Virus record (IMG/VR): IMGVR_UViG_3300025679_000005
Reading direction: 5' to 3' (one strand)
Source of the DNA: a virus
Taxonomy: Duplodnaviria; Caudoviricetes
DNA: 64,000 nucleotides
A model generated the notes under the pieces. The model was not told the origin of the DNA, searched no databases, and worked only from the letters and a program-made list of their open reading frames with translations. A program made the position numbers and the translations under genes. This document shows, in pieces, positions 1 to 64,000 of the stretch; the first letter of the stretch is position 1; every line of letters starts with the position of its first letter.

Positions 1-1959
1 TTCCGAGCAAACATCACCATCCCCCATCGTCCCGAGCTTCGTCTGGGATTCCCGATCTACTTGGCTCCGAAGGATCAGGTCTGGTACATCCAAGGGATCA
101 ACCACAACGTCACTTTCGGCGGCCGGGCCACAACTACTCTGAGCCTTACGGCTAAACGCACCAAATTCGTTGCCCCAAAAGGTATCGGCACGATAGCTCT
201 TACGGGATTCAAAGGAGACAAGACTACGCCGGCAAGGAAGATCTTGGCTACGGAGAAGGTCACCCTGACCACCCAGCAGCTGTCGGCTGGAGGGCAGTTC
301 CAAGCAAAGGTAGGTGCCGCTGCTGAGTTGCCTCCAGTCAATGCTCCAGTCAATCCTGGTGATGACGATCCATATGCACCTCTTGAGCTGAGGCACCCAA
401 AGACGGGCCGTCTAGTAGGGTACCCTAATGTGGTGATGGCCTATACCCGTCCGTTCCAGAATGTGCCAGAGGCCACCATGGCAAAACTTTCTGGTCAGGC
501 CGCCGCCAAAGCAGCACGTGTGGCTCAAAGTAAAATAGCGGACTTCAATAAAGCGGCTCCGCAGCAACTCACCGATATCGCTAACGCCTCTCATACAGCG
601 GACGCAACAGACGCCCTGAGGGAGAAACACCTCAACAATCGCTACAGCTACGGCATAAACTCTGCGGGCGTTTACACGTACCTCCACGATACGTCCAAGG
701 TAGTGAAGGAGATGTTGCTCCTCCCCAGTAAAAATATTGACTTCGGTAAGAGCAGTCTGAAGTTTGAGGGCTCTACAGGCATGATCAGGCCCGTCTCGGA
801 CGAGCGAGGCTTCGAGGTCATCGGACATCATCGCTACGGCCGCGGGGTGTCCTTGCGAGACGGGTCACTGATTCTGAATGCCAACAGGCCCAACTCACAG
901 GCGAACATCGGAACACAGATAGCATTGGGCGGAAGCCTCTTTGAGACCTTGCAGGCCCAGTCACAGGGGTTGACGACGATCTCCAATCAGTACTTGGATC
1001 CGGCGGATGCTATTGCTCGTTTGGCTCCGGACGATCTTCAGACAGCGGGTATGATCAATCCAGATACCCATAAGCCGCAGTTCACGAACACGAGTACATC
1101 CTTCATAGACACCGCTACCTTGAACTCTCCTGAGCAAAAGGGGGCGTCACCTAGCGTTGAGGTCTCTCAGCTGTCCAGGGCACTAACCCTGGCTGAAATG
1201 CAAGTCAAAGAGGACCTAGCCCCCAAAGACGACTGCATATGCCTGACAGGTCGCGCAGATCTGGCGTTCTTGAACATCGGTTACCAGGTCAAAGTGATTC
1301 GGCCTACGACAGCGGATACCACACAACAGCCAGTGCCGGTTACGAATGAAATAGCCCGTCAGAATTTGATCCAAACGGCTATTGACGATGGCACACCTGT
1401 GTCAGCTTCAGCGGTCACTCCAAGTCGTGACCAGCTCGCTACTAGGGTAGAGACCTTTCTGGCGAACCTCTACAAGGCGTTGGACGACCCGCACCAGCAG
1501 TTCGAAAGGGAGCTGCGTGGTGAACTCATGGTGGTTCCGACGGCCTCCCCTGGAGATGTCCGATTCGGTTCCAACCCATCTACAGAGTCTCCATTCGCTC
1601 CTCCATACTCCATTCCTGAGCGAGCGGCAGGTGGAGACCCCAATGTCATAGCTCTTCAGGCAAAAACCTCATTGAACCAAGCTTCTAATGCTTGGTCAGC
1701 TTTCGGTAATAAGCTGAAGACGAATGCCACTCAAACACTTCTTCAGGGGCAGATCAACAAGGACCAGACTGACATCACTACCCTGCAAGCGCAGCAGTTC
1801 AGCCTTGAGGCAGCCGTGGCCACGCACAGTGTCATCGTTGGAGCCCCTAACGCTACGACTCAATTGGCTCAGGTCAATGCGGATCTTGCTCAGAAAGAGC
1901 AGGATCTCGCTAACAAGCAGGCCCAATTGAGCGTCCTCAGCCAGAAGGTGCCCTCGTAA
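1..1959 (+). CDS. Baseplate hub / late-control D-like protein, 5' truncated, with C-terminal coiled coil
   Basis: The frame is open from base 1 (FRANITIPHRPELRLGFPIYLAPKDQVWYIQGINHNVTFGGRATTTLSL), a segment typical of gp27/gpD-like hub domains. It lies directly upstream of the spike gene (TAATG overlap). The C-terminus is Gln-rich and heptad-like. Confidence 0.7.
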   Translation, partial: FRANITIPHRPELRLGFPIYLAPKDQVWYIQGINHNVTFGGRATTTLSLTAKRTKFVAPKGIGTIALTGFKGDKTTPARKILATEKVTLTTQQLSAGGQFQAKVGAAAELPPVNAPVNPGDDDPYAPLELRHPKTGRLVGYPNVVMAYTRPFQNVPEATMAKLSGQAAAKAARVAQSKIADFNKAAPQQLTDIANASHTADATDALREKHLNNRYSYGINSAGVYTYLHDTSKVVKEMLLLPSKNIDFGKSSLKFEGSTGMIRPVSDERGFEVIGHHRYGRGVSLRDGSLILNANRPNSQANIGTQIALGGSLFETLQAQSQGLTTISNQYLDPADAIARLAPDDLQTAGMINPDTHKPQFTNTSTSFIDTATLNSPEQKGASPSVEVSQLSRALTLAEMQVKEDLAPKDDCICLTGRADLAFLNIGYQVKVIRPTTADTTQQPVPVTNEIARQNLIQTAIDDGTPVSASAVTPSRDQLATRVETFLANLYKALDDPHQQFERELRGELMVVPTASPGDVRFGSNPSTESPFAPPYSIPERAAGGDPNVIALQAKTSLNQASNAWSAFGNKLKTNATQTLLQGQINKDQTDITTLQAQQFSLEAAVATHSVIVGAPNATTQLAQVNADLAQKEQDLANKQAQLSVLSQKVPS

Positions 1960-4136
1960 TGCCTATGAGCAGGACCCCTAAACACGTCCAGGGCTCTACC
2001 CCCGGCAAGGACTTTGTTGATACCGCGGATATCAGCGGGATCAAGATCGGTATGGTCATTCGTGTCGACGAAGTGAACATGAAGGCCGATCTGAAGATTC
2101 TCAGCAGCAGCAGTGAGCGGTACGAAATCGATCTGACCCAGGGGATCGCAGGGCCACGGAGCTTCTGGGGTGGTATCCCCGAGGTCAACTCCTTGGTGGT
2201 CGTTGGGTACCGTCGAATCCACAAGCATCTGTACGATGCTGTGATCTTGGGTTACTTGCCTACGGGCAATCGTGCCGGCCTGCGCTTTGATCCCCACTCC
2301 CCGGAAGACCCTGGGGAAATCAGCGCTGAGGATAGGGACAACTTCGCTCAAGTCCTTGGCACGACCAGGCGTCTTAAGCGTCTGAACCTTCGTCCTGGTG
2401 ATGTGGGTGGCATGTCCGCTTCCGGGTCTGAGCTAGTCCTCAGCAAAGATGTGAGGATGGCGAACCGCGCCGGGGACTCCATCGAGCTACGAGACTCCGA
2501 TCGCACCCTCATCTCGCAGACCATCCACAGGGTCGAGAGTGACGCCGGCATCAAGAGGATTTCAGGCCCTATCCGACGTGGGACCTTCTTCATTCCGAAC
2601 GACCTGCTCAAAGCTGACGGGACACTACGGGACACAGACACAGCCTACTATGGCCGAGACACCTTGCAGATAGCGGGCCCAGGGATCGGTTCGGGGTCTG
2701 CGGCTAAGTTTTCGAACGCTGCTGGCAAACCCCTCAGTTTGTTCAATGACACGACCACGTTTCCCCCGGTCACCTACTCCAATGGTCGTCGGGTGCACTA
2801 TCCGCCGACATCTCCAGCAGTCAGTATCGAAGATCCCAATGAGTCTGCTGACGCTTTCGTCGAAGATCGCCTAGAGCTTGGCCACACTTCTGATTTGACT
2901 CAAGAAGTGATTGAGGAGATTGACGGATTCTCCTTGGATCGGAATACACCCTACATCGAAAGAGTCATGGGGACAGTGGTGGGCAATGACTCATCGACTA
3001 CTAGGGGGCAGCGTCAGTACGGCAAAATCCTGAAGCCTAAGCTTTTCCCTGACTTTCAGTCTATCGCTTTAGGCAAATTCACGCTTGAGGCTGTCGATCG
3101 GAACCCTACGGCACCAGACCTTGAAGTAGCAACCTCTGCGGCGGCCTTCTACTTTAAGGTGCGCCCCCCTAGGTCTACTGGAGACAACGCTTTCGTAGCG
3201 GCTGTCAGCAAGCAAGGAAAGCTGTTTTTGAATGTCCCCGCCTCTACGGTTGAAGACTACCCTAGCGGTACCAAGAAGGTGTCCGTTGAGATGAGCCTAG
3301 AAGGCGCCCTCAAGGCCTTCATTGGAGCCTCGAACCCTGACCGCATCTCCGCACACATAACCCTTGAAGGCGGGTTGCATTTGGACATCGGTAGGGATGC
3401 CCAGGGCAACGCTATCACCACGAGGTACCACTCGGGGACCAAAACGGTCTACGAGGGAAATCCCAACGAAGACGACGTGACAGCCAGCCTTGAAATACGG
3501 GGCATCAAAGAATCGAACATATCTGGAGCAGAGCGGAAGGTCATCGAAGGTTCGAAGCAGACGACCGTTAGCGGCCAGTACCAGGTGAATGCCGACCGCT
3601 ACAGTGTGAATGCATTCCAGGGAGCCTCGCTAAACTTCGGTGAACTCAATCAGATGGTCAGCGGCAAGACCCAGTTGAACTTTGCACTTCAGGTTCTAGA
3701 GAACATCGCTTTGGGTGGCAAGATTTCTACAATTTTGGCTGGTGGCTTGACTCAGACGGTCCTTGCGGGAGCAATCTCTTATAGTGCCTTGGCAGGAGCC
3801 GTCTCTATTGCAGCCCCGGCAGGAGCCTACTCGGTCACGGTTGGAGTAGGGGCCATGTCCATGACCACAGGAGCAGGGGCTGTCACCATCTCCACAGGAG
3901 CGGGCGTCATGTCCTTGGCAGCAGGGGCTGGTGCCATATCGATGACGGCTGGTTTGGCCATTAACTTGGCGGCTACAACCATCATCTCGATGATAGCCCC
4001 TCAGATACTTTTTGGCGGCCCAGCGGCCGTCCTAGGGGTTGTTAGAGGGGTGCCGGCAATGCCACCCGGGTCTCCGTCTTTGGACATCATCACTGGGATC
4101 CCACTTCCAGGAAGTGCCCTAGTAAGGTCTCTCTGA
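1959..4136 (+). CDS. Baseplate central spike (gp5/gpV/VgrG-like)
   Basis: N-terminal OB-fold-like segment (GMVIRVDEVNMKADL...WGGIPEVNSLVVVGY). C-terminal ~8-residue Gly/Ala repeats (AGAISYSALAGAVSIAAPAGAYSVTVGVGAMSMTTGAGAVTIS) fit a triple beta-helix. Position follows the hub gene. Confidence 0.8.
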   Translation: MPMSRTPKHVQGSTPGKDFVDTADISGIKIGMVIRVDEVNMKADLKILSSSSERYEIDLTQGIAGPRSFWGGIPEVNSLVVVGYRRIHKHLYDAVILGYLPTGNRAGLRFDPHSPEDPGEISAEDRDNFAQVLGTTRRLKRLNLRPGDVGGMSASGSELVLSKDVRMANRAGDSIELRDSDRTLISQTIHRVESDAGIKRISGPIRRGTFFIPNDLLKADGTLRDTDTAYYGRDTLQIAGPGIGSGSAAKFSNAAGKPLSLFNDTTTFPPVTYSNGRRVHYPPTSPAVSIEDPNESADAFVEDRLELGHTSDLTQEVIEEIDGFSLDRNTPYIERVMGTVVGNDSSTTRGQRQYGKILKPKLFPDFQSIALGKFTLEAVDRNPTAPDLEVATSAAAFYFKVRPPRSTGDNAFVAAVSKQGKLFLNVPASTVEDYPSGTKKVSVEMSLEGALKAFIGASNPDRISAHITLEGGLHLDIGRDAQGNAITTRYHSGTKTVYEGNPNEDDVTASLEIRGIKESNISGAERKVIEGSKQTTVSGQYQVNADRYSVNAFQGASLNFGELNQMVSGKTQLNFALQVLENIALGGKISTILAGGLTQTVLAGAISYSALAGAVSIAAPAGAYSVTVGVGAMSMTTGAGAVTISTGAGVMSLAAGAGAISMTAGLAINLAATTIISMIAPQILFGGPAAVLGVVRGVPAMPPGSPSLDIITGIPLPGSALVRSL

Positions 4137-4708
4137 TGCCCGTCTCCCCTCCTGGCATCATTGGGGCTATAGTCCCTAGCCTGGTTTCTTGTGCCTGTAT
4201 AGGAGTGGGGACTCCCAAGTACGCGAACGGGGTTGCTCAGGGCCTAGTTCGCTGGATCCCCCTTGTCAAAGTCACAACAGTAGACGGAGGGACCGCTGGG
4301 GTAGGTACCAACGTGCCTCTGCCTTTGATAGTGCCAACCCCTCTTTTGTACGCGAACTTGCTGAGTGGCATGCTAAGTCAAGGATTTCACGGAATCATGA
4401 TGCCCGCTTTCGTTTCAGGCCTTTCGACCGGGCTGGCCATTTCTTTTTTCCAGATGCTGATTAAGACCAACCATCCTGTAGTGGGCATCGGATCCGGTGT
4501 AGCAAGAATGCAAGCTCCTCCAGCTTTTGCAGCTATATCAGCAGGATTTTCGGCGGCTGGGATGACTGGTCCTGGCTCGGTACGGGCTGCAAGGGCTTTG
4601 GCCAGCGGGCTGGATAGGACTTTCGCTAGCTTACTGATTCCCATTGCCATAGTAGGCCCGCCATCTGTGTCGCCTGGGGTTGGCGTAGGATTTGGGAGTA
4701 TACTGTAA
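4136..4708 (+). CDS. Hypothetical Gly/Ala/Pro-rich virion protein, candidate spike-associated protein
   Basis: 190 aa ORF coupled to the spike gene (TGATG). No recognised family motif. Confidence 0.6.
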   Translation: MPVSPPGIIGAIVPSLVSCACIGVGTPKYANGVAQGLVRWIPLVKVTTVDGGTAGVGTNVPLPLIVPTPLLYANLLSGMLSQGFHGIMMPAFVSGLSTGLAISFFQMLIKTNHPVVGIGSGVARMQAPPAFAAISAGFSAAGMTGPGSVRAARALASGLDRTFASLLIPIAIVGPPSVSPGVGVGFGSIL

Positions 4709-4758
4709 GTCTTGGCGACCGTATGTCGCGTATCAACCAAAAAACATGGAGATTGCAA

Positions 4759-4965
4759 ATGAGTAAAGCAACTTTTGGCGTGGTGACTGAAATACACGAA
4801 GCTCGTGAGATTCGGCGAGTTCTGGATGAAGAGGGTACTATCACTTCCCTTGAACCTGGGGACATGAAGACCCGCTTCAAGATTCAGCTGAAGAACACTA
4901 TGGGGGAAACCCTTGAAATCTGGGTCGACGCCCCGAAAGAAGCCGACAACTTCTTCGCTCCGTGA
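4759..4965 (+). CDS. Small hypothetical protein (68 aa)
   Basis: GGAG at 4748-4751 precedes ATG 4759, so this start is preferred over 4723. The ORF fills the gap between structural genes. Confidence 0.55.
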   Translation: MSKATFGVVTEIHEAREIRRVLDEEGTITSLEPGDMKTRFKIQLKNTMGETLEIWVDAPKEADNFFAP

Positions 4966-4977
4966 AAGGCCACTTAA

Positions 4978-7900
4978 ATGGGCCTATCGGTCAAAGGTTT
5001 TTTACTCGAACCACCCCGCATTGGGCAATCGAACTCCCCGTACACGTACACGCCCAACGTGTACGTGTCGAATCCGTCGGCGTTCAATACGGCGTACCCA
5101 TCAGACGAGTCGGTTCCGAGGACGGAGTATTGCGTTCTTGTCCTCAATGATTCAGGAACCCCTGGCACTGGCCCGAACAATAACAGCTCGTTCGTCGAGG
5201 TCAAATTCGCTTGGACTAAGAACGAGGTCTTGCAGAGATTCGATTATTCAGGGGTAGACGGTCGCTTCAAGGCCTTGCCGGGTGCTGTCCCCACTGCCGT
5301 GGGGACGCTCACTGCCTCAGCCAACACCACCCGTCTCAAGGTAGACGCCCCTATCAACTCGAACCTGACAGCTTACCCTGTACGCTTGTTTTTGGGGACC
5401 GTAGGCTCGGGTAACGCTTTCATCGTATCCACCGTTCTCACGGATGCTGACTTTGGCTCGCCTGTCTCAGGGACCGTACAAGTCTCGATGGCTACGGGCG
5501 ATCTCAACTGGAATACAGCAGACCTCACGACTTTCGCTGGGCAGCCGGTTTTCTTTCAGCGCCAGACCTTCTACTCCTTCGATGCCTCCAAAGGCAACAT
5601 CGGCGTCATCGACAACACACTACTTCTGAACCCACTTCCCGCCACGGGCCAGTTCCCATTGATTCGGATCGGATACGGCTCGTATCTGATTCCCGTCCAA
5701 GTCGCTTCGGACGGGGCCTTCTCTGGCAATCCGGCGTCTGGCCACGTGGAGTGGTCTGTAGCCACGGGCCGACTGAAGTTCAATTCAGTGGACATTGCCG
5801 CGAACACTGCACGTTCTGTGTACTACGACGGGGTCGCCTTCACCTTCAATCAAAGCTTGCCCACGACCAGCCTGGGAACAGTCGCAAGCCCTGCGAGCTT
5901 GTCACCCGTACCCCCAGAGGGCAGTGACACGTTCTTCAGAGTGCCTGGCGTAGTCCAATTCCAGCAGACTCAGTTCGTCGATGCTGTCACTTCCCCTGGC
6001 AAGAAGGGTGTAGTCCAAATTCGTAGGAGCAACGGATTCGTACAGTTCTCGAATGCGGACATCGGACAGTACGGTGCTCAGACGGCTCAAGCAATCACAG
6101 CCGATTTGATCATTGAGCGGGGCATTTCCTTGAGGATGTTTCGGAATCCTGTCAATCTGGACGACTCGGACCCGACCCTTAAAGATGTCTCAGCCTTCTA
6201 TGTGAGCCAAGGAGCGATTTGGGCACAACCCATCATCGCTTCACCGACCGTGGTACTGCCTGCAATCCCTGTCGATACGGATACTTTGAACGTCAATGTT
6301 GAGCAGGGCACGGGCTCTTTCGTAGGGCCTTTGCCTAGGTTGGACGTGGCGGTGCCGCCAGTTGGTTTGGGTTACGTCCTCGATTATGACAACAAGCAGT
6401 TGATTTACGCTCAGCGTAAGGACAATGTGGTGATTCCGGCACCTACTCCTTACGGTGGCGTGCAGCTAGCAGACCCCCTGGTGTTTGCTGCTGGGCTGAA
6501 GTTGGAATTGGAGACGGCACCCAACAGCGGCTTGTACTCTACCTTGACGGTTGGAACCGACGCCCTGTTCGATGCTGGATCTGGCTTGGTGACGATGGTG
6601 TCTACGGACGGCTCAAAGGTCGTAACTGGCGTAGTCGGCGCTATCTCGGGGGCGTCATTCACGGACGCTACTCAGAACTTTTCCACAGCCGGCGTAGCCC
6701 CAGGCGACTTCCTAATCATTCAGGGGGGCCCGGCTAAAGGCGTCTACACGATTGTGAGCGTAGGGACGACGACCCTGGTTTTGGACGCTGTCGGCGCCAC
6801 CTCATCTGGTTTTTCCTACGAAGTCGTCTCCGGTGTGGAAATCCTTGCGGATCGATATTTCCGTGAGGTCCCTCCGGTCGACCCCAACACTAAAGTCGAA
6901 CGAATCCGTGCCCTGGGCACCATAGAGAACTCGCCCAGGCTCAGTATTGACCCTAACCAGGCCTCGTTTTACCGTTTTCGCTATGGGGTCAGCACGTTCT
7001 CGACGACAACTACCCTCGTCAGCAACGACGCCGGCTTCACAGCCTCAGGGTCGTTACCCTCCGGAACGGTAGAAGTCTCCTTGGCAACAGGACACTTGAA
7101 CTTCAGTCAGGTGGATGTCACGGCCGGTGGCGCGGTATTTGGATCTAGGGCTCTAGTCTTGGGGGTGGGCTACACTCTCCAAGCTCCTTTAGGCTTCATT
7201 CAATTCTCGGATCGCTTTCTTGAACTAGAGGAAGCACAGATCACGTACAAGGATGCGAACGGAGACCTGATCTCCGAACGAGCTACCTTCTTGGTTCGTA
7301 AAGAACTGACGCAAGATCATCCGACCCCCACTGCTGTGCTGTCGTTCAATCCAAATGCACGTGAAGTAGCAGCCAACCCTTCGCCGAAGGCTTATCGTGG
7401 TGGGCGGCCGCAGACTTCTGCTCAGGTCACTTTCGATACGACGGCTTCGACGGTCACGTTCTTTGGGGCGGCTACAGCTACAGATGCTCTGCCTTCTGGA
7501 CCTGTGGTCAACCCCAATGAAAACGTATACGTTGACTACTACATCTATCAGGCAATGGGTGGAGAGCAAAATCTCACGGTTTTGCAACCTCCGATCCAAA
7601 CGATCCCGATCATCGTCAACTCTGACACGAATCAGTTTACTCTAGTTGGGGATCGCACTTCCGACTTTGCGGCTAATCACCTCCTGTTGGTGGATCGCAC
7701 TGAGACCTATTTGATCGGGTCCTCCGCGTACGTCTCTGGTACGGGTTTGACCACAGTCACACTGTCCAGCCTTCAGCTATTTCGATCTGACTTCCAGAAT
7801 CCGGTGCTGGCAGTTACGTCGGGAGTGACTCCCCTAACAGGGTCAACAGCGTTTCCGGCCTATTTCACCACTGAGATCACAGCCTATGCCCCCATTTCCA

Positions 7901-10875
7901 GGGGCTCTGCTAAGATGCTGATGTCAGGGGACGTGTCCAAGACTTACGTCTCTGGAATGATCGTGGAAATCACAGACGGGGCGACCTTCCTGGACTTCAA
8001 TCTAGTGGCTGGGTCAACTTACGATGCTAAGGCTCAGAAGACGACGATCACCTTCATCGCCAATGGGGCTAGGCAATACTCAGGTGTGAATCTGAAGCGT
8101 TCTGTTCGCCCGATCCTGGCAACGGCTTTAGTCAAGGTTCAGACGAAGCGAAGTCCTGAATTGGGGCAAGTCTACACTGTCTTTCGGAAGATCGATGGGC
8201 AGTCGGGCAAAGTCCTGTCATCGCCTGCGGACTACACGATCGACGCCTCAGGGTCCGTGGCGGTGGTTTCTGCCCTGGGCCTGAACGAGGAGATTGGGAT
8301 TTTCTACACAGGAGACCTTATTGTTGATGCTGGGCGCTCGCTCCGAGCTAGCTACACCTTTACAATCGTTCCGACTGAGCAGAACGGGCTCTTGAACCAG
8401 ACGTTGAAGGCGGATTACACGACATATGCTCCGGACACTTTCTTCTGGCGTGTGGAGACCTTTACCAACTTCCGGGGAGAGCTAGCTCAGCAATACGAGT
8501 CGGACGCCCAATCGAGCACTCCCTCTGGAGGGCCCATCCTACAGAACTCGTCCTCCCCGAAGCTGTTCGAGCAGGGCCGTGAGTCCGTGTTCTTCCAAGA
8601 AGGTCACCTGTCCAACGAGGACTTGGTAGCACGGCCTACCCTCAAGTACTATAACGATTCTGTGAATGCTCTGGAGGACGCTCTCCAGTACTTCGACGGT
8701 AGGGTAGTGGGGGACCATGACGGCCGCTTCCTATTTGACGGGAACATTGACAATCCGTACAGAGCAACTTTCGCGGCTGTGACGAACCAGATCGACGACA
8801 ATTTCAAGATCAGCCCAGCCCCGTATACGGTGACGGGTCCGCCTTTTGTTGTGACCTCGGTAGGCACTTTCCAAGAAGTCTACAAGGCGGCACCTACCAG
8901 TAGGTTCTACCCGACACAACGGGTCATGTTCGGGGCTACGGTTCCGACCGTGGGGCTGAAGACTGGGGATCCCATCCTGGATACGGGGACCAAGAGTCTC
9001 AAGGCAGTGCCATTAATCCAACGGAGATTCCCCTGGGCTGTGACCACCCAGTTGGCCAGAGCTGGTAGTACGGTCCTCACAGTAGATGCCGCTACTGGCT
9101 CTACAGACCTCCTTAGGCCGTCTTTTGCCAACACCATGAAGGTAGCAATCACCGCTCAGGATGGGGCGGTCCTGGTGGCGGACAGCCCTGGTATGACGGT
9201 ATCAGGATTTTCGGCAACCACCATTACATTGACGGCTGGAGTCGGTGTGAGCATCCCCATTGGAGCCACGGTACGCTTGTCGACCGCAGACACGACCTAC
9301 CTCAAGCAATACCGTCTAGGAATTGACATTGGGGTGGACCTGGACGCGGGCCTACTGACCTATCAAGCTCCCAGCGCTCCTTGGAACGATCCTCTGGTGC
9401 CAACACCCCTTCAACCAGCACCCCCCAATTCTGGGGGCGGTGAAGTTCTGGATGTGACTGCAACCATCGTCAATACTTTGACGGCACCTGACAGGTTCCC
9501 TGCCCTGGACGGTGGCACCGAAGACGATGACAACAACAGGCAGTTCCAGATCCTCAACCCCGATGTCGTGTCCGAGGATGGGCTCACTGGATACATAACG
9601 ACAGAGTTCAATGTCATCAACGCTTCTACGGGAACGTTGCGGGTACACACCACTCCTACATTCGTGGGAACGGGTTCTTTGGACGGGACTAAGACTATCA
9701 TCACGAACTCAGTGACATGGCCCAGCCCTTCGCCTCAAATAGGTGACCTGGTTGAGATTAGGACTGGGCTAAACGCCCTCTCTGGATACCATAGGATCAC
9801 GGCCAATACCTCGAACACGACCACGGTGACTCCAGCCTTTGCATCCGTGGACAGTGGGTTTTCGTTCACGGTAACGGTGAGCAACGATCTGGTTCAGAGC
9901 ACGGGAGACGTGTCCACTACTACAACTTTGACTGACAGCGCGGCGGACTACGTTGCCTTGGGCGTAGTCCCAGGGCAGACGATCGTCATCACCTCAGGCA
10001 CCCTTTCAGGCCTTCGCCGCCAAGTCACGGCAGTGGTCTCTACTCATGTTTTGGCTGTGACAGCCTTCCCGAGCACAGCCACGGCTCAAGGTTACCGCCT
10101 AGTCAATTCCCTAGGCACCTTTGGGGGCGTCTCGGAGTCCATCGTCGTGGCTGAACTGGTCCCTGCCATTTCTGGGGAGGGTGTGGTTGTGGCCAATCAG
10201 ACAGCCTCCATCGACTCTTTCTTCAACACGGCTATGGCGACTCTGGTAACGGCTACGAACGGCGTGTCGGCTACGTCCACATTCACGTCAGCTGGCCAGA
10301 CCTTCATCACCGCAGGGATTACTACCGCCGACCTATTGTTCATTCGAAACGGGGCGGCAGCTGGGGTCTACAAGGTCCAGCAGGTGCTGAGCCAGACCTC
10401 TTTGCTCATTGAGGGTACGTTTCCAACCAATACAACAGGGATCACTTTCCAGATCGTAGCCACAGTTGGGCTTACGGCAGAGCCTCTACAGGGAATATTG
10501 TCTACGGCTTTGGCTTCGAGCATCTTCTACGCTACTCTTTCTCCGTTTCTCAACCTCGTGACTGTTCTAGCCCCAGTCGTAGGGGATGCAGGTGCCTACG
10601 CTGTGCGCCTATTGACCACGGATTTGAACGCCAGGGAAGCAGTGGTTACAGCTCGTAGGACAGCCATCACATCGGCGACAGGATACGTGGCCTCTTTGGA
10701 GGCCGAGTTATCCTCTGGCGACAGACTTTATGATCGGAGGTATGTGTGGCTCGACGCTCGAATCAACCTGACGAACGGAATCCTAGCCAAGAAGGACATA
10801 GCAAGGGTCAATCGGATCAAGGCCCAAGCGGACATCCTGAACCAGCTGACGAAGCTTCTGTCGGTCCAGACGTGA
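4978..10875 (+). CDS. Large virion/baseplate structural protein (1965 aa) with repeated beta modules
   Basis: Very long Thr/Ser/Gly/Val-rich ORF in the baseplate block. Repeats of GxV(Q/E)xSxATGxLxF(N/S)xxD and of GVxPGDxLxIxxG..xGVYxI. Confidence 0.75.
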   Translation: MGLSVKGFLLEPPRIGQSNSPYTYTPNVYVSNPSAFNTAYPSDESVPRTEYCVLVLNDSGTPGTGPNNNSSFVEVKFAWTKNEVLQRFDYSGVDGRFKALPGAVPTAVGTLTASANTTRLKVDAPINSNLTAYPVRLFLGTVGSGNAFIVSTVLTDADFGSPVSGTVQVSMATGDLNWNTADLTTFAGQPVFFQRQTFYSFDASKGNIGVIDNTLLLNPLPATGQFPLIRIGYGSYLIPVQVASDGAFSGNPASGHVEWSVATGRLKFNSVDIAANTARSVYYDGVAFTFNQSLPTTSLGTVASPASLSPVPPEGSDTFFRVPGVVQFQQTQFVDAVTSPGKKGVVQIRRSNGFVQFSNADIGQYGAQTAQAITADLIIERGISLRMFRNPVNLDDSDPTLKDVSAFYVSQGAIWAQPIIASPTVVLPAIPVDTDTLNVNVEQGTGSFVGPLPRLDVAVPPVGLGYVLDYDNKQLIYAQRKDNVVIPAPTPYGGVQLADPLVFAAGLKLELETAPNSGLYSTLTVGTDALFDAGSGLVTMVSTDGSKVVTGVVGAISGASFTDATQNFSTAGVAPGDFLIIQGGPAKGVYTIVSVGTTTLVLDAVGATSSGFSYEVVSGVEILADRYFREVPPVDPNTKVERIRALGTIENSPRLSIDPNQASFYRFRYGVSTFSTTTTLVSNDAGFTASGSLPSGTVEVSLATGHLNFSQVDVTAGGAVFGSRALVLGVGYTLQAPLGFIQFSDRFLELEEAQITYKDANGDLISERATFLVRKELTQDHPTPTAVLSFNPNAREVAANPSPKAYRGGRPQTSAQVTFDTTASTVTFFGAATATDALPSGPVVNPNENVYVDYYIYQAMGGEQNLTVLQPPIQTIPIIVNSDTNQFTLVGDRTSDFAANHLLLVDRTETYLIGSSAYVSGTGLTTVTLSSLQLFRSDFQNPVLAVTSGVTPLTGSTAFPAYFTTEITAYAPISRGSAKMLMSGDVSKTYVSGMIVEITDGATFLDFNLVAGSTYDAKAQKTTITFIANGARQYSGVNLKRSVRPILATALVKVQTKRSPELGQVYTVFRKIDGQSGKVLSSPADYTIDASGSVAVVSALGLNEEIGIFYTGDLIVDAGRSLRASYTFTIVPTEQNGLLNQTLKADYTTYAPDTFFWRVETFTNFRGELAQQYESDAQSSTPSGGPILQNSSSPKLFEQGRESVFFQEGHLSNEDLVARPTLKYYNDSVNALEDALQYFDGRVVGDHDGRFLFDGNIDNPYRATFAAVTNQIDDNFKISPAPYTVTGPPFVVTSVGTFQEVYKAAPTSRFYPTQRVMFGATVPTVGLKTGDPILDTGTKSLKAVPLIQRRFPWAVTTQLARAGSTVLTVDAATGSTDLLRPSFANTMKVAITAQDGAVLVADSPGMTVSGFSATTITLTAGVGVSIPIGATVRLSTADTTYLKQYRLGIDIGVDLDAGLLTYQAPSAPWNDPLVPTPLQPAPPNSGGGEVLDVTATIVNTLTAPDRFPALDGGTEDDDNNRQFQILNPDVVSEDGLTGYITTEFNVINASTGTLRVHTTPTFVGTGSLDGTKTIITNSVTWPSPSPQIGDLVEIRTGLNALSGYHRITANTSNTTTVTPAFASVDSGFSFTVTVSNDLVQSTGDVSTTTTLTDSAADYVALGVVPGQTIVITSGTLSGLRRQVTAVVSTHVLAVTAFPSTATAQGYRLVNSLGTFGGVSESIVVAELVPAISGEGVVVANQTASIDSFFNTAMATLVTATNGVSATSTFTSAGQTFITAGITTADLLFIRNGAAAGVYKVQQVLSQTSLLIEGTFPTNTTGITFQIVATVGLTAEPLQGILSTALASSIFYATLSPFLNLVTVLAPVVGDAGAYAVRLLTTDLNAREAVVTARRTAITSATGYVASLEAELSSGDRLYDRRYVWLDARINLTNGILAKKDIARVNRIKAQADILNQLTKLLSVQT

Positions 10876-10956
10876 AGACCCACACAAAGGGAGACACGAT
10901 GTCGGAATCTACTGAGAATCCTCCAGATGACGAAGCTTCTGTCGGTCCAGACGTGA
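10847..10956 (+). repeat. 29-bp perfect direct repeat TGACGAAGCTTCTGTCGGTCCAGACGTGA, 81-bp period
   Basis: Identical copies at 10847-10875 and 10928-10956. Confidence 0.95.
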
Positions 10957-11096
10957 CCGCTCCGGCTTGGGAGTACAAGGAACGGCTTGGGATCCACGAT
11001 CGCATGACCGAAGTGGTCAAGTTGTCCTTGGAGGCGGCGAAGGCAGAGCTGGGGGCCTCGCGGAAGAAGCTCAGAAAATTGCAGTACGGTAGCTAA
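10899..11096 (+). CDS. Small hypothetical protein (65 aa) with basic helical C-terminus
   Basis: AAGGGA precedes ATG 10899. The stop is 2 nt before the next gene's ATG. Confidence 0.6.
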   Translation: MSESTENPPDDEASVGPDVTAPAWEYKERLGIHDRMTEVVKLSLEAAKAELGASRKKLRKLQYGS

Positions 11097-11098
11097 AA

Positions 11099-13234
11099 AT
11101 GGCCAATTGGAAATCGTTCGACATACAGGTACCTGGCAAGAATTTGCTGCAACCTGTGGACAGTGCCCTTGAGACACTGCTGGTGTTCCTTGACGTACTC
11201 AAGGCTATTTTGGACACCATCAAGGTGTTCTTGATCGATTTCGGCAACCCTGTCGTTGCTTTGGTCCAAGCTCTGATCCAGCTGATTGAGTCCCTGTTCA
11301 CGTCTCTGAAGCAATCCGGGGTGTTCGCATACTTCGACGTGCCGGACCCCACCTCGGACCCCAATTTTGATCACTACTCGGGTGGTTTCCCCGCTTTCAC
11401 CACCCGCTTCAAAGCTAGCCTGTTCGACGCTAAGGACTTCAATCGCCCTCAACCTCAGATAGGGTCGGATAGCAGCGGCTTCGTTCTATTGGTGGTGGAT
11501 GCCGAGAGTCCTTACGCTCTGCTGGCTCGAATCAAGCAGTTGATGCGCTTCTTTGGTCGCGAGTTCACATCGCCCAGATTCGAGCCTCCAGTCAACTTGA
11601 AGGCTTCTTTGGTTGGGTCCAACGGGGACCCCATCCTCAAGGTGGCCTCGATATTCGCTGGCAGCGCTGTTTCTGGAATCGAACTACAATGGACCTTGGC
11701 GAGTAGCGTAGAAACCCCGAATCCCGGGTTTACGGACCTTGTCACGAAGGTGGCTGAGGAGGCCATCCCCCCCAACTATCTGATCGAGAGGTCTGTGGTC
11801 AATCCCGCGTCCAAAAAAATAGACGTTTCTGACATGGCCACGGCTACAGCATCGGGGCAGGTCACATTCAATAGGGTGACGTACACCAATATTGGCAATT
11901 CGTCACAACCCGTGATGCGCAGGGGTCCGTTGTTGGACGAGTACAGGGATCCGGTGATCAAATTCAGGACATACAGGGTCCTGAGCAACACGTCTATTAC
12001 CGCTATTTTAGGGGATCTAGGGACGTTCAGGTACATCGACCACGACGTGACCCCTGGGACAACTTACTACTACCGTGTTCGGGCCTACAGTGGGTCCTTG
12101 GCATTGGCGGGGGACCAGGTAGCTTGGCCGATTTCCGCTATTGACTCAACGTACCCAGTGCTCTACTGGCCGTCTTCAGTCCCCAATGAGTCGGTCATCG
12201 TGGGTAAGTCCTCGGGGGTGGTGTCGGCTACGATGCCTATCGGAATCCCTGCAAACTTTGATGTTGTCGGAGATCTTCGCGCCCTATTTCAAACGGCCTT
12301 TTCGCTTGACTTCCAACTACAAGCAGACAAGGGGAGCACAGCGCCCACGCAAATAGGTAGAGGATCCCTGTCTGCTATGGCCGCGTCTATGGCGGTTTAC
12401 CAGGCGTTCACTGTTGTAGGCGAGTTGCTCTCTGCGGCAACGGTAGTCCTTGGTTTCAGTCCAGACCCCATCACTGGCCTCAGCCCAGTCCTGCCTTGGC
12501 AGGTCACGGCCTTGCGTAGGGAGTCTGCCAGGTTGGCTGACGCTGTTGCTTCGGCTTTGCTTCAAGCAGGTCCAGAGGCCCTGAACGGGTTCCGAAGTAT
12601 CATGCAGGGCCCACTACCAGCAGGTGCGGTCTCTACCGGATTTAATTTGCGAGGCGTCACCTCACTGGAGGGCCTCGTGAAAGGATTCACAATCCTAGAT
12701 GCCCAAGGCAATGCCGACTCAAACGGAGCCCAGACCTTTGCGGCGGGGTACTCGGATGCGGGCGTGCGTTCCAATGTTCTGGCTGGGATTCAGTTCGTGA
12801 AGGTCTACTCTCTGGGAGGTACAGGCGCCGACTGGATTTCCGTGGAACCCCTACGAGACATCATCCCGTGGGCGGGGCAGCTGATCTACGACCTCATGGA
12901 TAAGATCCAGGCTCTGTTGGATGCTTTTGGCGGGGTCATGACTGAAATCAAAACCTTTATCGACCTCATCGAGAGAAAAATTGCGGCCTTAGAGCGATTC
13001 ATCGAGTTCTTGATCAACATACTCAATACTATCGCCAACTTACAACTAGGGGCTTACGTCCTGAGTGTTCCGTCCTTGACGGGAGGGTCCCAATCTTGGG
13101 TCTCTGCCATTGATTCAGCCGGTGGCACGATCCCTCCCAGTGGCCCTGGAGGGTACTCCTCGGGTGTCGGTCTGGCCTACGTGGCTACGGACATCACGGC
13201 TTTTAAGAACGCTTTCTCCATTATCTTCGGGTAA
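11099..13234 (+). CDS. Putative baseplate-associated structural protein with FnIII-like segment
   Basis: 711 aa ORF containing YIDHDVTPGTTYYYRVRAY (FnIII-type signature). Amphipathic helical N- and C-termini. Located in the baseplate block. Confidence 0.65.
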   Translation: MANWKSFDIQVPGKNLLQPVDSALETLLVFLDVLKAILDTIKVFLIDFGNPVVALVQALIQLIESLFTSLKQSGVFAYFDVPDPTSDPNFDHYSGGFPAFTTRFKASLFDAKDFNRPQPQIGSDSSGFVLLVVDAESPYALLARIKQLMRFFGREFTSPRFEPPVNLKASLVGSNGDPILKVASIFAGSAVSGIELQWTLASSVETPNPGFTDLVTKVAEEAIPPNYLIERSVVNPASKKIDVSDMATATASGQVTFNRVTYTNIGNSSQPVMRRGPLLDEYRDPVIKFRTYRVLSNTSITAILGDLGTFRYIDHDVTPGTTYYYRVRAYSGSLALAGDQVAWPISAIDSTYPVLYWPSSVPNESVIVGKSSGVVSATMPIGIPANFDVVGDLRALFQTAFSLDFQLQADKGSTAPTQIGRGSLSAMAASMAVYQAFTVVGELLSAATVVLGFSPDPITGLSPVLPWQVTALRRESARLADAVASALLQAGPEALNGFRSIMQGPLPAGAVSTGFNLRGVTSLEGLVKGFTILDAQGNADSNGAQTFAAGYSDAGVRSNVLAGIQFVKVYSLGGTGADWISVEPLRDIIPWAGQLIYDLMDKIQALLDAFGGVMTEIKTFIDLIERKIAALERFIEFLINILNTIANLQLGAYVLSVPSLTGGSQSWVSAIDSAGGTIPPSGPGGYSSGVGLAYVATDITAFKNAFSIIFG

Positions 13235-13304
13235 GTCTTCGTCCCATAGTCCACTTTTGAGGGTCCATAGGTACCTTCAATGAGATGTAGAGGATATCCC
13301 ACCA

Positions 13305-14036
13305 ATGGCGCATGATCTGTTGGGTACGTTCAACCGCAGTCAGTTCGAACGCTTCCTCGCTTTTGCGAGGTCCCAACTGCCTCTGGCCGCCGATCGAATT
13401 CAGCATCTTCAAGCTGAAATCGCTAGGATTGGTACGATCACGTTCCGATACGAAAAGGGCGTACCCAAAGGATTCAAGTCAGACCATCCAGGGTCCTACT
13501 TGGGGAAGCTCCTTAGTGCCTACGAGGTCCTGGGCGGTAACCCTTTCATCGACCTTAGGGTCAGACTTCGCACGGACCCTGTGTTCCTCGTTCGAGGGAC
13601 GGAAATCGACGGCCCCCAATACATGAGCAATGGCGAGGTCATTGGTGCCAAGGGGTTGTCCGACAGCCCGACCGCTGAACTCATGCGATCGGCCCAGGTT
13701 TGGATTGACGATACACTGCAAGCCAGGTTCGCCTCTCTTGAACGGAAAATCCGTAGGGCAGTGGACTACTCTGACCAGCTCCAGTTGGAAGTAGCCAACC
13801 TAAAGACCATCCAGATGGCAGCGTCTATTTCGGGCTCCCTGGAGTACATCGCCGTACAGATCAACCAGTTCCTTACGGATCACAACTACCGTGCCGTCTT
13901 TGATGACGCGGGCGGGGACACCTTCGGCTTCAATGTTTACGCCCCGTTCAGCTCTTACGATGTCTTGAACGGCACTTCGAGTTCAGCACAGCGCCAGAAC
14001 TCGGGCTTCGTCGGACCAGGGGAGAGCGGAGCATGA
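13305..14036 (+). CDS. Hypothetical protein, probably virion (243 aa)
   Basis: GAGG precedes the ATG. ATGA overlap with the next gene. Confidence 0.65.
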   Translation: MAHDLLGTFNRSQFERFLAFARSQLPLAADRIQHLQAEIARIGTITFRYEKGVPKGFKSDHPGSYLGKLLSAYEVLGGNPFIDLRVRLRTDPVFLVRGTEIDGPQYMSNGEVIGAKGLSDSPTAELMRSAQVWIDDTLQARFASLERKIRRAVDYSDQLQLEVANLKTIQMAASISGSLEYIAVQINQFLTDHNYRAVFDDAGGDTFGFNVYAPFSSYDVLNGTSSSAQRQNSGFVGPGESGA

Positions 14037-15181
14037 GCTACGATCGTCGCCTAGACCAGATCTGTCCGCATATGGTGCTCGAAGAGGCTCTGTTCTTCAA
14101 CCCCGATCGCCAGACGGTGCGGCCTCTCCGACCTATCGCAGCAGTCAGTTCTGTGAAGGTGCGTTACAACGGGACGGACTACGTGCCCTCGGAGGGTGTG
14201 TACCTCCCTGCTCAGGCAACAGGGCTCAAGTCGGCTCCGTTCACTATCCGGGGTGGTGTCAACGATCAGCTCGTGATCAAGGTGGACGACCGCCAAGCTC
14301 AGACTTTGCACCTACCTTCTGGCAACAAGATCTCCGCCCTTTCGATCACGGACTCCCTAAACAACATCACCAGGGACGCTCTGTTCTCAGTCACCGCCAA
14401 GAACCAGATTCGCCTGGTAACGTCCAACACGGGTATGGGGTCTAAGATCTTCATCGCTTCTACGGGAAGCACGGGTGCAGCGACTCTAGGTTTCTCTACC
14501 AATCGTGGGTGGCAGGGGCGTAGCACAGTTCCTGGCTGGTCTATCGTCAACGATCCAAACACCCTCAGTGATCGGCCTACCAGACTCATTGTTTTCGACG
14601 AGCCCCTCAAGGGATTCGCGGATTACGTCGAGGTCAACTATACGACAATTCGGCAAGAATGCCGTCGCTGTGGTGGCTTAGGCGTTGAGAACGACTGGCG
14701 CTACGACGGCAGGGGTCAGCTCATTACAGCTCAGAACGAGACACTCCTCATTCAGGAGATGCTCAAGGCTACGTACACCATCCAGGGGTCTAATCCTTTC
14801 CACACCTGGTACGGGACCAACGTCGTCAACTCTATTGCCTCTAAACAAGACGCCGCAGGGGTGTCTCAGAACCTCATTATCTCCGAGGTCTACACCGCTT
14901 TTCAACGTTGGCAGCAGATCAAACGCCAGCAGGAAGAGGACGTGGGTCAGGTGGTGACGGACGAGGAGTACCCATTCAGGATCACGTCTGTGATCTTGCA
15001 GCAAAGTGATCAAGATCCAACGGTCATCTTCATCAACGCCACCATTCAGAATAGGTCCAGCAAGCCTATTCAGATTGATCGTGGGATTCGAATTCCTGGC
15101 CCCGCCAACATCTTGGGCTCTTCGCAGCAACAGGGCTTCTTTCAGCAGCCTATCCCCAACAACAAGCTCTTTGGTAAGTAA
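14033..15181 (+). CDS. Baseplate wedge gp25/gpW-like protein with N-terminal extension and CxxC
   Basis: C-terminal LLIQEMLKATYTIQGSNPFHTWYG...ITSVILQQSDQDPTVIFINATIQ resembles the gp25 GE(R)PFxPxYG pattern. Central CRRCGG. Lies upstream of baseplate J. Confidence 0.7.
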   Translation: MSYDRRLDQICPHMVLEEALFFNPDRQTVRPLRPIAAVSSVKVRYNGTDYVPSEGVYLPAQATGLKSAPFTIRGGVNDQLVIKVDDRQAQTLHLPSGNKISALSITDSLNNITRDALFSVTAKNQIRLVTSNTGMGSKIFIASTGSTGAATLGFSTNRGWQGRSTVPGWSIVNDPNTLSDRPTRLIVFDEPLKGFADYVEVNYTTIRQECRRCGGLGVENDWRYDGRGQLITAQNETLLIQEMLKATYTIQGSNPFHTWYGTNVVNSIASKQDAAGVSQNLIISEVYTAFQRWQQIKRQQEEDVGQVVTDEEYPFRITSVILQQSDQDPTVIFINATIQNRSSKPIQIDRGIRIPGPANILGSSQQQGFFQQPIPNNKLFGK

Positions 15182-15184
15182 CCC

Positions 15185-18100
15185 ATGGCAACTGCACCTC
15201 AAATAGCTCTTCGAGACGGGTCTGGGTTTACTCAAAACCTGGTTCTGACTACCAATCTTGAGTTCATCTCCCTGTCGGGCACGGTGGACATCAATACCGT
15301 GGATATCCAGGTGTCGATCAATGGGGCGTCCTTCGTGTCAGACCCCAGCTTGGTCGGCCTCAATGGGCAAGTTTTCACGATCCCAAACCCGGCTTCTTAC
15401 CCAGACGGTCTGACCCTTGACCTTGGCGTAAACACAATTGCCATCCGAGCCATCGACATTGTGGGTGGGGTTAGCCCCGTGTCTTTGGCGACTGTGACTA
15501 TGGTGGCTCAAATCAGCGGCTCTGACGCTCTGATTCCTACGGGTATCCGCTCGAACCGCAGACGAGACTCGGTCGACATCCTTGCTGCCGTTCCGGTTTC
15601 TTCGAGCGGTTTGTTTCAGTTCGTCGGCTTCAACTTCTATGCTTCTGCCACTGCTGGCGGTACTGACGGATACTTCAAAGTCAATGCCACCCCTGTCACC
15701 ACACAGTCGACGCAGTTCCAAGAGGACTTGCTGGACATCTTCGACGCCAACACTGTGTTCACTGCGCAAAAAGAGGTTACTGTCAACGTAACCACACAGG
15801 ATGCCACAGGGGTACCGACGACCGTCTACACAAATACGGCCAACACCTTCGGCCTCACCGGTTCCCTGAAGTTTACTGGCTCTATGCAGAGCCGTGCCCT
15901 GACTCAATTCATCTACTTTAACCACATCCGATCGACGGGCGCCAACGCGGACCAGTTCATTGACGTGGACGCCTCGGCCCCTCTTTACTACGTAGTGACT
16001 GGCGTCTTCTATGACACGGCCTTGGCACAGGAACTGGAGACTCCCTACAGTCAGGAAATATTGGGGACGCCCCTCACCATCGACGCCTCAATCCAAGATC
16101 TCCCTGGGCGGACTCAGTTCCAGATCCTACTGGATTTCGTGTCTGGAATTCAAGCGTCGGACCAACTGATCTCTTTGATTCCTGGCTCGACCGTCAGAGA
16201 CATCACCATCGACCCGTTTGCCAGTGAGGCTGAGCGCCTCTGGTTCATCATCGATTTCGTCCACAAGTCTTCGAGCTTCCTGACGCTCCTACAAATCGAC
16301 GACACTAACAACGACGGAGTGTCCGATCCGGTTGTCAGCAGCCCATACAAGCAGGCTTTGAGAGCCGCATTAGGCCTTCAGACCGACGCCGCCGTTCAAC
16401 AGCTTATTGACGTACAGTTCGACAAGTTGGCCAACAACTTCATGAAGCCTAGGTTGCCGGGACGCCCTGCGGTGGGTCAGGTAGTATTTTACACGCCAAC
16501 TAGGCCTACTCTGGATATCACGATTGCTTCCGGGTCTATCGTGTCTACGGACGCGGATCCAGCCAACAACTTGCCCTCAGTGCGGTACTTGGTTGGTGGT
16601 ACGTTTGTGCTCCCAGCAGCACAGGCAGGCGCCTTCTACAACTTCAGCACCCGTCGTTACGAGATCATCGCAGATGTGGTCGCACAGACTATCGGCAGTG
16701 ATGGCAATCGTTCAGCCGGCGAGATCGTAAACATCGTCAGTTCTGTTGGTGGGATGCAGGTCACGAACACCGAATCAACTGTTTTCGGTACTGATCGTGA
16801 GAGCAACGGCGACCTAGCCGCACGTGCAATGCTTGGCTTCGTGTCGGTGGACACAGGTACTGAGGGCGGATACACCGCCACAGCTGCGGGCCAGGTCGGT
16901 ATCGTCAAGAACAAGATCGTCAAGTCGGGCGACCCCTTGATGATGCGCGACTACGACGAAGTTCGCCACAAGCACATCGGCGGCAAGGTAGACGTGTGGA
17001 TCCAAGGTCTTCGGGAGCGCACTGTCGTGGAGAGGTTCGCCTTCTCCTTCGATCTGGCCACGGACATCCGATGCCAGATCATAGACCTACCCAACTTGAT
17101 TTTCCGAGTCCTTGACAGCCGTGTGACCCCCAACTCTCCTATCGTAGAGATTTTGGACAATCTTAGCCAGAACCAGGGCGTTCGAAACGCCACTCAGGGA
17201 TTGAACTACAATTTGTCGGGGGTAGTGATCATCGACTACCAGACCTTCCAGGTCAATACCTCTATAGCTCAACCGGTCACTGCCATTGATGACATCGTGA
17301 CGGCTGACTACCGTTTCCGTTCTGTAAACCAGTTCAAGTTTACGCTTCAGCCGGTTCGTAGGGTGATCTCGGTGGTGGGCGAGGCCTCGGGTGCCCTTGA
17401 TGTGACCGCCGGGTTCAGCTTGTTCAAGACGGAAGACCCCCTACTCAACGGGGAGAGCACGATCGCAAGTGACTACTTAGTCATCAACCAAATAGGTGGC
17501 GTGCCTACGGGTGCATCGATCCCAGTCAACGACGAAGAACACGTGATCATAGGCTTCTTCGAGGAGTCCTTAGCATCGATCGGTATCAACACTACGACAA
17601 TCAGGGTGTTCAACCAGGCCCGCTCAATCGAATACGCGGGTCCTGGGTCGGCTATTCCTGACTTTGATATCGTGGCAGGTACCTCGACGACGCCTGTCAA
17701 GATCGTGCGCACTAATCCCTCGAACATTGTGAGCGGTCAGACGGTGTCGGTGGATTATACCCACGACGAAAACTTCACGGCCACCTACGTGATCAATGAC
17801 CTCCTGCAACAGCTCCAACGCACGATCAGTAGCCGCAGGCACGCCACTGCCGACGTGCTCGTGAAGCAGTCCATCCTCAATGACGTAGCCTTGGAGACAA
17901 CGGTTCAGCTCAAGCCAGGGGCTACCAAAGACAAGGTGGACCCGGCCGTCCGATCGTCAGTGTCCATAGAGTTGGATCAGAAGCTCATTGGCCAGGGTGT
18001 AGCTCAATCGGACATCATCAATGCCGTGGATTCTACGGATGGCGTGGACTTCCAGGTGATACCCATGGCTAAAATGGGGTACGCCGATGGTTCGAGGAAG

Positions 18101-18598
18101 CTTAGGGAGAGCATCCTCTCGACCGCCAACCGAACCCCTAGCCTGGACATCGGGGGTAACCAGGTCTTTATCCTCACCAACTCGTTGAAGTTCCCCACCA
18201 CAGACGGTGGCGGCCTGGTAACAGAGCACCGTGGAGTGTTCTCGGACGATGAGGCCCTGGTTCTGTCTGGCGCTATGCCTTCTGTGGGCCAGTTCTCGAA
18301 CCAGGCCTACATCTTGGGTTCGGAAGGTGCAATCATTGCCGGCTACAGCGACGACGCCACTTTGATCGCCGCAGGGTTCACGACAGCGACCATCGTCGCA
18401 GCAGAGAGGCTAAGCTTGACGGCGAACCACGTCTTGTTGAGCCTCTCCGGAGCAGGGATCCCGCCAGACGCCCCTTCCGACCACGTGTACGCTGTCAGCT
18501 ACACCATTCGTGGCGATATCGGGCCGCACGACATCACGGCAACACAGGTTGAGGCACTTGACCTAGGTGCTCTGACTTTGACGCTCAGGAGCGCCTGA
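15185..18598 (+). CDS. Baseplate J-like (gp6) wedge protein, extended
   Basis: PGSTVRDI, FDKLANNFMKPRLPGRPAVGQVVF, VAQTIGSDGNRSAGEI and VTN...FGTDRESNGDLAAR...GTEGGY are characteristic Baseplate_J segments. Confidence 0.9.
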   Translation: MATAPQIALRDGSGFTQNLVLTTNLEFISLSGTVDINTVDIQVSINGASFVSDPSLVGLNGQVFTIPNPASYPDGLTLDLGVNTIAIRAIDIVGGVSPVSLATVTMVAQISGSDALIPTGIRSNRRRDSVDILAAVPVSSSGLFQFVGFNFYASATAGGTDGYFKVNATPVTTQSTQFQEDLLDIFDANTVFTAQKEVTVNVTTQDATGVPTTVYTNTANTFGLTGSLKFTGSMQSRALTQFIYFNHIRSTGANADQFIDVDASAPLYYVVTGVFYDTALAQELETPYSQEILGTPLTIDASIQDLPGRTQFQILLDFVSGIQASDQLISLIPGSTVRDITIDPFASEAERLWFIIDFVHKSSSFLTLLQIDDTNNDGVSDPVVSSPYKQALRAALGLQTDAAVQQLIDVQFDKLANNFMKPRLPGRPAVGQVVFYTPTRPTLDITIASGSIVSTDADPANNLPSVRYLVGGTFVLPAAQAGAFYNFSTRRYEIIADVVAQTIGSDGNRSAGEIVNIVSSVGGMQVTNTESTVFGTDRESNGDLAARAMLGFVSVDTGTEGGYTATAAGQVGIVKNKIVKSGDPLMMRDYDEVRHKHIGGKVDVWIQGLRERTVVERFAFSFDLATDIRCQIIDLPNLIFRVLDSRVTPNSPIVEILDNLSQNQGVRNATQGLNYNLSGVVIIDYQTFQVNTSIAQPVTAIDDIVTADYRFRSVNQFKFTLQPVRRVISVVGEASGALDVTAGFSLFKTEDPLLNGESTIASDYLVINQIGGVPTGASIPVNDEEHVIIGFFEESLASIGINTTTIRVFNQARSIEYAGPGSAIPDFDIVAGTSTTPVKIVRTNPSNIVSGQTVSVDYTHDENFTATYVINDLLQQLQRTISSRRHATADVLVKQSILNDVALETTVQLKPGATKDKVDPAVRSSVSIELDQKLIGQGVAQSDIINAVDSTDGVDFQVIPMAKMGYADGSRKLRESILSTANRTPSLDIGGNQVFILTNSLKFPTTDGGGLVTEHRGVFSDDEALVLSGAMPSVGQFSNQAYILGSEGAIIAGYSDDATLIAAGFTTATIVAAERLSLTANHVLLSLSGAGIPPDAPSDHVYAVSYTIRGDIGPHDITATQVEALDLGALTLTLRSA

Positions 18599-19401
18599 TG
18601 GCTCGTTTCACAATCGACCCCAACCGGATAAATTTCTCTGTGGAGAGATCCGGCAAGGAATACAATCTCAGAGTCCTGCAACGTTCTCAGTCTATTTTTA
18701 CATCTCTACTGAATTTATTGCCCAGTAACTACGTCAGTGCCATCTGCGGCCCGAATTACAGTGTGGAGCTAAAAGCGGTCGCGGTCGAAATGGCCCGCAT
18801 AGAGCTGGCTCTAGAAGACGTGGACATGGATCGGGACTTCACTCGCACCCGTTCTGAATTCCTCTACAGCATCATTGGGTACTTGGCGTTCCTGAGCAAT
18901 AAGCTTCCAACCCTTGATTTCGACGACACTGAATTCCGTACTTTCCTGCTATCTTTGATCAGGATCTACTTCCAAGGGTCGATACCAGAGTCCATCAAGG
19001 ATGCCGTGTCTCTGTTCATTTCTGAGGATTTCCAAGTACTTGAGAACTTTCTATTGACCCGAGCGGGTGCTTCCGGCCTCGATATTTCAGATCAATTCGG
19101 CTTCCAAATCAACATCAACATCGATGGGACCTTCCCACCGGGATTGTTCGATCTGCAGTCCTCGATTCGAATCATCCTCGATATCATCCGGCCGGCGCAC
19201 ACCCTGTTCCAGATCAGGTTCATTTTCAAGGATAACTACAAGCCCAATTCAGGGAAGATCTTGGATGCCCTGCGTTGGCGACTCTCGGACTACCATTATG
19301 AGGATTATAGGTCTTATTGGACGGGTATAAGAGACCGTGACCGTTTGGGCCAGAAGATGAATCGCCAGGTGTCGGACGAGGATCATTCGGACGATTTCTA
19401 A
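18598..19401 (+). CDS. Baseplate wedge protein (P2 gpI/gp7-like)
   Basis: Coupled to the J gene (TGATG). Contains LLPSNY, DDTEFRTFLLSLIRIYFQGS and LDIIRPAHTL (typical IKPAH end motif). Confidence 0.75.
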   Translation: MARFTIDPNRINFSVERSGKEYNLRVLQRSQSIFTSLLNLLPSNYVSAICGPNYSVELKAVAVEMARIELALEDVDMDRDFTRTRSEFLYSIIGYLAFLSNKLPTLDFDDTEFRTFLLSLIRIYFQGSIPESIKDAVSLFISEDFQVLENFLLTRAGASGLDISDQFGFQININIDGTFPPGLFDLQSSIRIILDIIRPAHTLFQIRFIFKDNYKPNSGKILDALRWRLSDYHYEDYRSYWTGIRDRDRLGQKMNRQVSDEDHSDDF

Positions 19402-19412
19402 GGGAGTGAGCA

Positions 19413-22400
19413 GTGATCGATGTCGTACTGGCAACAGATGTAATCGGAACCATCACAAACTCCGGCTATGCGGAGATCCTGGACGACGACATCCGCGTCA
19501 CAGACCAGACCCTAGTTGAGACTATTTTCGCTCGGGTCCTCTCTGACTCTGTAGCTGTCACAGACGGTATCGCCACCAGTTTCGAATACGGTATGGTCCT
19601 CTCTGACTCTGTCTCTGTCACCGACTCAGTCTTTGACGGGATCATCAATGTCTCGGTTTCGGACGCTGCCGGTGTCACAGACCAGACCCTAGTTGAGACT
19701 ATTTTCGCTCAGGATACCGTCGGCGTCACAGACAGTGTCACACTCAGTTTCGAATACGGTATGGTCCTCTCTGACTCTGTAGCTGTCACAGACGGTATCG
19801 CCACCAGTTTCGAATACGGTATGGTCCTCTCTGACTCTGTCTCTGTCACCGACTCAGTCTTTGACGGGATCATCAATGTCTCGGTTTCGGACGCTGCCGG
19901 TGTCACAGACCAGACCCTAGTTGAGACTATTTTCGCTCAGGACTCTGTAGCGGTCGGGGACCTCACCAACACTTCCTTGGTCTATTCCGTAGCCTTGAGT
20001 GACACTGCCTCTCTATCAGACAGTTCGATTGCGGGTATAATTGAAAGCGCAGACCCGTTCGACGCGGTCAATATCGCAGACGCTGCCTCTACGGACATCT
20101 ACTACATCAGGGTACTTCAGGACAACCTGGTAGTTTCTGATAGCGCCGCCCCCACCACCACTCGTGAAGTGTCCCTGAGTACAGACATCTTGGCAGTCTC
20201 TGACTCAGTGGCCGCTGAGCCAACTAGCGGGGTACTCGTTTCGGACGTGGTCTCAGGGATCACGGACTCTTTGGCGGTCACGCGATTCGTCGATCGAAGC
20301 CCGGCCGATACGATCGTTATCCTAGACCAGGTCTTTATAGGAGAGACTCGTGATGTAGTCATCGGTACGGATTCTGTTTTGGTATCGGACTTCAGTCTAG
20401 CCGAAGCGATCAATATCGATGTCGTGGTGACTGACACGATTTTCGCAGTGCTCGACAGCATTGCTCGTGAAACCACTATTTTGCGGGTCTTCAACGATAC
20501 AGTATCAGTTACAGACGCTGTATCCGCTGCTCGCGGTGGCTTAGTTGATCGCGACCTCATCGACACGATTACTTTTGGGACTGACTCTGTCAAACAGATC
20601 CTATGGCCCGGCTTCGATGACGATCTAGATGTCTTTGATATTGTCCAGGTCGAGAAGATTGGGACCACGCTGGTGGCTGCTTCTGCGGACGGATTCAGCA
20701 TCACGGTCCCTTTTCAGAGCGAGATCAGCTACGATCATACAGGGGACCTAAGGAACTACCTCTTCCGACCATTGTTGGGTAGTCGTGGAGTGCCCTTCCA
20801 GATTGAAGGTGTAACTCCTGTAACAACGACCCTAGCTTCTGGGGGCTCCGGCACGCTGATCAGTGTGAATGACCCGAACTTCACTACGAATCTCTTTCAA
20901 GTGGGATCGGCAACCTTCAATGCCGGCACGGATGTAGGTAGGTACCTGGCGATCGGCAATGGACGGGTCCCTGGGGTCTACAAGATAGTTGGTGTGCCCA
21001 GCTCCACAAGGGTCCAGCTGGATCGCCCACTACAACTAGCGGATCCAGCTAACGGCACTTTTTCTTGGGTTTTCACCACAGCTATACAGGCTATAACTTT
21101 CAGGACTACTAACAAGGTCACCAATCAAGCAGGGTATACCCTCTCAATTCAAGGTTTGGTGACCAAAGCCGGAGTGCCTTTCGGACTTGCAGCCGATTTT
21201 ATCACGACGGGTATTCTTGGACCTAAGCTCTTGGGGGTGACACTTTCTGATGAGGGTCAGCTTGTGGTCAATTACGACCAACCCATGCGAACTGACCGGG
21301 ATATCGTGCTATCCTCCGAGTATACTGTGACCGGTCCGTCTAGTGTGTCGGTGCGCCAAGTGCAATCCGTTGGCCCATCCACTGTGGCCCTCGATTTGAA
21401 TGGCCTGAGCAGTGGCTCTTACGCACTCACGATCAATATTGCGGGTACTCCAAAGGACGTGGCTGGCAATCCTCTAGAGCCTGCTTTCAATCAGGCAGTG
21501 TTCACTGGGTCAGTGCCGCTGACCAATCGGAGTATATTCACGGATAAGGGCCCGATTTCAAAACCTGCCCTTTCGCTACAAACGGGTACAGGTGTTACGT
21601 TCAACAGCGGTGCAGAGGCCACTCTCACGGGTTCGACCCTGACTCCTGATCTGATCAATGAATACTTGAATTTTAGCGGCACCCTTCACAACGACGGGAC
21701 CTATAAGATTACTGGGGTGCTTTCTCCGACGAAGCTCCGCGTTCAAGCAAGTTTCGTGCTCCCCGATTCGGCGGGCTCTCCGGTCTGGGAGATTTTTGAT
21801 CCCCGTAACGGTGAGATCGCTGATGACCCCACGGATGTGGGGGTCTTAGTGAACGGCACTCCTGTGACGCCAGTCGCTGTAGTGGGCCTATTGGGTCAGG
21901 TGGTGCTGCCCACAGCTCCCGAACCAAATGACGATGTTAAGGTCAACTACAGTTGGATGCCGAATCCTACGGTGGACTTCCGTCGATTGAACTCCAAGGA
22001 GTTTCGTCTCAATTCCTGGAACGCTGACACCTTGTACGGAAAGAGCACGAGCCAACACAGGTATCGCTACAACAACACATTGGTTCGGCCCAGTGAATAC
22101 GCGCCCTTGGATATCCTGGCGACCCTCGATCAACCCGAGACCCGAGACCTGTACTACAGGGCTTTCGAACGAGCCTACACGGCGACACTCAATGACCCGT
22201 CATCCCTGCTCCTCAACAGCCCAATCCACAAGATCGCTTTCCCATCAGCTCAAAGGACCATCAACGAGGCTTTCATCACCTATGAGGCCGAGGTTCTCCC
22301 TGAGGCTGCAACGCCTGCCTGGGTGAAGCACGGTGCCGGACTGACATCAACATCGGCTGGTCTACTCACGGCCACCGATAACACCTCTGGGCCATATCCC

Positions 22401-25391
22401 GTAGGTCAGACTTTGTTTTGGACTCAAGAGCTGGATCTGACCTTCCCGCATGCCTTTGCTCTTTCGTGGAGATTCTACGGAGCTAGCGTTACCGCATACA
22501 ACGGGGTTTTCTCAGGCCTTGCTGTAGGCTACTCAGATGACGCCGTGGCCTATGCGATCGGATTCATTGAGGTCTCTGGGGTCAAGAAGATCGGTTTCCT
22601 AAAGCGAGGCTTCGCTGACGACGCTTCGACGGTTGATTCGTGGATAGGCGGCCTAGACAACCTAAGTGTTTCCACGGGCTTGCCTGTGACTTTCGACTGG
22701 AGCGTTCTACACAGCTACCGTCTATTCCGTGATCGAACAGGCACAATCTCTCTGTACGTAGATGGAGACATCCTGGCTACCTTGCGGGTGACCCCGGATC
22801 AGGTCCCTTTCTTGGAAGAAGTCAACGCTCCTTTCAACGAGCTACAGGGAGTATTCTTCGGCTCAATCTCTAGGGAAGCTGAGAGTGTATCCGTCTGGGA
22901 CTTCGTTCGCTATCTTCTTCTGCCAACCAACCCACTTCAGACCAGTCCCTCGTCATTTGTCAGCTATGAGGGCAATATCCTACCAGAAGTGGCTAGCCGA
23001 CCCTGGACTCCGATCGGTTTCCACGGAACAGAGTCCATCGTCAACAGTCAACTACTGCTTCTGGATTCCACATCAGCCTCAGACGGCTTCACTGCCTCTG
23101 AAGTGGGCGGCATAGGCGGTGACTACCGAGGTTTTGTTCGTCTAGAACCCCTGCTGTCCTCAGCCTCTGAGATTGTGGTGGACGTTGCTCCGCAGCTGCG
23201 GACCTACACCTACGGCGTAGACCCCTATGGGTTGACGGTAGCTGTAGACGACGGCAATCGTTTGATGCAGCTTGCTTTCTTCCCTAGCGCCGCAACCCCC
23301 AAGTTTAGTTACGGCGGACGATCTCTCCCGGAGTCTTTCTCACCCTATGTCTGGAGTGCCATGGGTGGAGGCTCAGCCTCTATGCTGGGGCGAGTCCTGA
23401 GGATTTCAGATACGACCGTGGGTGATGGCAAGGTCTACTTTATCGACGATCTCTCCCCTCCTGTTTCTGATAGCCGTGTAGTGTCTTCAGCTACCGACTA
23501 CATTTTTGAGTTCCGTGTGCAGGTGGTAAGCTACACCACGGATGGTGCGGGATTTGCTGGCGTATTCGGTCAAGTTGATGACGGTTCCAGAGCGCTAGGA
23601 CTCATGTTCGAAGTCATAGCAGGGACTAAGTACGTAACCTTCAATTCTGAAGGAGTGCCCCTGGGCAGTTCAGCCAGATTCGCATTCAATTGGAATGACG
23701 GTCAACCCCACACCTATCGCTTCGTTAAGAGCACGGGTGGAGACCTAGTCACGCTGTTCATTGATGCTGTGTTCGTCGGCACGGTGGCATACCATTTGTT
23801 TACGGCGACCGGTGGCACGGCCACCGTCTCATTCGGATCGTCATCGCCTCTAAGTGCGGGGGCTCTTTCGCAGGTGGACTGGCACTACTGCAACGTCTGG
23901 CGAACCCGGACCGATTTGAAGCACTATGTGGGCCTCTGGAAGGGCTATGATGCAGACAGTCTGACTGGGTACCACCTCCCTCTCAAAACCTCAGGACGAG
24001 GCGCTCAAATCGTAGGCAATGCCTTAGGGGACAGCCTTGCTAGCTTCATTGCTGACGGGGTCACCTCTGGGGACACCCTAGTCATTGACGAGGGGCCCAA
24101 TAAAGGCGTGTATGCCATTGCAGCCGTTTCGGGAGCTACGACTCTGACCATCGTTGGAACGTGGCCCTTGAACCCCACACTGACTAGTTACCGCATTGTC
24201 AGCGAAGTCGACTGGACTGCCCAGCACAAGTACCGTTTGATCAAGGACTCTTCGGGTTTGGTCAGCGTGCTCTACGAGAACGCTACGGATCCTATCATCC
24301 AGGTTGGGTACAATTCAATTGATTTGCCGGCCAGTGGCACGGGTCTTGTTCAGGCGGTGTCCAATGGGATTCCGTCGATTGTATTCGGTTCCTTCAACTC
24401 GGAGAACCTTGTCCAATCCTCTTGGGATTTCGTACGATACGGCATCTCTAGGTCGGCGACCGAGATCACTGCGGCCCCACACCACCAATTCCTCAATCAG
24501 AGGAATGTCATGGAGTCCCCAGAGCGCTTGACGACTCTGCTCTCCCACACACTTACAGACTTCTCCTCAAGCTCTACGGGTATTGTCCCGAAGAAAGCCC
24601 CGGAATTCCTCACTAATACGAATCTCCCTGCCTATACCCGGCTCAATGAGGGGACTCCTTTGGTGCCTAGCACGCAGGATTACCAGGTCAGGAGCCCAAC
24701 TCCCGTCAAGGAGTTCGTGTCAGCTCTGAACATGCCGCAAGACGTGCTCAATACAGCCAGCTTCACCCTCAATGACGGATCTGTTAGATACCGCCTCATC
24801 GTACCCGAGGGGGTCCTGTACTCCGCCTTGGATGTGATCGAAGAGTCTTCTGGGGAAGAGGCTCTGATTACTCCATTTGGAGATGAGGACGGCCATAGCT
24901 TTAGCGGATTCAACTACCAGAAGGAAGTCTGCCTTGAATACTCTGCCAATGTTCTCCCTGAGAACGATATTGCGGCCCCAACTCCCTGGATTCGTCAAAG
25001 CGATAACCCAGGCCAAGTTACGGCCTCAGTGGCTGGTGGTATTTTGACATACAGCACCACGGGCTCGGCCACGGTCTACAAGAACAACACGACGTTGCCG
25101 GATGCCCCGGGTCTACAGACAGAGGTTAAGTTCCGCCTTAAGCTGTTGGCCGACGCCACCTTAGGCACGGGGGACACTCAGGTACGCTTTGGTCTTTCGG
25201 CTCCTGGACTAACTTTGGCCCTGGCTTTTGTGACCACGCCTCATGCTGAGAGGTACGTCATGGCTGTTGACCTAAATAACGGAAATAATCTGGGGTCGGT
25301 TAGCTTCGACTTCCTCGATGGGGCCTACCATACCTACAGAATCGTTAGGGATCCTGGGGCGGGCGTGGTTCGGGTATCCATCGACTCATGA
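19413..25391 (+). CDS. Large tail fibre/adhesin-like protein (1992 aa): acidic repeat stalk, Ig-like and ConA/LamG-like domains
   Basis: GTG start after GGGAG. About 400 aa of DSVxVTD repeats, then an Ig-like segment (GPKLLGVTLSDEGQLVVNYDQPM) and four D(W/F)..H.YR(L/F/I) beta-sandwich signatures. Confidence 0.75.
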   Translation: MIDVVLATDVIGTITNSGYAEILDDDIRVTDQTLVETIFARVLSDSVAVTDGIATSFEYGMVLSDSVSVTDSVFDGIINVSVSDAAGVTDQTLVETIFAQDTVGVTDSVTLSFEYGMVLSDSVAVTDGIATSFEYGMVLSDSVSVTDSVFDGIINVSVSDAAGVTDQTLVETIFAQDSVAVGDLTNTSLVYSVALSDTASLSDSSIAGIIESADPFDAVNIADAASTDIYYIRVLQDNLVVSDSAAPTTTREVSLSTDILAVSDSVAAEPTSGVLVSDVVSGITDSLAVTRFVDRSPADTIVILDQVFIGETRDVVIGTDSVLVSDFSLAEAINIDVVVTDTIFAVLDSIARETTILRVFNDTVSVTDAVSAARGGLVDRDLIDTITFGTDSVKQILWPGFDDDLDVFDIVQVEKIGTTLVAASADGFSITVPFQSEISYDHTGDLRNYLFRPLLGSRGVPFQIEGVTPVTTTLASGGSGTLISVNDPNFTTNLFQVGSATFNAGTDVGRYLAIGNGRVPGVYKIVGVPSSTRVQLDRPLQLADPANGTFSWVFTTAIQAITFRTTNKVTNQAGYTLSIQGLVTKAGVPFGLAADFITTGILGPKLLGVTLSDEGQLVVNYDQPMRTDRDIVLSSEYTVTGPSSVSVRQVQSVGPSTVALDLNGLSSGSYALTINIAGTPKDVAGNPLEPAFNQAVFTGSVPLTNRSIFTDKGPISKPALSLQTGTGVTFNSGAEATLTGSTLTPDLINEYLNFSGTLHNDGTYKITGVLSPTKLRVQASFVLPDSAGSPVWEIFDPRNGEIADDPTDVGVLVNGTPVTPVAVVGLLGQVVLPTAPEPNDDVKVNYSWMPNPTVDFRRLNSKEFRLNSWNADTLYGKSTSQHRYRYNNTLVRPSEYAPLDILATLDQPETRDLYYRAFERAYTATLNDPSSLLLNSPIHKIAFPSAQRTINEAFITYEAEVLPEAATPAWVKHGAGLTSTSAGLLTATDNTSGPYPVGQTLFWTQELDLTFPHAFALSWRFYGASVTAYNGVFSGLAVGYSDDAVAYAIGFIEVSGVKKIGFLKRGFADDASTVDSWIGGLDNLSVSTGLPVTFDWSVLHSYRLFRDRTGTISLYVDGDILATLRVTPDQVPFLEEVNAPFNELQGVFFGSISREAESVSVWDFVRYLLLPTNPLQTSPSSFVSYEGNILPEVASRPWTPIGFHGTESIVNSQLLLLDSTSASDGFTASEVGGIGGDYRGFVRLEPLLSSASEIVVDVAPQLRTYTYGVDPYGLTVAVDDGNRLMQLAFFPSAATPKFSYGGRSLPESFSPYVWSAMGGGSASMLGRVLRISDTTVGDGKVYFIDDLSPPVSDSRVVSSATDYIFEFRVQVVSYTTDGAGFAGVFGQVDDGSRALGLMFEVIAGTKYVTFNSEGVPLGSSARFAFNWNDGQPHTYRFVKSTGGDLVTLFIDAVFVGTVAYHLFTATGGTATVSFGSSSPLSAGALSQVDWHYCNVWRTRTDLKHYVGLWKGYDADSLTGYHLPLKTSGRGAQIVGNALGDSLASFIADGVTSGDTLVIDEGPNKGVYAIAAVSGATTLTIVGTWPLNPTLTSYRIVSEVDWTAQHKYRLIKDSSGLVSVLYENATDPIIQVGYNSIDLPASGTGLVQAVSNGIPSIVFGSFNSENLVQSSWDFVRYGISRSATEITAAPHHQFLNQRNVMESPERLTTLLSHTLTDFSSSSTGIVPKKAPEFLTNTNLPAYTRLNEGTPLVPSTQDYQVRSPTPVKEFVSALNMPQDVLNTASFTLNDGSVRYRLIVPEGVLYSALDVIEESSGEEALITPFGDEDGHSFSGFNYQKEVCLEYSANVLPENDIAAPTPWIRQSDNPGQVTASVAGGILTYSTTGSATVYKNNTTLPDAPGLQTEVKFRLKLLADATLGTGDTQVRFGLSAPGLTLALAFVTTPHAERYVMAVDLNNGNNLGSVSFDFLDGAYHTYRIVRDPGAGVVRVSIDS
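19535..19942 (+). repeat. 180-bp perfect in-frame duplication (228-bp period) with nested shorter repeats
   Basis: 19535-19714 matches 19763-19942 by eye. Sub-units such as GTCACAGACCAGACCCTAGTTGAGACTATTTTCGCTC occur three times. Confidence 0.9.
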
Positions 25392-25506
25392 AATCCTGGA
25401 CTAAATGTGGTTAACCGCAGAAGCAGAGATACTCGCTGAAGCTGCGAAATGCGAAGTTATTTGTGCCAACTGTCATAGGGCTAGGACTTACGCCCGTAAG
25501 CAATAG
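25388..25506 (+). pseudogene. Remnant of an HNH homing endonuclease (C-terminal fragment)
   Basis: 25405-25506 translates to MWLTAEAEILAEAAKCEVICANCHRARTYARKQ*, matching the EIxKCxxxCANCHRxRT tail of phage HNH nucleases. The upstream His-containing half is absent and there is an in-frame TAA at 25402. Confidence 0.75.
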
Positions 25507-25514
25507 GACCCGTC

Positions 25515-27245
25515 ATGACCGCCACTGCTCTAATCCAGTTAACGCAAGCTACCAACATTGGTCCGAACGGCCAGTCCCTGATTGGCGTTGTCGGGACCGC
25601 TGTGACGCTTTCGAATACGGACAACACGGGTGTGGCTTCCTGGCAAATAGACCTTGTCTACGCGGATCCCTCTAGTGCCCTAGTCCCAGCCACACCCTAT
25701 GCTTTCAACAATTCTAGTGCCACACCTACCCTAACCTTCACTCCTGATGTGTCGGGTTGCTATCGCCTCGTCCTAAAGGTGTGGGGTGTGGCCAATCGTG
25801 TGGGTACTCCTACGGACTTGGACATCCGTATCTTTGGGGTAAAGGAAGCCAACGGAACTCTGGTACCTCCGGCTCAGGTATTCCCTCAGCCTTTGCCTGT
25901 GCCCGCCTCTGGTAAGCCGGGGGCCAAGCCATCGGAGTACAACTTCGATGGCGTCCCGAACGGCGCTGGCTGGGCGGGGAATGGGTCCAATGATGGATTG
26001 TTGAACAACACTCTCAGGATAGTTGATGCGATCAACACCAAAAGCACACACACTCTATACGTGGACGTGGACACAACGGTGCCGTTCGCTCTTCAAACAG
26101 GCAGTAAGGGTCTACCGTTTTCAAGCATTGACGACGCCTTTTCACTGATAGGCTCAAACTCTGGCACGGCTACTAATTGGTATGTCATGGTCGGGCCTGG
26201 ACAGTACCCCTCATCGGGTACCACGATCAATGGCGGAAATGGTACGATCTGTAGGAACATCTGGGTTGAGGGCTCTAAGGGAACTGTCCTTGGTAGTGGG
26301 GGGTCTAACACTTTCTACTGGTCGTCCTCAGAGGCCGCTAACAACACACTGTCTTTCAGCAACCTGACCCTCAACATCAAGCTAGATGCGTTTGCTAGTA
26401 CGACTGAGTCGGGTGTGACGCACACCATCGAATTCCACAATGTCATTGCTACTGCTGGCACCATTCACACAGACTTCACAAGTGACCCCGTCCTAATTTT
26501 GGCCTATGGGACGATGGCTGCTAACCCGACCAACACATACATCAGCACTACTTGTCAGTTCGGAGAGATTAGGGCCACGACTGGCAATATTATTTTGAGA
26601 GGTTCCAGCTTCAACAGTATCGAAACTGCCACTGATACTGGGGAGATCATCTGCCAGGACTGCTATTGCCCGTCTACTACCACATCGGATGGCATCTATT
26701 CCCACAATATCACATTGGGGAACACTCTGTTCGCGGGTACGATCGGAGCTACTGTCCAGATAAACACAGGATTCACCACATTCGGTGCGCTGACTATAGA
26801 CAGCCCGACTTTTGCATCAATCGTCGCGCACAACGTAGCCGTCAACAATGGCTTCAACAATATCCGTAGCTTGTACGGAGATGAGCTGGCCATTGAGGGC
26901 GCCACACTTCAGATCACCTCAACGGGCACGGTCCCGTTAGTGACCCTAGATATTAGGGGCCTGCCCTCTGAGGTCGCCATTGCCGTTCGCGCTGTTGTGG
27001 CTGCTTTCTCCACAGGGTACACGAGCATCTATGAGTGGGAGGCAATATTCCTGAAAACCAGCGGTAGCGTGTCTGTAGGAGGTCAAGGAGCCGGGAACTC
27101 CGGCTCCAATGGAAAGTACGGTAATAACGCCTCCACCCTGAACTTCTCTTCGAATTCTAACAACATTGTCCTGAGTGAGTTTTGCGCCAGTTCTCAGAAC
27201 TTCTCCTGGCACACGGTATTGTACTTCTCGTTCTCTCACTCTTAA
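25515..27245 (+). CDS. Tailspike-like protein: N-terminal Ig/PKD-like domain plus predicted right-handed beta-helix
   Basis: TLYVD...GSKGLPFSSIDDA...VMVGPGQY is the usual start of pectin-lyase-like beta-helices. The body is Asn/Thr/Ser/Gly-rich. Confidence 0.65.
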   Translation: MTATALIQLTQATNIGPNGQSLIGVVGTAVTLSNTDNTGVASWQIDLVYADPSSALVPATPYAFNNSSATPTLTFTPDVSGCYRLVLKVWGVANRVGTPTDLDIRIFGVKEANGTLVPPAQVFPQPLPVPASGKPGAKPSEYNFDGVPNGAGWAGNGSNDGLLNNTLRIVDAINTKSTHTLYVDVDTTVPFALQTGSKGLPFSSIDDAFSLIGSNSGTATNWYVMVGPGQYPSSGTTINGGNGTICRNIWVEGSKGTVLGSGGSNTFYWSSSEAANNTLSFSNLTLNIKLDAFASTTESGVTHTIEFHNVIATAGTIHTDFTSDPVLILAYGTMAANPTNTYISTTCQFGEIRATTGNIILRGSSFNSIETATDTGEIICQDCYCPSTTTSDGIYSHNITLGNTLFAGTIGATVQINTGFTTFGALTIDSPTFASIVAHNVAVNNGFNNIRSLYGDELAIEGATLQITSTGTVPLVTLDIRGLPSEVAIAVRAVVAAFSTGYTSIYEWEAIFLKTSGSVSVGGQGAGNSGSNGKYGNNASTLNFSSNSNNIVLSEFCASSQNFSWHTVLYFSFSHS

Positions 27246-27328
27246 CCAGGGGCTGCCTAAATTTAGATGCTGACGCTTGCTAAATACCAGACTGTCGAAC
27301 AGCCTCCAGGCCTTCAAATGGGGCGCTT

Positions 27329-30300
27329 GTGAGCGGCTTTGCAGGTTCCGGATGGGGTGAAGGGCCCTGGGGCGGAAGTACGCTCGATGATGTCAGTAGT
27401 GGCAGCACAATCGACGTAGTCAGTGGGGACACGCTTACGATCACAGACTCCTACAGCGTCCCTCTTCGTGTACAGGACGCCGTAGGGACAACGAAATTCT
27501 CGGTAAGGGTAGATTTCTCTCAAGACCTCGACATTACATACCCAGCGCTGTCTCTGACTTCGAACTACACCATCCCTGGGCTGACAGTTCTAAGTGTCAC
27601 GATCCTAAGCCTCTCCCAGGTGCTACTGGCGACAACTCCAGCCCAGCTACCGATCATTTATACGGTCACCGTCGGGGATGCTGTCTCCCTCAATGGGGAT
27701 ATCCTAGGTGTGGATGACCATGCCGACTTCAATGGCTTCATTCTAATCCCCACTTTCTTGGCAGGGGCTGAATCTTCGACGAAGGTAGAACTGATCTTCT
27801 CCACGGCGATGACGGTTAATTCCGCCCTCACGTCGACCGCCAGCTACAAGATTCAGGCAACAGACGGGGATGCCATCATTCCCATCCTGTCAGCTGCTGT
27901 TTCGGGCCCTTTGCCTCGTCAAAGGGTTACCCTTATATTGGGTACTCCCCTGACTTCGAAACAGTACTACGCGGTAACTGTCGCAAATACCGTGACTGAC
28001 GTCTTGGGCTTAAACGTAGTCCCCAACATGTACATCATGCAATGGGCTGATATGACTCAGCCTGTTTTCATTGCACCTCTTGAAATACCAGTCAAGGACT
28101 TTTCAGGGGAAATACATGGGGGTCTTCTAGGCAATCCCGATGGTCAGGTCTTCTTCTCGCCTGCGTTTGAGACGGTCGGAGCGACCTCGACGATCGAGCT
28201 TGAGCAGCTATCGGTCTGTACCAAAGCTTACGACGAATACACGATTCCCGCTCCCCCTGACCCCATCCCGTTGATGACCTTCTCTCCTGGGTCTCAGTCT
28301 GTCATTGGGCCTAGCACAGTTCTGTGGGCTCCTGCGTGGCGGCTAGGTCAGGTTCAGATGACCTTGGGACGCAACGAGGTGGACCAGATACAGTCAGCTA
28401 ATGATGGGCCTGTCTATGGAACTCTGGTAGAGACCATCGATATCACTAGGGCCTCGTTCTTGAATGATTCGCGTTGGAGCACCTTCCCCGGCTCTATCGC
28501 ATTTAGGACTGCAGACAACAAGACTAGCATAGGCCCAGGGCCGACTTCGTTACGAACTCTGGATTGGCCAAAGATTGTCATTGGCGATGAGATTGACATC
28601 GACGACGATGTCAATCTAAGAAGTGGTCTAGACCCACTGCTCAATGACGTAATCTCTGTCTCAGACGTGGTAACCACAGGTGTCCTAGCTGTTGATATCG
28701 AAGACGTTGTCAATGTGTCGGATGTGCTCACACCTACCACCCAATACGTTAGGTTCGCGAACGACAGCGTTTTCACAACGGACGTTGCTGAGACCGCGAT
28801 CCAAACTTACAATATCATTGCTTCGGACGCAATAGACATTTCTTCGGACTCGATCAGCCGCACTACGTTCCAGGTCTTTAGTGTGGCCACCAACGACACA
28901 GTATCGACTTCGGACTCGATCAGCCTCACTACGTCCCGGGTCTTTAGTGTGGTTGCCAACGACACAGTATCGACTTCGGACTCGATCACGATCGGATCTG
29001 TCATTGACATATTCATGTTGGATTCGGTTTCGATCACGGACTCGATCACTATCGTATCCCACGGAATCATTGACAAGTCAGGGTCGGATTCGATTTCGAT
29101 CACAGATTCAACGATCAGCGACAACGGACTCGTATCCCAAGTGTTGCAGGTCTCCGGCAACAAGCTGGTGAATTCGCAGGGGCAGACGGTGATCCTGCGC
29201 GGCTTCTCATTCTCGTCAACCGAGACTAGGCCGGTGCAGACCTCGACATTCTACGAGCCAATCGCTCCGACGATTGCAGGATTGGGGGCGCGTGCAGGTG
29301 CGAACTTTATGCGTATCCCGCTCAACCAAGCCGCATGGCTTGGCACGGTCACGAACGCTGGGATCTCCGGCGCACCGTACCGCAGTGCTATAGTAAATCT
29401 CGTAGCTCAGGTGCGTGCATATGGGCTGTATGCTTTGGTCGATCTGCACTGGAACGACCCGCAACCCACAGCCTCGTTTACGCCTAATGCTGCCGCTCAA
29501 CAGGTTATGGCTAACCGGGACGCGACTGGTGGCACCACGGACTCGCGAGCATTCTGGACCTCGGTCGCCAACACGTTCAAGTCTGATACAGGTGTCATCT
29601 TTGATCTCTACAACGAGCCCCATGATATTACGTGGGCGCAGTGGCTCAGTGGTGGAGCGACGCAAACGAACTACCTGAGCGATGCCTCAGGCACTCTAGC
29701 GTTCTCATGGACGACCGCGGGTATGCAGGAACTGCTGAACGCGGTTCGCGCTACGGGCGCTACGAACGTCTGTGTCGCCAATGGCATCGGCTGGGCCAAC
29801 GCGCTAGGTCAAGACGAATACGACACTACTGGCAACCCTTCGCTAGGCTGGCTCTCGCACAAACCAACAGACGCGACAGGCAATCTAATGGCCGGCTGCC
29901 ATCTCTATTCAGGGCAGCCTTATTCAAGCATACCAGCTACAGCAGATCAACCCTTCTCAACAACAGCGGCTGCGGCAGTGCTTACCGTCGCTGCCTCCTA
30001 TCCTGTCTTGATTGGCGAGTACGGCGACAAGGTCGGCTCGCTCATTCCCTACGCCCCAGCGTTGCTTGAATGGGCGGAGCGCAACGGCCTCTCGCACGCG
30101 GCTTGGACATTTAACAACTTTGGTGATCCAGAGAACGTCTTGCTGACGGCCTACAACGCTAGCACGCAGCCATACGAAGTCGTGCCGAATGCTGGTGAAG
30201 GTGCCTTCGTGCTTCCGTACATCCGAGCCCGCCGAAGAATCACAATTCCAAATACGAATATCAGTGCAGGCCAGCCGATCTTCGCCAGTTCGAGCACCGG

Positions 30301-31357
30301 GTCAGCAGTTACCAGAATCACTCAGAGCAACTGGGATGGTAACGATTGGAGATCTTCTGGATATCCTGCATCAGTATCGCTAGATCTTTCAGCAGTCACT
30401 GCGTCGAAGCGCACAAATATCGCGCTTGCAATGTCCAATTCAAATTACCAAGGTGATTCATCTACTTTCGTTTCCCCAACATATAGCGCTTGGAGCGACT
30501 ACAAAATTCAAGGCAATGCAGGAGCTGGAGGCGGGTCGGTGCCTGGCTCGGGCTGGGTAGACATTTTGTCTGTGACCGGTAATAAACAGAGATCACGTTC
30601 GCATCGGCTATTATTCGCGGCCGCGGTCGGCGGCACTCCGTACAACTGGCTTCGTGTACTGTTTACTGCTGGAAATAGCCAGAATGACCCTGGCAATTCG
30701 GACGCCTCGCTGAATTTGCTCGATGTGAGCGATGTGAGCGCGGGCAACTATAGCAGCTGGTTCATGATGGGTGATTCCATCCTCAGCCAGACCGTGCGCG
30801 CAGACGGCACGGGATTTGGGGCAGCGTACAAATCACGGTACTCCGGATTTCCAGCATTATTCGAAATCAACGGTGCGCCAGGATACAAGGCATCCGATTT
30901 TGCTTCTGGAGGCTCATACAACACTCAATGGCTCGCCTATCTGAACGGGACCGCATGTCAAAACGTATACATCGCTTTCGGGACGAATGATGCAAGTCCG
31001 GGTGTTGCTGCGACATTCGACTCGAACATGCGAGAACTGATCAACAACTGTCTTAGCCACGGTCTTATACCCTGGGTTCCTACGATTCCGTGGTCTACAA
31101 ATAGCACACGCAATACTAACGCCACTCCGCTAAACGCCAAGATCGCTCAGATCTACACCGACTATGGTGGAGTCGTATTCAAAGGGCCTGACTGGTGGAC
31201 GTTCTACCAATCCGGAATTCTTACATCGGACGAAATTCACCCAGTCGATCATTATCCTGAAGTAGCGGCAGAGCTTGCGCGCGTACTTGGGTTGCGCGCG
31301 CTTCCAGGTGCGAGTGCTGATAATTGGACGCCTCCCACCATTGATTTGAGCGCCTAA
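27329..31357 (+). CDS. Multidomain fibre: Ig-like domains, acidic repeat stalk, GH5 glycoside hydrolase, discoidin/CBM-like domain, SGNH/GDSL esterase
   Basis: GH5 features: GANFMRIPLN, LVDLHW, DLYNEPH (Glu at 29615), CHLY, IGEYG (Glu at 30017), HAAW. SGNH blocks: MGDS (30770-30778), GTND (30980-30991), DEIH (31229-31240). Confidence 0.88.
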   Translation: MSGFAGSGWGEGPWGGSTLDDVSSGSTIDVVSGDTLTITDSYSVPLRVQDAVGTTKFSVRVDFSQDLDITYPALSLTSNYTIPGLTVLSVTILSLSQVLLATTPAQLPIIYTVTVGDAVSLNGDILGVDDHADFNGFILIPTFLAGAESSTKVELIFSTAMTVNSALTSTASYKIQATDGDAIIPILSAAVSGPLPRQRVTLILGTPLTSKQYYAVTVANTVTDVLGLNVVPNMYIMQWADMTQPVFIAPLEIPVKDFSGEIHGGLLGNPDGQVFFSPAFETVGATSTIELEQLSVCTKAYDEYTIPAPPDPIPLMTFSPGSQSVIGPSTVLWAPAWRLGQVQMTLGRNEVDQIQSANDGPVYGTLVETIDITRASFLNDSRWSTFPGSIAFRTADNKTSIGPGPTSLRTLDWPKIVIGDEIDIDDDVNLRSGLDPLLNDVISVSDVVTTGVLAVDIEDVVNVSDVLTPTTQYVRFANDSVFTTDVAETAIQTYNIIASDAIDISSDSISRTTFQVFSVATNDTVSTSDSISLTTSRVFSVVANDTVSTSDSITIGSVIDIFMLDSVSITDSITIVSHGIIDKSGSDSISITDSTISDNGLVSQVLQVSGNKLVNSQGQTVILRGFSFSSTETRPVQTSTFYEPIAPTIAGLGARAGANFMRIPLNQAAWLGTVTNAGISGAPYRSAIVNLVAQVRAYGLYALVDLHWNDPQPTASFTPNAAAQQVMANRDATGGTTDSRAFWTSVANTFKSDTGVIFDLYNEPHDITWAQWLSGGATQTNYLSDASGTLAFSWTTAGMQELLNAVRATGATNVCVANGIGWANALGQDEYDTTGNPSLGWLSHKPTDATGNLMAGCHLYSGQPYSSIPATADQPFSTTAAAAVLTVAASYPVLIGEYGDKVGSLIPYAPALLEWAERNGLSHAAWTFNNFGDPENVLLTAYNASTQPYEVVPNAGEGAFVLPYIRARRRITIPNTNISAGQPIFASSSTGSAVTRITQSNWDGNDWRSSGYPASVSLDLSAVTASKRTNIALAMSNSNYQGDSSTFVSPTYSAWSDYKIQGNAGAGGGSVPGSGWVDILSVTGNKQRSRSHRLLFAAAVGGTPYNWLRVLFTAGNSQNDPGNSDASLNLLDVSDVSAGNYSSWFMMGDSILSQTVRADGTGFGAAYKSRYSGFPALFEINGAPGYKASDFASGGSYNTQWLAYLNGTACQNVYIAFGTNDASPGVAATFDSNMRELINNCLSHGLIPWVPTIPWSTNSTRNTNATPLNAKIAQIYTDYGGVVFKGPDWWTFYQSGILTSDEIHPVDHYPEVAAELARVLGLRALPGASADNWTPPTIDLSA
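28842..28988 (+). repeat. 66-bp (22-codon) imperfect tandem repeat
   Basis: CTTCGGACTCGATCA recurs at 28842, 28908 and 28974, encoding SDSISxTTxxVFSVxxNDTVST units. Confidence 0.9.
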
Positions 31358-31446
31358 TGTCTGGCCTCAGTTCACGTATATGGCCTGATTGGCTTTAGGG
31401 GTGCCCTGTTCTCTTTATGGGAAGCCTCTTGTGAAAACGAGAGGAT

Positions 31447-32103
31447 ATGAGCATGAAGATGACCGAGCAGACCCCCAAGCCGCGGAACCAGGTATCCTCA
31501 GCCTTCGCTGTGCGTCCCGCCGACAACTTTGGCGAAAAAGGCTATTACATTCGCGGGGATGTCTTCTTCAAGATGCACGATGGAAAGACCGGAGAACTCC
31601 AATGGGAGTCGGAACTCCGGAATCTTGTGGTCATGGACGCCTCAATTCTCATCGCCCGGCTGATGAAGGACAACCAGGAGGTCCCCCATGGCGTGTTTGC
31701 CCTGGCTGTGGGCTCCGGAGACAGCGGTTGGAACGTGATGTCTCCTCCAGCTCCGACCAGCACCCAAAGGGCGTTGTATTCGGAAATAACGCGAAAGACT
31801 TTCTCGGACACTCAATTCGTGGATGGCAACGGTGTTCCAGTAGCCTACCCCACCAAAGTTGTCGACTTCACTACGAATTTCACAGAATCCGAAGCGGTCG
31901 GGCCATTGGTCGAAATGGGCCTCCTCGGCGGCAACGTCAGCACTAACCTCTCTGTCAGGGATCCGGTCACCCCTCCAAACGGAACCTACGATTCCACAGT
32001 CGACTTGACTCAATTTGACACTCTGGTCAACTATCTGACTTTTCCAGTAGTCAACAAACCAGCTACATCGACCTTTCAGATCGTGTGGAGGTTGAGTTTC
32101 TGA
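31447..32103 (+). CDS. Tail-collar fibre / DUF3751-like protein
   Basis: NLVV...ALAVGSGD...PAPTSTQRALYSEITRK...EAVGPLVEMGLLGG...FPVVNK...IVWRLSF pattern. GAGAGGA precedes the ATG. Confidence 0.75.
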   Translation: MSMKMTEQTPKPRNQVSSAFAVRPADNFGEKGYYIRGDVFFKMHDGKTGELQWESELRNLVVMDASILIARLMKDNQEVPHGVFALAVGSGDSGWNVMSPPAPTSTQRALYSEITRKTFSDTQFVDGNGVPVAYPTKVVDFTTNFTESEAVGPLVEMGLLGGNVSTNLSVRDPVTPPNGTYDSTVDLTQFDTLVNYLTFPVVNKPATSTFQIVWRLSF

Positions 32104-34712
32104 TGTCTGCCAAAAATTACGGTACAGGGACTTCTGGCTACTTGGATCCGGCAGAGCGCTCTTGGGAGACGACTGTCTACCAAGCTAGTAAGCCCATACT
32201 GGACAAAGAGCTGAACCTACTCCAGGACGCCGAGCAGGATGCCACTCGTAAGATCCTTCGCAGCACTTTTCCTTCGGGATGGGTCAGCGACGACTACTTG
32301 GCATCTTCAGCTTCGGCCCTGTTCGCAGGACTGACCAATACCTCAAACATCCTCCAGCTCAATTCTTTGGGGGCATACGTCAACGGGTGGTGGGTCAATG
32401 TCACGGATACGGGGAACAACACCGGTCTGAACGTTCTTAATCTGGGGACGGCCCCCTCAGGAGCGGGTGCTTCGAGGACGGATTTGGTTATCCTTGAAGT
32501 TTGGCGTCGGTTGATTCCGGCTTCGCCTTCGACTCTGGGCAAGAGCCCAGCAGGTCGTATTTGGAAGAACGGTAACGTCAAGATCGCGTCCTCGGACGAC
32601 ATGACCTTGAACTATGCCGATGACATCTTGGATGGAGCGGTTGGGTCTGAAACTACCAAGCGTGTCCAGATCCAGTATCGCCTTAGGGTCATTCATGGCG
32701 TGGATCTATTCACGTATCCTGCTGGGATCAGCGACCCTACAGTAGTGGCTATGTCAGTCCCTCCGAATGCGGCCACTCCTGACGGATCGTCTACGGTTTT
32801 CACTTACGTGAATCAATCCTCTGTAGGTGACCCAGGCCTTTGGTTAGCAGGAGACGGGGACCCCTCGAATACTTTGGGTACTGTCGATGGGCGAATGTTT
32901 GCATTGCCCTTGGCAGCTATCTTCCGTAGGAATTCCACGGCTTTTGCTAGGAACACCAATCAGAATGGTGGCATCGCCTTCGGTGGATCGTCGGATCGTC
33001 CGGACGGGTTGTTCTACGACATCATCAGTGCCCGGGATGTCTTGGATATGCGCTCGGGGTCTTCACCCACGGGCTGGGATCTCACAGAAGTCCTCCAGAA
33101 GAACGTGAACCTCCTGTTCGACAATGTGAACCAGACGGAGATTGGTTCGACGTTGTTCGGCGGTGGGATGAACGGCCACACGATCATTCAGGCGGATGAG
33201 ATCGGTGTCTCCAATGCCAACGGTGGCGACGGCGTCATCACAGGTGATACTCCTGGAGCCGACTTCATTGGTGAGTTCGACTCTGTTCGTCGAAGCTTCT
33301 CCGACAGGGGTATCTACGAGACGGTGGTACTCAAGTACCTACCTTCGGGTGGTTCGTGGGCTACCAATGAGGTCGTCACGATCAGTCCGTCGAATCTGCC
33401 CATCTGGCCGTACGCAAACACCAATTGGGCAGCCCACGCACCCTCTAACATCTCGTTCGTCGAGATCACAAGGGTTGCGTTTTTGGGTGAAGCCGGGGGC
33501 TCCAACAGCACGGACATCACCCACTCTGGGTGGTTCTCCTCAGGTTTGGGGACTACTCCACAGGGGGCAGTCACCGTACAGTTGACAGGGGCCGGCGCGG
33601 CTGCCGGTGGCTCGTCACCAATCTTCATTTGGATCACGGTAGCCTACCCTTCGGGGGTAGGCCTGTCCAAGACCCCGACAACCATCCTAGGGAATAATGG
33701 TACCGCTGGTACGGTACAAGGCGTGTATATCAACAATCCTGGGCAATTGCCCGCGACTACGCCTATATACTACAACGCTCTGACCACTCCAGTCTTCACT
33801 CAGGCCAATCGTGAAGTGCAGCTGACCTACCAGACGGTGGCTCACACTAGGAACTACTACTCCACTGGAGCAACAACAACACTGTTCATTCCAGAGCGTA
33901 TCGACAGCAGTCAGCCGGTGACCGTCACGATCAATTCGGTCCCTTATGGTGGATCCCAAGTAATCTCTGGAGACGGCTATTTCATCACGGTTGCGGGTGG
34001 GGCAGTCACAGGTGGTCAGACGATTGTGATCACTTACCAATCGATTCGCCCTATGCCTCAGAACAATGAACAATTGACGGTGTATTATGAGGCCAGAGTA
34101 CCTCAAACCGTTCGGGACGCTCTACTGGGCACTTCTCTCAGTGTCGTTCCCAGGAGTGTTGCTCAACACCTCTACGTTCTGACAGCAGGTAGCGGTACAG
34201 ACGGTCAGGCCTATCCGTTCCCATATCAGTACGTTCAGGCAGGTGGTGTATACCCCACGTCTGGCGGATCCTTTGCAGGGGACCATGAATTGGACGGTGA
34301 TCTTCGACTGTCGACGACAACTTTGACTGCGGATACAGGTTTCATGCAGCTTTCAGTGCAGGTTCCCGTAACCCCAGCCCCAGAGGCAGTAACTTTTGTG
34401 CGCTCCCCAGGAGCCAAGGATATCGAAGGGCGCACATTCTTCAATGCGTCAGGTACTCCGTACTACTTCACCGGCATTGCTCAGACTTTGAGCGATCCCA
34501 AGAAGCACAAGAATATCCTAGCCATGCTGTGTGAACTATCTGCCGACACCTTGTTAGGCCCCAAGGGTCAGTTGGTCCTAGTGCTACTTAGCCGTTGGGC
34601 CATTTTCGACGATTCGAACTCGGTGGGCTTCGTCACCAACCTCGCCAATAATTCCACAACTGCAAGTGTCTACAGGCTCAAGGGCAACCTGTTGAGCAAC
34701 AGGAGAAGCTAA
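32103..34712 (+). CDS. DUF4815-like baseplate/tail fibre-attachment protein, paralogue A
   Basis: ATG overlaps the upstream TGA (32103 preferred over 32085). N-terminal VYQASKPILDKELNLLQ. Clear similarity to 37202-41257. Confidence 0.65.
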   Translation: MSAKNYGTGTSGYLDPAERSWETTVYQASKPILDKELNLLQDAEQDATRKILRSTFPSGWVSDDYLASSASALFAGLTNTSNILQLNSLGAYVNGWWVNVTDTGNNTGLNVLNLGTAPSGAGASRTDLVILEVWRRLIPASPSTLGKSPAGRIWKNGNVKIASSDDMTLNYADDILDGAVGSETTKRVQIQYRLRVIHGVDLFTYPAGISDPTVVAMSVPPNAATPDGSSTVFTYVNQSSVGDPGLWLAGDGDPSNTLGTVDGRMFALPLAAIFRRNSTAFARNTNQNGGIAFGGSSDRPDGLFYDIISARDVLDMRSGSSPTGWDLTEVLQKNVNLLFDNVNQTEIGSTLFGGGMNGHTIIQADEIGVSNANGGDGVITGDTPGADFIGEFDSVRRSFSDRGIYETVVLKYLPSGGSWATNEVVTISPSNLPIWPYANTNWAAHAPSNISFVEITRVAFLGEAGGSNSTDITHSGWFSSGLGTTPQGAVTVQLTGAGAAAGGSSPIFIWITVAYPSGVGLSKTPTTILGNNGTAGTVQGVYINNPGQLPATTPIYYNALTTPVFTQANREVQLTYQTVAHTRNYYSTGATTTLFIPERIDSSQPVTVTINSVPYGGSQVISGDGYFITVAGGAVTGGQTIVITYQSIRPMPQNNEQLTVYYEARVPQTVRDALLGTSLSVVPRSVAQHLYVLTAGSGTDGQAYPFPYQYVQAGGVYPTSGGSFAGDHELDGDLRLSTTTLTADTGFMQLSVQVPVTPAPEAVTFVRSPGAKDIEGRTFFNASGTPYYFTGIAQTLSDPKKHKNILAMLCELSADTLLGPKGQLVLVLLSRWAIFDDSNSVGFVTNLANNSTTASVYRLKGNLLSNRRS

Positions 34713-36493
34713 TGCCATCACAATTTGATGCAAGCCAAGTTACCTCGGGACCTGGCAAAATTCACACGGATGTTGTCACGGCGGCTGCTGAGTTGTTTAC
34801 GTCTGGTGCTAGCGGTGGTGGTGGTGGCGTTACCCCAGATATTCTGGCACAGCTTCTGGCGGCTCCTAGCGTCACGGCCCCCATCGTGGCAAACGTCAGC
34901 ACAGGTGACGCTAGTTACACGATCGTAAATGGTACCTACGGCGTTTTCTGGACAGGAAGTAGTGGTAGCGAAAGCTTAAACGACCTCTTCAAGGTTGTGA
35001 ACTCTTCGGACGACACTGACGTGTTCAACCCGATCACGAACACCTATGTGAGCGTGGCGTCGCTGTCGATTGCAGTTGGAAGTGGGTTCTACAACAACCC
35101 CATCACATTGACTTTCAATACGTCAGTACCCGCTGGCGTCTCCTACAAGATATTCTTCAGCAAGCAGACGATTCTATCGGCTTTGCCCAAGGAATTGGCC
35201 AGCTTTCCTACGATTCGCAGGTCTGCTGAGAGAGTGCGTTTTCCAGAGAACATTCGTACGGGACTTGCCCCTACATCAGTGGCCAATCCTCTTGATATCG
35301 TGGCCAATCCCTATCCTGATCCATACATGGCTCAGTGGAAGTCCCTGCTCCGTGGGACGGCAGCGACGTATACGGCTCAGGCGTCTGGTTCGGCCGGTTT
35401 CGTCAACATAGGTCGCAAGAAGAACGTTCTTGATGCCAATGACGTGTCCTTCGCAGGACACCAGGCGTCCGCGTTCCTAGCGGTCTACGAGAAGGAGATC
35501 ACTTCAGGGACCTTGAATGGTCAGACGGTCTATACGAAGATCGACCCCTCGTTGGCGGCTACTGTGAACCCCACAGGTTCGGCTGATATGGTTCAGCTGA
35601 ATTCGGCAGACTACTTCCGTCTGACTAGTCCCAGCCACCTCACTGCCATTCGTTGTGGGGTGGACATGCTGGAAATCACCTTCGTCTCAGGGCTGAAGGA
35701 GGTCTTCATCATTGGGTCGCTGGATGCCACGGATGTGCATAGAGCGCGTCTTCTGACATTGGGTGGAGCTACGGCTAATTTCCCGACTACTCTCACCAAC
35801 GTCCACCTGAAATGGATTCGTACAGGGGCCTTCCTAGGTGGGGACAATGATGCGGGGACAGCTAACCCACACTACTACAAGGGCTTCAGTCATTTGGTTC
35901 AGGGTGCCATTACCACAAGTCCTGCGGCTGAACTAGCTCAAGAACCACCGTTCTTTTCGGCAGGTACTATAGACAATACCCGTGCGGATTTAAGCCGTGG
36001 CAACTGGAATATCAAGGCATTCACTTGGGGCGGTTATACCCAGACAGGCGCGGCCCCTGCGAACATAGGCCAACGTACTATCAATGGGGAACTCTGGGGG
36101 GATGGCTCGATCATAACCTTCGGTGGGCGAAACATTGGTCTCAAGAACAACCGAAGTGTCTTAAGTGTCATAAACAGCAACACTACTACGACATGGGACC
36201 CAACGGCCAACAGCATGATTGGGAACATTTTCGTTGGCACTACCTCCTGTGTTTGGACGATCGTAATGGCAGGATCTTACGTGCCATTCGAAGGCGACGA
36301 GATCACGGTAACAATCAATTACGGCGGCACTATAGGCTCGGACAGCGAACTCAGTACAGTGGCTTGGCCCAGTAACTTCCTTTTCTCTGGTTTTGATGCG
36401 AACACCCCTTCCCCTACGGGCACTACCTTGAAGTTTAACGGCACTTACTTCAATAGTAAATTCCTCATGACACGTACCGACTACCAACCCTAA
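34712..36493 (+). CDS. Hypothetical virion/tail fibre protein (593 aa)
   Basis: TAATG coupling. Thr/Ser/Gly-rich with a C-terminal VAWPSNFLFSG...P.PT motif like those at fibre tips. Confidence 0.65.
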   Translation: MPSQFDASQVTSGPGKIHTDVVTAAAELFTSGASGGGGGVTPDILAQLLAAPSVTAPIVANVSTGDASYTIVNGTYGVFWTGSSGSESLNDLFKVVNSSDDTDVFNPITNTYVSVASLSIAVGSGFYNNPITLTFNTSVPAGVSYKIFFSKQTILSALPKELASFPTIRRSAERVRFPENIRTGLAPTSVANPLDIVANPYPDPYMAQWKSLLRGTAATYTAQASGSAGFVNIGRKKNVLDANDVSFAGHQASAFLAVYEKEITSGTLNGQTVYTKIDPSLAATVNPTGSADMVQLNSADYFRLTSPSHLTAIRCGVDMLEITFVSGLKEVFIIGSLDATDVHRARLLTLGGATANFPTTLTNVHLKWIRTGAFLGGDNDAGTANPHYYKGFSHLVQGAITTSPAAELAQEPPFFSAGTIDNTRADLSRGNWNIKAFTWGGYTQTGAAPANIGQRTINGELWGDGSIITFGGRNIGLKNNRSVLSVINSNTTTTWDPTANSMIGNIFVGTTSCVWTIVMAGSYVPFEGDEITVTINYGGTIGSDSELSTVAWPSNFLFSGFDANTPSPTGTTLKFNGTYFNSKFLMTRTDYQP

Positions 36494-36507
36494 AGTGGGA
36501 GATATAG

Positions 36508-37152
36508 ATGGGAACTCTTTACCTGATTGACGGACACAATCCGACCCTCGCATCCTCTGCGATCAAGGACACCTATATCCTAACTAGCGGTTCCCGCGAA
36601 CTTAGAGGTAGTTTCCCCGTGAATCTTCCATTCGACGTGCCTTTGGAAGGCCCCACCCCTACGATTGTGAGCGGCTTGGTGACCCAGAAGTATGCGGGCC
36701 TTTTAAGCATGTACCCCGGGTACAGCCACATCCTCTATGATGAGCAGTTGGACGGCACGGGGTGGGACATGACCGCGATTGCAACCAATGGCACGGCCTG
36801 TACCGTTGGTTCTAGAAAAACCACCAAATTGATCAATGCTGGTAGCCTACCCATGCATTCTCTGGCCACGACCTTGGCCACGACCCCCACGAATTACATA
36901 CTTCGGTATGAGCTGTACAAGTACCAGGACAACGACACTGTAGGCGGCCCGTACCAGCGTTTATACTCAGAAACCACGGACATCGCGGCTCAGGTCACGG
37001 TCTATGCGTCCTTCAACGGCAACTTCCAGCTCGCGACCAACGGGGTAGCAGCGGCCATTGCTAGCTTAGACCAAGGCAATAGCTTCCAGCTTCGCTTCCA
37101 AAAGACCTCGACGAATCCGGTTTGGATAGGCTCCTGGGCTTTGATTTATTGA
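36508..37152 (+). CDS. Hypothetical virion protein (214 aa)
   Basis: GGGAG precedes the ATG. Located in the fibre block. Confidence 0.65.
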   Translation: MGTLYLIDGHNPTLASSAIKDTYILTSGSRELRGSFPVNLPFDVPLEGPTPTIVSGLVTQKYAGLLSMYPGYSHILYDEQLDGTGWDMTAIATNGTACTVGSRKTTKLINAGSLPMHSLATTLATTPTNYILRYELYKYQDNDTVGGPYQRLYSETTDIAAQVTVYASFNGNFQLATNGVAAAIASLDQGNSFQLRFQKTSTNPVWIGSWALIY

Positions 37153-37201
37153 TTGACGATTACAAGCAAGGGGTCTCCCCTGTAGCTCAAAATGTGGAGA
37201 A

Positions 37202-40200
37202 GTGATGACTGATAATTTCGGGCCGAATGTTTCACGAGTTCTGAGCCCCGCGCAAGCCTCCTACAAGACTGTAGTGTTCCAGGCGGGGCGGCCTCCATTG
37301 GACAGCGAGATGTCCTTTGCGCAGCAGATTGCGGCAGAATGGGACCGTTTACACGTTCTGACTGGGACTCCGTCGGGCTGGCTCGATGATGCCATCAATC
37401 CTCAAGATTCGTATGTCACCAGCGTCAACTACTCCAACTGGTTCCAGTACGGCGACCAACAGGCTGGGGAACGCCAGTCCATCATGTGGGCTGTGGTCAA
37501 CGGTTGGATAGTGCCAGTCACGGGAACCCTGACAGGTGCTCCCCCGGGCTCTCCCAACGACTCGGACACTTGGAACCGAATTACCTTGCCCCCGCCCCCC
37601 GCCAACACAGGGGATGCTCGTATCGATTTCGCCTTTCTTGAGGTTTGGCAGGCTCGTGTGGCTCCGAATCCGTCGACCACGAACAAGCCCGCTTCCTCGG
37701 CCGTCTACCGGTACGGTAACGTCGAAGGTGGCGCTAGCTTCATTGCAGATGACATGCAGGACCCTCAAATAGGGTTTGAGACAAGCCAGCGGATTCAGCT
37801 CCAATATCGTATCCGCATAGCTTCGGGCTTAGTTGGTTTGGCCAGCTACCCAGACGGCTTCGACCCCTCAGTGGTCAAGGGTCAGGGCACAGCAACAACG
37901 CCTTCGAGCTACGTGTTCACGAATATGCGTACCGAGCTGGGCGACCCCGGTCTCTGGCGTGCTGGCGACGGCACCCAAAACTCTTTGGGGACTGTCGACG
38001 GGTATACCTATGCAATCCCTATTTGCGGCGTCTTCCGCCGTAACAGTGTGGGTTGGGCGGGGGACCCTAGCCAGAACCTCAACGGCGCCTTCAACCGTAA
38101 TCCACTGGCCGTGGACCGAACGGGATACAAGACTTTCGCACTGGCCCCGACGATTGTAGGCGGGATCACAGCTACCTCTACGAGCCTGACCCTTTCATCA
38201 GTCGTTAACCTCTCGATACCTCTGACTCCCGTGACCCCAGTTGCGATTCAGATTGGCGATGAGATCCTGTACTACTCAGTGATCACAGGCACGACTATGA
38301 CGCTCAGCGCTCGTGGCGCTTTCGGCTCCAAGGCTGAAGCCCACAAGACGGGTTCTACCATTAAGACCGTATCCGGTCGTCCGGACGGCCTATTTGCAGA
38401 CCAGGTTGCAAAGACGGACATTTTGGATCTCCGCCATGTCGTGAGTCCAAACGGCTTCGACTACGCAGCCCTTCTCAAGGGCAACCTCGACAAGCTCCTC
38501 CGGGGTCAGCTGCACTCGACTTGGAAGCGCTCCGGTGGCGGACCACAGGGCACCTTCGTGGCTTATCAGGACAAGGTGTCGGCTACGCCGGGTGCTCTGG
38601 GTGTCACCAAGCTCGATGCTCCGGACGGTATCCGGCAAATATTTGCAGAGCCCGCGTCTTTGCAGCCGGTCATCATCCCAATTTCGTCCCCTGCTTCAAC
38701 TAGTACATCCCCTCAAGCAATTGGCGGGACCCTGGGTGCGGCTTTCAACACTGGAGTCACAGCCATCCACCCTGCGGGCACAGGGTTCCAGCCTGGGGAT
38801 ATTATTACGATTTCACGGAGCCTATTCCTGAATTCGTTACCAGGCAGCGATTCGGATCAACTGCACCTACTGGCCGACAACACCTATTTCTCAATACGCT
38901 TCATGGGTGAGACAACAGATTGCTCGAACACGACATATTCGCTATCCAACGACGGATCGGGGAACCTACTCATCACGTTTGGAGGCGGCTTCACGGTTCG
39001 CAATCTAGGAGCTTTCATCACCTTGTATGTGCAGTATGGTGCCGGACGTGGCATGAGCCGAAAACCCGACGCCATCCACAGCGTGGCTTACCTCTCTGCT
39101 TCACCCAACATCTTGGTACAGCAGCAGGGGCTACCAGCTGGCAATCAGCCAATTCGTACAACATGGGCCGCCCTATGGTCTAAGTTCCAAGCTGGACCGT
39201 TCAACGGGCATCTTGCGTCGACTGCTGAGGCCTACGCGGATCCAGGCAGCAAGAGTGTTATCTTGACGCCGTTCCGTCGGCACACCTTCAGTGGGCCGAA
39301 TTTCAAGAGCACCCAGAAGTACGTGAATACCGGCAACCCCTCAGATGCCCAGTTCGGCGCTATGCCTGCTTATACTCCAGGGGGTTCTCCAAAGTGGACG
39401 ACAACGGACCCTCTAGGCGTGTTCTCTGGATACTCTGACCCGACGACAGCTAGGGCCAACATGTGCGTGATCCTACCCAGGCGCCTCATGCCAGGTTACG
39501 GTGAAGTCCGTGTTCCAATCTTGTACTCAGACTCGGGGAACTTCGCTGAAGGTATCAACTTCGCTTTCAGCGCTCCCAAGGGAGGCACTCCAGGTAATGA
39601 CTATACGAACTTTGTGCCTCCTACGGACGGCAGCGGCGCAGCAACCTACGGTGTGTTCTCGACGCTGAACCTCACCAACAGCACACCAGTCGCCTACAAT
39701 ACGGCGTACACAGACGGCCTCCTCATCGCTGGCATGAGGTTTTTCACAGATACACGGGGCTTGAACCGCCAGGGTCTAGAACTACCGCCATTCTACGGGA
39801 TTGCTCGCCTATTCGCTGTATACGAGGCTCAGGACTACAAGGCGCACGGCAGTGCTTACAACCCCACTACTCGCGCTTTCGTGGGTACGGGCGCAACAAA
39901 CCTACTTCGCCAGAACTTCTCTGGTCCGACCTTCTGGATTGAGTCCGATGTAGACGGCGACCCTACGTTCATCCTGAACGCAGACGCTATCGATATCACG
40001 AAGTCCCCGAATGCGATCTCCGCGTTCAACTCGGCCCATTATGTGATCGAGTCCTCGATCTTCGGCTGTGACCGTGGGGCGTTCGACTTGTCCCAGGATT
40101 GCCGCATTGTCCTCAGTCGTACTCGCAATGAGGGTACGACTGCTGGAGTCACAATGGCTACGAACCCCTCGTTCGTACTGCCGGGTGCTCCGGAAATCGG

Positions 40201-41257
40201 CGACGAAATAGCAATCAACTATAGCCGCACTCCTTACCAGGGTGATGCTTGGGGCTCTCAGCAAGCACAGTCTGACATAGGGTACAAGCCTGGCCCGTTG
40301 GCAACTTCTGTTCGATACCAGCTATTGAACTCGGTATTAGACCAGGCCAACCTGACTCGCCCCAATCAGAAAACCCTTGAAGTCTTGGCGGGAGTCCACT
40401 TCGTCACGACCTTGGGTACAGGGCGTTTCTCTGGTTCTGTCCCGACCTCCAATGACGACTTCAGGAACGTAGGCTTCGAAAGCTGGCTACCTCTGCCGAC
40501 AACTCCAGTGGATGCGCGACCAACGATTCAGCCCACGGCCTTGAATGCTCTAGAGCGTGTCATGACCTTGGGTACGGAGTACTTGGGGTGCATTGAGCGC
40601 CTGCCTTTGGGAGCCCTCTTCCGGGACAAGGACTTCCGAGGCAACTACGTCAGTGGTCTGACCCTCACCCAAAATGGGGTCAATGGCCCACTTTCGATGG
40701 GTTATGGGGCTCCAGGTCTGATGGGTGCAAGCATTGCTCCAGACAATAACCTGGAATACACGGTGATCCCAGCCCATACAGCCTCTATCTCTTCCGGCAG
40801 CGCTGGAGAAATAGTGGTGCATGTTGACGGCGACGCCGGTAACTACAATGTAGTCACCAACTTCCGAACCAATCGTGGTGGCTCCGCTTTCACTGCCTCT
40901 GGCTTTGCTGGTGGAGATATCGGCGGCATCCTTCCAGGTTCGTCAGGGAATACCACCTCGGGTGGCATCCTCTCTGGTATTGCGATGTTGGTTCGTAACG
41001 TACCGACCAGCATCGGGTCTACCGAAGTCAGTGCAGGTCAGGAACTGATGCTTCTGATCGCTACCACGGCTAGGGCTCAGAATAGTGGCGCTAATCTCAA
41101 CACTGTTCAGGTGAGCACTTCCGGCACTGGCGAGGGTTACAGTGCCGTCGACCTGTACCGTATTAGTGGTCACCCAATCACCAATGACTCCAGTCGTGAG
41201 ATTGTCGATCCGACGATTATCAAACTGGCTCGCCCCTCCGACATTTTGAGCGTTTAA
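37202..41257 (+). CDS. DUF4815-like baseplate/tail fibre-attachment protein, paralogue B (1351 aa)
   Basis: N-terminal YKTVVFQAGRPPLDSEM resembles the YxxVLFxPGRPLQAREL start of DUF4815-type proteins. Shares multiple blocks with 32103-34712. Confidence 0.7.
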   Translation: MMTDNFGPNVSRVLSPAQASYKTVVFQAGRPPLDSEMSFAQQIAAEWDRLHVLTGTPSGWLDDAINPQDSYVTSVNYSNWFQYGDQQAGERQSIMWAVVNGWIVPVTGTLTGAPPGSPNDSDTWNRITLPPPPANTGDARIDFAFLEVWQARVAPNPSTTNKPASSAVYRYGNVEGGASFIADDMQDPQIGFETSQRIQLQYRIRIASGLVGLASYPDGFDPSVVKGQGTATTPSSYVFTNMRTELGDPGLWRAGDGTQNSLGTVDGYTYAIPICGVFRRNSVGWAGDPSQNLNGAFNRNPLAVDRTGYKTFALAPTIVGGITATSTSLTLSSVVNLSIPLTPVTPVAIQIGDEILYYSVITGTTMTLSARGAFGSKAEAHKTGSTIKTVSGRPDGLFADQVAKTDILDLRHVVSPNGFDYAALLKGNLDKLLRGQLHSTWKRSGGGPQGTFVAYQDKVSATPGALGVTKLDAPDGIRQIFAEPASLQPVIIPISSPASTSTSPQAIGGTLGAAFNTGVTAIHPAGTGFQPGDIITISRSLFLNSLPGSDSDQLHLLADNTYFSIRFMGETTDCSNTTYSLSNDGSGNLLITFGGGFTVRNLGAFITLYVQYGAGRGMSRKPDAIHSVAYLSASPNILVQQQGLPAGNQPIRTTWAALWSKFQAGPFNGHLASTAEAYADPGSKSVILTPFRRHTFSGPNFKSTQKYVNTGNPSDAQFGAMPAYTPGGSPKWTTTDPLGVFSGYSDPTTARANMCVILPRRLMPGYGEVRVPILYSDSGNFAEGINFAFSAPKGGTPGNDYTNFVPPTDGSGAATYGVFSTLNLTNSTPVAYNTAYTDGLLIAGMRFFTDTRGLNRQGLELPPFYGIARLFAVYEAQDYKAHGSAYNPTTRAFVGTGATNLLRQNFSGPTFWIESDVDGDPTFILNADAIDITKSPNAISAFNSAHYVIESSIFGCDRGAFDLSQDCRIVLSRTRNEGTTAGVTMATNPSFVLPGAPEIGDEIAINYSRTPYQGDAWGSQQAQSDIGYKPGPLATSVRYQLLNSVLDQANLTRPNQKTLEVLAGVHFVTTLGTGRFSGSVPTSNDDFRNVGFESWLPLPTTPVDARPTIQPTALNALERVMTLGTEYLGCIERLPLGALFRDKDFRGNYVSGLTLTQNGVNGPLSMGYGAPGLMGASIAPDNNLEYTVIPAHTASISSGSAGEIVVHVDGDAGNYNVVTNFRTNRGGSAFTASGFAGGDIGGILPGSSGNTTSGGILSGIAMLVRNVPTSIGSTEVSAGQELMLLIATTARAQNSGANLNTVQVSTSGTGEGYSAVDLYRISGHPITNDSSREIVDPTIIKLARPSDILSV

Positions 41258-41259
41258 TC

Positions 41260-41457
41260 ATGGCCATTGAGAGTATGACCTATCTTGATATTCCGGTGGC
41301 CGCTCGCCAAGCGAACGCGGCCAAGGCCATCAACCGACTTGTGGAGCGCATGAACGAGGTCGGGGTGTCGGCTGAGCAGCGTGAGCTGATGGCTGCCCAA
41401 GTCAAGCGCATCGAACAATGGATGCAGGGGACACTCCCTGCTCCTGAAGGGATTTGA
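41260..41457 (+). CDS. Small helical hypothetical protein (65 aa)
   Basis: Tightly packed between flanking genes (2-3 nt gaps). Confidence 0.6.
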   Translation: MAIESMTYLDIPVAARQANAAKAINRLVERMNEVGVSAEQRELMAAQVKRIEQWMQGTLPAPEGI

Positions 41458-41460
41458 GTC

Positions 41461-42138
41461 ATGGACCAAGCAGTACTAGCGTTTCTGACCAAAGGGACCT
41501 TCGTCCTTGCGGTTCTTGTCGTTGTCATCAACTTCTTCATTCGGCGGACTGTCCAGCTGATTCGTCCAGACTTTAAGCCTCTTGGCGGGGCCATGGACAA
41601 GAAGGCCATGTACGCAGATACTGCAGCGATGTGGTGGAACGAGATCGGCCTCTACGCTTTGCCTGTGGTCATTGGTGCGAACTTGGGTTTGGTCAAAGGC
41701 CTGGGATTCTTGTTCGATCCTTCGATCAAGACAGTGTCCGGTCACGTGTTTTATGCGGCAGTCGTGGGTTGGTTCGCGGACTTCTTGTACGAAGTGATTC
41801 AGAAGATCCTGTACAAGAGCACGGGTGTAACTTTGCCCAGTGCCAATGATTTGGGATCAGCCTCCTCCGAGGTTGTGGTCGTTCACGAAGAGCGCAAGGA
41901 ACACCACGAGGATGCCCCCACAACGACTGTCGCAACCACGACTACGACAGTGACGGTGAAGACTCCTGAGCCGGTCCCAGAGGCGGAGCCTGCCACTATT
42001 CCAGTTCCTGCTGCGGTTCCAGCAGCCCCTGTAGAAGTCGTAGCTACAGTAGTTCCTGTTGCTGCTCCAGCTGAAGTTCCGCCGGGCCCAGCTCCTACTG
42101 CATTAGGCGGTGGCGAAGAGCCTCCGAAGAGTGGTTGA
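41461..42138 (+). CDS. Putative holin-like membrane protein (about 3 TM segments) with Pro/Ala/Val-rich tail
   Basis: Hydrophobic stretches FVLAVLVVVINFFI, IGLYALPVVIGANLGLV and VFYAAVVGWFADFLY. Position at the end of the tail block. Confidence 0.6.
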   Translation: MDQAVLAFLTKGTFVLAVLVVVINFFIRRTVQLIRPDFKPLGGAMDKKAMYADTAAMWWNEIGLYALPVVIGANLGLVKGLGFLFDPSIKTVSGHVFYAAVVGWFADFLYEVIQKILYKSTGVTLPSANDLGSASSEVVVVHEERKEHHEDAPTTTVATTTTTVTVKTPEPVPEAEPATIPVPAAVPAAPVEVVATVVPVAAPAEVPPGPAPTALGGGEEPPKSG

Positions 42139-42142
42139 TCCC

Positions 42143-42664
42143 ATGGCGCCTACTACTGAACCTACCTTTTGGTCAGCGGCTTGGGTTTGGACCAAGAAAG
42201 CGGCCCGCATGGTGGCCGCTCCCCTTCCGGCCTTGCTGTTGATGGCAGGGGCTATCGTCCTAGTCGTTCTAGGGGCTAAGAACATCCAAATCGGTGGTCT
42301 ATTGGGCAAGTTGTTCGGTAAGGATCCAGCGAGCAGCAAAGCTGTGGACGTAGCCAACACCATTCCGGCTCATCGGGTGGATTCGAATGGTGCCATCATC
42401 CCGGTGGGTACCCCGGATGCAACAGGGCAGACCCAGGCGGTGGTTGTCCCGATCGCTACCCCCACCATGTTCTCTGACCCGAACACGGTGACGATTACGC
42501 CTCCGAACTCAGCTCCCGTGGTCGTGGCGTTGCCTACCGGTGTAAAGTCATCCGACGTGGACAAGGTCGTGATAGTGAAGCCCGAAATCTACGCGGTTAC
42601 CGTGAAGGACTCTTCTTCGGTGACCGGGTCCCATATCGACGACCTGCTGAAGAAGTATCAATGA
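42143..42664 (+). CDS. N-terminally anchored membrane protein (i-spanin-like position)
   Basis: ATG 42143 is in the frame of the track ORF. TM segment PLPALLLMAGAIVLVVLGA followed by a Pro/Val/Thr-rich soluble region. Confidence 0.55.
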   Translation: MAPTTEPTFWSAAWVWTKKAARMVAAPLPALLLMAGAIVLVVLGAKNIQIGGLLGKLFGKDPASSKAVDVANTIPAHRVDSNGAIIPVGTPDATGQTQAVVVPIATPTMFSDPNTVTITPPNSAPVVVALPTGVKSSDVDKVVIVKPEIYAVTVKDSSSVTGSHIDDLLKKYQ

Positions 42665-43269
42665 GAAAAATCCTCCTGATCCTGTTGACGCTATTTTTGG
42701 GCATCACGCCAATGGGGGCTCAGGCTCAGGAGTGTGCTCCTGGCAGCAAGTGTGTGTCCGCAGACGACCTAAACACTCTTCTCACAATAGCGAGAGAGAA
42801 GCAGTGCCTACTCAGCACCCAGCCTACCATCACGATGGATCCGGTCACACTGACTATCGATCGCCAGGGGCGCATCTTCTTCACAGGCTCGGCTCCGCAC
42901 CCATACTCATTGAAGATGTCTTGGTGCAATTACACCTTGGCCGCCCAAGGAAAAGTCACTGTTGTGGCTGCTGTCGAAGAGCCGCCGGACTGGGGTTTCC
43001 GATTTCGGCCGAAAGCCTACATGGGTGTTTTGCCCCTGGAGCCTTTCCACACGGGCAACAACGCAAGGAGCGCAGTGGATGCGGGCCTCATGCTCGACCC
43101 GCTGTACTACAAGTTCCTGAACCTCAACGTTCACGTAGGATTCCGAGCTGTGGGCGCTGGCATTGGAGTAGATCTGACTCGTAATTTTGGGGTGTATGCC
43201 GGCTACGCACTCACGTGGGACGGTTTCAGGCAGAATCCTGAAGCGGCACTCTGGTTTTCTTTCTTCTGA
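42661..43269 (+). CDS. Secreted protein with signal peptide and C-terminal amphipathic beta strands (outer-membrane/spanin-like)
   Basis: MRKILLILLTLFLGITPMGAQA is a SPase I-type signal. Alternating strands LNLNVHVGF, VGAGIGVDL, FGVYAGYALTW. Terminal ALWFSFF. ATGA overlap with the upstream gene. Confidence 0.6.
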   Translation: MRKILLILLTLFLGITPMGAQAQECAPGSKCVSADDLNTLLTIAREKQCLLSTQPTITMDPVTLTIDRQGRIFFTGSAPHPYSLKMSWCNYTLAAQGKVTVVAAVEEPPDWGFRFRPKAYMGVLPLEPFHTGNNARSAVDAGLMLDPLYYKFLNLNVHVGFRAVGAGIGVDLTRNFGVYAGYALTWDGFRQNPEAALWFSFF

Positions 43270-43377
43270 GCGCAGAAGAATAGGTTGATTAGCTGTTCGT
43301 TGGGCTCTGTTGAGACACAGTCCCCAACAGCTAGTGATCACGAATCCAGCATTATTTCGCAGGGATCCTCTATTCGG

Positions 43378-43384
43378 CGGTGTA
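43378..43384 (+). promoter_or_regulatory. Putative phage promoter motif CGGTGTA
   Basis: Intergenic, starting 20 nt before the helicase ATG, which has no SD. The same heptamer precedes several other genes. Confidence 0.5.
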
Positions 43385-43397
43385 GATACCTGCACCG

Positions 43398-46300
43398 ATG
43401 CCCGACGATATCAAGCTCAGTCCCGAACAGCAGAAACTCTATGAGGAGCTGAAAGCCGTCCGTGCTCGCACAGATGTGAAGCTGCCGCCCTCTCCCATTC
43501 TTCGTCAGGAAATAGCAGGGCTGGACGGTGTGCTCCAGCCTTTCACCTTCCGCTATTACCAAGTACAGGGCATCTACCACATGCTTCGCCTGAAGCGTAT
43601 GGTGCTAGGGGACAGCACTGGCTTGGGCAAGTGTACGACCCTTGATACTAGGCTCATTACGGACAGGGGGCAGATCTCCTTGGCTGCTTTGAAGCCCGAA
43701 GGGGACCTAGTCGAGGGGTTCTATGACCTCCCTTTCCCTGTTAATGTTTGGACTGGCCTAGAAACTGCCCCTGTCCGTCGGTTCTATTGGGGCGGCATCA
43801 AGCCCACGGTTAGGGTGACTACTAGAAACGGATTCGTATTGGAGGGCAGCCGAGTACATCCTGTGCTCATAAGAAGTGCCACTGGAGAGGTGTTTTCCAA
43901 ACTACCTGCCCTCAATGAGGGGGACTTTGTTTGCATCGATCGCAATGAGGCGTACTTCCCAGAGACAGAACCAGAACTCAAAGCATTGGACAAGGAGGTC
44001 AGTCCTAACAGGGGGTTCAAGTACCCTGAGCGACTCACTCCGGACTTAGCTGCACTATTGGGTTGGCACATAGCTGAAGGTTGTAGACACCCAACATCCG
44101 TGAATGTGGCTCAGTACATCGACTCCAACCCTGAATGTCATGCGGAGATAGAGCGCCTGTTTCAAGTTGTGTTCGGGTGGTTCAACTTGAATAAAAGGGA
44201 CCTGGAGAAGGTTAACGTCTGCTCTCAGGACATACGTCGATTCCTGATTGGGTGTGGTTTAGCTGAAGTGCTGGCGGCTGGTAAAGAGGTCCCTGAGTGT
44301 GTCCTTAGGGGATCCAGGGAGTCCGTCCGTCGGTTTCTTAGTGCATACATGGAGGCCGAGGGGTCAGTGGCCTCTTGTGGGTTCGAGGTCAGCTCGGCTT
44401 CTGAGAAGCTGATTAAGCAGGTGCAAGGCCTACTGTTACGTTTTGGGGTGGTATCAACTAGGTCCCCAAAACACGTAAAAGGCTATGAGCACACCTATTG
44501 GCGCCTGTCCTTTTTTTCGAATGACGCCAGGACATTCCAGGAGAAGATCGGGCTGATCTCTACCCGAAAACGGGAGGCCTTCCGAGACACTCTACAGAAG
44601 GACTCAAATCCAAATAAGGATGTAATCCCTCACTCTATCGATCATGTGGGCGCCCTAAAAGCACTGCTACTTAAGGCTACTTCTAGGAGTGGGGCTAACG
44701 CTAATCGTAAGGGTTCTGGTATCAAGCAATTTGGACACTCTTTCCAATCCACTTTTACGCATATCCTAACGGGCGTCCGAGACCCAACTTATCAATGGCT
44801 GGACAAGCTCCTGGCTGTTGCTAGTGAGTTGGGCTTAGAAAAAGAGCCAGAATATCAAGAGGTGCAGAGGATTAGGTCCAACAACTACTTCTACGACCCT
44901 GTAGTCAAAATAGAACAGAGTGAAGCAGAGGTGGCTGACCTAGAGATTGAGCACCATTCCCACTGCTTCTCTGGGAACGGCTTCATCAATCACAATACGA
45001 TCGAGACAATTGGTACTCTTGCATACCTCTGGGAGAAGCGCCCAGAGACCAAGGTCATCGTCGTGGCCCCCAAGTCGGCTATCCGTCAGTGGTCTGATGA
45101 AATAGAACGCTTTACTAAGGGTGTGAAGGTCTACATCGCCACGGCCCCCAAAGAGAAGGGAGAGTCCCCCATTGAGGCGAGAGAACGCATCTACGAGGCT
45201 TGGGCTAACGCTCCCTCGGGGCCTAACGACCCGAAGGCAGTCCTCATTCTGAATTACGCCTTGTTGATCAGAGACTGGAATCACGGGGGTTTCCAGCCCC
45301 TAAAACCCAACGGGCAACCGGACCCGAAGGCCCCGGTTTTGCCAGGGTTGTTGGACAAAATAACCAAGAAGGTGGCCGAGAATCTGACTGTCATCTTCGA
45401 TGAAGCCACTGCTTTCAAGTCAATGCGAACGAAGACTTGGGAGGTCGTTCGCTTCCTCTCGGATCGATCGAACCGTGTCTATGCGTTGACAGCCACCCTT
45501 CTCAAGAACAACCTCATGGAGGGCTACTGCATCTACAAGGCCATCCTACCGACGCTCTTTGGAGCCAAGACGAAGTTCATGGAGGACTACACCTTCTATG
45601 AGTTGAAGTCCGTGGGTAGGGCCAAAGTGCCAGTAATCAAGGGGTACAAGAACCTGGACCACTTCAAGGCGGCCATCGACCTGTACTTCCTAGGTCGACA
45701 GAAGCACGTCGTGTCCAAGGAACTGCCTGTACTGACCACACGAGAAATAACCTGCGAGCTGAATGAAGCCGAGGTGCTCAAGTACCGTGAGGCTCTGACA
45801 GGGATTCTAGAACTAGGGGACGGCCAGGTCAAAGAGTTCGAGGAGACGAAGGCCCTCACGAGCCTCATCTACTGCCAACAGGTGGTCAACTCGCTCTCCC
45901 TCCTCAAGTTCAATGAGGGTGACGAAGTCGGCGGGTTCGACCTAGACCTGAAAGTCGCGAAAATAGGCAACCTTTGCAGTAAAGAGCAGGCCCTATTGGA
46001 CCTGCTCACCGAGGACTTGGAGGGTGACAAGGTCATCGTCTATACTCGTTTTGAAAGCCTCGTGGCGAGATTGCAGGAGATCCTCAAGAAGAATGGGATC
46101 AGGAGCGCTCGAATCACAGGCAAAGAGAAGGACACGGATCGCCAGAAGGCTAAGGCAGCCTTCCAAGACCTGAAGTCAGATGTCAAGGTCATCTTCATCA
46201 CAGCCGCTGGCAGCGAGGCCATCAACCTCCAAGCAGCCGCCGGCATGATTTTCTACGACCAGCCGTGGTCGTGGGGTGACTATGTCCAGTGTCTAGATAT

Positions 46301-47594
46301 GGACACTGAGGTCTTAACCAAAAGGGGGTTCTTGAAACGGGTCGAGATTGGAGTGGAGGATTCTGTGGCAGCCCTTGACCCTATCAGTTCAAGCATTACG
46401 TGGCAGCCAATCTTGTCACTGACAGATCGTGCCCTGGCTCCGGGAGAGTCGATGTATTCTATAAAAAACCAGCACATTGACATACGTGTAACAGGTGGTC
46501 ATCGCATGGTTTTCAAGAGAAAGACATCCAAAGATCATGAACCTGTTTGGCCCGATGAGTGGGAATTCGTTACCTGTGAAGAGCTGTCAAAAGAAAAGTC
46601 TGAATTCAGATTGCCAGTGAGTGGGCTGGAGGCCCTACCTACGACAGAAGCCCCCGTGACCGACTCAGAATTACGATTCATTGGCTGGTTTATGTCTGAT
46701 GGCACTTACAACAAGAAGATAGCGCAGATCCAGATTGTACAAGCTGAGCACCAACCCCAAATTCATGATTTGAGGGCCTGTCTACAAGAGTGTGGATTTG
46801 ATTGGAAGGAGTACCGCAGGGACCCCTCGAAGATCAAGGGGTGCTATCCTAACGGCAAACCTCAAATCCAATTTGCCATTCCTAAGGGTGTCGCAAAAGG
46901 GAGTCGGAAACGGAACGGCTGGAACCATTTGGCAGCATACCTGGATAAGGGCCTAGCCCCCATCATGGAGGATTTGAGCCCTAGGCAATTGGGTGTGTTT
47001 CTAGAGGCCCTCCATTTGGGGGATGGGGCAAAGAATTACGATTCGTCTTGGACACAAAGAACCTACCATATTTCTACAGGGTCTAAGGTATTTGCGAACA
47101 GACTTCAGAGTTTATGCCTGAGGCGCGGGTATCATTGCAATCTATATGAGCCTCGTGAGAGCACGACTATTATCCGTATCAAAGAGGTCACGCATCGAAG
47201 CTTGTCTGGAGGTAGGACAGCAGGCAGACCTAAGTTTGACGTTTCTCCCCATGTGGAGGGGGAGAGGGTGTGGTGTGTGGAGAATCCTGTGGGGACTTTA
47301 GTTACTCGTCGAAACGGGAAAGTAGCCATTGTAGGCAATTGTCTGGGTCGCATGATCCGCATCGGTTCGCCCCACACGGGTGTAATGGCCTACCACCTTC
47401 TGGCTGAACTGCCGGAAGTGGCCAAGAAAGACCGTAAGACCATAGACCATCACGTCCTGGGCATGCTCAGGAAAAAGAAAAACCTCATCGACAAGGTGTT
47501 GGGCGAAGCCGCTATCGGCGCCCTGGAATTCGACAGCGAAGGCTCTTCGTCGTTGAAAGACCTCGTCCGTGCAATGCAAGGAAAAGCAACGTAA
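43398..47594 (+). CDS. SNF2-like (SF2) helicase precursor containing two inteins (about 593 aa after splicing)
   Basis: Motif I GDSTGLGK/T split by intein 1; motif II DEAT; LTATLLKN; VIVYTRF; TAAGSEAINLQAA; motif VI Q/CLGRMIRIG split by intein 2. Confidence 0.92.
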   Translation: MPDDIKLSPEQQKLYEELKAVRARTDVKLPPSPILRQEIAGLDGVLQPFTFRYYQVQGIYHMLRLKRMVLGDSTGLGKCTTLDTRLITDRGQISLAALKPEGDLVEGFYDLPFPVNVWTGLETAPVRRFYWGGIKPTVRVTTRNGFVLEGSRVHPVLIRSATGEVFSKLPALNEGDFVCIDRNEAYFPETEPELKALDKEVSPNRGFKYPERLTPDLAALLGWHIAEGCRHPTSVNVAQYIDSNPECHAEIERLFQVVFGWFNLNKRDLEKVNVCSQDIRRFLIGCGLAEVLAAGKEVPECVLRGSRESVRRFLSAYMEAEGSVASCGFEVSSASEKLIKQVQGLLLRFGVVSTRSPKHVKGYEHTYWRLSFFSNDARTFQEKIGLISTRKREAFRDTLQKDSNPNKDVIPHSIDHVGALKALLLKATSRSGANANRKGSGIKQFGHSFQSTFTHILTGVRDPTYQWLDKLLAVASELGLEKEPEYQEVQRIRSNNYFYDPVVKIEQSEAEVADLEIEHHSHCFSGNGFINHNTIETIGTLAYLWEKRPETKVIVVAPKSAIRQWSDEIERFTKGVKVYIATAPKEKGESPIEARERIYEAWANAPSGPNDPKAVLILNYALLIRDWNHGGFQPLKPNGQPDPKAPVLPGLLDKITKKVAENLTVIFDEATAFKSMRTKTWEVVRFLSDRSNRVYALTATLLKNNLMEGYCIYKAILPTLFGAKTKFMEDYTFYELKSVGRAKVPVIKGYKNLDHFKAAIDLYFLGRQKHVVSKELPVLTTREITCELNEAEVLKYREALTGILELGDGQVKEFEETKALTSLIYCQQVVNSLSLLKFNEGDEVGGFDLDLKVAKIGNLCSKEQALLDLLTEDLEGDKVIVYTRFESLVARLQEILKKNGIRSARITGKEKDTDRQKAKAAFQDLKSDVKVIFITAAGSEAINLQAAAGMIFYDQPWSWGDYVQCLDMDTEVLTKRGFLKRVEIGVEDSVAALDPISSSITWQPILSLTDRALAPGESMYSIKNQHIDIRVTGGHRMVFKRKTSKDHEPVWPDEWEFVTCEELSKEKSEFRLPVSGLEALPTTEAPVTDSELRFIGWFMSDGTYNKKIAQIQIVQAEHQPQIHDLRACLQECGFDWKEYRRDPSKIKGCYPNGKPQIQFAIPKGVAKGSRKRNGWNHLAAYLDKGLAPIMEDLSPRQLGVFLEALHLGDGAKNYDSSWTQRTYHISTGSKVFANRLQSLCLRRGYHCNLYEPRESTTIIRIKEVTHRSLSGGRTAGRPKFDVSPHVEGERVWCVENPVGTLVTRRNGKVAIVGNCLGRMIRIGSPHTGVMAYHLLAELPEVAKKDRKTIDHHVLGMLRKKKNLIDKVLGEAAIGALEFDSEGSSSLKDLVRAMQGKAT
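43632..44996 (+). mobile_element. Intein 1 (455 aa) with LAGLIDADG homing endonuclease, inserted in the Walker A motif
   Basis: GLGK|CTTLDTRLITDRG ... GFINHN|T. LAGLIDADG-like helices LLGWHIAEG and FLSAYMEAEG. Confidence 0.93.
46290..47339 (+). mobile_element. Intein 2 (350 aa) with LAGLIDADG-type endonuclease, inserted in helicase motif VI
   Basis: DYVQ|CLDMDTEVLTKRG ... VWCVENPVGTLVTRRNGKVAIVGN|C. Helices FIGWFMSDG and FLEALHLGDG. The penultimate residue is Gly rather than His. Confidence 0.93.
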
Positions 47595-48532
47595 TGTCTG
47601 AAACCTGTACCCGCTGCGGGTTCGATGTTGTGGAGGGCTGCATGCCCAACGGCACTATCAAAGATGCCGAAGACCGCATGCGTCACTGCCCCAACATGGC
47701 TCGTAAGCTGAAGATAGCCAACATCAGAGAACGTTTAGGCATCCTCTGTAAGGCTACATCAATCAAGACTAGCCCGCTATTCACGCCTTCAGTGAAAGAG
47801 GGGGCTCCATTGGTCGATTTAACCACTCAGAACCTCTTCATCCGAGGGGTGACCAAGAATGGGTTGCACCCACACCTCAAGCTAGCTCTGGCCGGCAAGA
47901 TGTGGACCAATCCAACCTATGCCTACAAGATAGTGGAAGACCATCGTCTGAAGGACGTGTATCTAGGTGGCGAGTCTTTCAGGAACCGTACCCCGACACA
48001 ACGGGAGCGTAATGAGACCACCAACATCATCTCTGACATAGTCGGGGAAGCCTTCGACCTAGTCATCATCATCTTGGGTACGCTGGGTTACAAGAACATC
48101 GCAGCTCCAGGCATCCTCAAAGAGGCTCTGATGGTTCGGGAGTCCTTGGGGAAAGCCACCTGGCTGTTTGAAAGCAAGGACCCTGCGATGCCCTGGAAAT
48201 TCTCCAAGGACTCGGACATCGAACTCTATGTCGAACGTTTTCGACCTATCCAATTGGAGTCTGACGATGACTCTAGTGACTGGTCCTACGAAGCGAACGG
48301 GATCTCAGTGGATGAGCACGAGCCTCAGCAGCCGGACCTGAATCCCGCTGCCCACGAGGTTGATGAGGAGCCCCCTCCTCCCAGCCCCAGGAAGCCTCAG
48401 CGTACGGCATCCAGAGAAATCTATAGAGACGAGCCTCCCTGGAAGCCCTCTGGTGGTGTGGTCGATGACCTGTCTGGTCCCGGTGGGGGCCCCGACGGCA
48501 ACCGTAAGAAGAAGTTCAAGGGGAAGTGGTAA
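47594..48532 (+). CDS. Putative DnaC/IstB-like helicase loader with degenerate ATPase motifs
   Basis: N-terminal Cys cluster (CTRC...C...HCP). NLFIRG without GxGKT, DLVIIILG where DLLIIDDLG is expected, and ILKEALMVRESLGKATWL. Coupled upstream of the DnaB-like gene. Confidence 0.5.
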   Translation: MSETCTRCGFDVVEGCMPNGTIKDAEDRMRHCPNMARKLKIANIRERLGILCKATSIKTSPLFTPSVKEGAPLVDLTTQNLFIRGVTKNGLHPHLKLALAGKMWTNPTYAYKIVEDHRLKDVYLGGESFRNRTPTQRERNETTNIISDIVGEAFDLVIIILGTLGYKNIAAPGILKEALMVRESLGKATWLFESKDPAMPWKFSKDSDIELYVERFRPIQLESDDDSSDWSYEANGISVDEHEPQQPDLNPAAHEVDEEPPPPSPRKPQRTASREIYRDEPPWKPSGGVVDDLSGPGGGPDGNRKKKFKGKW

Positions 48533-49986
48533 TGTCTAGCCTACTACGTGGCATCATCGACTACGGAGACAAGAAGATCTCCGAAGAATCCATCACTCTC
48601 AATTTCAACACCATCAAAGCGGCGAAGTTCGAATGGCACAACCCAGACGAGCGCAAGATCTTTGAGTACATCCTTGCCTACCACCAGGAAAGCTTGGAGC
48701 CTCCGAGTGCTCTCACCATTCGAGACTACTTCAATCGAGCCGACGACTTGGCGGTCATTGAACGCATCAAAGACATTCACGCGGCGCCCATCTACCAGCG
48801 CTCGGACTACCGCAACCTACTCAAGGCAGAGCTAGAGAAGCAGCACCAGACCAAGTTCTTGGCTTTACTCAAGGATGTCGAGGGGATCGTCACTAAGGGC
48901 CTCATTGTCGAGAAAGAGACCCTCAAGGGGACAGCCGCTGGTTTGAAGTACTTGGAACAGAAGGCCTACGAACTACTGCCCTCCGACACCAATGCAGTAA
49001 CTAGGGGTGAGATCACTAGGGACGTTCAGGCAGAAAAAGACGCCTACAAGACCGCCAAGAACAACAAGTCCAAAGTCTACGGCTGTTTTACAGGCTTGGA
49101 TGACATTGACAAGGTGTGTCACGGTATCAAGAGGGGGGAGCTGTGGATTCATGCCGCAGAGCCCGGCAATCTCAAGACTGCCTTCGCTACCAACTGGGCT
49201 TACAATGGAGTTACCCGGTACAGATACAATACCTTGTACGTCAGTTTGGAGATGAAGTACGAGCATCTGCGGAAGATCATGTGCGCCATGCATACTTCCA
49301 ACGGTGCGTTCGCTAAGCAAGGCTACAATGCCTTGGATTACCGAAAAATCCGTGACGGAGAGCTGACCCCTGAAGAAGAAGTGTTCTACGACGCAGCTCT
49401 GAACGACCTGTCTACCAACCCCAACTACTGCCGTATGCATGTGTGGGTACCGGATCATGATGTGACGGTCAGGGATATTAGAGCGTACACCGAGCAGCTA
49501 CACAAGGAGCTAGAGATAGGTTTGGTCATCATCGACCAGGGCGAACTAGTCAAACCCCCGAAGAAGTACAACGACACGACCTCGGAGCAGAACGCCGTCA
49601 TTCGTGAGATGAAGCTCATGGCAATGCACTTCAACGGTGGCGAGGGGGTTCCGATCCTAGATCTTCACCAGATCAATCGTACGGGTATGACCAACAACGA
49701 GAAGAACAAGAAGACTCCCGAGGAACTGGGGCAGTACAAGTACAGGGACTTGTCCTACGCGAATCAGGCGGAGCGCAGTGCGGACTACATCACGACGACC
49801 TATGCTCCAAAGGAACTCATCGAGCAGGGCTACGCGATCATCGGAAACATGAAGAATCGCGACAACCAGAAGTTCGATGGTGGCCGCATTGGTGTGGACA
49901 TGTCCTGTCACAGACTTCGCAATTGGGATGCCCACGCTGCCGGCTTCGGGGCCGACATGTCTCAAGACGACTACTGTGGGGTATAA
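48532..49986 (+). CDS. dnaB: Replicative DNA helicase, DnaB-like
   Basis: FTGLDDID...RGELWIHAAEPGNLKT, SLEM, VIID, HQINR, DLSYANQAERSAD, MKNR. ATG overlaps the upstream TAA. Confidence 0.85.
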   Translation: MSSLLRGIIDYGDKKISEESITLNFNTIKAAKFEWHNPDERKIFEYILAYHQESLEPPSALTIRDYFNRADDLAVIERIKDIHAAPIYQRSDYRNLLKAELEKQHQTKFLALLKDVEGIVTKGLIVEKETLKGTAAGLKYLEQKAYELLPSDTNAVTRGEITRDVQAEKDAYKTAKNNKSKVYGCFTGLDDIDKVCHGIKRGELWIHAAEPGNLKTAFATNWAYNGVTRYRYNTLYVSLEMKYEHLRKIMCAMHTSNGAFAKQGYNALDYRKIRDGELTPEEEVFYDAALNDLSTNPNYCRMHVWVPDHDVTVRDIRAYTEQLHKELEIGLVIIDQGELVKPPKKYNDTTSEQNAVIREMKLMAMHFNGGEGVPILDLHQINRTGMTNNEKNKKTPEELGQYKYRDLSYANQAERSADYITTTYAPKELIEQGYAIIGNMKNRDNQKFDGGRIGVDMSCHRLRNWDAHAAGFGADMSQDDYCGV

Positions 49987-50600
49987 TGGCCAATAACGAG
50001 GAGATGATCAAGGCGTGGTACGCAATGCGGCGGGCCACGATCCACGAGCAGATCACGGCTCACGACATTCTACGCATGAATGGGGTTACGTTCCGGCACA
50101 CTTCGGATCGGGAGGAGCAGTTCTCCTGCCCGTTCCACGGTAAGGACGCCAAGCCTTCCGCCCGTGTGTACCCCGCCAAAGCGGACAGCCGATCACACGT
50201 TTGGTGCTACGTGTGCCAGAAGAGCTGGGATGCCATTTCCCTGTGGAAGAAGTACTCAGGGGACGAGAATGGGCATCATCGTATCCTTACGGAGATGGAG
50301 AAGCATCTAGGTATCACACCTCCTAAGGTTCCCGAGGGCACTCACGATCTCCCACAGGTGGATACTAGGGCCAAGGACCTGTTCACGACTTTGCTGGACC
50401 TTTGCGAGCATCGTTTGAGGACAGCTAGGGACAGCTACTTTTCCCAGGAGGACATGGCGGGCTTCCTAATAGCCGGCTCCATCTTGGATAAGCTGACTTT
50501 TCGAATCGCGGAGGGTAAGCTCGCTTATGAGAAGGCCAACGAGCTACTCAAGCAACTGATCGACAAGATCGGCGATAGGATTCGTGGCGAGGCACATTAA
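49986..50600 (+). CDS. Stand-alone primase zinc-binding (CHC2) domain protein
   Basis: CPFHGKDAKPSARVY...WCYVCQKSWDAI. No TOPRIM motif in 204 aa. ATG 49986 overlaps the dnaB stop. Confidence 0.82.
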   Translation: MANNEEMIKAWYAMRRATIHEQITAHDILRMNGVTFRHTSDREEQFSCPFHGKDAKPSARVYPAKADSRSHVWCYVCQKSWDAISLWKKYSGDENGHHRILTEMEKHLGITPPKVPEGTHDLPQVDTRAKDLFTTLLDLCEHRLRTARDSYFSQEDMAGFLIAGSILDKLTFRIAEGKLAYEKANELLKQLIDKIGDRIRGEAH

Positions 50601-51009
50601 GCTCCCCACCCGTGAGATGGGTGAAGTACGTCTGCTGTTGATACAGCAAGAGGCGGGCGGCACCTGGGAGGACGAGTGGGAACTTCTACGGGAGACTCCC
50701 TTCGGCACCCAATTCAGCGTCATTTCCAAAGAGGTCTTAGACCATGCCTTGCATCGGTGGTCTAAGCCGCTGGTCGATGCCCTAGGAATTCCTCCGGCGG
50801 GCGCACTCAAGAAGATTCCGAAAGTATCCAGAGAGTGTATCAAACGCAGTCATTGCATCCAGTACGAAGCGAAGAATTGTTTCCCAGAGGCTAAGGCAAT
50901 GCCCTGGTGCTACGAGCCCGACGGTGTAAATGACGAAACGGTTCGTCAGACGGCTACTAGAGCCATTCAAGAGTGGCGTGACGGTGTGCATTTGGTCGTG
51001 ATTCAGTAG
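50584..51009 (+). CDS. Hypothetical protein with four-Cys cluster
   Basis: ECIKRSHCIQYEAKNC...PWCYEP. Overlaps the upstream gene and lies between the primase zinc finger and polA. Confidence 0.6.
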   Translation: MARHIKLPTREMGEVRLLLIQQEAGGTWEDEWELLRETPFGTQFSVISKEVLDHALHRWSKPLVDALGIPPAGALKKIPKVSRECIKRSHCIQYEAKNCFPEAKAMPWCYEPDGVNDETVRQTATRAIQEWRDGVHLVVIQ

Positions 51010-51047
51010 TTGTGAACCCCTCTCTTTCCTGATTCCGAAGGACGCAT

Positions 51048-53870
51048 ATGCCTGAAGACGTAGAGTTCGAAGAAATAGACAGTTCAGTGGACTTGTTCGA
51101 AGCGGCTCCACTTGCTTTGACCAGGGCGCCGACCCCTCGACAAGCCACGGTGATCGCTGGGGATCGCCTAGACGAATTCAGAGAGAGCTTGGTAGCTGAG
51201 GGCGAAACCGCTGTCGGCGATTTGACCAAGCCGTGGATGAAGTTCCACCAGTTTGTGCTCGTCAAAACGGTAGAGCAGGTGCGCCAAATAGTTGATTCTA
51301 TGCTGGAGCACGGTCGCGGGGCTATAGACTTGGAGACCGAGGGGTTGGACAACCGCATCTACTACGATGAGGAGGACAAGCCCTATACGGTGCACAAGAT
51401 CGTAGGTTTCTGCCTAGGTTACAAGGGAATAGGGCACTACATCCCCGTTCGACATAAGTTCGACACGTTCTACGGAGAGAAGGACCCGAATGTGCCGTCC
51501 GCAGGAGTGGAGTCGGAAATACGACGCCTTTGCCTGGCCTCTCAGCCTGTCTTGACTGAGGAGGGCCTTCAAGAAGACACTCTGGCTTCGCCCAAAATAG
51601 CAGTACCTCCTAAGGTCGTGCTGTACTTCTGGCACGCCAAGTTTGACCAGGAGTTCCTATACCCCATCACGGGTATAGACTTCTGGCACCCAGCCTCGTT
51701 TGAAGACGGCATGTTGGCGGCTTATACGACTTTCTCGGATGACGATTCCTTGGGCCTCAAGGACAAGGCTTTTCAGCGTCTTCAAATAGAGGACCCTGAA
51801 CTTAAAGTCGATGGGAAGCCCGTACGGCATCCCTATGAGATGATCAAGTTCAAAGAGCTTTTCAGCAAGGGGAAGAGCAACAAGGACATGCACTTTGCCG
51901 ACCTCTATCCAGAGGAGGGGAGTGCTGTAGTTAAGTACGCCTGTTCTGACGCTATCTGTACAGAGGCTCTCTGTGAGACCAAGAAGGTCGATTGGGCGTT
52001 AACGCAACCCAATCTAAAGGTCCACTACAAGGAAGTACTCACAGCCATTACGGACAAGAAGTTCGCGTTCACCTATCGTTTGGAGAAACAAACGGCTCAG
52101 GCAACCCGAGTCATGGAGCGCCCTAGGGTCAAGATCGACAAGAAGGAGATCGTCGCCCTGTTGGCTAGGGCTGAGGCAGAACGGGACAAGTACTCGGCTC
52201 TGATCACTAGTATGGCCGAAAAAAGAGGCCTTGAGAACTTCAATGTAGGCAGCACCAAACAGCTATCTGACTTCCTGTTCACAAGTAAAGGTCTGGACAT
52301 CAGTCCTAAGCCCGAGCAGAACGCCGCCTCAGGGCAGTACAAGACGGATGCCGCGACGCTTGAGAAGATGTCCGAGAATCCGGACGCTCAGGAGGTCCTA
52401 GTTTGGATCGTCAAATATCGCCAGATCGACAAGATCATTGGGACATACCTGACTAGCATGTCCACGAACTGCGACGCCAACGACGAGCTACGGTTCGGGT
52501 TCAATCAGACAGGCGCTGCGACCGGTCGCTTTACAGCTTCGGCGGGTATGCCAGATCACGGCTACTCGGGTATCCCCATTCACGGGATCCCTGCTAGGAG
52601 CGACCCTAAGAAGCCGGAGGTTGCCCATTCCCTGCGTCGAGCCTTCGTAGCTAGAAAAGGGTATACCTTGGTCAAGGTCGACTACGCCGGCCAGGAACTA
52701 CGTGTTGTCGCCAACCTTTCCGGTGAGAAGGTGTGGATCGACGAGTTCCTTAACGGAACAGGAGACCTACACACTATCACGGCCAAGGCCTTCTTCGGAC
52801 AGCACATCACTAAAGAGGATAAAGTCGAACGTACTGCGGGGAAAACCGCGAACTTCGCTCTAATCTATGGTGGCGGACCTCAAGCTATCATGCGGGCAAC
52901 TGGGTGTGACAAAGTCGAGGGGACTAGACGTAAGGCCAACTTTGACAAGAGCGTACCAACGTTCGCTGGTTGGGTGAAGACTCAGCATGCCAATGTGAAA
53001 AAGACCAAGGGTGTCTTCACGGCTTTCGGTCGATTCATTGCCATTCCCGACGCTAATGTGAAGGCAGGAGACCTTGATAACAAGGGGAATCCTATCATTG
53101 AGGCCGACGCCCGTAAGATTGGGGCGGCTTGTGAGCGGAAGTCCACTAATTTCCCGATCCAAGGTTCGGGAGCAGATATCATGAAGATATCCATGGTCAA
53201 GCTTGTGAAGGAGTTCACAAAGTTTGGCTGGCTACGTCATGGTGGGGACGATTCTGTTCGGATGCTCCTCACGGTCCACGATGAAATCGTGTTCGAGGTC
53301 AAGCATGAGCGCCTTGCTCAGGCCATGCCCGTCATTATCGCTACCATGGAATTCCCTTCTAAGATGGCGAAATGGCGGGTCCCGCTAATTGTAGAACCCC
53401 TCATCAGCCAGACCTGGGAAGCTAAGCTTGATTGGCACGAAGTCATGGCCGGCAAGAAAGCGGACGGAACCCCTGTGCCGGTGCCTAAGTGGCTCGAAGG
53501 CACCCTCAAGCCTGGAGAGGAGCACGATACTCCAGAGGCAGTACCCCCTCATCAGGTGACCCCTCTAACGGTATCTACTATCGTTCCCTCGGGGCCTGTC
53601 AATCCGACTAAGGGAACCCTTCCAACTTACATCTTCGCTTTGAACGATACCTACTTGACCCGTCGGTCGGTCGATCTGGTTTTTGAAGCCCTAGCGGCCT
53701 CTATCGACCCTGACAGCAGGGTGTTTCTGTGCCTCAAGGATAGTCAGCACAATATCTTGATTGACCCGACAAAGAGGAAAATACCAATAAATCCACAGAC
53801 TTTCTCTATGAAGCTGCGGGACAAGAACCTGGGGTCGGGGGATCATATGTACAAAGAAGATCCTTTATGA
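51048..53870 (+). CDS. polA: DNA polymerase family A with 3'-5' exonuclease and C-terminal extension
   Basis: Exo I DLETEG, Exo II HAKFD, Exo III YACSDA. Motif A DYAGQELR, motif B RTAGKTANFALIYG (Phe at the E. coli 762-equivalent site), motif C VHDEI. No 5'-3' exonuclease domain. Confidence 0.95.
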   Translation: MPEDVEFEEIDSSVDLFEAAPLALTRAPTPRQATVIAGDRLDEFRESLVAEGETAVGDLTKPWMKFHQFVLVKTVEQVRQIVDSMLEHGRGAIDLETEGLDNRIYYDEEDKPYTVHKIVGFCLGYKGIGHYIPVRHKFDTFYGEKDPNVPSAGVESEIRRLCLASQPVLTEEGLQEDTLASPKIAVPPKVVLYFWHAKFDQEFLYPITGIDFWHPASFEDGMLAAYTTFSDDDSLGLKDKAFQRLQIEDPELKVDGKPVRHPYEMIKFKELFSKGKSNKDMHFADLYPEEGSAVVKYACSDAICTEALCETKKVDWALTQPNLKVHYKEVLTAITDKKFAFTYRLEKQTAQATRVMERPRVKIDKKEIVALLARAEAERDKYSALITSMAEKRGLENFNVGSTKQLSDFLFTSKGLDISPKPEQNAASGQYKTDAATLEKMSENPDAQEVLVWIVKYRQIDKIIGTYLTSMSTNCDANDELRFGFNQTGAATGRFTASAGMPDHGYSGIPIHGIPARSDPKKPEVAHSLRRAFVARKGYTLVKVDYAGQELRVVANLSGEKVWIDEFLNGTGDLHTITAKAFFGQHITKEDKVERTAGKTANFALIYGGGPQAIMRATGCDKVEGTRRKANFDKSVPTFAGWVKTQHANVKKTKGVFTAFGRFIAIPDANVKAGDLDNKGNPIIEADARKIGAACERKSTNFPIQGSGADIMKISMVKLVKEFTKFGWLRHGGDDSVRMLLTVHDEIVFEVKHERLAQAMPVIIATMEFPSKMAKWRVPLIVEPLISQTWEAKLDWHEVMAGKKADGTPVPVPKWLEGTLKPGEEHDTPEAVPPHQVTPLTVSTIVPSGPVNPTKGTLPTYIFALNDTYLTRRSVDLVFEALAASIDPDSRVFLCLKDSQHNILIDPTKRKIPINPQTFSMKLRDKNLGSGDHMYKEDPL

Positions 53871-53891
53871 TCCTCCTATTAGAGGCCGAAC

Positions 53892-54533
53892 ATGCCTAGC
53901 CAACCCCCGCGTCGAGATCTTCTCCAAGAATGCGATGAGAAGAAGGTGCCCCTGCAAGAGATCTTGCAGGGGTGGTGCCCTAGGTGTGTGAATCCTGGGT
54001 GTACCCGTAGTCAATGGGGGAAGAGCAAGTTTGAGGACAGGGTCATCCATTGGGAAGACCGCCTGTTCTTGAATCCTGCCAAGCTGGATCCGACCGACCC
54101 TCGATTCAGTCTCATTTCTGCGAAGAATTTCTTGACAATCGCTCCTGGGACCCCAGGGTCTCCGACCTCGGATTGGATAGACCCCAGGCAGACCCGTGCT
54201 GAACCCGTAATGGTGCAGGTGCCGGTAACAGTGATGCCAGTCCCGACGCCTTACACCCCGCCTGTGGTCGTGGTGGAGGCGCCTAAGGCAGCAGAAGTCG
54301 AGGCGCAGGCTCCTACAGTCCTTGCTCCCGAGCCTGTAGTTGTGGTACAAAAGGCGCCGGTCACCCTACCTGCGCTCCAAAATACGGTAGTCAGACCTCA
54401 ACAAATGATCGACGGTGGGCTCAGGTCGAGTCAAACTTCGGTGTTAGATCCCTGGGCACCAAAGCCTTCACTGAGCCCTAGCGGCGAACGGGTCGTAACA
54501 CCTGGCGCCAAAATCAAGCTCGGCGGAGGCTGA
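53892..54533 (+). CDS. Hypothetical protein, N-terminal Cys cluster and Pro/Val-rich C-terminus
   Basis: C...WCPRCVNPGC. GAGG precedes the ATG. Confidence 0.65.
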   Translation: MPSQPPRRDLLQECDEKKVPLQEILQGWCPRCVNPGCTRSQWGKSKFEDRVIHWEDRLFLNPAKLDPTDPRFSLISAKNFLTIAPGTPGSPTSDWIDPRQTRAEPVMVQVPVTVMPVPTPYTPPVVVVEAPKAAEVEAQAPTVLAPEPVVVVQKAPVTLPALQNTVVRPQQMIDGGLRSSQTSVLDPWAPKPSLSPSGERVVTPGAKIKLGGG

Positions 54534-54539
54534 CTCAGC

Positions 54540-54546
54540 CGGTGTA
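54540..54546 (+). promoter_or_regulatory. Putative phage promoter motif CGGTGTA
   Basis: Intergenic, upstream of the AAGGAG RBS of the 54579 gene. Confidence 0.5.
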
Positions 54547-54578
54547 TGAACCGTAGTTACCCCTAAGGAGATGAGCCC

Positions 54579-54743
54579 ATGAAATTCGAAGTCTTGATTT
54601 ACCCCGACGGCAAGCGCACCCACGAAGTGATCGAACGTACGGAGGGTGAGAACTGCGAGAAGATTCTCCAGTTCAACGCCGGCACGATGGTGTCCGATGA
54701 ACGGACCGGCCCCGACTGCGATAAAGTCGAAGAAACCAACTGA
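54579..54743 (+). CDS. DUF2997-like small protein (54 aa; not in ORF track)
   Basis: AAGGAG at 54565-54570. Translates MKFEVLIYPDGKRTHEVIERTEGENCEKILQFNAGTMVSDERTGPDCDKVEETN, fitting the I.PDG.V..EV....G..C pattern and the adjacency to a DUF1257-like gene. Confidence 0.7.
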   Translation: MKFEVLIYPDGKRTHEVIERTEGENCEKILQFNAGTMVSDERTGPDCDKVEETN

Positions 54744-54785
54744 TTCTCAAAGAAACAAAGAAACAAGGAAACGAAAGGAATAATC

Positions 54786-55109
54786 ATGTCGCACAAAGTG
54801 ACTTTCAAGTCAGAGTTCAAGGATGCGGAGTTGGTCAAAAATGCCCTCACCGCCAAGAAGTACACGTTCAACCAAACGGGCAACGTGTTCGCAATCACCA
54901 GTGGCCCGTTCAACCGCGCCACGCTCGACGCCAACACGGGCGAGCTGACTGGTGATACGGACTACCATCGCAAGGATGAGCTAGGCGCATTCCGTCAAGC
55001 ATACTCGGAAGCTGAGTTCCGTCGCCAAGCGGCCATCGAGGGTCTCACCATCGAAAGTCGTACGGAAACCAACGGCATCGTTCGTATGCTTTGCTCTTCG
55101 TACGGCTGA
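54786..55109 (+). CDS. DUF1257 (Ycf35)-like protein
   Basis: MSHKVTFKSEFKDAELVKNAL...FRQAYS...AAIEGLTI...NGIVRM matches the MSH...KT.I.D...L..AL / Q.Y pattern. AAAGGA RBS. Confidence 0.75.
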   Translation: MSHKVTFKSEFKDAELVKNALTAKKYTFNQTGNVFAITSGPFNRATLDANTGELTGDTDYHRKDELGAFRQAYSEAEFRRQAAIEGLTIESRTETNGIVRMLCSSYG

Positions 55110-55127
55110 TCTCTAGCTCTGGTCGTT

Positions 55128-55170
55128 AAACGGGCCCTGTCCTTTTTAGGATTAGGGCCCGTTTCTTTTC
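55128..55170 (+). terminator. Intrinsic terminator
   Basis: AAACGGGCCCT-GTCCT/TTTT/AGGATT-AGGGCCCGTTT stem followed by CTTTTC. Confidence 0.75.
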
Positions 55171-55177
55171 CATGTCC

Positions 55178-55184
55178 CGGTGTA
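55178..55184 (+). promoter_or_regulatory. Putative phage promoter motif CGGTGTA
   Basis: Immediately after a terminator and starting 22 nt before the AAA ATPase ATG, which has no SD. Confidence 0.55.
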
Positions 55185-55199
55185 AAGCAGAGCACGATC

Positions 55200-56768
55200 A
55201 TGAACGAAGAACTCAAATTCCACCTAAGGTCCCTCACTCGGTTCATCTACTTCGTCACGGAGGAAGAAGACCGCTTCTTGCTGGATATCGAGAAGACCCT
55301 GGGTCCGCTTAAGAAGGCCGCCACCTTCGTCTACAATGCGGCCTTTGGGCTGCAAGCCCTCAAGGGTCTAGCTGATGATTGGAAGTCCCGAGAGCACAAG
55401 GTCGACACCAACACCACGAATATCAACGAAGCCCTCATCAAGGTATACAAGGACGACCCCAGAGAGCTTCAGTTTTACTACGTCATTACGGATCCTGATC
55501 GGTATCTGACGGATCCCCATGTCGTGCGGCGCCTGCTCAATATCGCCCACCAGCTCCACAACAATAACGAGATCATCAAGGTCATCATCTTCGCTGGTCC
55601 CCGCCTCGTAATCCCGCAGAAGTTGCAGAGGTACATCGAAGTCGTTCACGATAAGGGTCTGACTGACGATCAGCTCCAAGACACTGTCTCTGAGATCTGT
55701 AAGCAGCTGACCATCGCCCCCACAGCGAATATCGCGAAGACCTTCAAGGGATTGAATTCCTGGGAAGTTGACGCAGCCATTGCTCAGAGTGTCATCCTCA
55801 ACCGTGTTCCCGGCAATAGCGAGAAGCGTATTGATGCCAAGCACATCGCTGAATTCAAGCGACGCCAGCTCAAGAAGACCGACCTCGTCAGCTACATCGA
55901 TACCAGCGAGTGGGGCTTCGACAGGGTCGGAGGAGCCGATCGGTTCAAAGCTTGGGCCAACAAGACCAAAGCTGCTTGGACTGATGCTGGGCAGAAGTTT
56001 GGCCTGGTGCCACCCAAGGGAGTCCTCCTGGCAGGGCTCTGGGGTTGTGGCAAAAGCATCTCGGTGAAAGCTCTTGGCAATGCCTGGAAGCTCCCAGTGG
56101 TTCAGCTAGAAATGGGCAAACTTCGTTCAAGTGGCGTCGGTGATTCCGAGGCCAACACCTATCGAGTACTCAATCTGATTGAGTCGGTGGCCCCTTGCAT
56201 CCTCTGGATTGATGAGGCTGAGAAGTCCCTGTCAGGCAGCGCTTCTTCGTCCCACAGCGATTCTGGAACGACCTCCCGCATGATCGGTATTCTCTCCACG
56301 TGGATGCAGGAGACGAAGGCCAGGGTCTGTACGGCCATGACCGCCAACACCCTGAAGAATCTGCCGACAGAATTCGTCAACCGCATGAACGAGCGCTTCT
56401 TCTTCGACCTCCCGGCCGAGGAGGAGCGCGTCGATATCCTCAAGATCCACCTGAAGGCCAAAGGTCAAGACCCCACCAGGTACAATCTGGCCAGCCTCTC
56501 GGAAGCCGCCAAGAACATGGTGGGTCGTGAGATCGAGCAGGCCATCGAAGCGGCAATGACGGAGTCCTTTGACGCCAACAAGGAGGGTCTGGACGGGGAG
56601 ATCCTGGAGAATGAACTCCAGCAGAAGCCCCGCATCTTCAAGACCATGAGTGACGAGATCCGGGAACTCACGGATTGGGTTGGCTACGATGACGAGGTAA
56701 ACGACGGAATCCGTGCTAGGTTTGCGTCCTCCGAACGGATTTCCCTATACCGCCAAAACAAAGCCTGA
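55200..56768 (+). CDS. Ycf46-type AAA+ ATPase (inactive N-terminal AAA-like module plus active AAA domain)
   Basis: IYFVTEEEDR N-terminus, VGGADRFKAW, Walker A GLWGCGKS, VGDSE, Walker B WIDEAEK, TAN...LP.EF..R...FFFDLP..EER.DI. Confidence 0.88.
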   Translation: MNEELKFHLRSLTRFIYFVTEEEDRFLLDIEKTLGPLKKAATFVYNAAFGLQALKGLADDWKSREHKVDTNTTNINEALIKVYKDDPRELQFYYVITDPDRYLTDPHVVRRLLNIAHQLHNNNEIIKVIIFAGPRLVIPQKLQRYIEVVHDKGLTDDQLQDTVSEICKQLTIAPTANIAKTFKGLNSWEVDAAIAQSVILNRVPGNSEKRIDAKHIAEFKRRQLKKTDLVSYIDTSEWGFDRVGGADRFKAWANKTKAAWTDAGQKFGLVPPKGVLLAGLWGCGKSISVKALGNAWKLPVVQLEMGKLRSSGVGDSEANTYRVLNLIESVAPCILWIDEAEKSLSGSASSSHSDSGTTSRMIGILSTWMQETKARVCTAMTANTLKNLPTEFVNRMNERFFFDLPAEEERVDILKIHLKAKGQDPTRYNLASLSEAAKNMVGREIEQAIEAAMTESFDANKEGLDGEILENELQQKPRIFKTMSDEIRELTDWVGYDDEVNDGIRARFASSERISLYRQNKA

Positions 56769-56803
56769 TGCCTCTGAGTATTCAGAGGTGAATTGAAATA
56801 AAT

Positions 56804-57979
56804 ATGCCCGACGAACTCGTAACGACCGAACACCCCCACTCGGGTTTGGTTCAACGACTGAATCCACAGGTACTGTCCAAGGCCAATCCGGAGGTTGTAG
56901 ACCTCCTTCAAGCCCGAGCAGACGTTCAAAGGGTGGAATCCCTCAAGGAGATTTTCCGAAAGTCCGTGACTGAGCAGTGGCCGGATGGTCGCCTTGAATC
57001 CGAGGTGACCGCCGGCCTGCGTCAGATCTGGCCTCACGGGGATCCTACGGAAGCGGCTCAGTTCCTAGCTGACGAGTACCGCCAGCTAGGAGAGGGCATT
57101 CACCTAGTTTCCACAGAGACCGGTCGGGTGACCCTTGTCCTGACTGAGGCGGACATCCATCAGCCGGCACCAGTTCCCAGGGAGGGCGGCGGCATGGCCA
57201 CTCCACTCCCCATCATCCGGCCGGATCTGTCGGCGGCATTGGTGACTTGGAACTACACCAATGCCAGGGAAGCTCAAGTACTGGAGGTGTTGGCTGCCAG
57301 AGGGCACCAAACAGAGCTTCTACGGGAATTGGGCGATCCCCGGCTCCTGGTTGCCTCCAGGGCGGGCCGCAAACACATAGTCGAGTCCTTGGCTCAGATA
57401 CCCCCCAAGGCCCTCTTGGAGTCAGCTGGCGGCACCTCGGCCGCGTTCCTTAAGTTCTTCCAGCTAGTGGACGAGCCTTTGACAGAGGTCCCGGCTGGTC
57501 ATGCCCACTTGAAAGGAGCAACCTCCGCCAAATCGACCATGGGTATCCAGGACATGCTGACCACGAACCTGTCTTACAACCGCCCTAGGGTTCTCCAGGG
57601 TGCCGTGACTCAGGGGTGGATCCGGGATATGGCCAAAGCTGTTTCTCAGTTCGCATACGCGCCCACGGCCGAAGAGGCTGAGCTAGATGACATTGTGTCA
57701 TTGCCCGCACAGTTTTGGATTCTACCCCCACAGCTGACGCGCCCTTTCATGCACATTGACCGAAAGATAACTGTCCTACCTGTAGATGACGCCCACCCAA
57801 TGGGATTGGCTGGCTCTGCCGGTTACATCTACGTGCCTTCCCAGTTTCAGGCAAAGAGTAGGGAATTCTTCAGCCGCTGGGAAACAGTAGCTAACCTCGA
57901 ATTCCAGATCTGGCTCCGTCTAGACGCCCTCCGACCCCTGACAATTACAGGTCAGGCTCACGAAGCCCAAGTGGTCTGA
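56804..57979 (+). CDS. Hypothetical protein (391 aa), possibly a diverged HK97-fold capsid-like paralogue
   Basis: The ORF is well supported. The fold call rests only on LVASRAGRKHIVESLAQ and the C-terminal AGYIYV...WETVANLEFQIWL...LRPLTI pattern. Confidence 0.55.
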   Translation: MPDELVTTEHPHSGLVQRLNPQVLSKANPEVVDLLQARADVQRVESLKEIFRKSVTEQWPDGRLESEVTAGLRQIWPHGDPTEAAQFLADEYRQLGEGIHLVSTETGRVTLVLTEADIHQPAPVPREGGGMATPLPIIRPDLSAALVTWNYTNAREAQVLEVLAARGHQTELLRELGDPRLLVASRAGRKHIVESLAQIPPKALLESAGGTSAAFLKFFQLVDEPLTEVPAGHAHLKGATSAKSTMGIQDMLTTNLSYNRPRVLQGAVTQGWIRDMAKAVSQFAYAPTAEEAELDDIVSLPAQFWILPPQLTRPFMHIDRKITVLPVDDAHPMGLAGSAGYIYVPSQFQAKSREFFSRWETVANLEFQIWLRLDALRPLTITGQAHEAQVV

Positions 57980-57982
57980 CCG

Positions 57983-57993
57983 TTCCTTTGATT
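57983..57993 (+). promoter_or_regulatory. Second promoter-like motif TTCCTTTGATT
   Basis: Starts 25 nt before ATG 58008. The identical 11-mer starts 24 nt before ATG 63005. Confidence 0.5.
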
Positions 57994-58007
57994 GAATCTC
58001 ACAGGGG

Positions 58008-58274
58008 ATGGCCCTGTATAGCTTCATCGTCATAGCCCAGAAGCCTAGCGGCATTGTTGATCCCATGGTCATGCTCGACAAGGGCTTGAATGTGTTCACT
58101 GCTGAGATTCCAGACCTCGACGGCTTCCTGATCCAACTCAAGGATGAGGGCGTAGTCGTCAAAACAATGAATCGCCTCGATGACTTCGAAGCGGGCGATT
58201 CAAGTGATCTTCAATTACCGGGTGAAGACCTCTTCGCCCTGAATGGGAGTTTTGATGGCGAAGTCGAGACATGA
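58008..58274 (+). CDS. Small acidic hypothetical protein
   Basis: 88 aa ORF preceded by AGGGG. Confidence 0.6.
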   Translation: MALYSFIVIAQKPSGIVDPMVMLDKGLNVFTAEIPDLDGFLIQLKDEGVVVKTMNRLDDFEAGDSSDLQLPGEDLFALNGSFDGEVET

Positions 58275-58536
58275 TTCTGCACCTCCTAGGCAGAAACTAG
58301 AAAAAGAGGACGCCAAGGCGGAGATCCTTATCCTATTCAACCGCAGTATGCGCCCTCTGCTCATTGGGACAGCAGCTCTTCATCTAGGAAGCTTCTGGTC
58401 TATCGACAAGACAGAGGCGCTCTTCCACGAACTTGTGGGAGAGGGCGAAATACGAGAACTGAATTCGACCGAACGGCAATCCCACGACGTGACCCACGGC
58501 TATGTGCTCGTGAAGCGTTTCAGGATGCCAACGTGA
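58255..58536 (+). CDS. Small hypothetical protein, possibly winged-helix-like
   Basis: GGGAG precedes ATG 58255 (the track starts at 58243). EALFHELVGEGEIREL resembles a wHTH helix-wing. Confidence 0.5.
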   Translation: MAKSRHDSAPPRQKLEKEDAKAEILILFNRSMRPLLIGTAALHLGSFWSIDKTEALFHELVGEGEIRELNSTERQSHDVTHGYVLVKRFRMPT

Positions 58537-58697
58537 ACGGCAAGTTCAAGACAGAGCCACCGACAATTCCCTTCAGCAAAGAGCACCGAGCCGCAAAGCT
58601 TGTGAAGAATTGGGCGGCCTGCTCTACGGAGAGCCAGAAGCTGATTGAGCAAATGGCCGCTCGCCTAGCGTTGTTGGGACCCAAAGAGGCCAAGTAA
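58533..58697 (+). CDS. Small hypothetical protein (54 aa; not in ORF track)
   Basis: GTGA overlap with the upstream stop. Translates MNGKFKTEPPTIPFSKEHRAAKLVKNWAACSTESQKLIEQMAARLALLGPKEAK and fills the gap exactly. Confidence 0.55.
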   Translation: MNGKFKTEPPTIPFSKEHRAAKLVKNWAACSTESQKLIEQMAARLALLGPKEAK

Positions 58698-58704
58698 CGG
58701 TGTA
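58698..58704 (+). promoter_or_regulatory. Putative phage promoter motif CGGTGTA
   Basis: Directly after a stop codon, with 9 nt between the motif and the macrodomain ATG. Confidence 0.5.
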
Positions 58705-58713
58705 AGGGCTGAG

Positions 58714-59175
58714 ATGCCCATTACGTACTTGAAGGGCGACGCTACTCGCCCGAAAATAGGTGGCCCCACGGTGATCGCACAGGTGGTCAACACGTCGGGA
58801 GGTTGGGGTCGCGGCTTCGTCCTCGCTGTCTCCGAACGCTGGGAGGAGCCCGAATATGCTTACCGTCGATGGTACGCCTCCAAAGTCGGTTTCGAACTAG
58901 GGGCGATCCAGGTCGTAGAAGTCGAGCCCGAACTATGGGTGTGCAACATGCTCGCTCAGCAGGGCTACTTGACCACCAAGAAGAATGGCCCGCCAATTCG
59001 TTACGAGGCGCTCAGGAAGTGCCTCGTACAGCTCAACGAGAAAGCTATTGAACTAGGCGCTAGTATTTGCCTTCCTAGGATCGGCTGTGGCCTCGCAGGT
59101 GGGTCGTGGAATGTGATCGGCCCAATGGTCGAGGAAACGCTGGCTTCGAGGCCGGTTTACGTCTACGACCTATGA
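58714..59175 (+). CDS. Macrodomain protein (Poa1p/TARG1-like ADP-ribose processing family)
   Basis: ITYLKGDAT, VIAQVVN..GGWGRGF, VCNMLAQ, IRYEALRKCL, LPRIGCGLAGGSW. Confidence 0.9.
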   Translation: MPITYLKGDATRPKIGGPTVIAQVVNTSGGWGRGFVLAVSERWEEPEYAYRRWYASKVGFELGAIQVVEVEPELWVCNMLAQQGYLTTKKNGPPIRYEALRKCLVQLNEKAIELGASICLPRIGCGLAGGSWNVIGPMVEETLASRPVYVYDL

Positions 59176-59283
59176 CATATCCTGACCCACCTGTCTCTGA
59201 CGGTTGGTGTAGTATGTGGTGCACGATGACAGCACACCCCATCGTTCGTCTGTGTGTGCAGTGATCCGCCAAAGGAGAAACCC

Positions 59284-61698
59284 ATGTTCAGCTACAAAGT
59301 TGCAGACGCTCTATTCCTCGTTCGCCAGGCCGTTTCCACCGAAAAGTCGAAGCCGGCTGTCGTGGAAGTCCCGACCAACCATATTATGGTCATCGATTGC
59401 AGCGGTTCGATGAGTTACGAGCTGCCAAAGATTCGTGAGCAGCTCAAGAAGAAGCTCCCGAAGCTCCTCAAGGCCGAAGACACCATCAGCATCATCTGGT
59501 TCTCGGGCCGGAGAGAATGCGGGATTCTGCTAGAAGCGGAACCGGTAGCCTCCCTGACAGACCTCAAAGCCGTCGAAACGGCCATCGACCGCTGGCTGAA
59601 GCCGGTGGGGCTCACGGGCTTCAAAGACCCACTGGACCTCATCCCAGGCCTGACCGCGAAGATCTCGAAGACTCGCCCCAATAGCGTGTTTTCGATATTT
59701 TTTATGTCCGATGGTTGTGATAATTGTTCGTCCCGTCCGGAGATCATCAAGGCCGTTGAAGTCGCTGGCCAGTCGGTGGCTTCTGCCACATTCGTCGAAT
59801 ACGGCTATTACGCCGATCGCCAGCTCCTGGCCCAAATGGCAGAGAAGGCAGGCGGCTCGACCATCTTCGCTCAGCACTTCGACCAGTTCGAACCGGCCCT
59901 GGAAGCCAGTCTCCAGAAGCGCACCTCGGGTGCTCCCAAGGTCGAAGTCAAGATCACGGGTGACTCCATCTGTGGGTTCGCTTTCGGTTTCTCCGGAAAC
60001 GACCTCTTGACCTTCGCCGTAGAAGGTGGCGCCATCCACGCTCCAAAGGACCTGCCAGAAGTCTGGTACCTGTCCTCGAACAGTGTCGGAACTCAAGAGC
60101 TGGACCTTGTGAAATTCTCCGAGGCAGCGACAGGCTCGACTAAGACAGCCCCGGCCTCGTATTCGTCGGTGATGGCGGCTACTTACGCTGCGATCTCCCT
60201 GTTCTCCAATCGCATGAAGTCGGACGTGGTCCTGTCCCTGCTCAAGTCGATGGGCGATGTCACCTTCATCGACGCTTTTTCTACGTGTTTTGGTAAGCAG
60301 AAGTACAGTGAATTCGTGGAGGCTTCGCAGAAGGCCGCCTTCGATCCCAGCGTTCGCTTTACCAATGGCCGTGACCTCAACCGCATCCCCAAGGATGACG
60401 CCTTCACGGTTTTGGACCTGCTCCGTGTACTGTCCTCGGACGAATCCAATCGCCTGCTTCTTGACAGCAAGGACTTCAAGTACAACCGCATTGGCCGTGG
60501 TCAAATCGACTCCAGCTCGTTGCTCACGGATGAAGAGCAAGCCGAAGTCGCTCGCCTGACCGCGGAAATGACCAAGACCAAGGACGGCAAGAAGGTGGCG
60601 GACTTCGCTGCCAAGATCGCCACCATTACCAGCTCCAAGGACGCTCCCTTGAAGTTCGAGGCGACCCCGCTTCCGGACGGTTGCGAGATCAGTGGTCTGG
60701 TCTACAACGAGGAACGCCCGAACGTCAGTGTCAAGGTCTTCCGCAAGGGTTTAGTTGACCTTACAGAACGTAGGGCTAAGGCCACCAATGCTGGCAATGG
60801 CGACCTAGGCAAGATCCCCGCGGTCATCGACACCAACATCTGGCGTAACTACACGATCATCAAGGATGGCCTAGTAAATGTGGAGCAACTTCCGGTGCGT
60901 TTGACGGCTGGTACCATTCGCACCCTCAAGGACAAGGGGATGCCGATCGAGACCATCCTCGGTGTCGGTGGCGAGGCTCCTGAGACTGCACGTATCCGTG
61001 CTGCCAAGGCCTCGGACGATCGTGATGTCAACGTGGTGTTCGACCTCAAGGCCCTCCCCATCATCAATCGTCAGATGATCAAGGAGGCCAGTGCCCAGGT
61101 GCTATTCGAGAAAGAATACGCCCTGTGCAAGGCCCGTGCGGCCCAGAAGGTCTTCTCAGGCTTCTTGAAGGAGAAGTTCCCCAAGGTGTCTGCTGGCCTG
61201 TCTGAGTCTTTTGGTGAGCCAGCAACCCTGTGGCTCAAGGAGCTGGGAATCACTGATGGTGGCTTCAACCCCAAGAGCGTACAGGCAGAATCGACTGACG
61301 TGTACATGGGCAAGGAATTGAAGACCAGCCTCAAGGGATTGTCGACGATCCCGTCCGTGAACGAGGCCAAGAAAAAGATCGCAGCCGGAGGCAAGCTAAC
61401 CCCCTCGGTAGCCCTCATGGCCCCGTATCTTAAGGAAGTCGACGATTACCTAGCCAGTCCCGAACACAAGGCCAACGAAGCCGGCTTGGAGCAGTGGGCC
61501 AAGGACAAAGCGGAGACCGCCACGAAGACCGTCCGGGGGTTGCTCTTCGACCTCGCCAACACGAAATTTAGTATTCTGGTAGGTCAAATCTGGTTCACGG
61601 AGTTCAAGAGTTTGGATGAAGATACTTTGACTATCACCGTGGACGGCCAACAGATTGAGGGCAAAGTCCAAATGCGTGAGGTAGAGGTAAAAATCTGA
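59284..61698 (+). CDS. von Willebrand factor A domain protein (about 804 aa)
   Basis: MIDAS DCSGS and FMSDG. AAGGAG precedes ATG 59284 (preferred over 59254). Confidence 0.88.
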   Translation: MFSYKVADALFLVRQAVSTEKSKPAVVEVPTNHIMVIDCSGSMSYELPKIREQLKKKLPKLLKAEDTISIIWFSGRRECGILLEAEPVASLTDLKAVETAIDRWLKPVGLTGFKDPLDLIPGLTAKISKTRPNSVFSIFFMSDGCDNCSSRPEIIKAVEVAGQSVASATFVEYGYYADRQLLAQMAEKAGGSTIFAQHFDQFEPALEASLQKRTSGAPKVEVKITGDSICGFAFGFSGNDLLTFAVEGGAIHAPKDLPEVWYLSSNSVGTQELDLVKFSEAATGSTKTAPASYSSVMAATYAAISLFSNRMKSDVVLSLLKSMGDVTFIDAFSTCFGKQKYSEFVEASQKAAFDPSVRFTNGRDLNRIPKDDAFTVLDLLRVLSSDESNRLLLDSKDFKYNRIGRGQIDSSSLLTDEEQAEVARLTAEMTKTKDGKKVADFAAKIATITSSKDAPLKFEATPLPDGCEISGLVYNEERPNVSVKVFRKGLVDLTERRAKATNAGNGDLGKIPAVIDTNIWRNYTIIKDGLVNVEQLPVRLTAGTIRTLKDKGMPIETILGVGGEAPETARIRAAKASDDRDVNVVFDLKALPIINRQMIKEASAQVLFEKEYALCKARAAQKVFSGFLKEKFPKVSAGLSESFGEPATLWLKELGITDGGFNPKSVQAESTDVYMGKELKTSLKGLSTIPSVNEAKKKIAAGGKLTPSVALMAPYLKEVDDYLASPEHKANEAGLEQWAKDKAETATKTVRGLLFDLANTKFSILVGQIWFTEFKSLDEDTLTITVDGQQIEGKVQMREVEVKI

Positions 61699-61719
61699 GT
61701 CTAATAGACTTAGACACGG

Positions 61720-61757
61720 AAAGGCCCCTCTCGACTTTCGGTTTGGGAGGGGCCTTT
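61720..61757. terminator. Bidirectional intrinsic terminator between convergent genes
   Basis: AAAGGCCCCTCTCGAC-TTTC-GGTTTGGGAGGGGCCTTT, lying between the vWA stop (61698) and the minus-strand stop (61769). Confidence 0.85.
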
Positions 61758-61768
61758 GTCGGCCTGAC

Positions 61769-62464
61769 TCACGCCTTTTGTAGGCCAGCCTCAATCAGTT
61801 GATCGACCGTGAAAGCTTCGGGCTCGTAGCTCACGGACATGAGACCCTGCTCACCTGTGTCGGGGCGTTGGGCCCAGGTATCGGTCACTTTCTTGCAGCC
61901 ACAATGGGCACAGACTTCGTGGATGACAACTCCGCCGCCATGTCCCCAAACGCCAGGATTCTGCTTACAGCCGCCGAACAGCTCATGGGACTGTTGCCAG
62001 TCATGCTCGCTTTCGGAGCAATCCGGCTTTCCCTCATACAGGGTCACGGTATCCTCGTCCTCCTCTCCGGTCTCGTCACAGACTGCTTTCACGTCAATCC
62101 AGAGGGTACCCTTGGAGTCTGAGTAGTTGCTGCGGTCGCAATTTTCGCGGGCTGCATCGAGAGCCTCTTCAGAGGAGTCTGCGGTGACGGTATCGTATTC
62201 GTGACCGCCCTCCAATAGCCGCCACTCCCTAGGGCAGTAGGAGCCAGACAAGGCTTCGCGGGCTGCATCGAGCGTCGTCTGGGCAACGTCCTGGGCCGCC
62301 GTGGCCGCAATATAGAGAGGGTCATCGCCAGAGACTTCGTCGTCGTTATTCATCAAATCAACGAAATCTGTGGCCGTTTCTAACGCGGCAACGGCAGCCT
62401 CGACGGCCAAACGGAGGGGGTGGGTGAGGTCTTCGGTCTGAGTCGTTTCTTGATTGAGGTCCAT
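61769..62464 (-). CDS. Acidic hypothetical protein with C-terminal Cys/His cluster
   Basis: The only credible minus-strand gene: occupies a gap with no good plus-strand gene and is bounded by a bidirectional terminator and an AT-rich divergent intergenic region. Confidence 0.75.
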   Translation of the reverse strand: MDLNQETTQTEDLTHPLRLAVEAAVAALETATDFVDLMNNDDEVSGDDPLYIAATAAQDVAQTTLDAAREALSGSYCPREWRLLEGGHEYDTVTADSSEEALDAARENCDRSNYSDSKGTLWIDVKAVCDETGEEDEDTVTLYEGKPDCSESEHDWQQSHELFGGCKQNPGVWGHGGGVVIHEVCAHCGCKKVTDTWAQRPDTGEQGLMSVSYEPEAFTVDQLIEAGLQKA

Positions 62465-62470
62465 GCCTAG

Positions 62471-62477
62471 TACAACG
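62471..62477 (-). promoter_or_regulatory. Variant promoter motif CGTTGTA (minus strand)
   Basis: One mismatch to CGGTGTA, 6 nt upstream of the minus-strand ATG at 62464. Confidence 0.4.
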
Positions 62478-62536
62478 GATCCTTAAGCGAGAAGTTAAGG
62501 GAATTTTTAGAGTATTTTTTCAGGCCTAGTTGGAAT

Positions 62537-62543
62537 CGGTGTA
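62537..62543 (+). promoter_or_regulatory. Putative phage promoter motif CGGTGTA
   Basis: Intergenic, upstream of the GAGG RBS and ATG 62571. Confidence 0.5.
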
Positions 62544-62570
62544 ACCCCCTTATGCAAACCGACAGAGGAC

Positions 62571-62951
62571 ATGACAATGACATTCGTAGCAGTGCAGTTC
62601 AAAGAGAGTGAAACCGCCCACCAACTAGTGGAGCGTTTCATGCAGACCTCGGCTGACAAGGAGTCCCGTTTCAATCAGCTCGAAGTGCTGGGGGTCCTCC
62701 TGTTTGGCAAGAACAAGTACCTTCGCTTCCGTACAGACAGCAAAGACGTGCCGGAAATACTAGGGCAGCTTCTGCTTGAAGGTAGGGGCGTGGTTCACCA
62801 GGATGGGGGAGGGTACGCAGTCAAGCTGCCTACTGGCAAGAAGGGCCCAGCATCGGCATCAGCGATGCAATCCATCGGGGATCCCACCCTAAAGAGGACT
62901 TACAAGGGTACTGCCATCCAATTCTGGGATCGGCAATTTATGCCCAGTTAA
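62571..62951 (+). CDS. Hypothetical protein (126 aa)
   Basis: GAGGA RBS; intact ORF. Confidence 0.65.
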   Translation: MTMTFVAVQFKESETAHQLVERFMQTSADKESRFNQLEVLGVLLFGKNKYLRFRTDSKDVPEILGQLLLEGRGVVHQDGGGYAVKLPTGKKGPASASAMQSIGDPTLKRTYKGTAIQFWDRQFMPS

Positions 62952-62980
62952 GGGGCTTCAGGATAGGTTAGCCCTCGAAT

Positions 62981-62991
62981 TTCCTTTGATT
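62981..62991 (+). promoter_or_regulatory. Second promoter-like motif TTCCTTTGATT
   Basis: Identical to 57983-57993 and at nearly the same distance from the start codon. Confidence 0.5.
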
Positions 62992-63004
62992 AAAGGGGTC
63001 TTGT

Positions 63005-63946
63005 ATGACCCCTTTTGGACGGATCTACCTGGTGACGAACCTGACCAACGGAAAGCGCTATGTTGGCCAAACTACGAAGAGCGTCCGCCAGCGCTGGGTC
63101 CAACATAAATCTGAGGCAAGACGCGGTGGGACTATGCCTTTCCATAGAGCAATTCGGAAATACGGGCCGGATCGCTTTGAGGTGACCGTACTAGAAGAAT
63201 GCTTCGATCTGAATTCGTTGAATTCAGCGGAGGCTCGCTGGATCTCGGTCCTTAAATCTAATATCGATGAAGGCTCCGGCTACAACTGTACCAGTGGTGG
63301 AGAGGGGTGCATTGTATCAGAGGCCACTAGGAAGCTTGCTTCGCTTCAACAGAAGCGTCGTGCTGAAAATCCCGTTCATCGTGCCTGGCTGACTGAAATA
63401 TCTAGGGCTTTCAATCAAAGTGTTGAGGGACGAGCTATACATTCAGAGATAGCACGTCAGGTGTTCTCCGACCCGGTAGTCAGAAAACGTATGTCTGAGG
63501 GTCAACTGAACAGACTTTGGACTCCTGAACAAAGGGCTCAACGACGTTCTATTGGCAAAGAAACTGGACTCCGCCGCTGGTCTAAGCATAGGGAAGAGCA
63601 GGGAGGGTGGATGCCAGAGGATGAGACCAGCTCTTTCATCCAAGGCTTAACCGTTAAGGAGTACGTTGTAAAGAGACGGAGCAACCCCAGGCTACCTAAG
63701 CAAAGTGCCTTTCCGGCAGTGTATGGGAAGACCTTTCAAGAAGTACGTGATGGCTTTAGGCGAAGTTTGTTCGTCACAGAGTCGGAGTTGAAGCTGGCTA
63801 TTACAGGCATGGCTCAGACAGAGTATGTGAGACTCAAGAAAGAAAAGAGACTAGACACAAGGTATCCTCATACAGTCAGTTTCCCGAAAGTATACGGCAA
63901 GACCTACAAAGAAATACGAGACGGATCTCGAAAGGCGGGCTCGTGA
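63005..63946 (+). CDS. Free-standing GIY-YIG homing endonuclease with duplicated C-terminal repeat
   Basis: GRIYLVTNLTNGKRYVGQT..VRQRW.QH, conserved Glu (LNSAEARWI) and GYN. C-terminal FPAVYGKTFQEVRDG / FPKVYGKTYKEIRDG repeats. Confidence 0.9.
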   Translation: MTPFGRIYLVTNLTNGKRYVGQTTKSVRQRWVQHKSEARRGGTMPFHRAIRKYGPDRFEVTVLEECFDLNSLNSAEARWISVLKSNIDEGSGYNCTSGGEGCIVSEATRKLASLQQKRRAENPVHRAWLTEISRAFNQSVEGRAIHSEIARQVFSDPVVRKRMSEGQLNRLWTPEQRAQRRSIGKETGLRRWSKHREEQGGWMPEDETSSFIQGLTVKEYVVKRRSNPRLPKQSAFPAVYGKTFQEVRDGFRRSLFVTESELKLAITGMAQTEYVRLKKEKRLDTRYPHTVSFPKVYGKTYKEIRDGSRKAGS

Positions 63947-64000
63947 AAGTCGCTGTAATACAGACATCGCCGGTCCTTAAGGACATTGAGGGCAATCTCA

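Follow-up and report, generated by a model that had tools for sequence, protein, structure and literature searches.

A conserved huge-phage module that appears to couple a predicted inner-membrane protein to an exported protein resembling an outer-membrane barrel

Introduction

Two-component spanins such as lambda Rz/Rz1, T7 gp18.5/18.7, T4 PseT.3/PseT.2 and phiKZ gp141/141.1 are encoded by adjacent or overlapping genes, of which the first specifies an N-terminally anchored inner-membrane protein (the i-spanin) and the second an exported, outer-membrane-directed protein (the o-spanin). Holin-like genes lie nearby, fused single-chain versions exist and the proteins belong to phage-only families. 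The periplasmic domain of the i-spanin is dominated by coiled-coil helices, and the o-spanin is a short, proline-rich lipoprotein. The unimolecular spanin gp11 of phage T1 joins an inner-membrane helix and a lipid outer-membrane anchor through a beta-rich middle. To our knowledge, the only characterised alternative to the spanins is the disruptin peptide of phiKT. Recognisable spanins are nevertheless absent in about 15% of phages of Gram-negative hosts (bioRxiv 10.1101/515445). In the jumbo phage phiKZ a small cytoplasmic protein, a holin and the inner- and outer-membrane partners are clustered in one lysis cassette (PMC12894885).

Here we describe four genes, A to D, from a 64,000-nucleotide stretch of viral DNA (IMG/VR record IMGVR_UViG_3300025679_000005; hereafter the window) that belongs to a phage of about 465 kb. 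Like the genes of two-component spanins, C and D overlap and, we propose, are expressed late; their order is similar, with a protein predicted to be N-anchored in the inner membrane preceding one predicted to be exported towards the outer membrane; and holin-like genes nearby, fused single-chain versions and a phage-only family are common to both. In contrast to an o-spanin, D lacks a lipobox and has a barrel-type end, and C is beta-rich and without the coiled coil of an i-spanin. Neither protein has sequence or fold similarity to spanins, and the cassette holds no endolysin. A to D also parallel the small soluble protein, the holin and the membrane pair of the phiKZ cassette, which differs in including an endolysin and a canonical lipoprotein o-spanin; homology between the two sets of proteins was not detected.

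Results

The four ORFs described at this locus in an earlier note, made from the sequence alone, are all present, co-directional (plus strand) and tightly packed: the gaps measure 2, 3 and 4 nt, and C and D overlap by 4 nt (ATGA). They are preceded by a gene for a tail-fibre-like protein (TF) of 1351 amino acids and followed by a replication module. A to D and one fused C-D form have no assignment in Pfam, PHROG, NCBIfam or PADLOC, a promoter and terminator scan around the cassette gave nothing above shuffled expectation, and neither blastn nor tblastn found a match among 50,697 deposited phage genomes. A first set of 33 loci was collected from relatives, about 27 of them distinct after duplicates, and across it the order TF - (A) - (B) - C - D - SNF2 - DnaB is kept. 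These observations support the view that A to D are a conserved membrane-protein module closing the structural operon.

A (41260..41457), the small helical ORF of the earlier description, encodes a soluble protein of 65 amino acids in which hydropathy analysis finds no hydrophobic segment. Homologues are found in the loci of 15 clustered relatives, and in distant lineages an HMM of A picks up small proteins encoded at the corresponding place (L062, E 5.5e-8; L065, E 0.024). A is possibly a cytoplasmic accessory or regulator. The alternative that it goes with the tail-fibre gene and not with the cassette was set aside as undecidable: some genomes have insertions that part A from the tail-fibre gene, and others have insertions that part it from B/C.

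B (41461..42138; 225 amino acids) has hydrophobic segments at about residues 13-29, 62-80 and 95-113 and then a charged, Pro/Thr/Val-rich tail that is specific to the window phage and its closest relative. Its holin-like core comprises residues 1-125, with R28 and G103 invariant in an alignment of 20 sequences. Weak matches to three PHROG holin families were obtained for eight of 20 B homologues (best E 2.6e-4) and could stem from hydrophobic composition; the window's own B has no PHROG holin match and yields only noise against Pfam. This agrees with the earlier description of a holin-like protein with three transmembrane segments, and B is a possible class I holin, a class defined by three transmembrane helices, a charged C-terminal tail and holin-family membership. 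The same place in distant lineages is taken by a protein of 90-121 amino acids with two transmembrane segments and a charged tail, which is non-homologous to B. Non-orthologous replacement is typical of holins, and the finding of small holin-like membrane proteins of non-homologous families upstream of C-D in several lineages fits this pattern; no holin-like gene adjoins the pair in L034 and L068.

C (42143..42664; 173 amino acids) is predicted to be a bitopic inner-membrane protein. The longest ORF begins at GTG 42110, but the N-termini of homologues favour ATG 42143, in agreement with the start given earlier. A tryptophan-rich amphipathic N-tail is followed by a single transmembrane helix at about residues 24-44, which bears out the N-terminal anchor noted before, and then by a conserved IGGLLGKL(F/L)GK motif and a globular domain rich in beta-strands; a helix (DDLLKKY) forms the C-terminus. 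An alignment of 26 sequences has a mean column identity of 52%, and C is 43-72% identical across the clade. The AlphaFold2 model (pLDDT 69) places five strands within residues 100-154 and a helix at 162-172, so that the predicted soluble domain (residues 95-173) is beta-rich with no coiled coil. A fold search with VIA-align found no fold match, the best hit (Z 3.7) covering helices only, and a word-based search for longer relatives of C found none, which is weak evidence. Lysine and arginine residues within 15 residues of the transmembrane helix average 2.9 on the N side and 2.1 on the C side, favouring an N-in orientation, but this balance reverses when counted over about 35 residues.

D (42661..43269; 202 amino acids) is predicted to be exported. 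As the earlier note had proposed, it begins with a signal peptidase I type signal peptide (42661..42726; residues 1-22), with cleavage predicted after AQA and mature D starting at QE; the signal is conserved in the alignment and a cysteine lies at +3 of the mature protein. The window's D has no lipobox; among 194 family members, a motif resembling one is seen in 3. A predicted N-terminal periplasmic domain (42727..42975; residues ~23-105) is modelled as a helix at 34-52 and a small sheet; fold searches with D were dominated by residues 107-202 and not by this domain. Four conserved cysteines behave as two pairs, Cys25/Cys31 and Cys49/Cys89: the first pair is lost jointly in P0108 and P0125, and most members of the wider family have 4, 2 or 0 cysteines. 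Such paired loss fits two disulfides rather than one metal site. Homologues of D number 111 at E below 1e-30, and its family forms 115 representative clusters at 50% identity; conservation within the family is far more than chance. A pattern scan of 185,579 species genomes found no relative of D in sequenced bacterial genomes; that the host is diderm is an assumption drawn from the features of D itself.

The C-terminal part of D (42976..43269; residues ~106-202, ending LWFSFF) is a beta-meander of five long and two short strands (model pLDDT above 95). The model is confident for six strands, which matches the roughly six amphipathic strands noticed earlier, and two more are possible at residues 98-116. 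The best structural match is a designed, soluble six-stranded barrel (BBn6, 9xzt; Z 9.2 over 80 residues, rmsd 2.4 A), by which the modelled D monomer closes as a six-stranded barrel; that the barrel is partial and oligomerises, as had been suggested, is a hypothesis. The next matches in VIA-align are the designed transmembrane barrel 6x9z (Z 6.3) and natural outer-membrane proteins (OMPs; Z 4-5), the soluble barrels LpqH and Cap15 scoring no lower than the latter, and Foldseek against the PDB gave nothing at E 1e-3 or better. The two faces of the strands differ (p = 2e-4). The hydrophobic face has a mean Wimley-White value of +0.83, an entropy of 1.44 bits and 3 invariant columns; the corresponding values for the polar and glycine face are -0.85, 0.68 bits and 12 invariant columns, among them R114, R116, K118, D140, D146, R162 and D171, and this face carries seven invariant glycines. 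An invariant polar/Gly face combined with a variable hydrophobic one is as expected for a lipid-exposed barrel, and aromatic residues cluster at the strand ends.

What is conserved is not the terminal phenylalanine, which had been linked to BAM insertion: F199 and F201 show no or almost no variation and are followed by 0-4 residues (W, N, NP and others). The aromatic-rich last strand (F-x-F) is conserved, and 47 of 113 proteins of the wider family end in SFN. Family searches with the window's D gave no Pfam match and did not reach Ail_Lom or the OMP families at threshold; one of 35 D members matched OMP_b-brl (PF13505) at E 0.0018, below threshold, and weak BFVD matches were to phage 'opacity/OMP barrel' models. 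Phage_OMP (PF24653), suggested by an Atlas look-alike search, is absent from the genomes of five relatives. Like the eight-stranded barrels (OmpX/Ail/Lom, the OmpA N-domain, PagL, NspA, OmpW), D has a signal peptide, up-and-down amphipathic strands and, as predicted, a hydrophobic exterior, a polar salt-bridged interior and an aromatic-rich last strand. It differs from them in that the barrel has only about 95 residues and six confident strands, an N-terminal periplasmic domain is present, structural matches stay at Z 4-5 and there is no Pfam membership. We know of no natural OMP with as few as six strands. Taken at the level of sequence and model, the data support the assignment of D as an exported, non-lipoprotein, outer-membrane-barrel-like protein, which would probably reside in the outer membrane.

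D is found at the same place in every relative examined and nearly always with C: the two occur together in 35 of 36 distinct relatives' loci, the remaining one (L070) having no C beside D. Both are conserved about as much as DnaB, and an HMM of C finds its counterparts in distant lineages at E 3e-17 to 7e-42. The two genes are usually direct neighbours; the gap is no more than 50 nt in 11 of 27 loci and elsewhere holds inserted genes. In at least 11 family representatives C and D are fused into one ORF; because the stop/start region is wholly missing at the junctions, we reject read-through or recoding artefacts. A fused gene occupies the same TF/SNF2 junction in L034 and lies upstream of SNF2 in L062, and in L066 the pair is kept as a unit in other surroundings, apart from the tail-fibre gene. 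This pattern of sequences supports a genetic coupling of D to the N-anchored C. For a possible contact between the two proteins, complex predictions of C (residues 58-173) with D (residues 22-202), run with custom alignments, scored 0.13, 0.31 and 0.52 (median 0.31, against a mark of 0.32), and controls scored 0.00; these scores count neither for nor against binding.

The fusions bear on the side of the membrane on which the globular domain of C would lie. Nine of them (P0155, P0156, P0167, P0171, P0180, P0188, P0190, P0197 and P0224) have an internal hydrophobic segment whose h-region resembles that of a signal peptide and which has small residues at -3/-1 before Q[DE]C. Signal peptidase cleavage is thereby implied, and with it a C domain on the cytoplasmic side, whereas the direct fusions P0125 and P0127 favour a periplasmic one. 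These conflicting signals leave the location of the domain ambiguous and are the main weakness of a spanin-like reading. Compared with T1 gp11, a fused C-D would similarly join an inner-membrane helix to an outer-membrane anchor, but with the polarity reversed (the helix N-terminal, the anchor C-terminal) and with a barrel in place of a lipid, as the fused forms have no lipobox; moreover, most fusions retain the cleavable-looking internal signal peptide, which would separate the halves.

As had been noticed before, no endolysin gene accompanies the module: none was found in the cassette or in relatives' cassette neighbourhoods, as judged from precomputed Pfam labels of called genes and from ten sampled insert genes. 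It had been suggested that the endolysin be sought elsewhere in the genome, and candidate muralytic genes do lie about 50 kb from the cassette, seen so far in relatives. Searches of five relatives for Phage_lysozyme, Amidase_2 and GH19 found none, the GH19 control failing too; SLT matches occurred in two of the five, in large ORFs far from the cassette, and PG_binding_1 in three. A crude heuristic lipobox screen of the 94%-complete relative G002 gave four candidates, none of them beside a type-II membrane protein. Other envelope genes seen are a GT51 transglycosylase and, in relatives, PspA-like and ion-channel genes.

Discussion

The locus had been read as a non-canonical outer-membrane disruption system. 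What stands of this is that the structural operon ends in a conserved membrane-protein module, that the last protein is exported, barrel-like and not a lipoprotein, and that it is genetically coupled to its neighbour; the lytic role of C-D is a step that we infer. In our tentative reading, to which we give rather less than an even chance, A-B-C-D is a lysis-associated envelope module in which C-D replaces the lipoprotein spanin pair. A to D would be expressed late in a clade of huge lytic phages, with C-D as the conserved core. D would be exported by Sec, cleaved by signal peptidase I and furnished with two disulfides in the periplasm, and its C-terminal mini beta-barrel of six to eight strands would insert into the host outer membrane. 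C would be anchored to the inner membrane through its one helix, so that C and D together would connect the two membranes. Once a holin (B here, unrelated small transmembrane proteins elsewhere) and a distantly encoded muralytic enzyme had removed the wall, C-D would destabilise the outer membrane and so do the work of an i-spanin/o-spanin pair, a BAM-type barrel standing in for the lipoprotein.

This reading draws on the position and packing of the genes, their conservation, the coupling of C to D, the exported and membrane-embedded look of D, the holin-like neighbours, the parallel with the phiKZ cassette, the failure to find a lipoprotein/type-II pair in G002 and the existence of spanin-less phages. 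It is weakened by the lack of an adjacent endolysin, by holin-like genes that do not always adjoin the pair, by a C unlike i-spanins, by the six-strand monomer and by a best structural match that is a soluble designed barrel. A more novel idea is possible but doubtful, namely a third kind of outer-membrane-breaching device that a large clade of huge phages has conserved and that consists of an inner-membrane-anchored protein and a BAM-inserted mini barrel, made in some lineages as a single precursor which signal peptidase cuts at an internal signal peptide.

Among the alternatives, the one that survives best, although we consider it unlikely, is that D is an accessory outer-membrane protein that alters the infected cell surface by receptor masking or inactivation or by superinfection exclusion, like T5 Llp, lambda Lom and Cor, sparing progeny adsorption to debris, with C a membrane partner or an unrelated neighbour. 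Genes for Llp, Cor and Lom adjoin tail or receptor-binding genes, lambda lom lying among the tail genes, and the exported, OMP-like D is similarly encoded right behind a large tail-fibre-like gene; the missing endolysin and the weak BFVD matches also favour such a role. However, genes of this type are usually sporadic (those of the Lom type being morons), whereas D belongs to the core genes, is coupled to C, occurs in every relative examined and is conserved to the level of DnaB. Repeated fusion of C to D, the pair's separation from the tail-fibre gene in L066 and the want of an Ail_Lom or OMP Pfam match at threshold or of a PADLOC match argue in the same direction. The Lom-like or exclusion role offered in the earlier note is made less probable by a pair that is nearly universal and fixed in position.

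Next in probability, and quite unlikely, is a non-lytic envelope device for the long infection of a huge phage, with C-D serving as a trans-envelope tether, stabiliser or small conduit and the holin-like neighbours being incidental. Most lysis genes lack the core status and strong conservation of the pair, a holin-like gene does not always adjoin it and an endolysin never does in the loci examined, and the other envelope genes mentioned above would suit such a function. Yet searches with C and D detect no family of transporters, enzymes or tethers, a barrel of six to eight strands with a lumen filled by glycine and salt bridges is unlikely to conduct much, and the recurrence of small holin-like transmembrane neighbours from two unrelated families would be hard to explain.

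A further alternative concerns D itself, whose C-terminal domain could be a closed barrel of six strands that is soluble in the periplasm, or could form part of a soluble oligomer, in either case outside the outer membrane. The soluble BBn6 is by far the best match, natural OMPs reach only Z 4-5, Foldseek against the PDB is empty below 1e-3, only six strands are confident and many family members end in N and not in an aromatic residue. What makes this improbable is the inverted conservation of the strands, in which the Gly/Asn/Asp/Arg face is invariant and the face of large hydrophobic residues variable. Seven invariant glycines on a solvent-exposed strand face would be odd, and the aromatic residues at strand ends and the one member that reaches OMP_b-brl likewise count against a soluble barrel.

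In T4, too, the holin gene lies directly behind tail-fibre genes; we know of no precedent for an antiholin embedded in the outer membrane. That C is the functional centre, as a single-transmembrane holin or holin regulator of T4 gpt-like gross topology, with D a periplasmic or outer-membrane-anchored antiholin or lysis-inhibition sensor like T4 RI and A on the cytoplasmic side, agrees with the class III holin layout of one helix, a short N-tail and a C-terminal domain of about 120 amino acids (PMC12894885) and with the small soluble partner A conserved nearby, but is very improbable given that C resembles gpt in layout only and has no sequence or fold similarity to it or to any holin family, that a separate holin-like protein (B or the two-segment proteins) usually accompanies the pair, and that holins evolve fast whereas C is well conserved across the clade.

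Should the lytic reading of C-D be right, a whole clade of 300-500-kb phages would have, among its core genes, a barrel-anchored pair that accomplishes the final step of lysis in a new way. This would help in annotating the lysis genes of huge phages and offer studies of BAM-dependent folding an unusually small natural outer-membrane barrel. Even if non-lytic, C-D is an uncharacterised, phage-only and strongly conserved envelope module. The gap between its two genes is itself a site of insertion: the insert genes sampled belong to two homing endonuclease families (GIY-YIG/NUMOD3), a family with a weak DnaJ match, a Zeta-toxin-like gene and unassigned ORFs.

Gene layout at the structural-replication junction

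All large ORFs of the window, which belongs to a very large phage, lie on the + strand, and the four genes considered here, A to D, are placed exactly at the junction between the structural genes and the replication module. Upstream are a Baseplate_J gene (15185-18598, +), a weak tail-fibre-network match (31447-32103, +) and, directly before A, a gene for a 1351-aa protein with a weak tail-fibre PHROG match (37202-41257, +; TF below). Downstream, the replication module starts with an intein-bearing SNF2 helicase (43398-47594, +), followed in the window by DnaB and then by a primase Zn-ribbon protein and PolA. The SNF2 gene (1398 aa) is interrupted by a LAGLIDADG intein at about residues 80-533, and its translation alone suggests a possible second intein-like insert at about residues 967-1335 (…QCLDMDTEV … VGNC…); in relatives the protein is either 583 aa and uninterrupted or carries one insert.

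The four genes are closely packed on the + strand; the gaps measure 2, 3 and 4 nt, and there is one 4-nt overlap. A (41260-41457, 65 aa) lacks hydrophobic segments. B (41461-42138, 225 aa) contains three, after which come a charged stretch and then a tail rich in Pro, Thr and Val. C has one TM helix and 173 aa if read from the ATG at 42143, which is the preferred start because homologues share the opening …EPTFW… motif. The signal peptide of D (42661-43269, 202 aa) is of the classical type and ends …GAQA before QE; the protein contains four Cys and has the C-terminus LWFSFF. ORF positions, hydrophobic segments and signal peptide were re-examined, and the anatomy described in the earlier note proved accurate. 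None of the four proteins received an assignment in Pfam, PHROG, NCBIfam or PADLOC, and nothing resembling them was found among deposited phage genomes; the cluster to which D belongs was located on a 465,854-bp contig.

D is a predicted exported protein with a barrel-like domain

A word-indexed search returned 111 homologues of D at E < 1e-30, many on contigs of 150-475 kb, and a profile search of 1.84 billion representatives gave a family of 115 clusters. No relatives emerged when 185,579 species genomes were scanned with a pattern. On these searches D is a large family confined to phages. Conserved in the alignment of its homologues are the signal peptide, Cys25/31/49/89, the motifs WGFRFRPKAY, GFR(S/A)xGxGxGxD and NFGxYxGYA, and the last strand. 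Cys25 and Cys31 are missing jointly in P0108 and P0125, and the number of Cys across the wider family is mostly 4, 2 or 0, a pattern that we read as two disulfides and hence as pointing to a periplasmic protein. The earlier observation that no lipobox is evident in D extends to the family, in which a lipobox-like motif is present in 3 of 194 members. The terminal Phe, which the earlier note linked to BAM insertion, is not itself conserved. Conservation applies instead to F-x-F in the last strand, beyond which 0-4 residues follow; in the wider family, …SFN is the ending of 47 of 113 proteins.

An AlphaFold2 model built with this alignment has a pLDDT of 86.7 overall and above 95 over residues 111-202. 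Its N-terminal part consists of a helix (34-52) and a small sheet (56-97), and is followed by an up-and-down meander of short strands (111-113 and 118-123) and long strands (139-150, 153-160, 163-171, 176-185 and 191-200). The number of strands could reach eight through two further amphipathic segments, 98-105 and 111-116, which are modelled less confidently. Foldseek found nothing significant in the PDB. In an exhaustive VIA-align comparison the top match was the designed soluble six-stranded barrel BBn6 (9xzt, Z 9.2; PMC12478100) and the second a designed transmembrane barrel (6x9z, Z 6.3), with the natural outer-membrane proteins PagL, Tsx, OmpW, OmpA, OprF, NspA and OprH at Z 4-5 and soluble barrels interspersed among them. 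Weak matches in BFVD and the ESM Atlas were to outer-membrane barrel models of phages and bacteria, and Pfam OMP_b-brl was matched by one of 35 family members (E 0.0018). On structure alone, the model says that the C-terminal domain is a small closed meander barrel. The two faces of its strands, assigned by register, differ in conservation: the hydrophobic face varies (mean Wimley-White of +0.83, entropy of 1.44 bits, 3 invariant columns), whereas the other, rich in Gly, Asn, Asp and Arg, hardly changes (-0.85, 0.68 bits, 12 invariant columns; p = 2e-4).

C and D are genetically coupled

Alignment of 26 C homologues (mean column identity 52%) shows an amphipathic, W-rich N-tail carrying 2-4 K/R, the TM helix, a K(N/E)LQIGGLLGKL segment with invariant GG, a beta-rich domain and a C-terminal DDLLKKY helix. 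The model of C is mediocre (pLDDT 69) and gave no fold matches.

The first set of loci numbered 33 (30 from IMG/VR and three others), or about 27 distinct ones once duplicates were removed. Across all 33 the order TF - (A) - (B) - C - D - SNF2 - p312 - DnaB is maintained, and the conservation of C and D is roughly that of DnaB. C and D are at most 50 nt apart in 11 of the 27 loci; the others have 0.4-2 kb of inserted genes, those sampled being GIY-YIG/NUMOD3 endonucleases, a weak-DnaJ family of 300-440 aa, a Zeta-toxin-like gene and two ORFs without a family. The DnaJ match of that family is N-terminal (J-domain), and its genes occur in 10 relatives at positions that vary around C and D, often exactly between them (L001:4901-6004, L009:6844-8001, L017:6491-7573, L021:6815-7993, L028:6886-7977 and others); the homing endonucleases and the Zeta-toxin-like gene occupy the same insertion spot in other relatives.

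In nine family representatives from the profile search (P0155, P0156, P0167, P0171, P0180, P0188, P0190, P0197 and P0224) a C-like half and a D half form one ORF, and in two fusions located on contigs the C-like half is recognised by HMM at E 1e-25 to 1e-28. Fused genes occupy this junction too: they lie at L034:5001-6065, between a TF-like gene and SNF2 and preceded by its own terminator-like hairpin and an AT-rich spacer, and at L062:3976-5052, upstream of SNF2. P0125 and P0127 have the C domain fused straight to the N-domain of D, the intervening hydrophobic segment being absent. Split and fused forms are close relatives, with 49% identity between the D portion of P0188 and one split D. At L066, C and D stand together inside a nucleotide-metabolism neighbourhood, and at L070 no C homologue was found adjoining D. 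Gene fusion ("Rosetta-stone") and synteny together argue strongly that C and D work together.

Conflicting signals on the orientation of C

The two types of fusion imply opposite topologies for the C domain. A periplasmic domain (N-in) is favoured by the charge balance within 15 residues of the TM helix (2.9 K/R before vs 2.1 after), by the seven Arg in the N-tail of P0167, by N-tails of up to 45-66 residues, and by the direct fusions P0125 and P0127, which are sensible only with both the C domain and D in one compartment. The other nine fusions point to a cytoplasmic domain. They retain an inter-half segment whose hydrophobicity is like that of D signal peptides and unlike that of a TM helix (+0.4 to +5, with P0155 above +6, vs -5 to +1 for TM1, as crude sums on an approximate hydrophobicity scale). 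All nine also keep small residues at -3/-1 ahead of Q[DE]C, which looks like a maintained signal-peptidase site; since such a site is functional only if the preceding residues are cytoplasmic, it would place the C domain of these fusions in the cytoplasm. Over about 35 residues, moreover, K/R on the C side exceed those of the N-tail by our own count. Fusions with the internal segment may represent phage-encoded membrane polyproteins that the signal peptidase of the host cleaves.

Holin-like and other neighbours

The 20 aligned B homologues have a three-segment core in common, and eight of them weakly match three PHROG families, each with a holin annotation (best E 2.6e-4); their Pfam matches are scattered transporter noise. 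The tail of B (41830-42138), about 100 residues rich in Thr, Pro, Val and Ala, is far longer than that of any aligned homologue; in the closest relative (L004) only a short remnant is left, which retains the C-terminal motif, and the others stop shortly beyond the third hydrophobic segment, their tails being short and rich in Pro. In distant lineages (L061, L062, L063 and L065) the gene ahead of C encodes 90-107 aa with two TM segments and a charged tail, and at L066 C is preceded by a two-TM protein of 121 aa and a soluble one of 53 aa; relatedness of these proteins to B was not detected. At L034 and L068 such a gene is absent beside C-D. Small helical proteins like A recur at 15 clustered loci, with A HMM matches at L062 (E 5.5e-8) and L065 (E 0.024).

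Other genes also occur in this region. In one distant relative a response regulator and histidine kinase pair (L062:2041-3490) lies between the A-like gene and the two-TM and C-D genes, and in another relative a zinc metalloprotease with a lipoprotein signal (…LTGAC), HExxH and a weak Peptidase_M10 match (L001:3062-3619, - strand) is inserted antisense between a TF-like gene and B.

A possible lysis-associated envelope module

From the anatomy and conservation of the genes, the coupling of C to D and the export and barrel signatures of D, we tentatively propose, as the reading with most support, that A-D form a lysis-associated envelope module whose C-D core replaces the spanin pair, with a barrel-anchored outer partner. 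D would accordingly reside in the outer membrane, contact C and act in lysis. It is mainly the contradictory signals on the side of C's domain that hold our confidence in this proposal below even. The gene set resembles the phiKZ lysis cassette (PMC12894885), whose regulator, holin, i-spanin and o-spanin correspond to the small soluble, holin-like, inner-membrane and outer-membrane proteins here, but differs from it in that A-D include no endolysin. Nor was a wall-cutting enzyme found inside the unit at the other loci examined, going by Pfam labels of called genes and ten sampled insert genes. Spanins are reported to be missing from about 15% of phages (bioRxiv 10.1101/515445), and our literature search turned up no account of an outer spanin partner of barrel type.

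D could instead be a surface-masking or exclusion protein, which we consider unlikely, and it is a little harder to credit that C and D form an envelope device with no part in lysis. Improbable, too, is a soluble barrel in D, of the kind seen in BBn6: the conservation of its two faces is the opposite of what a soluble barrel shows, and is as expected of an exterior that faces lipid around a tight, salt-bridged lumen. We give least credence to C-D as a holin-regulator pair.

Candidate muralytic genes and lipoproteins in relatives

The endolysin that the earlier note proposed to locate elsewhere in the genome was sought in relatives, where candidates lie about 50 kb from D. In the closest relative (genome G001) a three-gene cluster about 52 kb downstream of D (L035:4288-8427) encodes three proteins. 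One, of 369 aa, carries PG_binding_1 at its C-terminus; another, of 244 aa, combines a hydrophobic segment at the N-terminus with the motif ES...LMQ and is read here as SLT-like; the third is a TM-anchored GT51 peptidoglycan transglycosylase. A second relative (G002, 94% complete) has homologues of the 244-aa protein and of GT51 about 50 kb from D (223-229 kb). Lysis genes may therefore be scattered in these phages, as in T4.

In G002, a crude screen for lipoboxes found no lipoprotein adjoining a type-II membrane protein. The screen did pick out a 55-aa lipoprotein (306774-306941, - strand) with a good signal (…LLGAC) and a Pro/Trp-rich mature part of 39 residues, which is like Rz1 in size and composition but differs in having no type-II membrane protein as a neighbour; an RtcB-like gene is among its neighbours. 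The SLT-like proteins span 244-283 aa, and their N-terminal hydrophobic segment is possibly of the SAR type. Directly upstream of the GT51 gene, G002 carries a gene for a 166-aa protein with a TM segment and a coiled coil.

Follow-up and report, generated by a model that had tools for sequence, protein, structure and literature searches.

We put at slightly better than even (roughly 55%) the probability that three adjacent genes of a roughly 465-kb phage encode a strongly diverged, huge-phage version of the widespread Ycf46-like AAA+/DUF1257/DUF2997 module, i.e., a ring-shaped remodeller with two small proteins as a cofactor pair, the 391-aa product of the next gene as a partner, and a replication-linked target. 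In cyanobacteria and plastids, Ycf46, Ycf35 (DUF1257), and DUF2997 have long been orphan families. By profile comparison, the two small phage proteins are distant homologues of DUF2997 and DUF1257, and members of the three families are found side by side in unrelated genomes. Here, we describe the three genes, their neighbors, and the readings that compete to explain them. The analysis covers a 64,000-nt stretch of the phage genome, referred to as the window; the features are listed in Table 1.

Table 1. Features of the gene block, with positions counted from the first nucleotide of the window
Feature	Position	Strand	Remark
213-aa protein, constant 5' neighbor of the trio	53892-54533	+	in 50/50 related loci
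CGGTGTA motif, promoter-like, 38 nt 5' of the 54-aa gene	54540-54546	+	
DUF2997-like 54-aa protein	54579-54743	+	no Pfam match for window copy
DUF1257-like (Ycf35-like) 107-aa protein, starts MSH	54786-55109	+	no Pfam match for window copy
Hairpin, 16-bp, GC-rich (55128-55164), then CTTTTCC	55128-55171	+	between small genes and ATPase
Second CGGTGTA motif, 21 nt 5' of the ATPase start	55178-55184	+	
ATPase, 522 aa	55200-56768	+	
ATPase N-terminal module, residues 1-235, degenerate AAA+ fold without P-loop	55200-55904	+	AF2 pLDDT 93.9
ATPase C-terminal module, residues about 265-460, classical-clade AAA	55992-56579	+	PF00004 E 1.7e-20
ATPase Walker A	56034-56057	+	
ATPase pore loop	56115-56150	+	
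ATPase Walker B	56199-56216	+	
391-aa protein, no known family, constant ATPase 3' partner in the phage clade	56804-57979	+	
88-aa and 97-aa proteins, overlapping genes, same run as ATPase	58008-58536	+	

The initial annotation had noticed a 54-aa ORF missed by the gene track, followed by a 107-aa protein beginning MSH. Both are real genes. In 48 of 50 related IMG/VR loci, a homologue of the 54-aa ORF occupies the corresponding position, and the 107-aa protein is likewise present in 48 of 50. All three ORFs of the trio are under purifying selection, with dN/dS values of 0.10–0.49 for the 54-aa gene and 0.11–0.38 for the 107-aa gene. The annotation had also assigned the small proteins to DUF2997 and DUF1257, and this stands as distant homology, supported by profiles for both, by Cys26 for DUF2997, and by fold and hallmark residues for DUF1257, but not at the level of the Pfam cut-offs. 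In a Pfam search of the trio, the ATPase matches PF00004, whereas the window copies of the small proteins match nothing and their orthologues match in part. The 54-aa protein does not reach the PF11211 gathering cut-off (24.1 bits), and the 107-aa protein does not reach that of PF06868 (22.2 bits), with no match at E ≤ 0.1. PF11211 matches 14 of 40 orthologues of the 54-aa protein (best E 6.3e-7); for the 107-aa protein, the figure is 19 of 41 orthologues with PF06868 at E ≤ 1 (best 1.7e-4). In searches of whole records, the best 54-aa orthologue scores 21.1 bits against PF11211, and 107-aa orthologues score 18.5–20.5 bits against PF06868. Orthologues of the small proteins are the only best PF06868 and PF11211 sites in three whole relative records, with the 54-aa orthologue the single best PF11211 site in each.

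In profile-profile comparisons with hhalign, the phage-clade profile of the 54-aa protein aligns to 22 cellular DUF2997 members over 51 columns (probability 95.9%, E 5.3e-9), and that of the 107-aa protein aligns over 106 columns to 29 cellular DUF1257 members (probability 97.1%, E 5.4e-11), 26 of which are genome-derived and 21 of those 26 Pfam-confirmed. Against one Pfam-labelled DUF1257 member, the 107-aa profile reaches a probability of 89%. When HMMs were built from cellular sequences only, the window ORFs ranked first among 506, the 107-aa ORF at E 2.7e-5 and the 54-aa ORF weakly (E 0.028). All 62 DUF2997-family sequences compared have the single Cys26, and 60 of the 62 have G11; the 107-aa protein shares M1, S2, H3, D59, Q71, Y73, and G86 with cellular DUF1257 members, i.e., the N-terminal MSH and the D/Q/Y/G positions that mark the family.

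The AF2 model of the 107-aa protein (pLDDT 80) has its best Atlas match in a PF06868 cluster (TM 0.83 and 0.71, 105 residues), in which PF06868 is found on 98% of members. Foldseek returned no solved structure at E ≤ 0.001, and the best VIA-align Z was 6.4, to alpha/beta platforms of the adaptin appendage, KA1, and BamC type, which is below the level that exceeds a common arrangement. A PADLOC match of the 107-aa protein to RmrT (E 3.6e-4) was weak and was treated as chance.

The third gene encodes a two-module AAA+ ATPase, as the initial annotation had claimed: an N-module with an AAA+ fold precedes an intact C-terminal AAA module. Residues 1–238 are modelled at an AF2 pLDDT of about 94, and their top Foldseek matches in the PDB are all AAA+ ATPases. 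The N-module has no Walker A, with E22 and E23 conserved at its expected place, and matches the "ycf46" Atlas cluster with TM 0.83 over 220 residues. A P-loop-less N-module followed by an active AAA module is shared with cyanobacterial Ycf46, which bears out the Ycf46-type label as distant homology. The ATPase aligns over its full length with cyanobacterial proteins at about 31% identity, and with cellular Ycf46-like ATPases at 28–38% over most or all of its length. The C-module carries Walker A (GLWGCGKS), Walker B (ILWIDE), sensor-1 N383, and Arg R395; G279, G282, G284, K285, S286, D338, E339, T381, N383, and R395 are (nearly) invariant in 40 family members. One of two SRH arginines of the cellular family is replaced by Asn in the phage protein. 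The best PDB sequence matches of the C-module are Cdc48/p97 D2 domains (E about 1e-40). Overall, the ATPase is a tandem AAA+ protein with an ATP-blind N-module and a catalytically complete module of Cdc48-D2 type.

Pore loop 1 reads SSGVG and lacks an aromatic residue, as had been pointed out. In the alignment, G-K-L-R-S-S-G-V-G-D-S-E is set against M-W-F-G-E-S-E of Cdc48 D2, such that Gly312-Val313 stand at the Trp-Phe position and the aromatic-hydrophobic pore loop 1 is absent. S311, V313, and G314 are invariant in 28 clade members. The Ycf46-like family has the consensus G-[KR]-[LV]-F-[GS]-[SG]-L-V-G-x-S-E, which the window sequence does not fit: the family reads F...LVG where the phage reads R...GVG. 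A non-aromatic residue (Leu) at the canonical pore position is normal across the Ycf46-like family; what sets the clade apart is that Arg has replaced the upstream Phe and Gly the Leu. The Phe-to-Arg change is found in the window and all 28 clade members; the Leu has become Gly in 25 of the 28 and Ala in 3.

The strong Shine-Dalgarno sites ascribed to the small genes are present, with AAGGAG 8 nt 5' of the 54-aa ATG and AAGGAA 7 nt 5' of the 107-aa ATG. Read directly, the sequence between the second CGGTGTA and the ATPase start holds no such site. GGTGTA lies ≤80 nt 5' of the 54-aa orthologue in 35 of 40 distinct loci (0.04 expected per 80 nt) and ≤120 nt 5' of the ATPase start in 33 of 40; CGGTGTA also precedes five other genes in the window. 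The 101-nt intergenic stretch between the 107-aa gene and the ATPase contains a hairpin (folding −40.2 kcal/mol, z −4.67), and a strong hairpin occupies the same gap in nearly all related loci, usually with a T-rich stretch after it. This hairpin looks like a terminator or attenuator, although a simple terminator scan did not call it because there are just 4 T in its tail. Two units are thus predicted rather than one operon, the small genes in the first and the ATPase in the second, each behind CGGTGTA and with the hairpin between them. As the same motif precedes both phage units, they are probably co-regulated.

On its 3' side, the ATPase is coupled more tightly to the 391-aa gene than to the small genes. 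Of the 50 loci, 49 have a homologue of the 391-aa protein (an initial phmmer pass gave 48), and in 31 of these 49 its gene overlaps the ATPase stop codon or starts ≤40 nt from it. None of 41 orthologues matches a Pfam family, and an Atlas feature search gave scores of at most 0.84, the chance level. The 391-aa protein is unrelated to the DUF6744 protein that is similarly placed in the metagenome relative L064 (hhalign probability 0.1%). Further downstream, homologues of the 88-aa protein are present in 36 of 50 loci and of the 97-aa protein in 20 of 50; the latter looks weakly winged-helix-like, with four members matching EutK_C or HTH_69 models. A DarG-like macro-domain gene lies 2 kb downstream of the trio. 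HMMs of the 213-, 391-, 88-, and 97-aa proteins had no match in 83 cellular and metagenome loci, and the 391-aa protein is clade-specific.

On the 5' side, the block directly follows genes for an SNF2 helicase, a DnaB-like helicase, a primase zinc finger, and a family-A polymerase, and the DNA polymerase is 5' of the block in 49 of 50 related phage loci. The 213-aa gene starts 22 nt past the polymerase gene. Four cysteines in the N-terminal part of its product make up a zinc-ribbon-like motif, the central part is Pro-rich and of low complexity, and the C-terminal part carries a conserved DPW...PGAKI(K/R)LG(G) motif; no recurrent Pfam match was found for the protein. Some copies end in LGG, which raised the idea of a ubiquitin-like tail; this was rejected because extra residues often trail the motif or the Gly-Gly is missing. 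Read by eye, no protein of the block carries a C-terminal S/T-x-W-[EDN]-R-L tag. A PHROGs search with nine large upstream ORFs found no match, and the phage identity of the genome therefore rests on its IMG/VR relatives, phrog_8638, and phrog_2426. Neither blastn with the trio region nor tblastn with the 107-aa protein found a match among 50,697 phage records.

Phages bear out the proposed co-occurrence of the small genes with the ATPase, and so, independently, do many cellular lineages. In the neighborhood survey of phages of 100–530 kb, the trio is together in 48 of 50 related huge-phage loci, yet the small proteins are only 24–55% identical across them. Two huge-phage lineages, L054 and L055, lack the small pair but retain the ATPase and the 391-aa gene, and no DUF1257-like gene was found anywhere in these contigs (62% and 33% complete). 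Two metagenome relatives (L064 and L065) have the same three-gene set, and another locus, L129, has a natural 184-aa DUF1257-DUF2997 fusion adjoining its ATPase. We also surveyed 80 bacterial and archaeal loci with a related ATPase, seeking the small genes within 3.5 kb. DUF1257 was nearby in 26 (21 confirmed by Pfam), DUF2997 in 20 (all 20 confirmed), both in 18, and neither in 52. The loci with small genes span Myxococcota, Verrucomicrobiota, Planctomycetota, Cyanobacteriota, Chloroflexota, Bacillota, and archaea, and are scattered over several separate branches of the ATPase tree. The same three families are adjacent on the same strand in phages and cells, but the order is reversed, i.e., DUF2997, DUF1257, AAA in the phages and AAA, DUF1257, DUF2997 in cells, so the linkage is more than inherited synteny. 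The family profiles, together with the cellular and phage linkage, mean that both the naming and the co-occurrence hold.

The cellular modules also differ from the phage block in their companions. Radical_SAM/Fer4_12 proteins are frequent (7–8 matches among 99 same-strand neighbor proteins at 30 small-gene loci), as are TPR or other repeat proteins, whereas neither is found near the phage trio, which has the 213-, 391-, and 88-aa proteins as new fixed neighbors. In five relative phage genomes, radical-SAM genes are either far from the trio or missing, and two complete relatives lack them entirely. The phage block further departs from the cellular cluster in its two predicted transcription units and in small proteins that score below the Pfam cut-offs. 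In six sampled cyanobacterial loci, DUF1257 adjoins ycf46 and DUF2997 does not. Cyanobacteria also hold a duf2997-ycf35-fed7 cluster without the ATPase (PMC4284462). Among phages, the ATPases of phrog_8638 (Rhodobacter phage RcKickapoo gp63, Mycobacterium phage Corndog gp96) belong to the same family (E 1.2e-84). Three cultured phages of this kind have ATPases 26–35% identical by tblastn, but their pore loops differ and no DUF1257- or DUF2997-like ORFs adjoin them.

Cdc48, p97, and VAT are type II classical AAA+ unfoldases that act through dedicated cofactors. The phage ATPase resembles them in its tandem AAA+ modules, with the active module nearest D2, and in having small dedicated partner genes, as a cofactor-driven segregase would. 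It differs from them in lacking the double-psi-barrel N domain and the aromatic pore residue, and in a first module that cannot bind ATP; its partners are unrelated to Ufd1, Npl4, or UBX proteins, and its ring and unfolding activity are predictions.

In the mechanism that we favor, the ATPase would form a ring and spend ATP on remodelling or extracting a protein complex. Its two small partners, DUF1257-like and DUF2997-like, would pair as a heterodimer, and this heterodimer would be a cofactor or regulator working with the ring; we take the L129 fusion as support for joint action of the two. The pair may be made in excess from its own unit, given its strong Shine-Dalgarno sites and the hairpin at its end. 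In the phage clade, the working set would also take in the 391-aa protein, which is probably translationally coupled. The target is probably tied to phage DNA replication, because the block follows helicase, primase-domain, and polymerase genes; since a single phage clade inherited the polymerase synteny, it argues for such a role only weakly.

Several observations count against a single machine: hydrophobic residues of the kind expected to grip a polypeptide are missing from the pore loop, the small genes and the ATPase fall into separate predicted units, L054 and L055 lack the pair, 52 of 80 cellular loci have neither small gene nearby, the three cultured phages have no such ORFs, the cyanobacterial cluster (PMC4284462) has no ATPase, and the window copies of the small proteins are below the Pfam cut-offs. 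Much of this would suit an arrangement in which the small pair and the ATPase have unconnected functions in the phage and are neighbors by inherited gene order; the ATPase would then have the 391-aa and 88-aa proteins as partners, and the pair would work elsewhere, as in duf2997-ycf35-fed7. The conserved hairpin dividing the two units and the 391-aa gene overlapping or abutting the ATPase stop codon in 31 of 49 loci point the same way. We nevertheless consider independence unlikely, since the three families adjoin in many unrelated cellular lineages in a different order, both phage units sit behind the same motif and are probably co-regulated, and 48 of 50 loci still have the pair next to the ATPase, even though the sequences have diverged deeply and other parts of the block have taken up insertions. 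Somewhat less likely again is a client or regulated-switch role for the small proteins in place of an adaptor role, with the ATPase unfolding, disassembling, or activating a DUF1257-DUF2997 complex that in cells may be a radical-SAM substrate. The near-universal Cys26 of DUF2997 and the N-terminal Ser-His of DUF1257 suggest chemistry or metal binding over simple docking, the strong Shine-Dalgarno sites and separate terminator of the small-gene unit fit a product that outnumbers the ATPase, and Radical_SAM/Fer4_12 neighbors are frequent in cellular modules; the huge-phage trio, however, has no radical-SAM gene near it, and two complete relatives have none at all.

The altered pore loop raises the question of whether the phage-clade ATPase threads polypeptides at all, or instead works at the replication fork, with nucleic acid or a highly acidic partner as its target. 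An invariant Arg in place of the family Phe, Gly in place of the canonical pore Leu, and the position of the block within a replication cluster (polymerase 5' in 49 of 50 loci) would agree with this. We regard it as very improbable: the module belongs to the classical protein-remodelling clade, nearest Cdc48/p97 D2, a Pfam search of the trio found no DNA- or RNA-binding domain, and the replication context is common by descent. In p97, the D1 module has no aromatic pore residue either, and yet it belongs to an enzyme that unfolds proteins. A role as a phage defence or counter-defence device deserves hardly any credence. The AAA module weakly matches the anti-phage ATPase IetA/IteA (E 2e-11 and 5e-13), and the DarG-like macro-domain gene is 2 kb away; the IetA matches, however, cover the generic classical AAA core, far below the family cut-offs (43.5 against 510 bits), no IetS-like protease partner is present in the phage, no other PADLOC component was matched except the weak RmrT on the 107-aa protein (E 3.6e-4), and the module is a widespread chromosomal feature of cyanobacteria and plastid lineages.

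A bolder version of the preferred reading, a cofactor-assisted ring remodeller, is that huge phages rebuilt the ancient Ycf46/Ycf35/DUF2997 module as a replication-linked ring with an arginine-lined, non-hydrophobic pore and a translationally coupled 391-aa subunit. Such a ring would act on DNA-bound or strongly acidic replisome targets, and the DUF1257-DUF2997 pair, which has an invariant Cys and an N-terminal Ser-His, would gate it as a chemical or redox sensor. This full picture is a long shot.

The AAA+/DUF1257/DUF2997 gene set itself was already known as widespread but uncharacterised. What is new here is the inverted order, the two-unit layout, the pore-loop losses, the coupling to the 391-aa gene, and the place after the DNA polymerase. 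A rearranged set in a phage clade, recurrence in many phyla and archaea, a natural fusion, and a dead first module make a stronger, testable case for one machine. The phage variant also amounts to a natural experiment, with an altered pore loop, no radical-SAM gene, a new coupled subunit, and loss of the pair in two lineages. For phage biology, it places a predicted ATP-driven component among the replication genes of huge phages.

The three genes lie in one direction, exactly where the initial annotation had placed them, and the 107-aa protein begins with MSH as claimed (see table). The two small genes were also said to have strong Shine-Dalgarno sites, and indeed AAGGAG stands 8 nt 5' of the 54-aa gene's ATG and AAGGAA 7 nt 5' of that of the 107-aa gene; the ATPase start, read from the sequence, has no such site. 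Among 50 related huge-phage loci with an ATPase alignment, 48 have homologues of both small proteins immediately upstream of the ATPase. Identity across the related loci is 40–67% for the ATPase and merely 24–55% for the small proteins. Because 48 of the 50 loci retain homologues and dN/dS of the small genes is 0.10–0.49 (close pairs), both ORFs are, as judged from sequence conservation, real genes under selection.

Positions of the trio, neighboring genes, and the recurrent upstream motif in the window
Feature	Position	Strand	Basis or remark
213-aa protein, no known family	53892-54533		always between polymerase and trio
54-aa ORF, DUF2997-like	54579-54743	+	ORF reading; co-directional with the other two
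107-aa ORF, starts MSH, DUF1257-like	54786-55109	+	ORF reading
522-aa ATPase	55200-56768	+	ORF reading
153-aa macro-domain protein	58714-59175		DarG antitoxin macro-domain likeness: PADLOC E 2.8e-10; phrog_335 E 1.4e-27
814-aa protein	59254-61698		weak N-terminal von Willebrand A domain; full-length phrog_2426 match, E 4e-170
CGGTGTA sites	43378-43384, 54540-54546, 55178-55184, 58698-58704, 62537-62543		15-48 nt before non-structural gene starts
TGGTGTA variant of the motif	59205-59211		15-48 nt before gene start

The small proteins had been named DUF2997-like (54 aa) and DUF1257-like (107 aa). A Pfam check supports these names for orthologues, but the window's own copies fall below detection: they have no match in Pfam, PHROGs, or NCBIfam and so are not formal Pfam members of either family. 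In three whole relative records, the single best site for DUF1257 (PF06868) is the 107-aa orthologue (up to 20.5 bits; cut-off, 22.2), and that for DUF2997 (PF11211) is the 54-aa orthologue (up to 21.1 bits; cut-off, 24.1). Scanned individually, orthologues match PF06868 in 19 of 41 cases for the 107-aa protein and PF11211 in 14 of 40 for the 54-aa protein, with no other recurrent family in either set. Profile and fold comparisons also support the names. Cellular profiles were built solely from members beside related ATPases, mostly Pfam-confirmed; aligned to these with hhalign, the phage-clade profiles gave probabilities of 97.1% for DUF1257 (E 5e-11, 106 columns) and 95.9% for DUF2997 (E 5e-9, 51 columns). 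With cellular-only HMMs, the 107-aa ORF (E 2.7e-5) and the 54-aa ORF (E 0.028) each ranked top among 506 window ORFs. When the 107-aa protein is modelled with AlphaFold (pLDDT 80), its best-matching ESM-Atlas cluster has a TM of 0.83 and PF06868 in 98% of its members; structure searches with this model returned no solved structures convincingly like the DUF1257 fold. The 107-aa protein and DUF1257 have in common an N-terminal Met-Ser-His, D59, Q71, Y73, and G86, and the 54-aa protein has the Cys that marks DUF2997-type sequences. Homology of the small proteins to DUF2997 and DUF1257 is thus well supported.

The ATPase had been described as two-module and Ycf46-type, and both descriptions hold. 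Its C-terminal module (residues about 265–460) is a classical-clade AAA domain (PF00004) whose nearest sequence relative is D2 of Cdc48/p97; in the family alignment, Walker A, Walker B, and sensor-1 are invariant, as is one arginine of the SRH. The N-terminal module (residues 1–238) has a predicted AAA+ fold (pLDDT 94), and its top Foldseek matches are all AAA+ ATPases. This module has no P-loop and hence cannot bind ATP in the usual way. It superposes on cyanobacterial clusters named “ycf46” (TM 0.83), and full-length alignment of the entire ATPase to cyanobacterial proteins gives about 31% identity. The ATPase therefore has two AAA+ modules in tandem, of which the first is dead and the second complete, and we regard the identification of all three parts as very likely correct. 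Several relatives have ATPase ORFs much longer than the window's (about 840–990 aa in L056, L059, and L060; 688 aa in P0124; 981 aa in P0125), and an intein splicing domain is found in P0062, as well as in an Atlas cluster of related ATPases.

The trio proteins are carried on a contig of 465,854 bp. The label “phage-borne” is reasonable because close relatives are all in IMG/VR virus contigs, up to 529 kb in length, several with terminal repeats. Immediately 5' of the trio block are genes for an SNF2-type helicase with inteins, a DnaB-like helicase, a primase zinc-finger protein, and a 940-aa family-A DNA polymerase. In two relatives, the polymerase ORF (L001, 77-2611; L002, 16-2760) has a large insertion that, read by eye from the translation, resembles an intein with a homing endonuclease; unlike these relatives, the window's ATPase and polymerase genes have no such insertion. 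The conserved phage block comprises, in order, the polymerase, a 213-aa protein, the trio, and proteins of 391 and 88 aa; a 97-aa protein resembling a winged helix is often included. Pfam has no family for the 213-, 391-, and 88-aa proteins, and no homologues of them were found in the cellular loci. At its N-terminus the 213-aa protein resembles a four-Cys zinc ribbon; a disordered, Pro-rich middle follows, and a conserved DPW...PGAKI(K/R)LG(G) strand lies at the C-terminus. The 391-aa gene start overlaps the ATPase stop codon, or lies within 40 nt of it, in 31 of 49 loci.

A GC-rich, 16-bp hairpin, with CTTTTCC after it, separates the DUF1257-like gene from the ATPase. The folding energy of the 101-nt intergenic stretch containing it is −40.2 kcal/mol (z −4.67), and a comparable hairpin occupies the same gap at nearly all related loci. 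Of 40 distinct loci, 35 have the motif CGGTGTA 5' of the 54-aa gene and 33 have it 5' of the ATPase (expected, 0.04 per 80 nt); in the window it precedes the 54-aa gene and five other genes. In this phage clade the motif probably serves as a promoter or start-site element. The hairpin, together with CGGTGTA before both, suggests two co-regulated transcription units: one for the small proteins, which has strong ribosome-binding sites, ends at a putative terminator, and is likely to give a higher product yield, and one for the ATPase, with a presumed short leader lacking a Shine-Dalgarno site. Further 3', the macro-domain protein might help the phage counteract ADP-ribosylation of DNA by DarT-type enzymes. 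The 814-aa protein, 2.5 kb 3' of the ATPase, occurs in just 2 of 50 related loci within the 3.5-kb flank.

The three families had been claimed to co-occur, and a neighborhood survey confirms this beyond the phage clade. A profile search of 1.8 billion representatives found many full-length relatives; two of four looked up have Pfam-labelled neighbors, in the orders AAA, 54-aa ORF, DUF1257, DUF2997 (L065) and AAA, MSH protein, DUF2997, 76-aa ORF, DUF6744 (L064). Scanning prokaryotic genomes at one per species gave 80 cellular ATPase loci, with a DUF1257 gene within 3.5 kb at 26 (21 Pfam-confirmed), a DUF2997 gene at 20 (all Pfam-confirmed), and both at 18. Loci with small genes are scattered over several branches of the ATPase tree (Myxococcota, Verrucomicrobiota, Planctomycetota, Chloroflexota, Bacillota, Cyanobacteriota, and two archaeal MAGs); such neighbors are missing from the whole Acidobacteriota and Armatimonadota branches. 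In cells the genes mostly run AAA, DUF1257, DUF2997, whereas phages have them the other way round, so the association is not a single inherited arrangement. TPR proteins also adjoin cellular sets (10 matches among same-strand neighbors), and a few sets adjoin T2SSE ATPases, FHA domains, or ECF sigma factors. At six cyanobacterial loci (L124, L126, L134, L136, L140, and L142), a DUF1257 gene lies about 200 nt 3' of the ycf46-like gene and lacks an adjacent DUF2997. It may be a second paralogue and not the ycf35 found in the published duf2997-ycf35-fed7 cluster, which has been listed with nothing further on it (PMC4284462).

Our model starts from three families repeatedly adjacent, and rearranged, across distant lineages, with small proteins that are naturally fused in one Clostridia MAG. 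The ATPase would form a ring that remodels or extracts a protein complex, and a DUF1257-like/DUF2997-like heterodimer would act as cofactor or regulator of this ring. The huge phages would have the 391-aa protein as a further subunit, or as the client, and the target would be connected with phage DNA replication. We put the cofactor role, which we read from sequence, at a probability of about 0.4–0.5. One main rival holds that the small pair and the ATPase are independent of each other in the phage. Two huge-phage lineages, L054 (2929-6123; 301 kb) and L055 (159 kb), keep the polymerase, a 176-aa protein, a 40%-identical ATPase, and a 366-aa protein; the 391-aa gene is kept, and the small pair is missing from its usual position as well as from the rest of the available contig. 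In a Clostridia MAG, a 184-aa fusion of DUF1257 (1–122) and DUF2997 (122–181) lies directly 3' of the ATPase gene (L129, 4799-5353), which argues for the two small proteins acting as a pair.

Another main rival sees the pair not as an adaptor but as a client or chemical switch. One Cys is invariant in DUF2997-type sequences (62/62), and Radical_SAM/Fer4_12 enzymes stand beside cellular sets (7–8 matches among same-strand neighbors); no radical-SAM gene lies near the phage trio, and two complete relatives have none genome-wide. The third concerns the pore, where an Arg/Gly lining would imply a non-protein substrate. The pore loop had been read as SSGVG without an aromatic residue; the reading is correct, but in the wider family (G-[KR]-[LV]-F-[GS]-[SG]-L-V-G-x-S-E) the canonical position is already Leu, so a non-aromatic residue there is normal. 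What changes in the huge-phage clade, which is monophyletic on a long branch of the ATPase tree, is Phe to an invariant Arg and Leu to Gly; of the two SRH arginines, the clade has also lost one.

In mechanism, the studied machines nearest to the proposed remodelling ATPase and its cofactor are the Cdc48/p97/VAT unfoldases with their dedicated cofactors. The closest known gene set is the uncharacterised cyanobacterial/plastid Ycf46/Ycf35/DUF2997 set, which to our knowledge is scarcely mentioned in the literature. The trio is a diverged phage variant of this known, uncharacterised module, and its chief value is as natural variation useful for working out the orphan function of Ycf46 and Ycf35.
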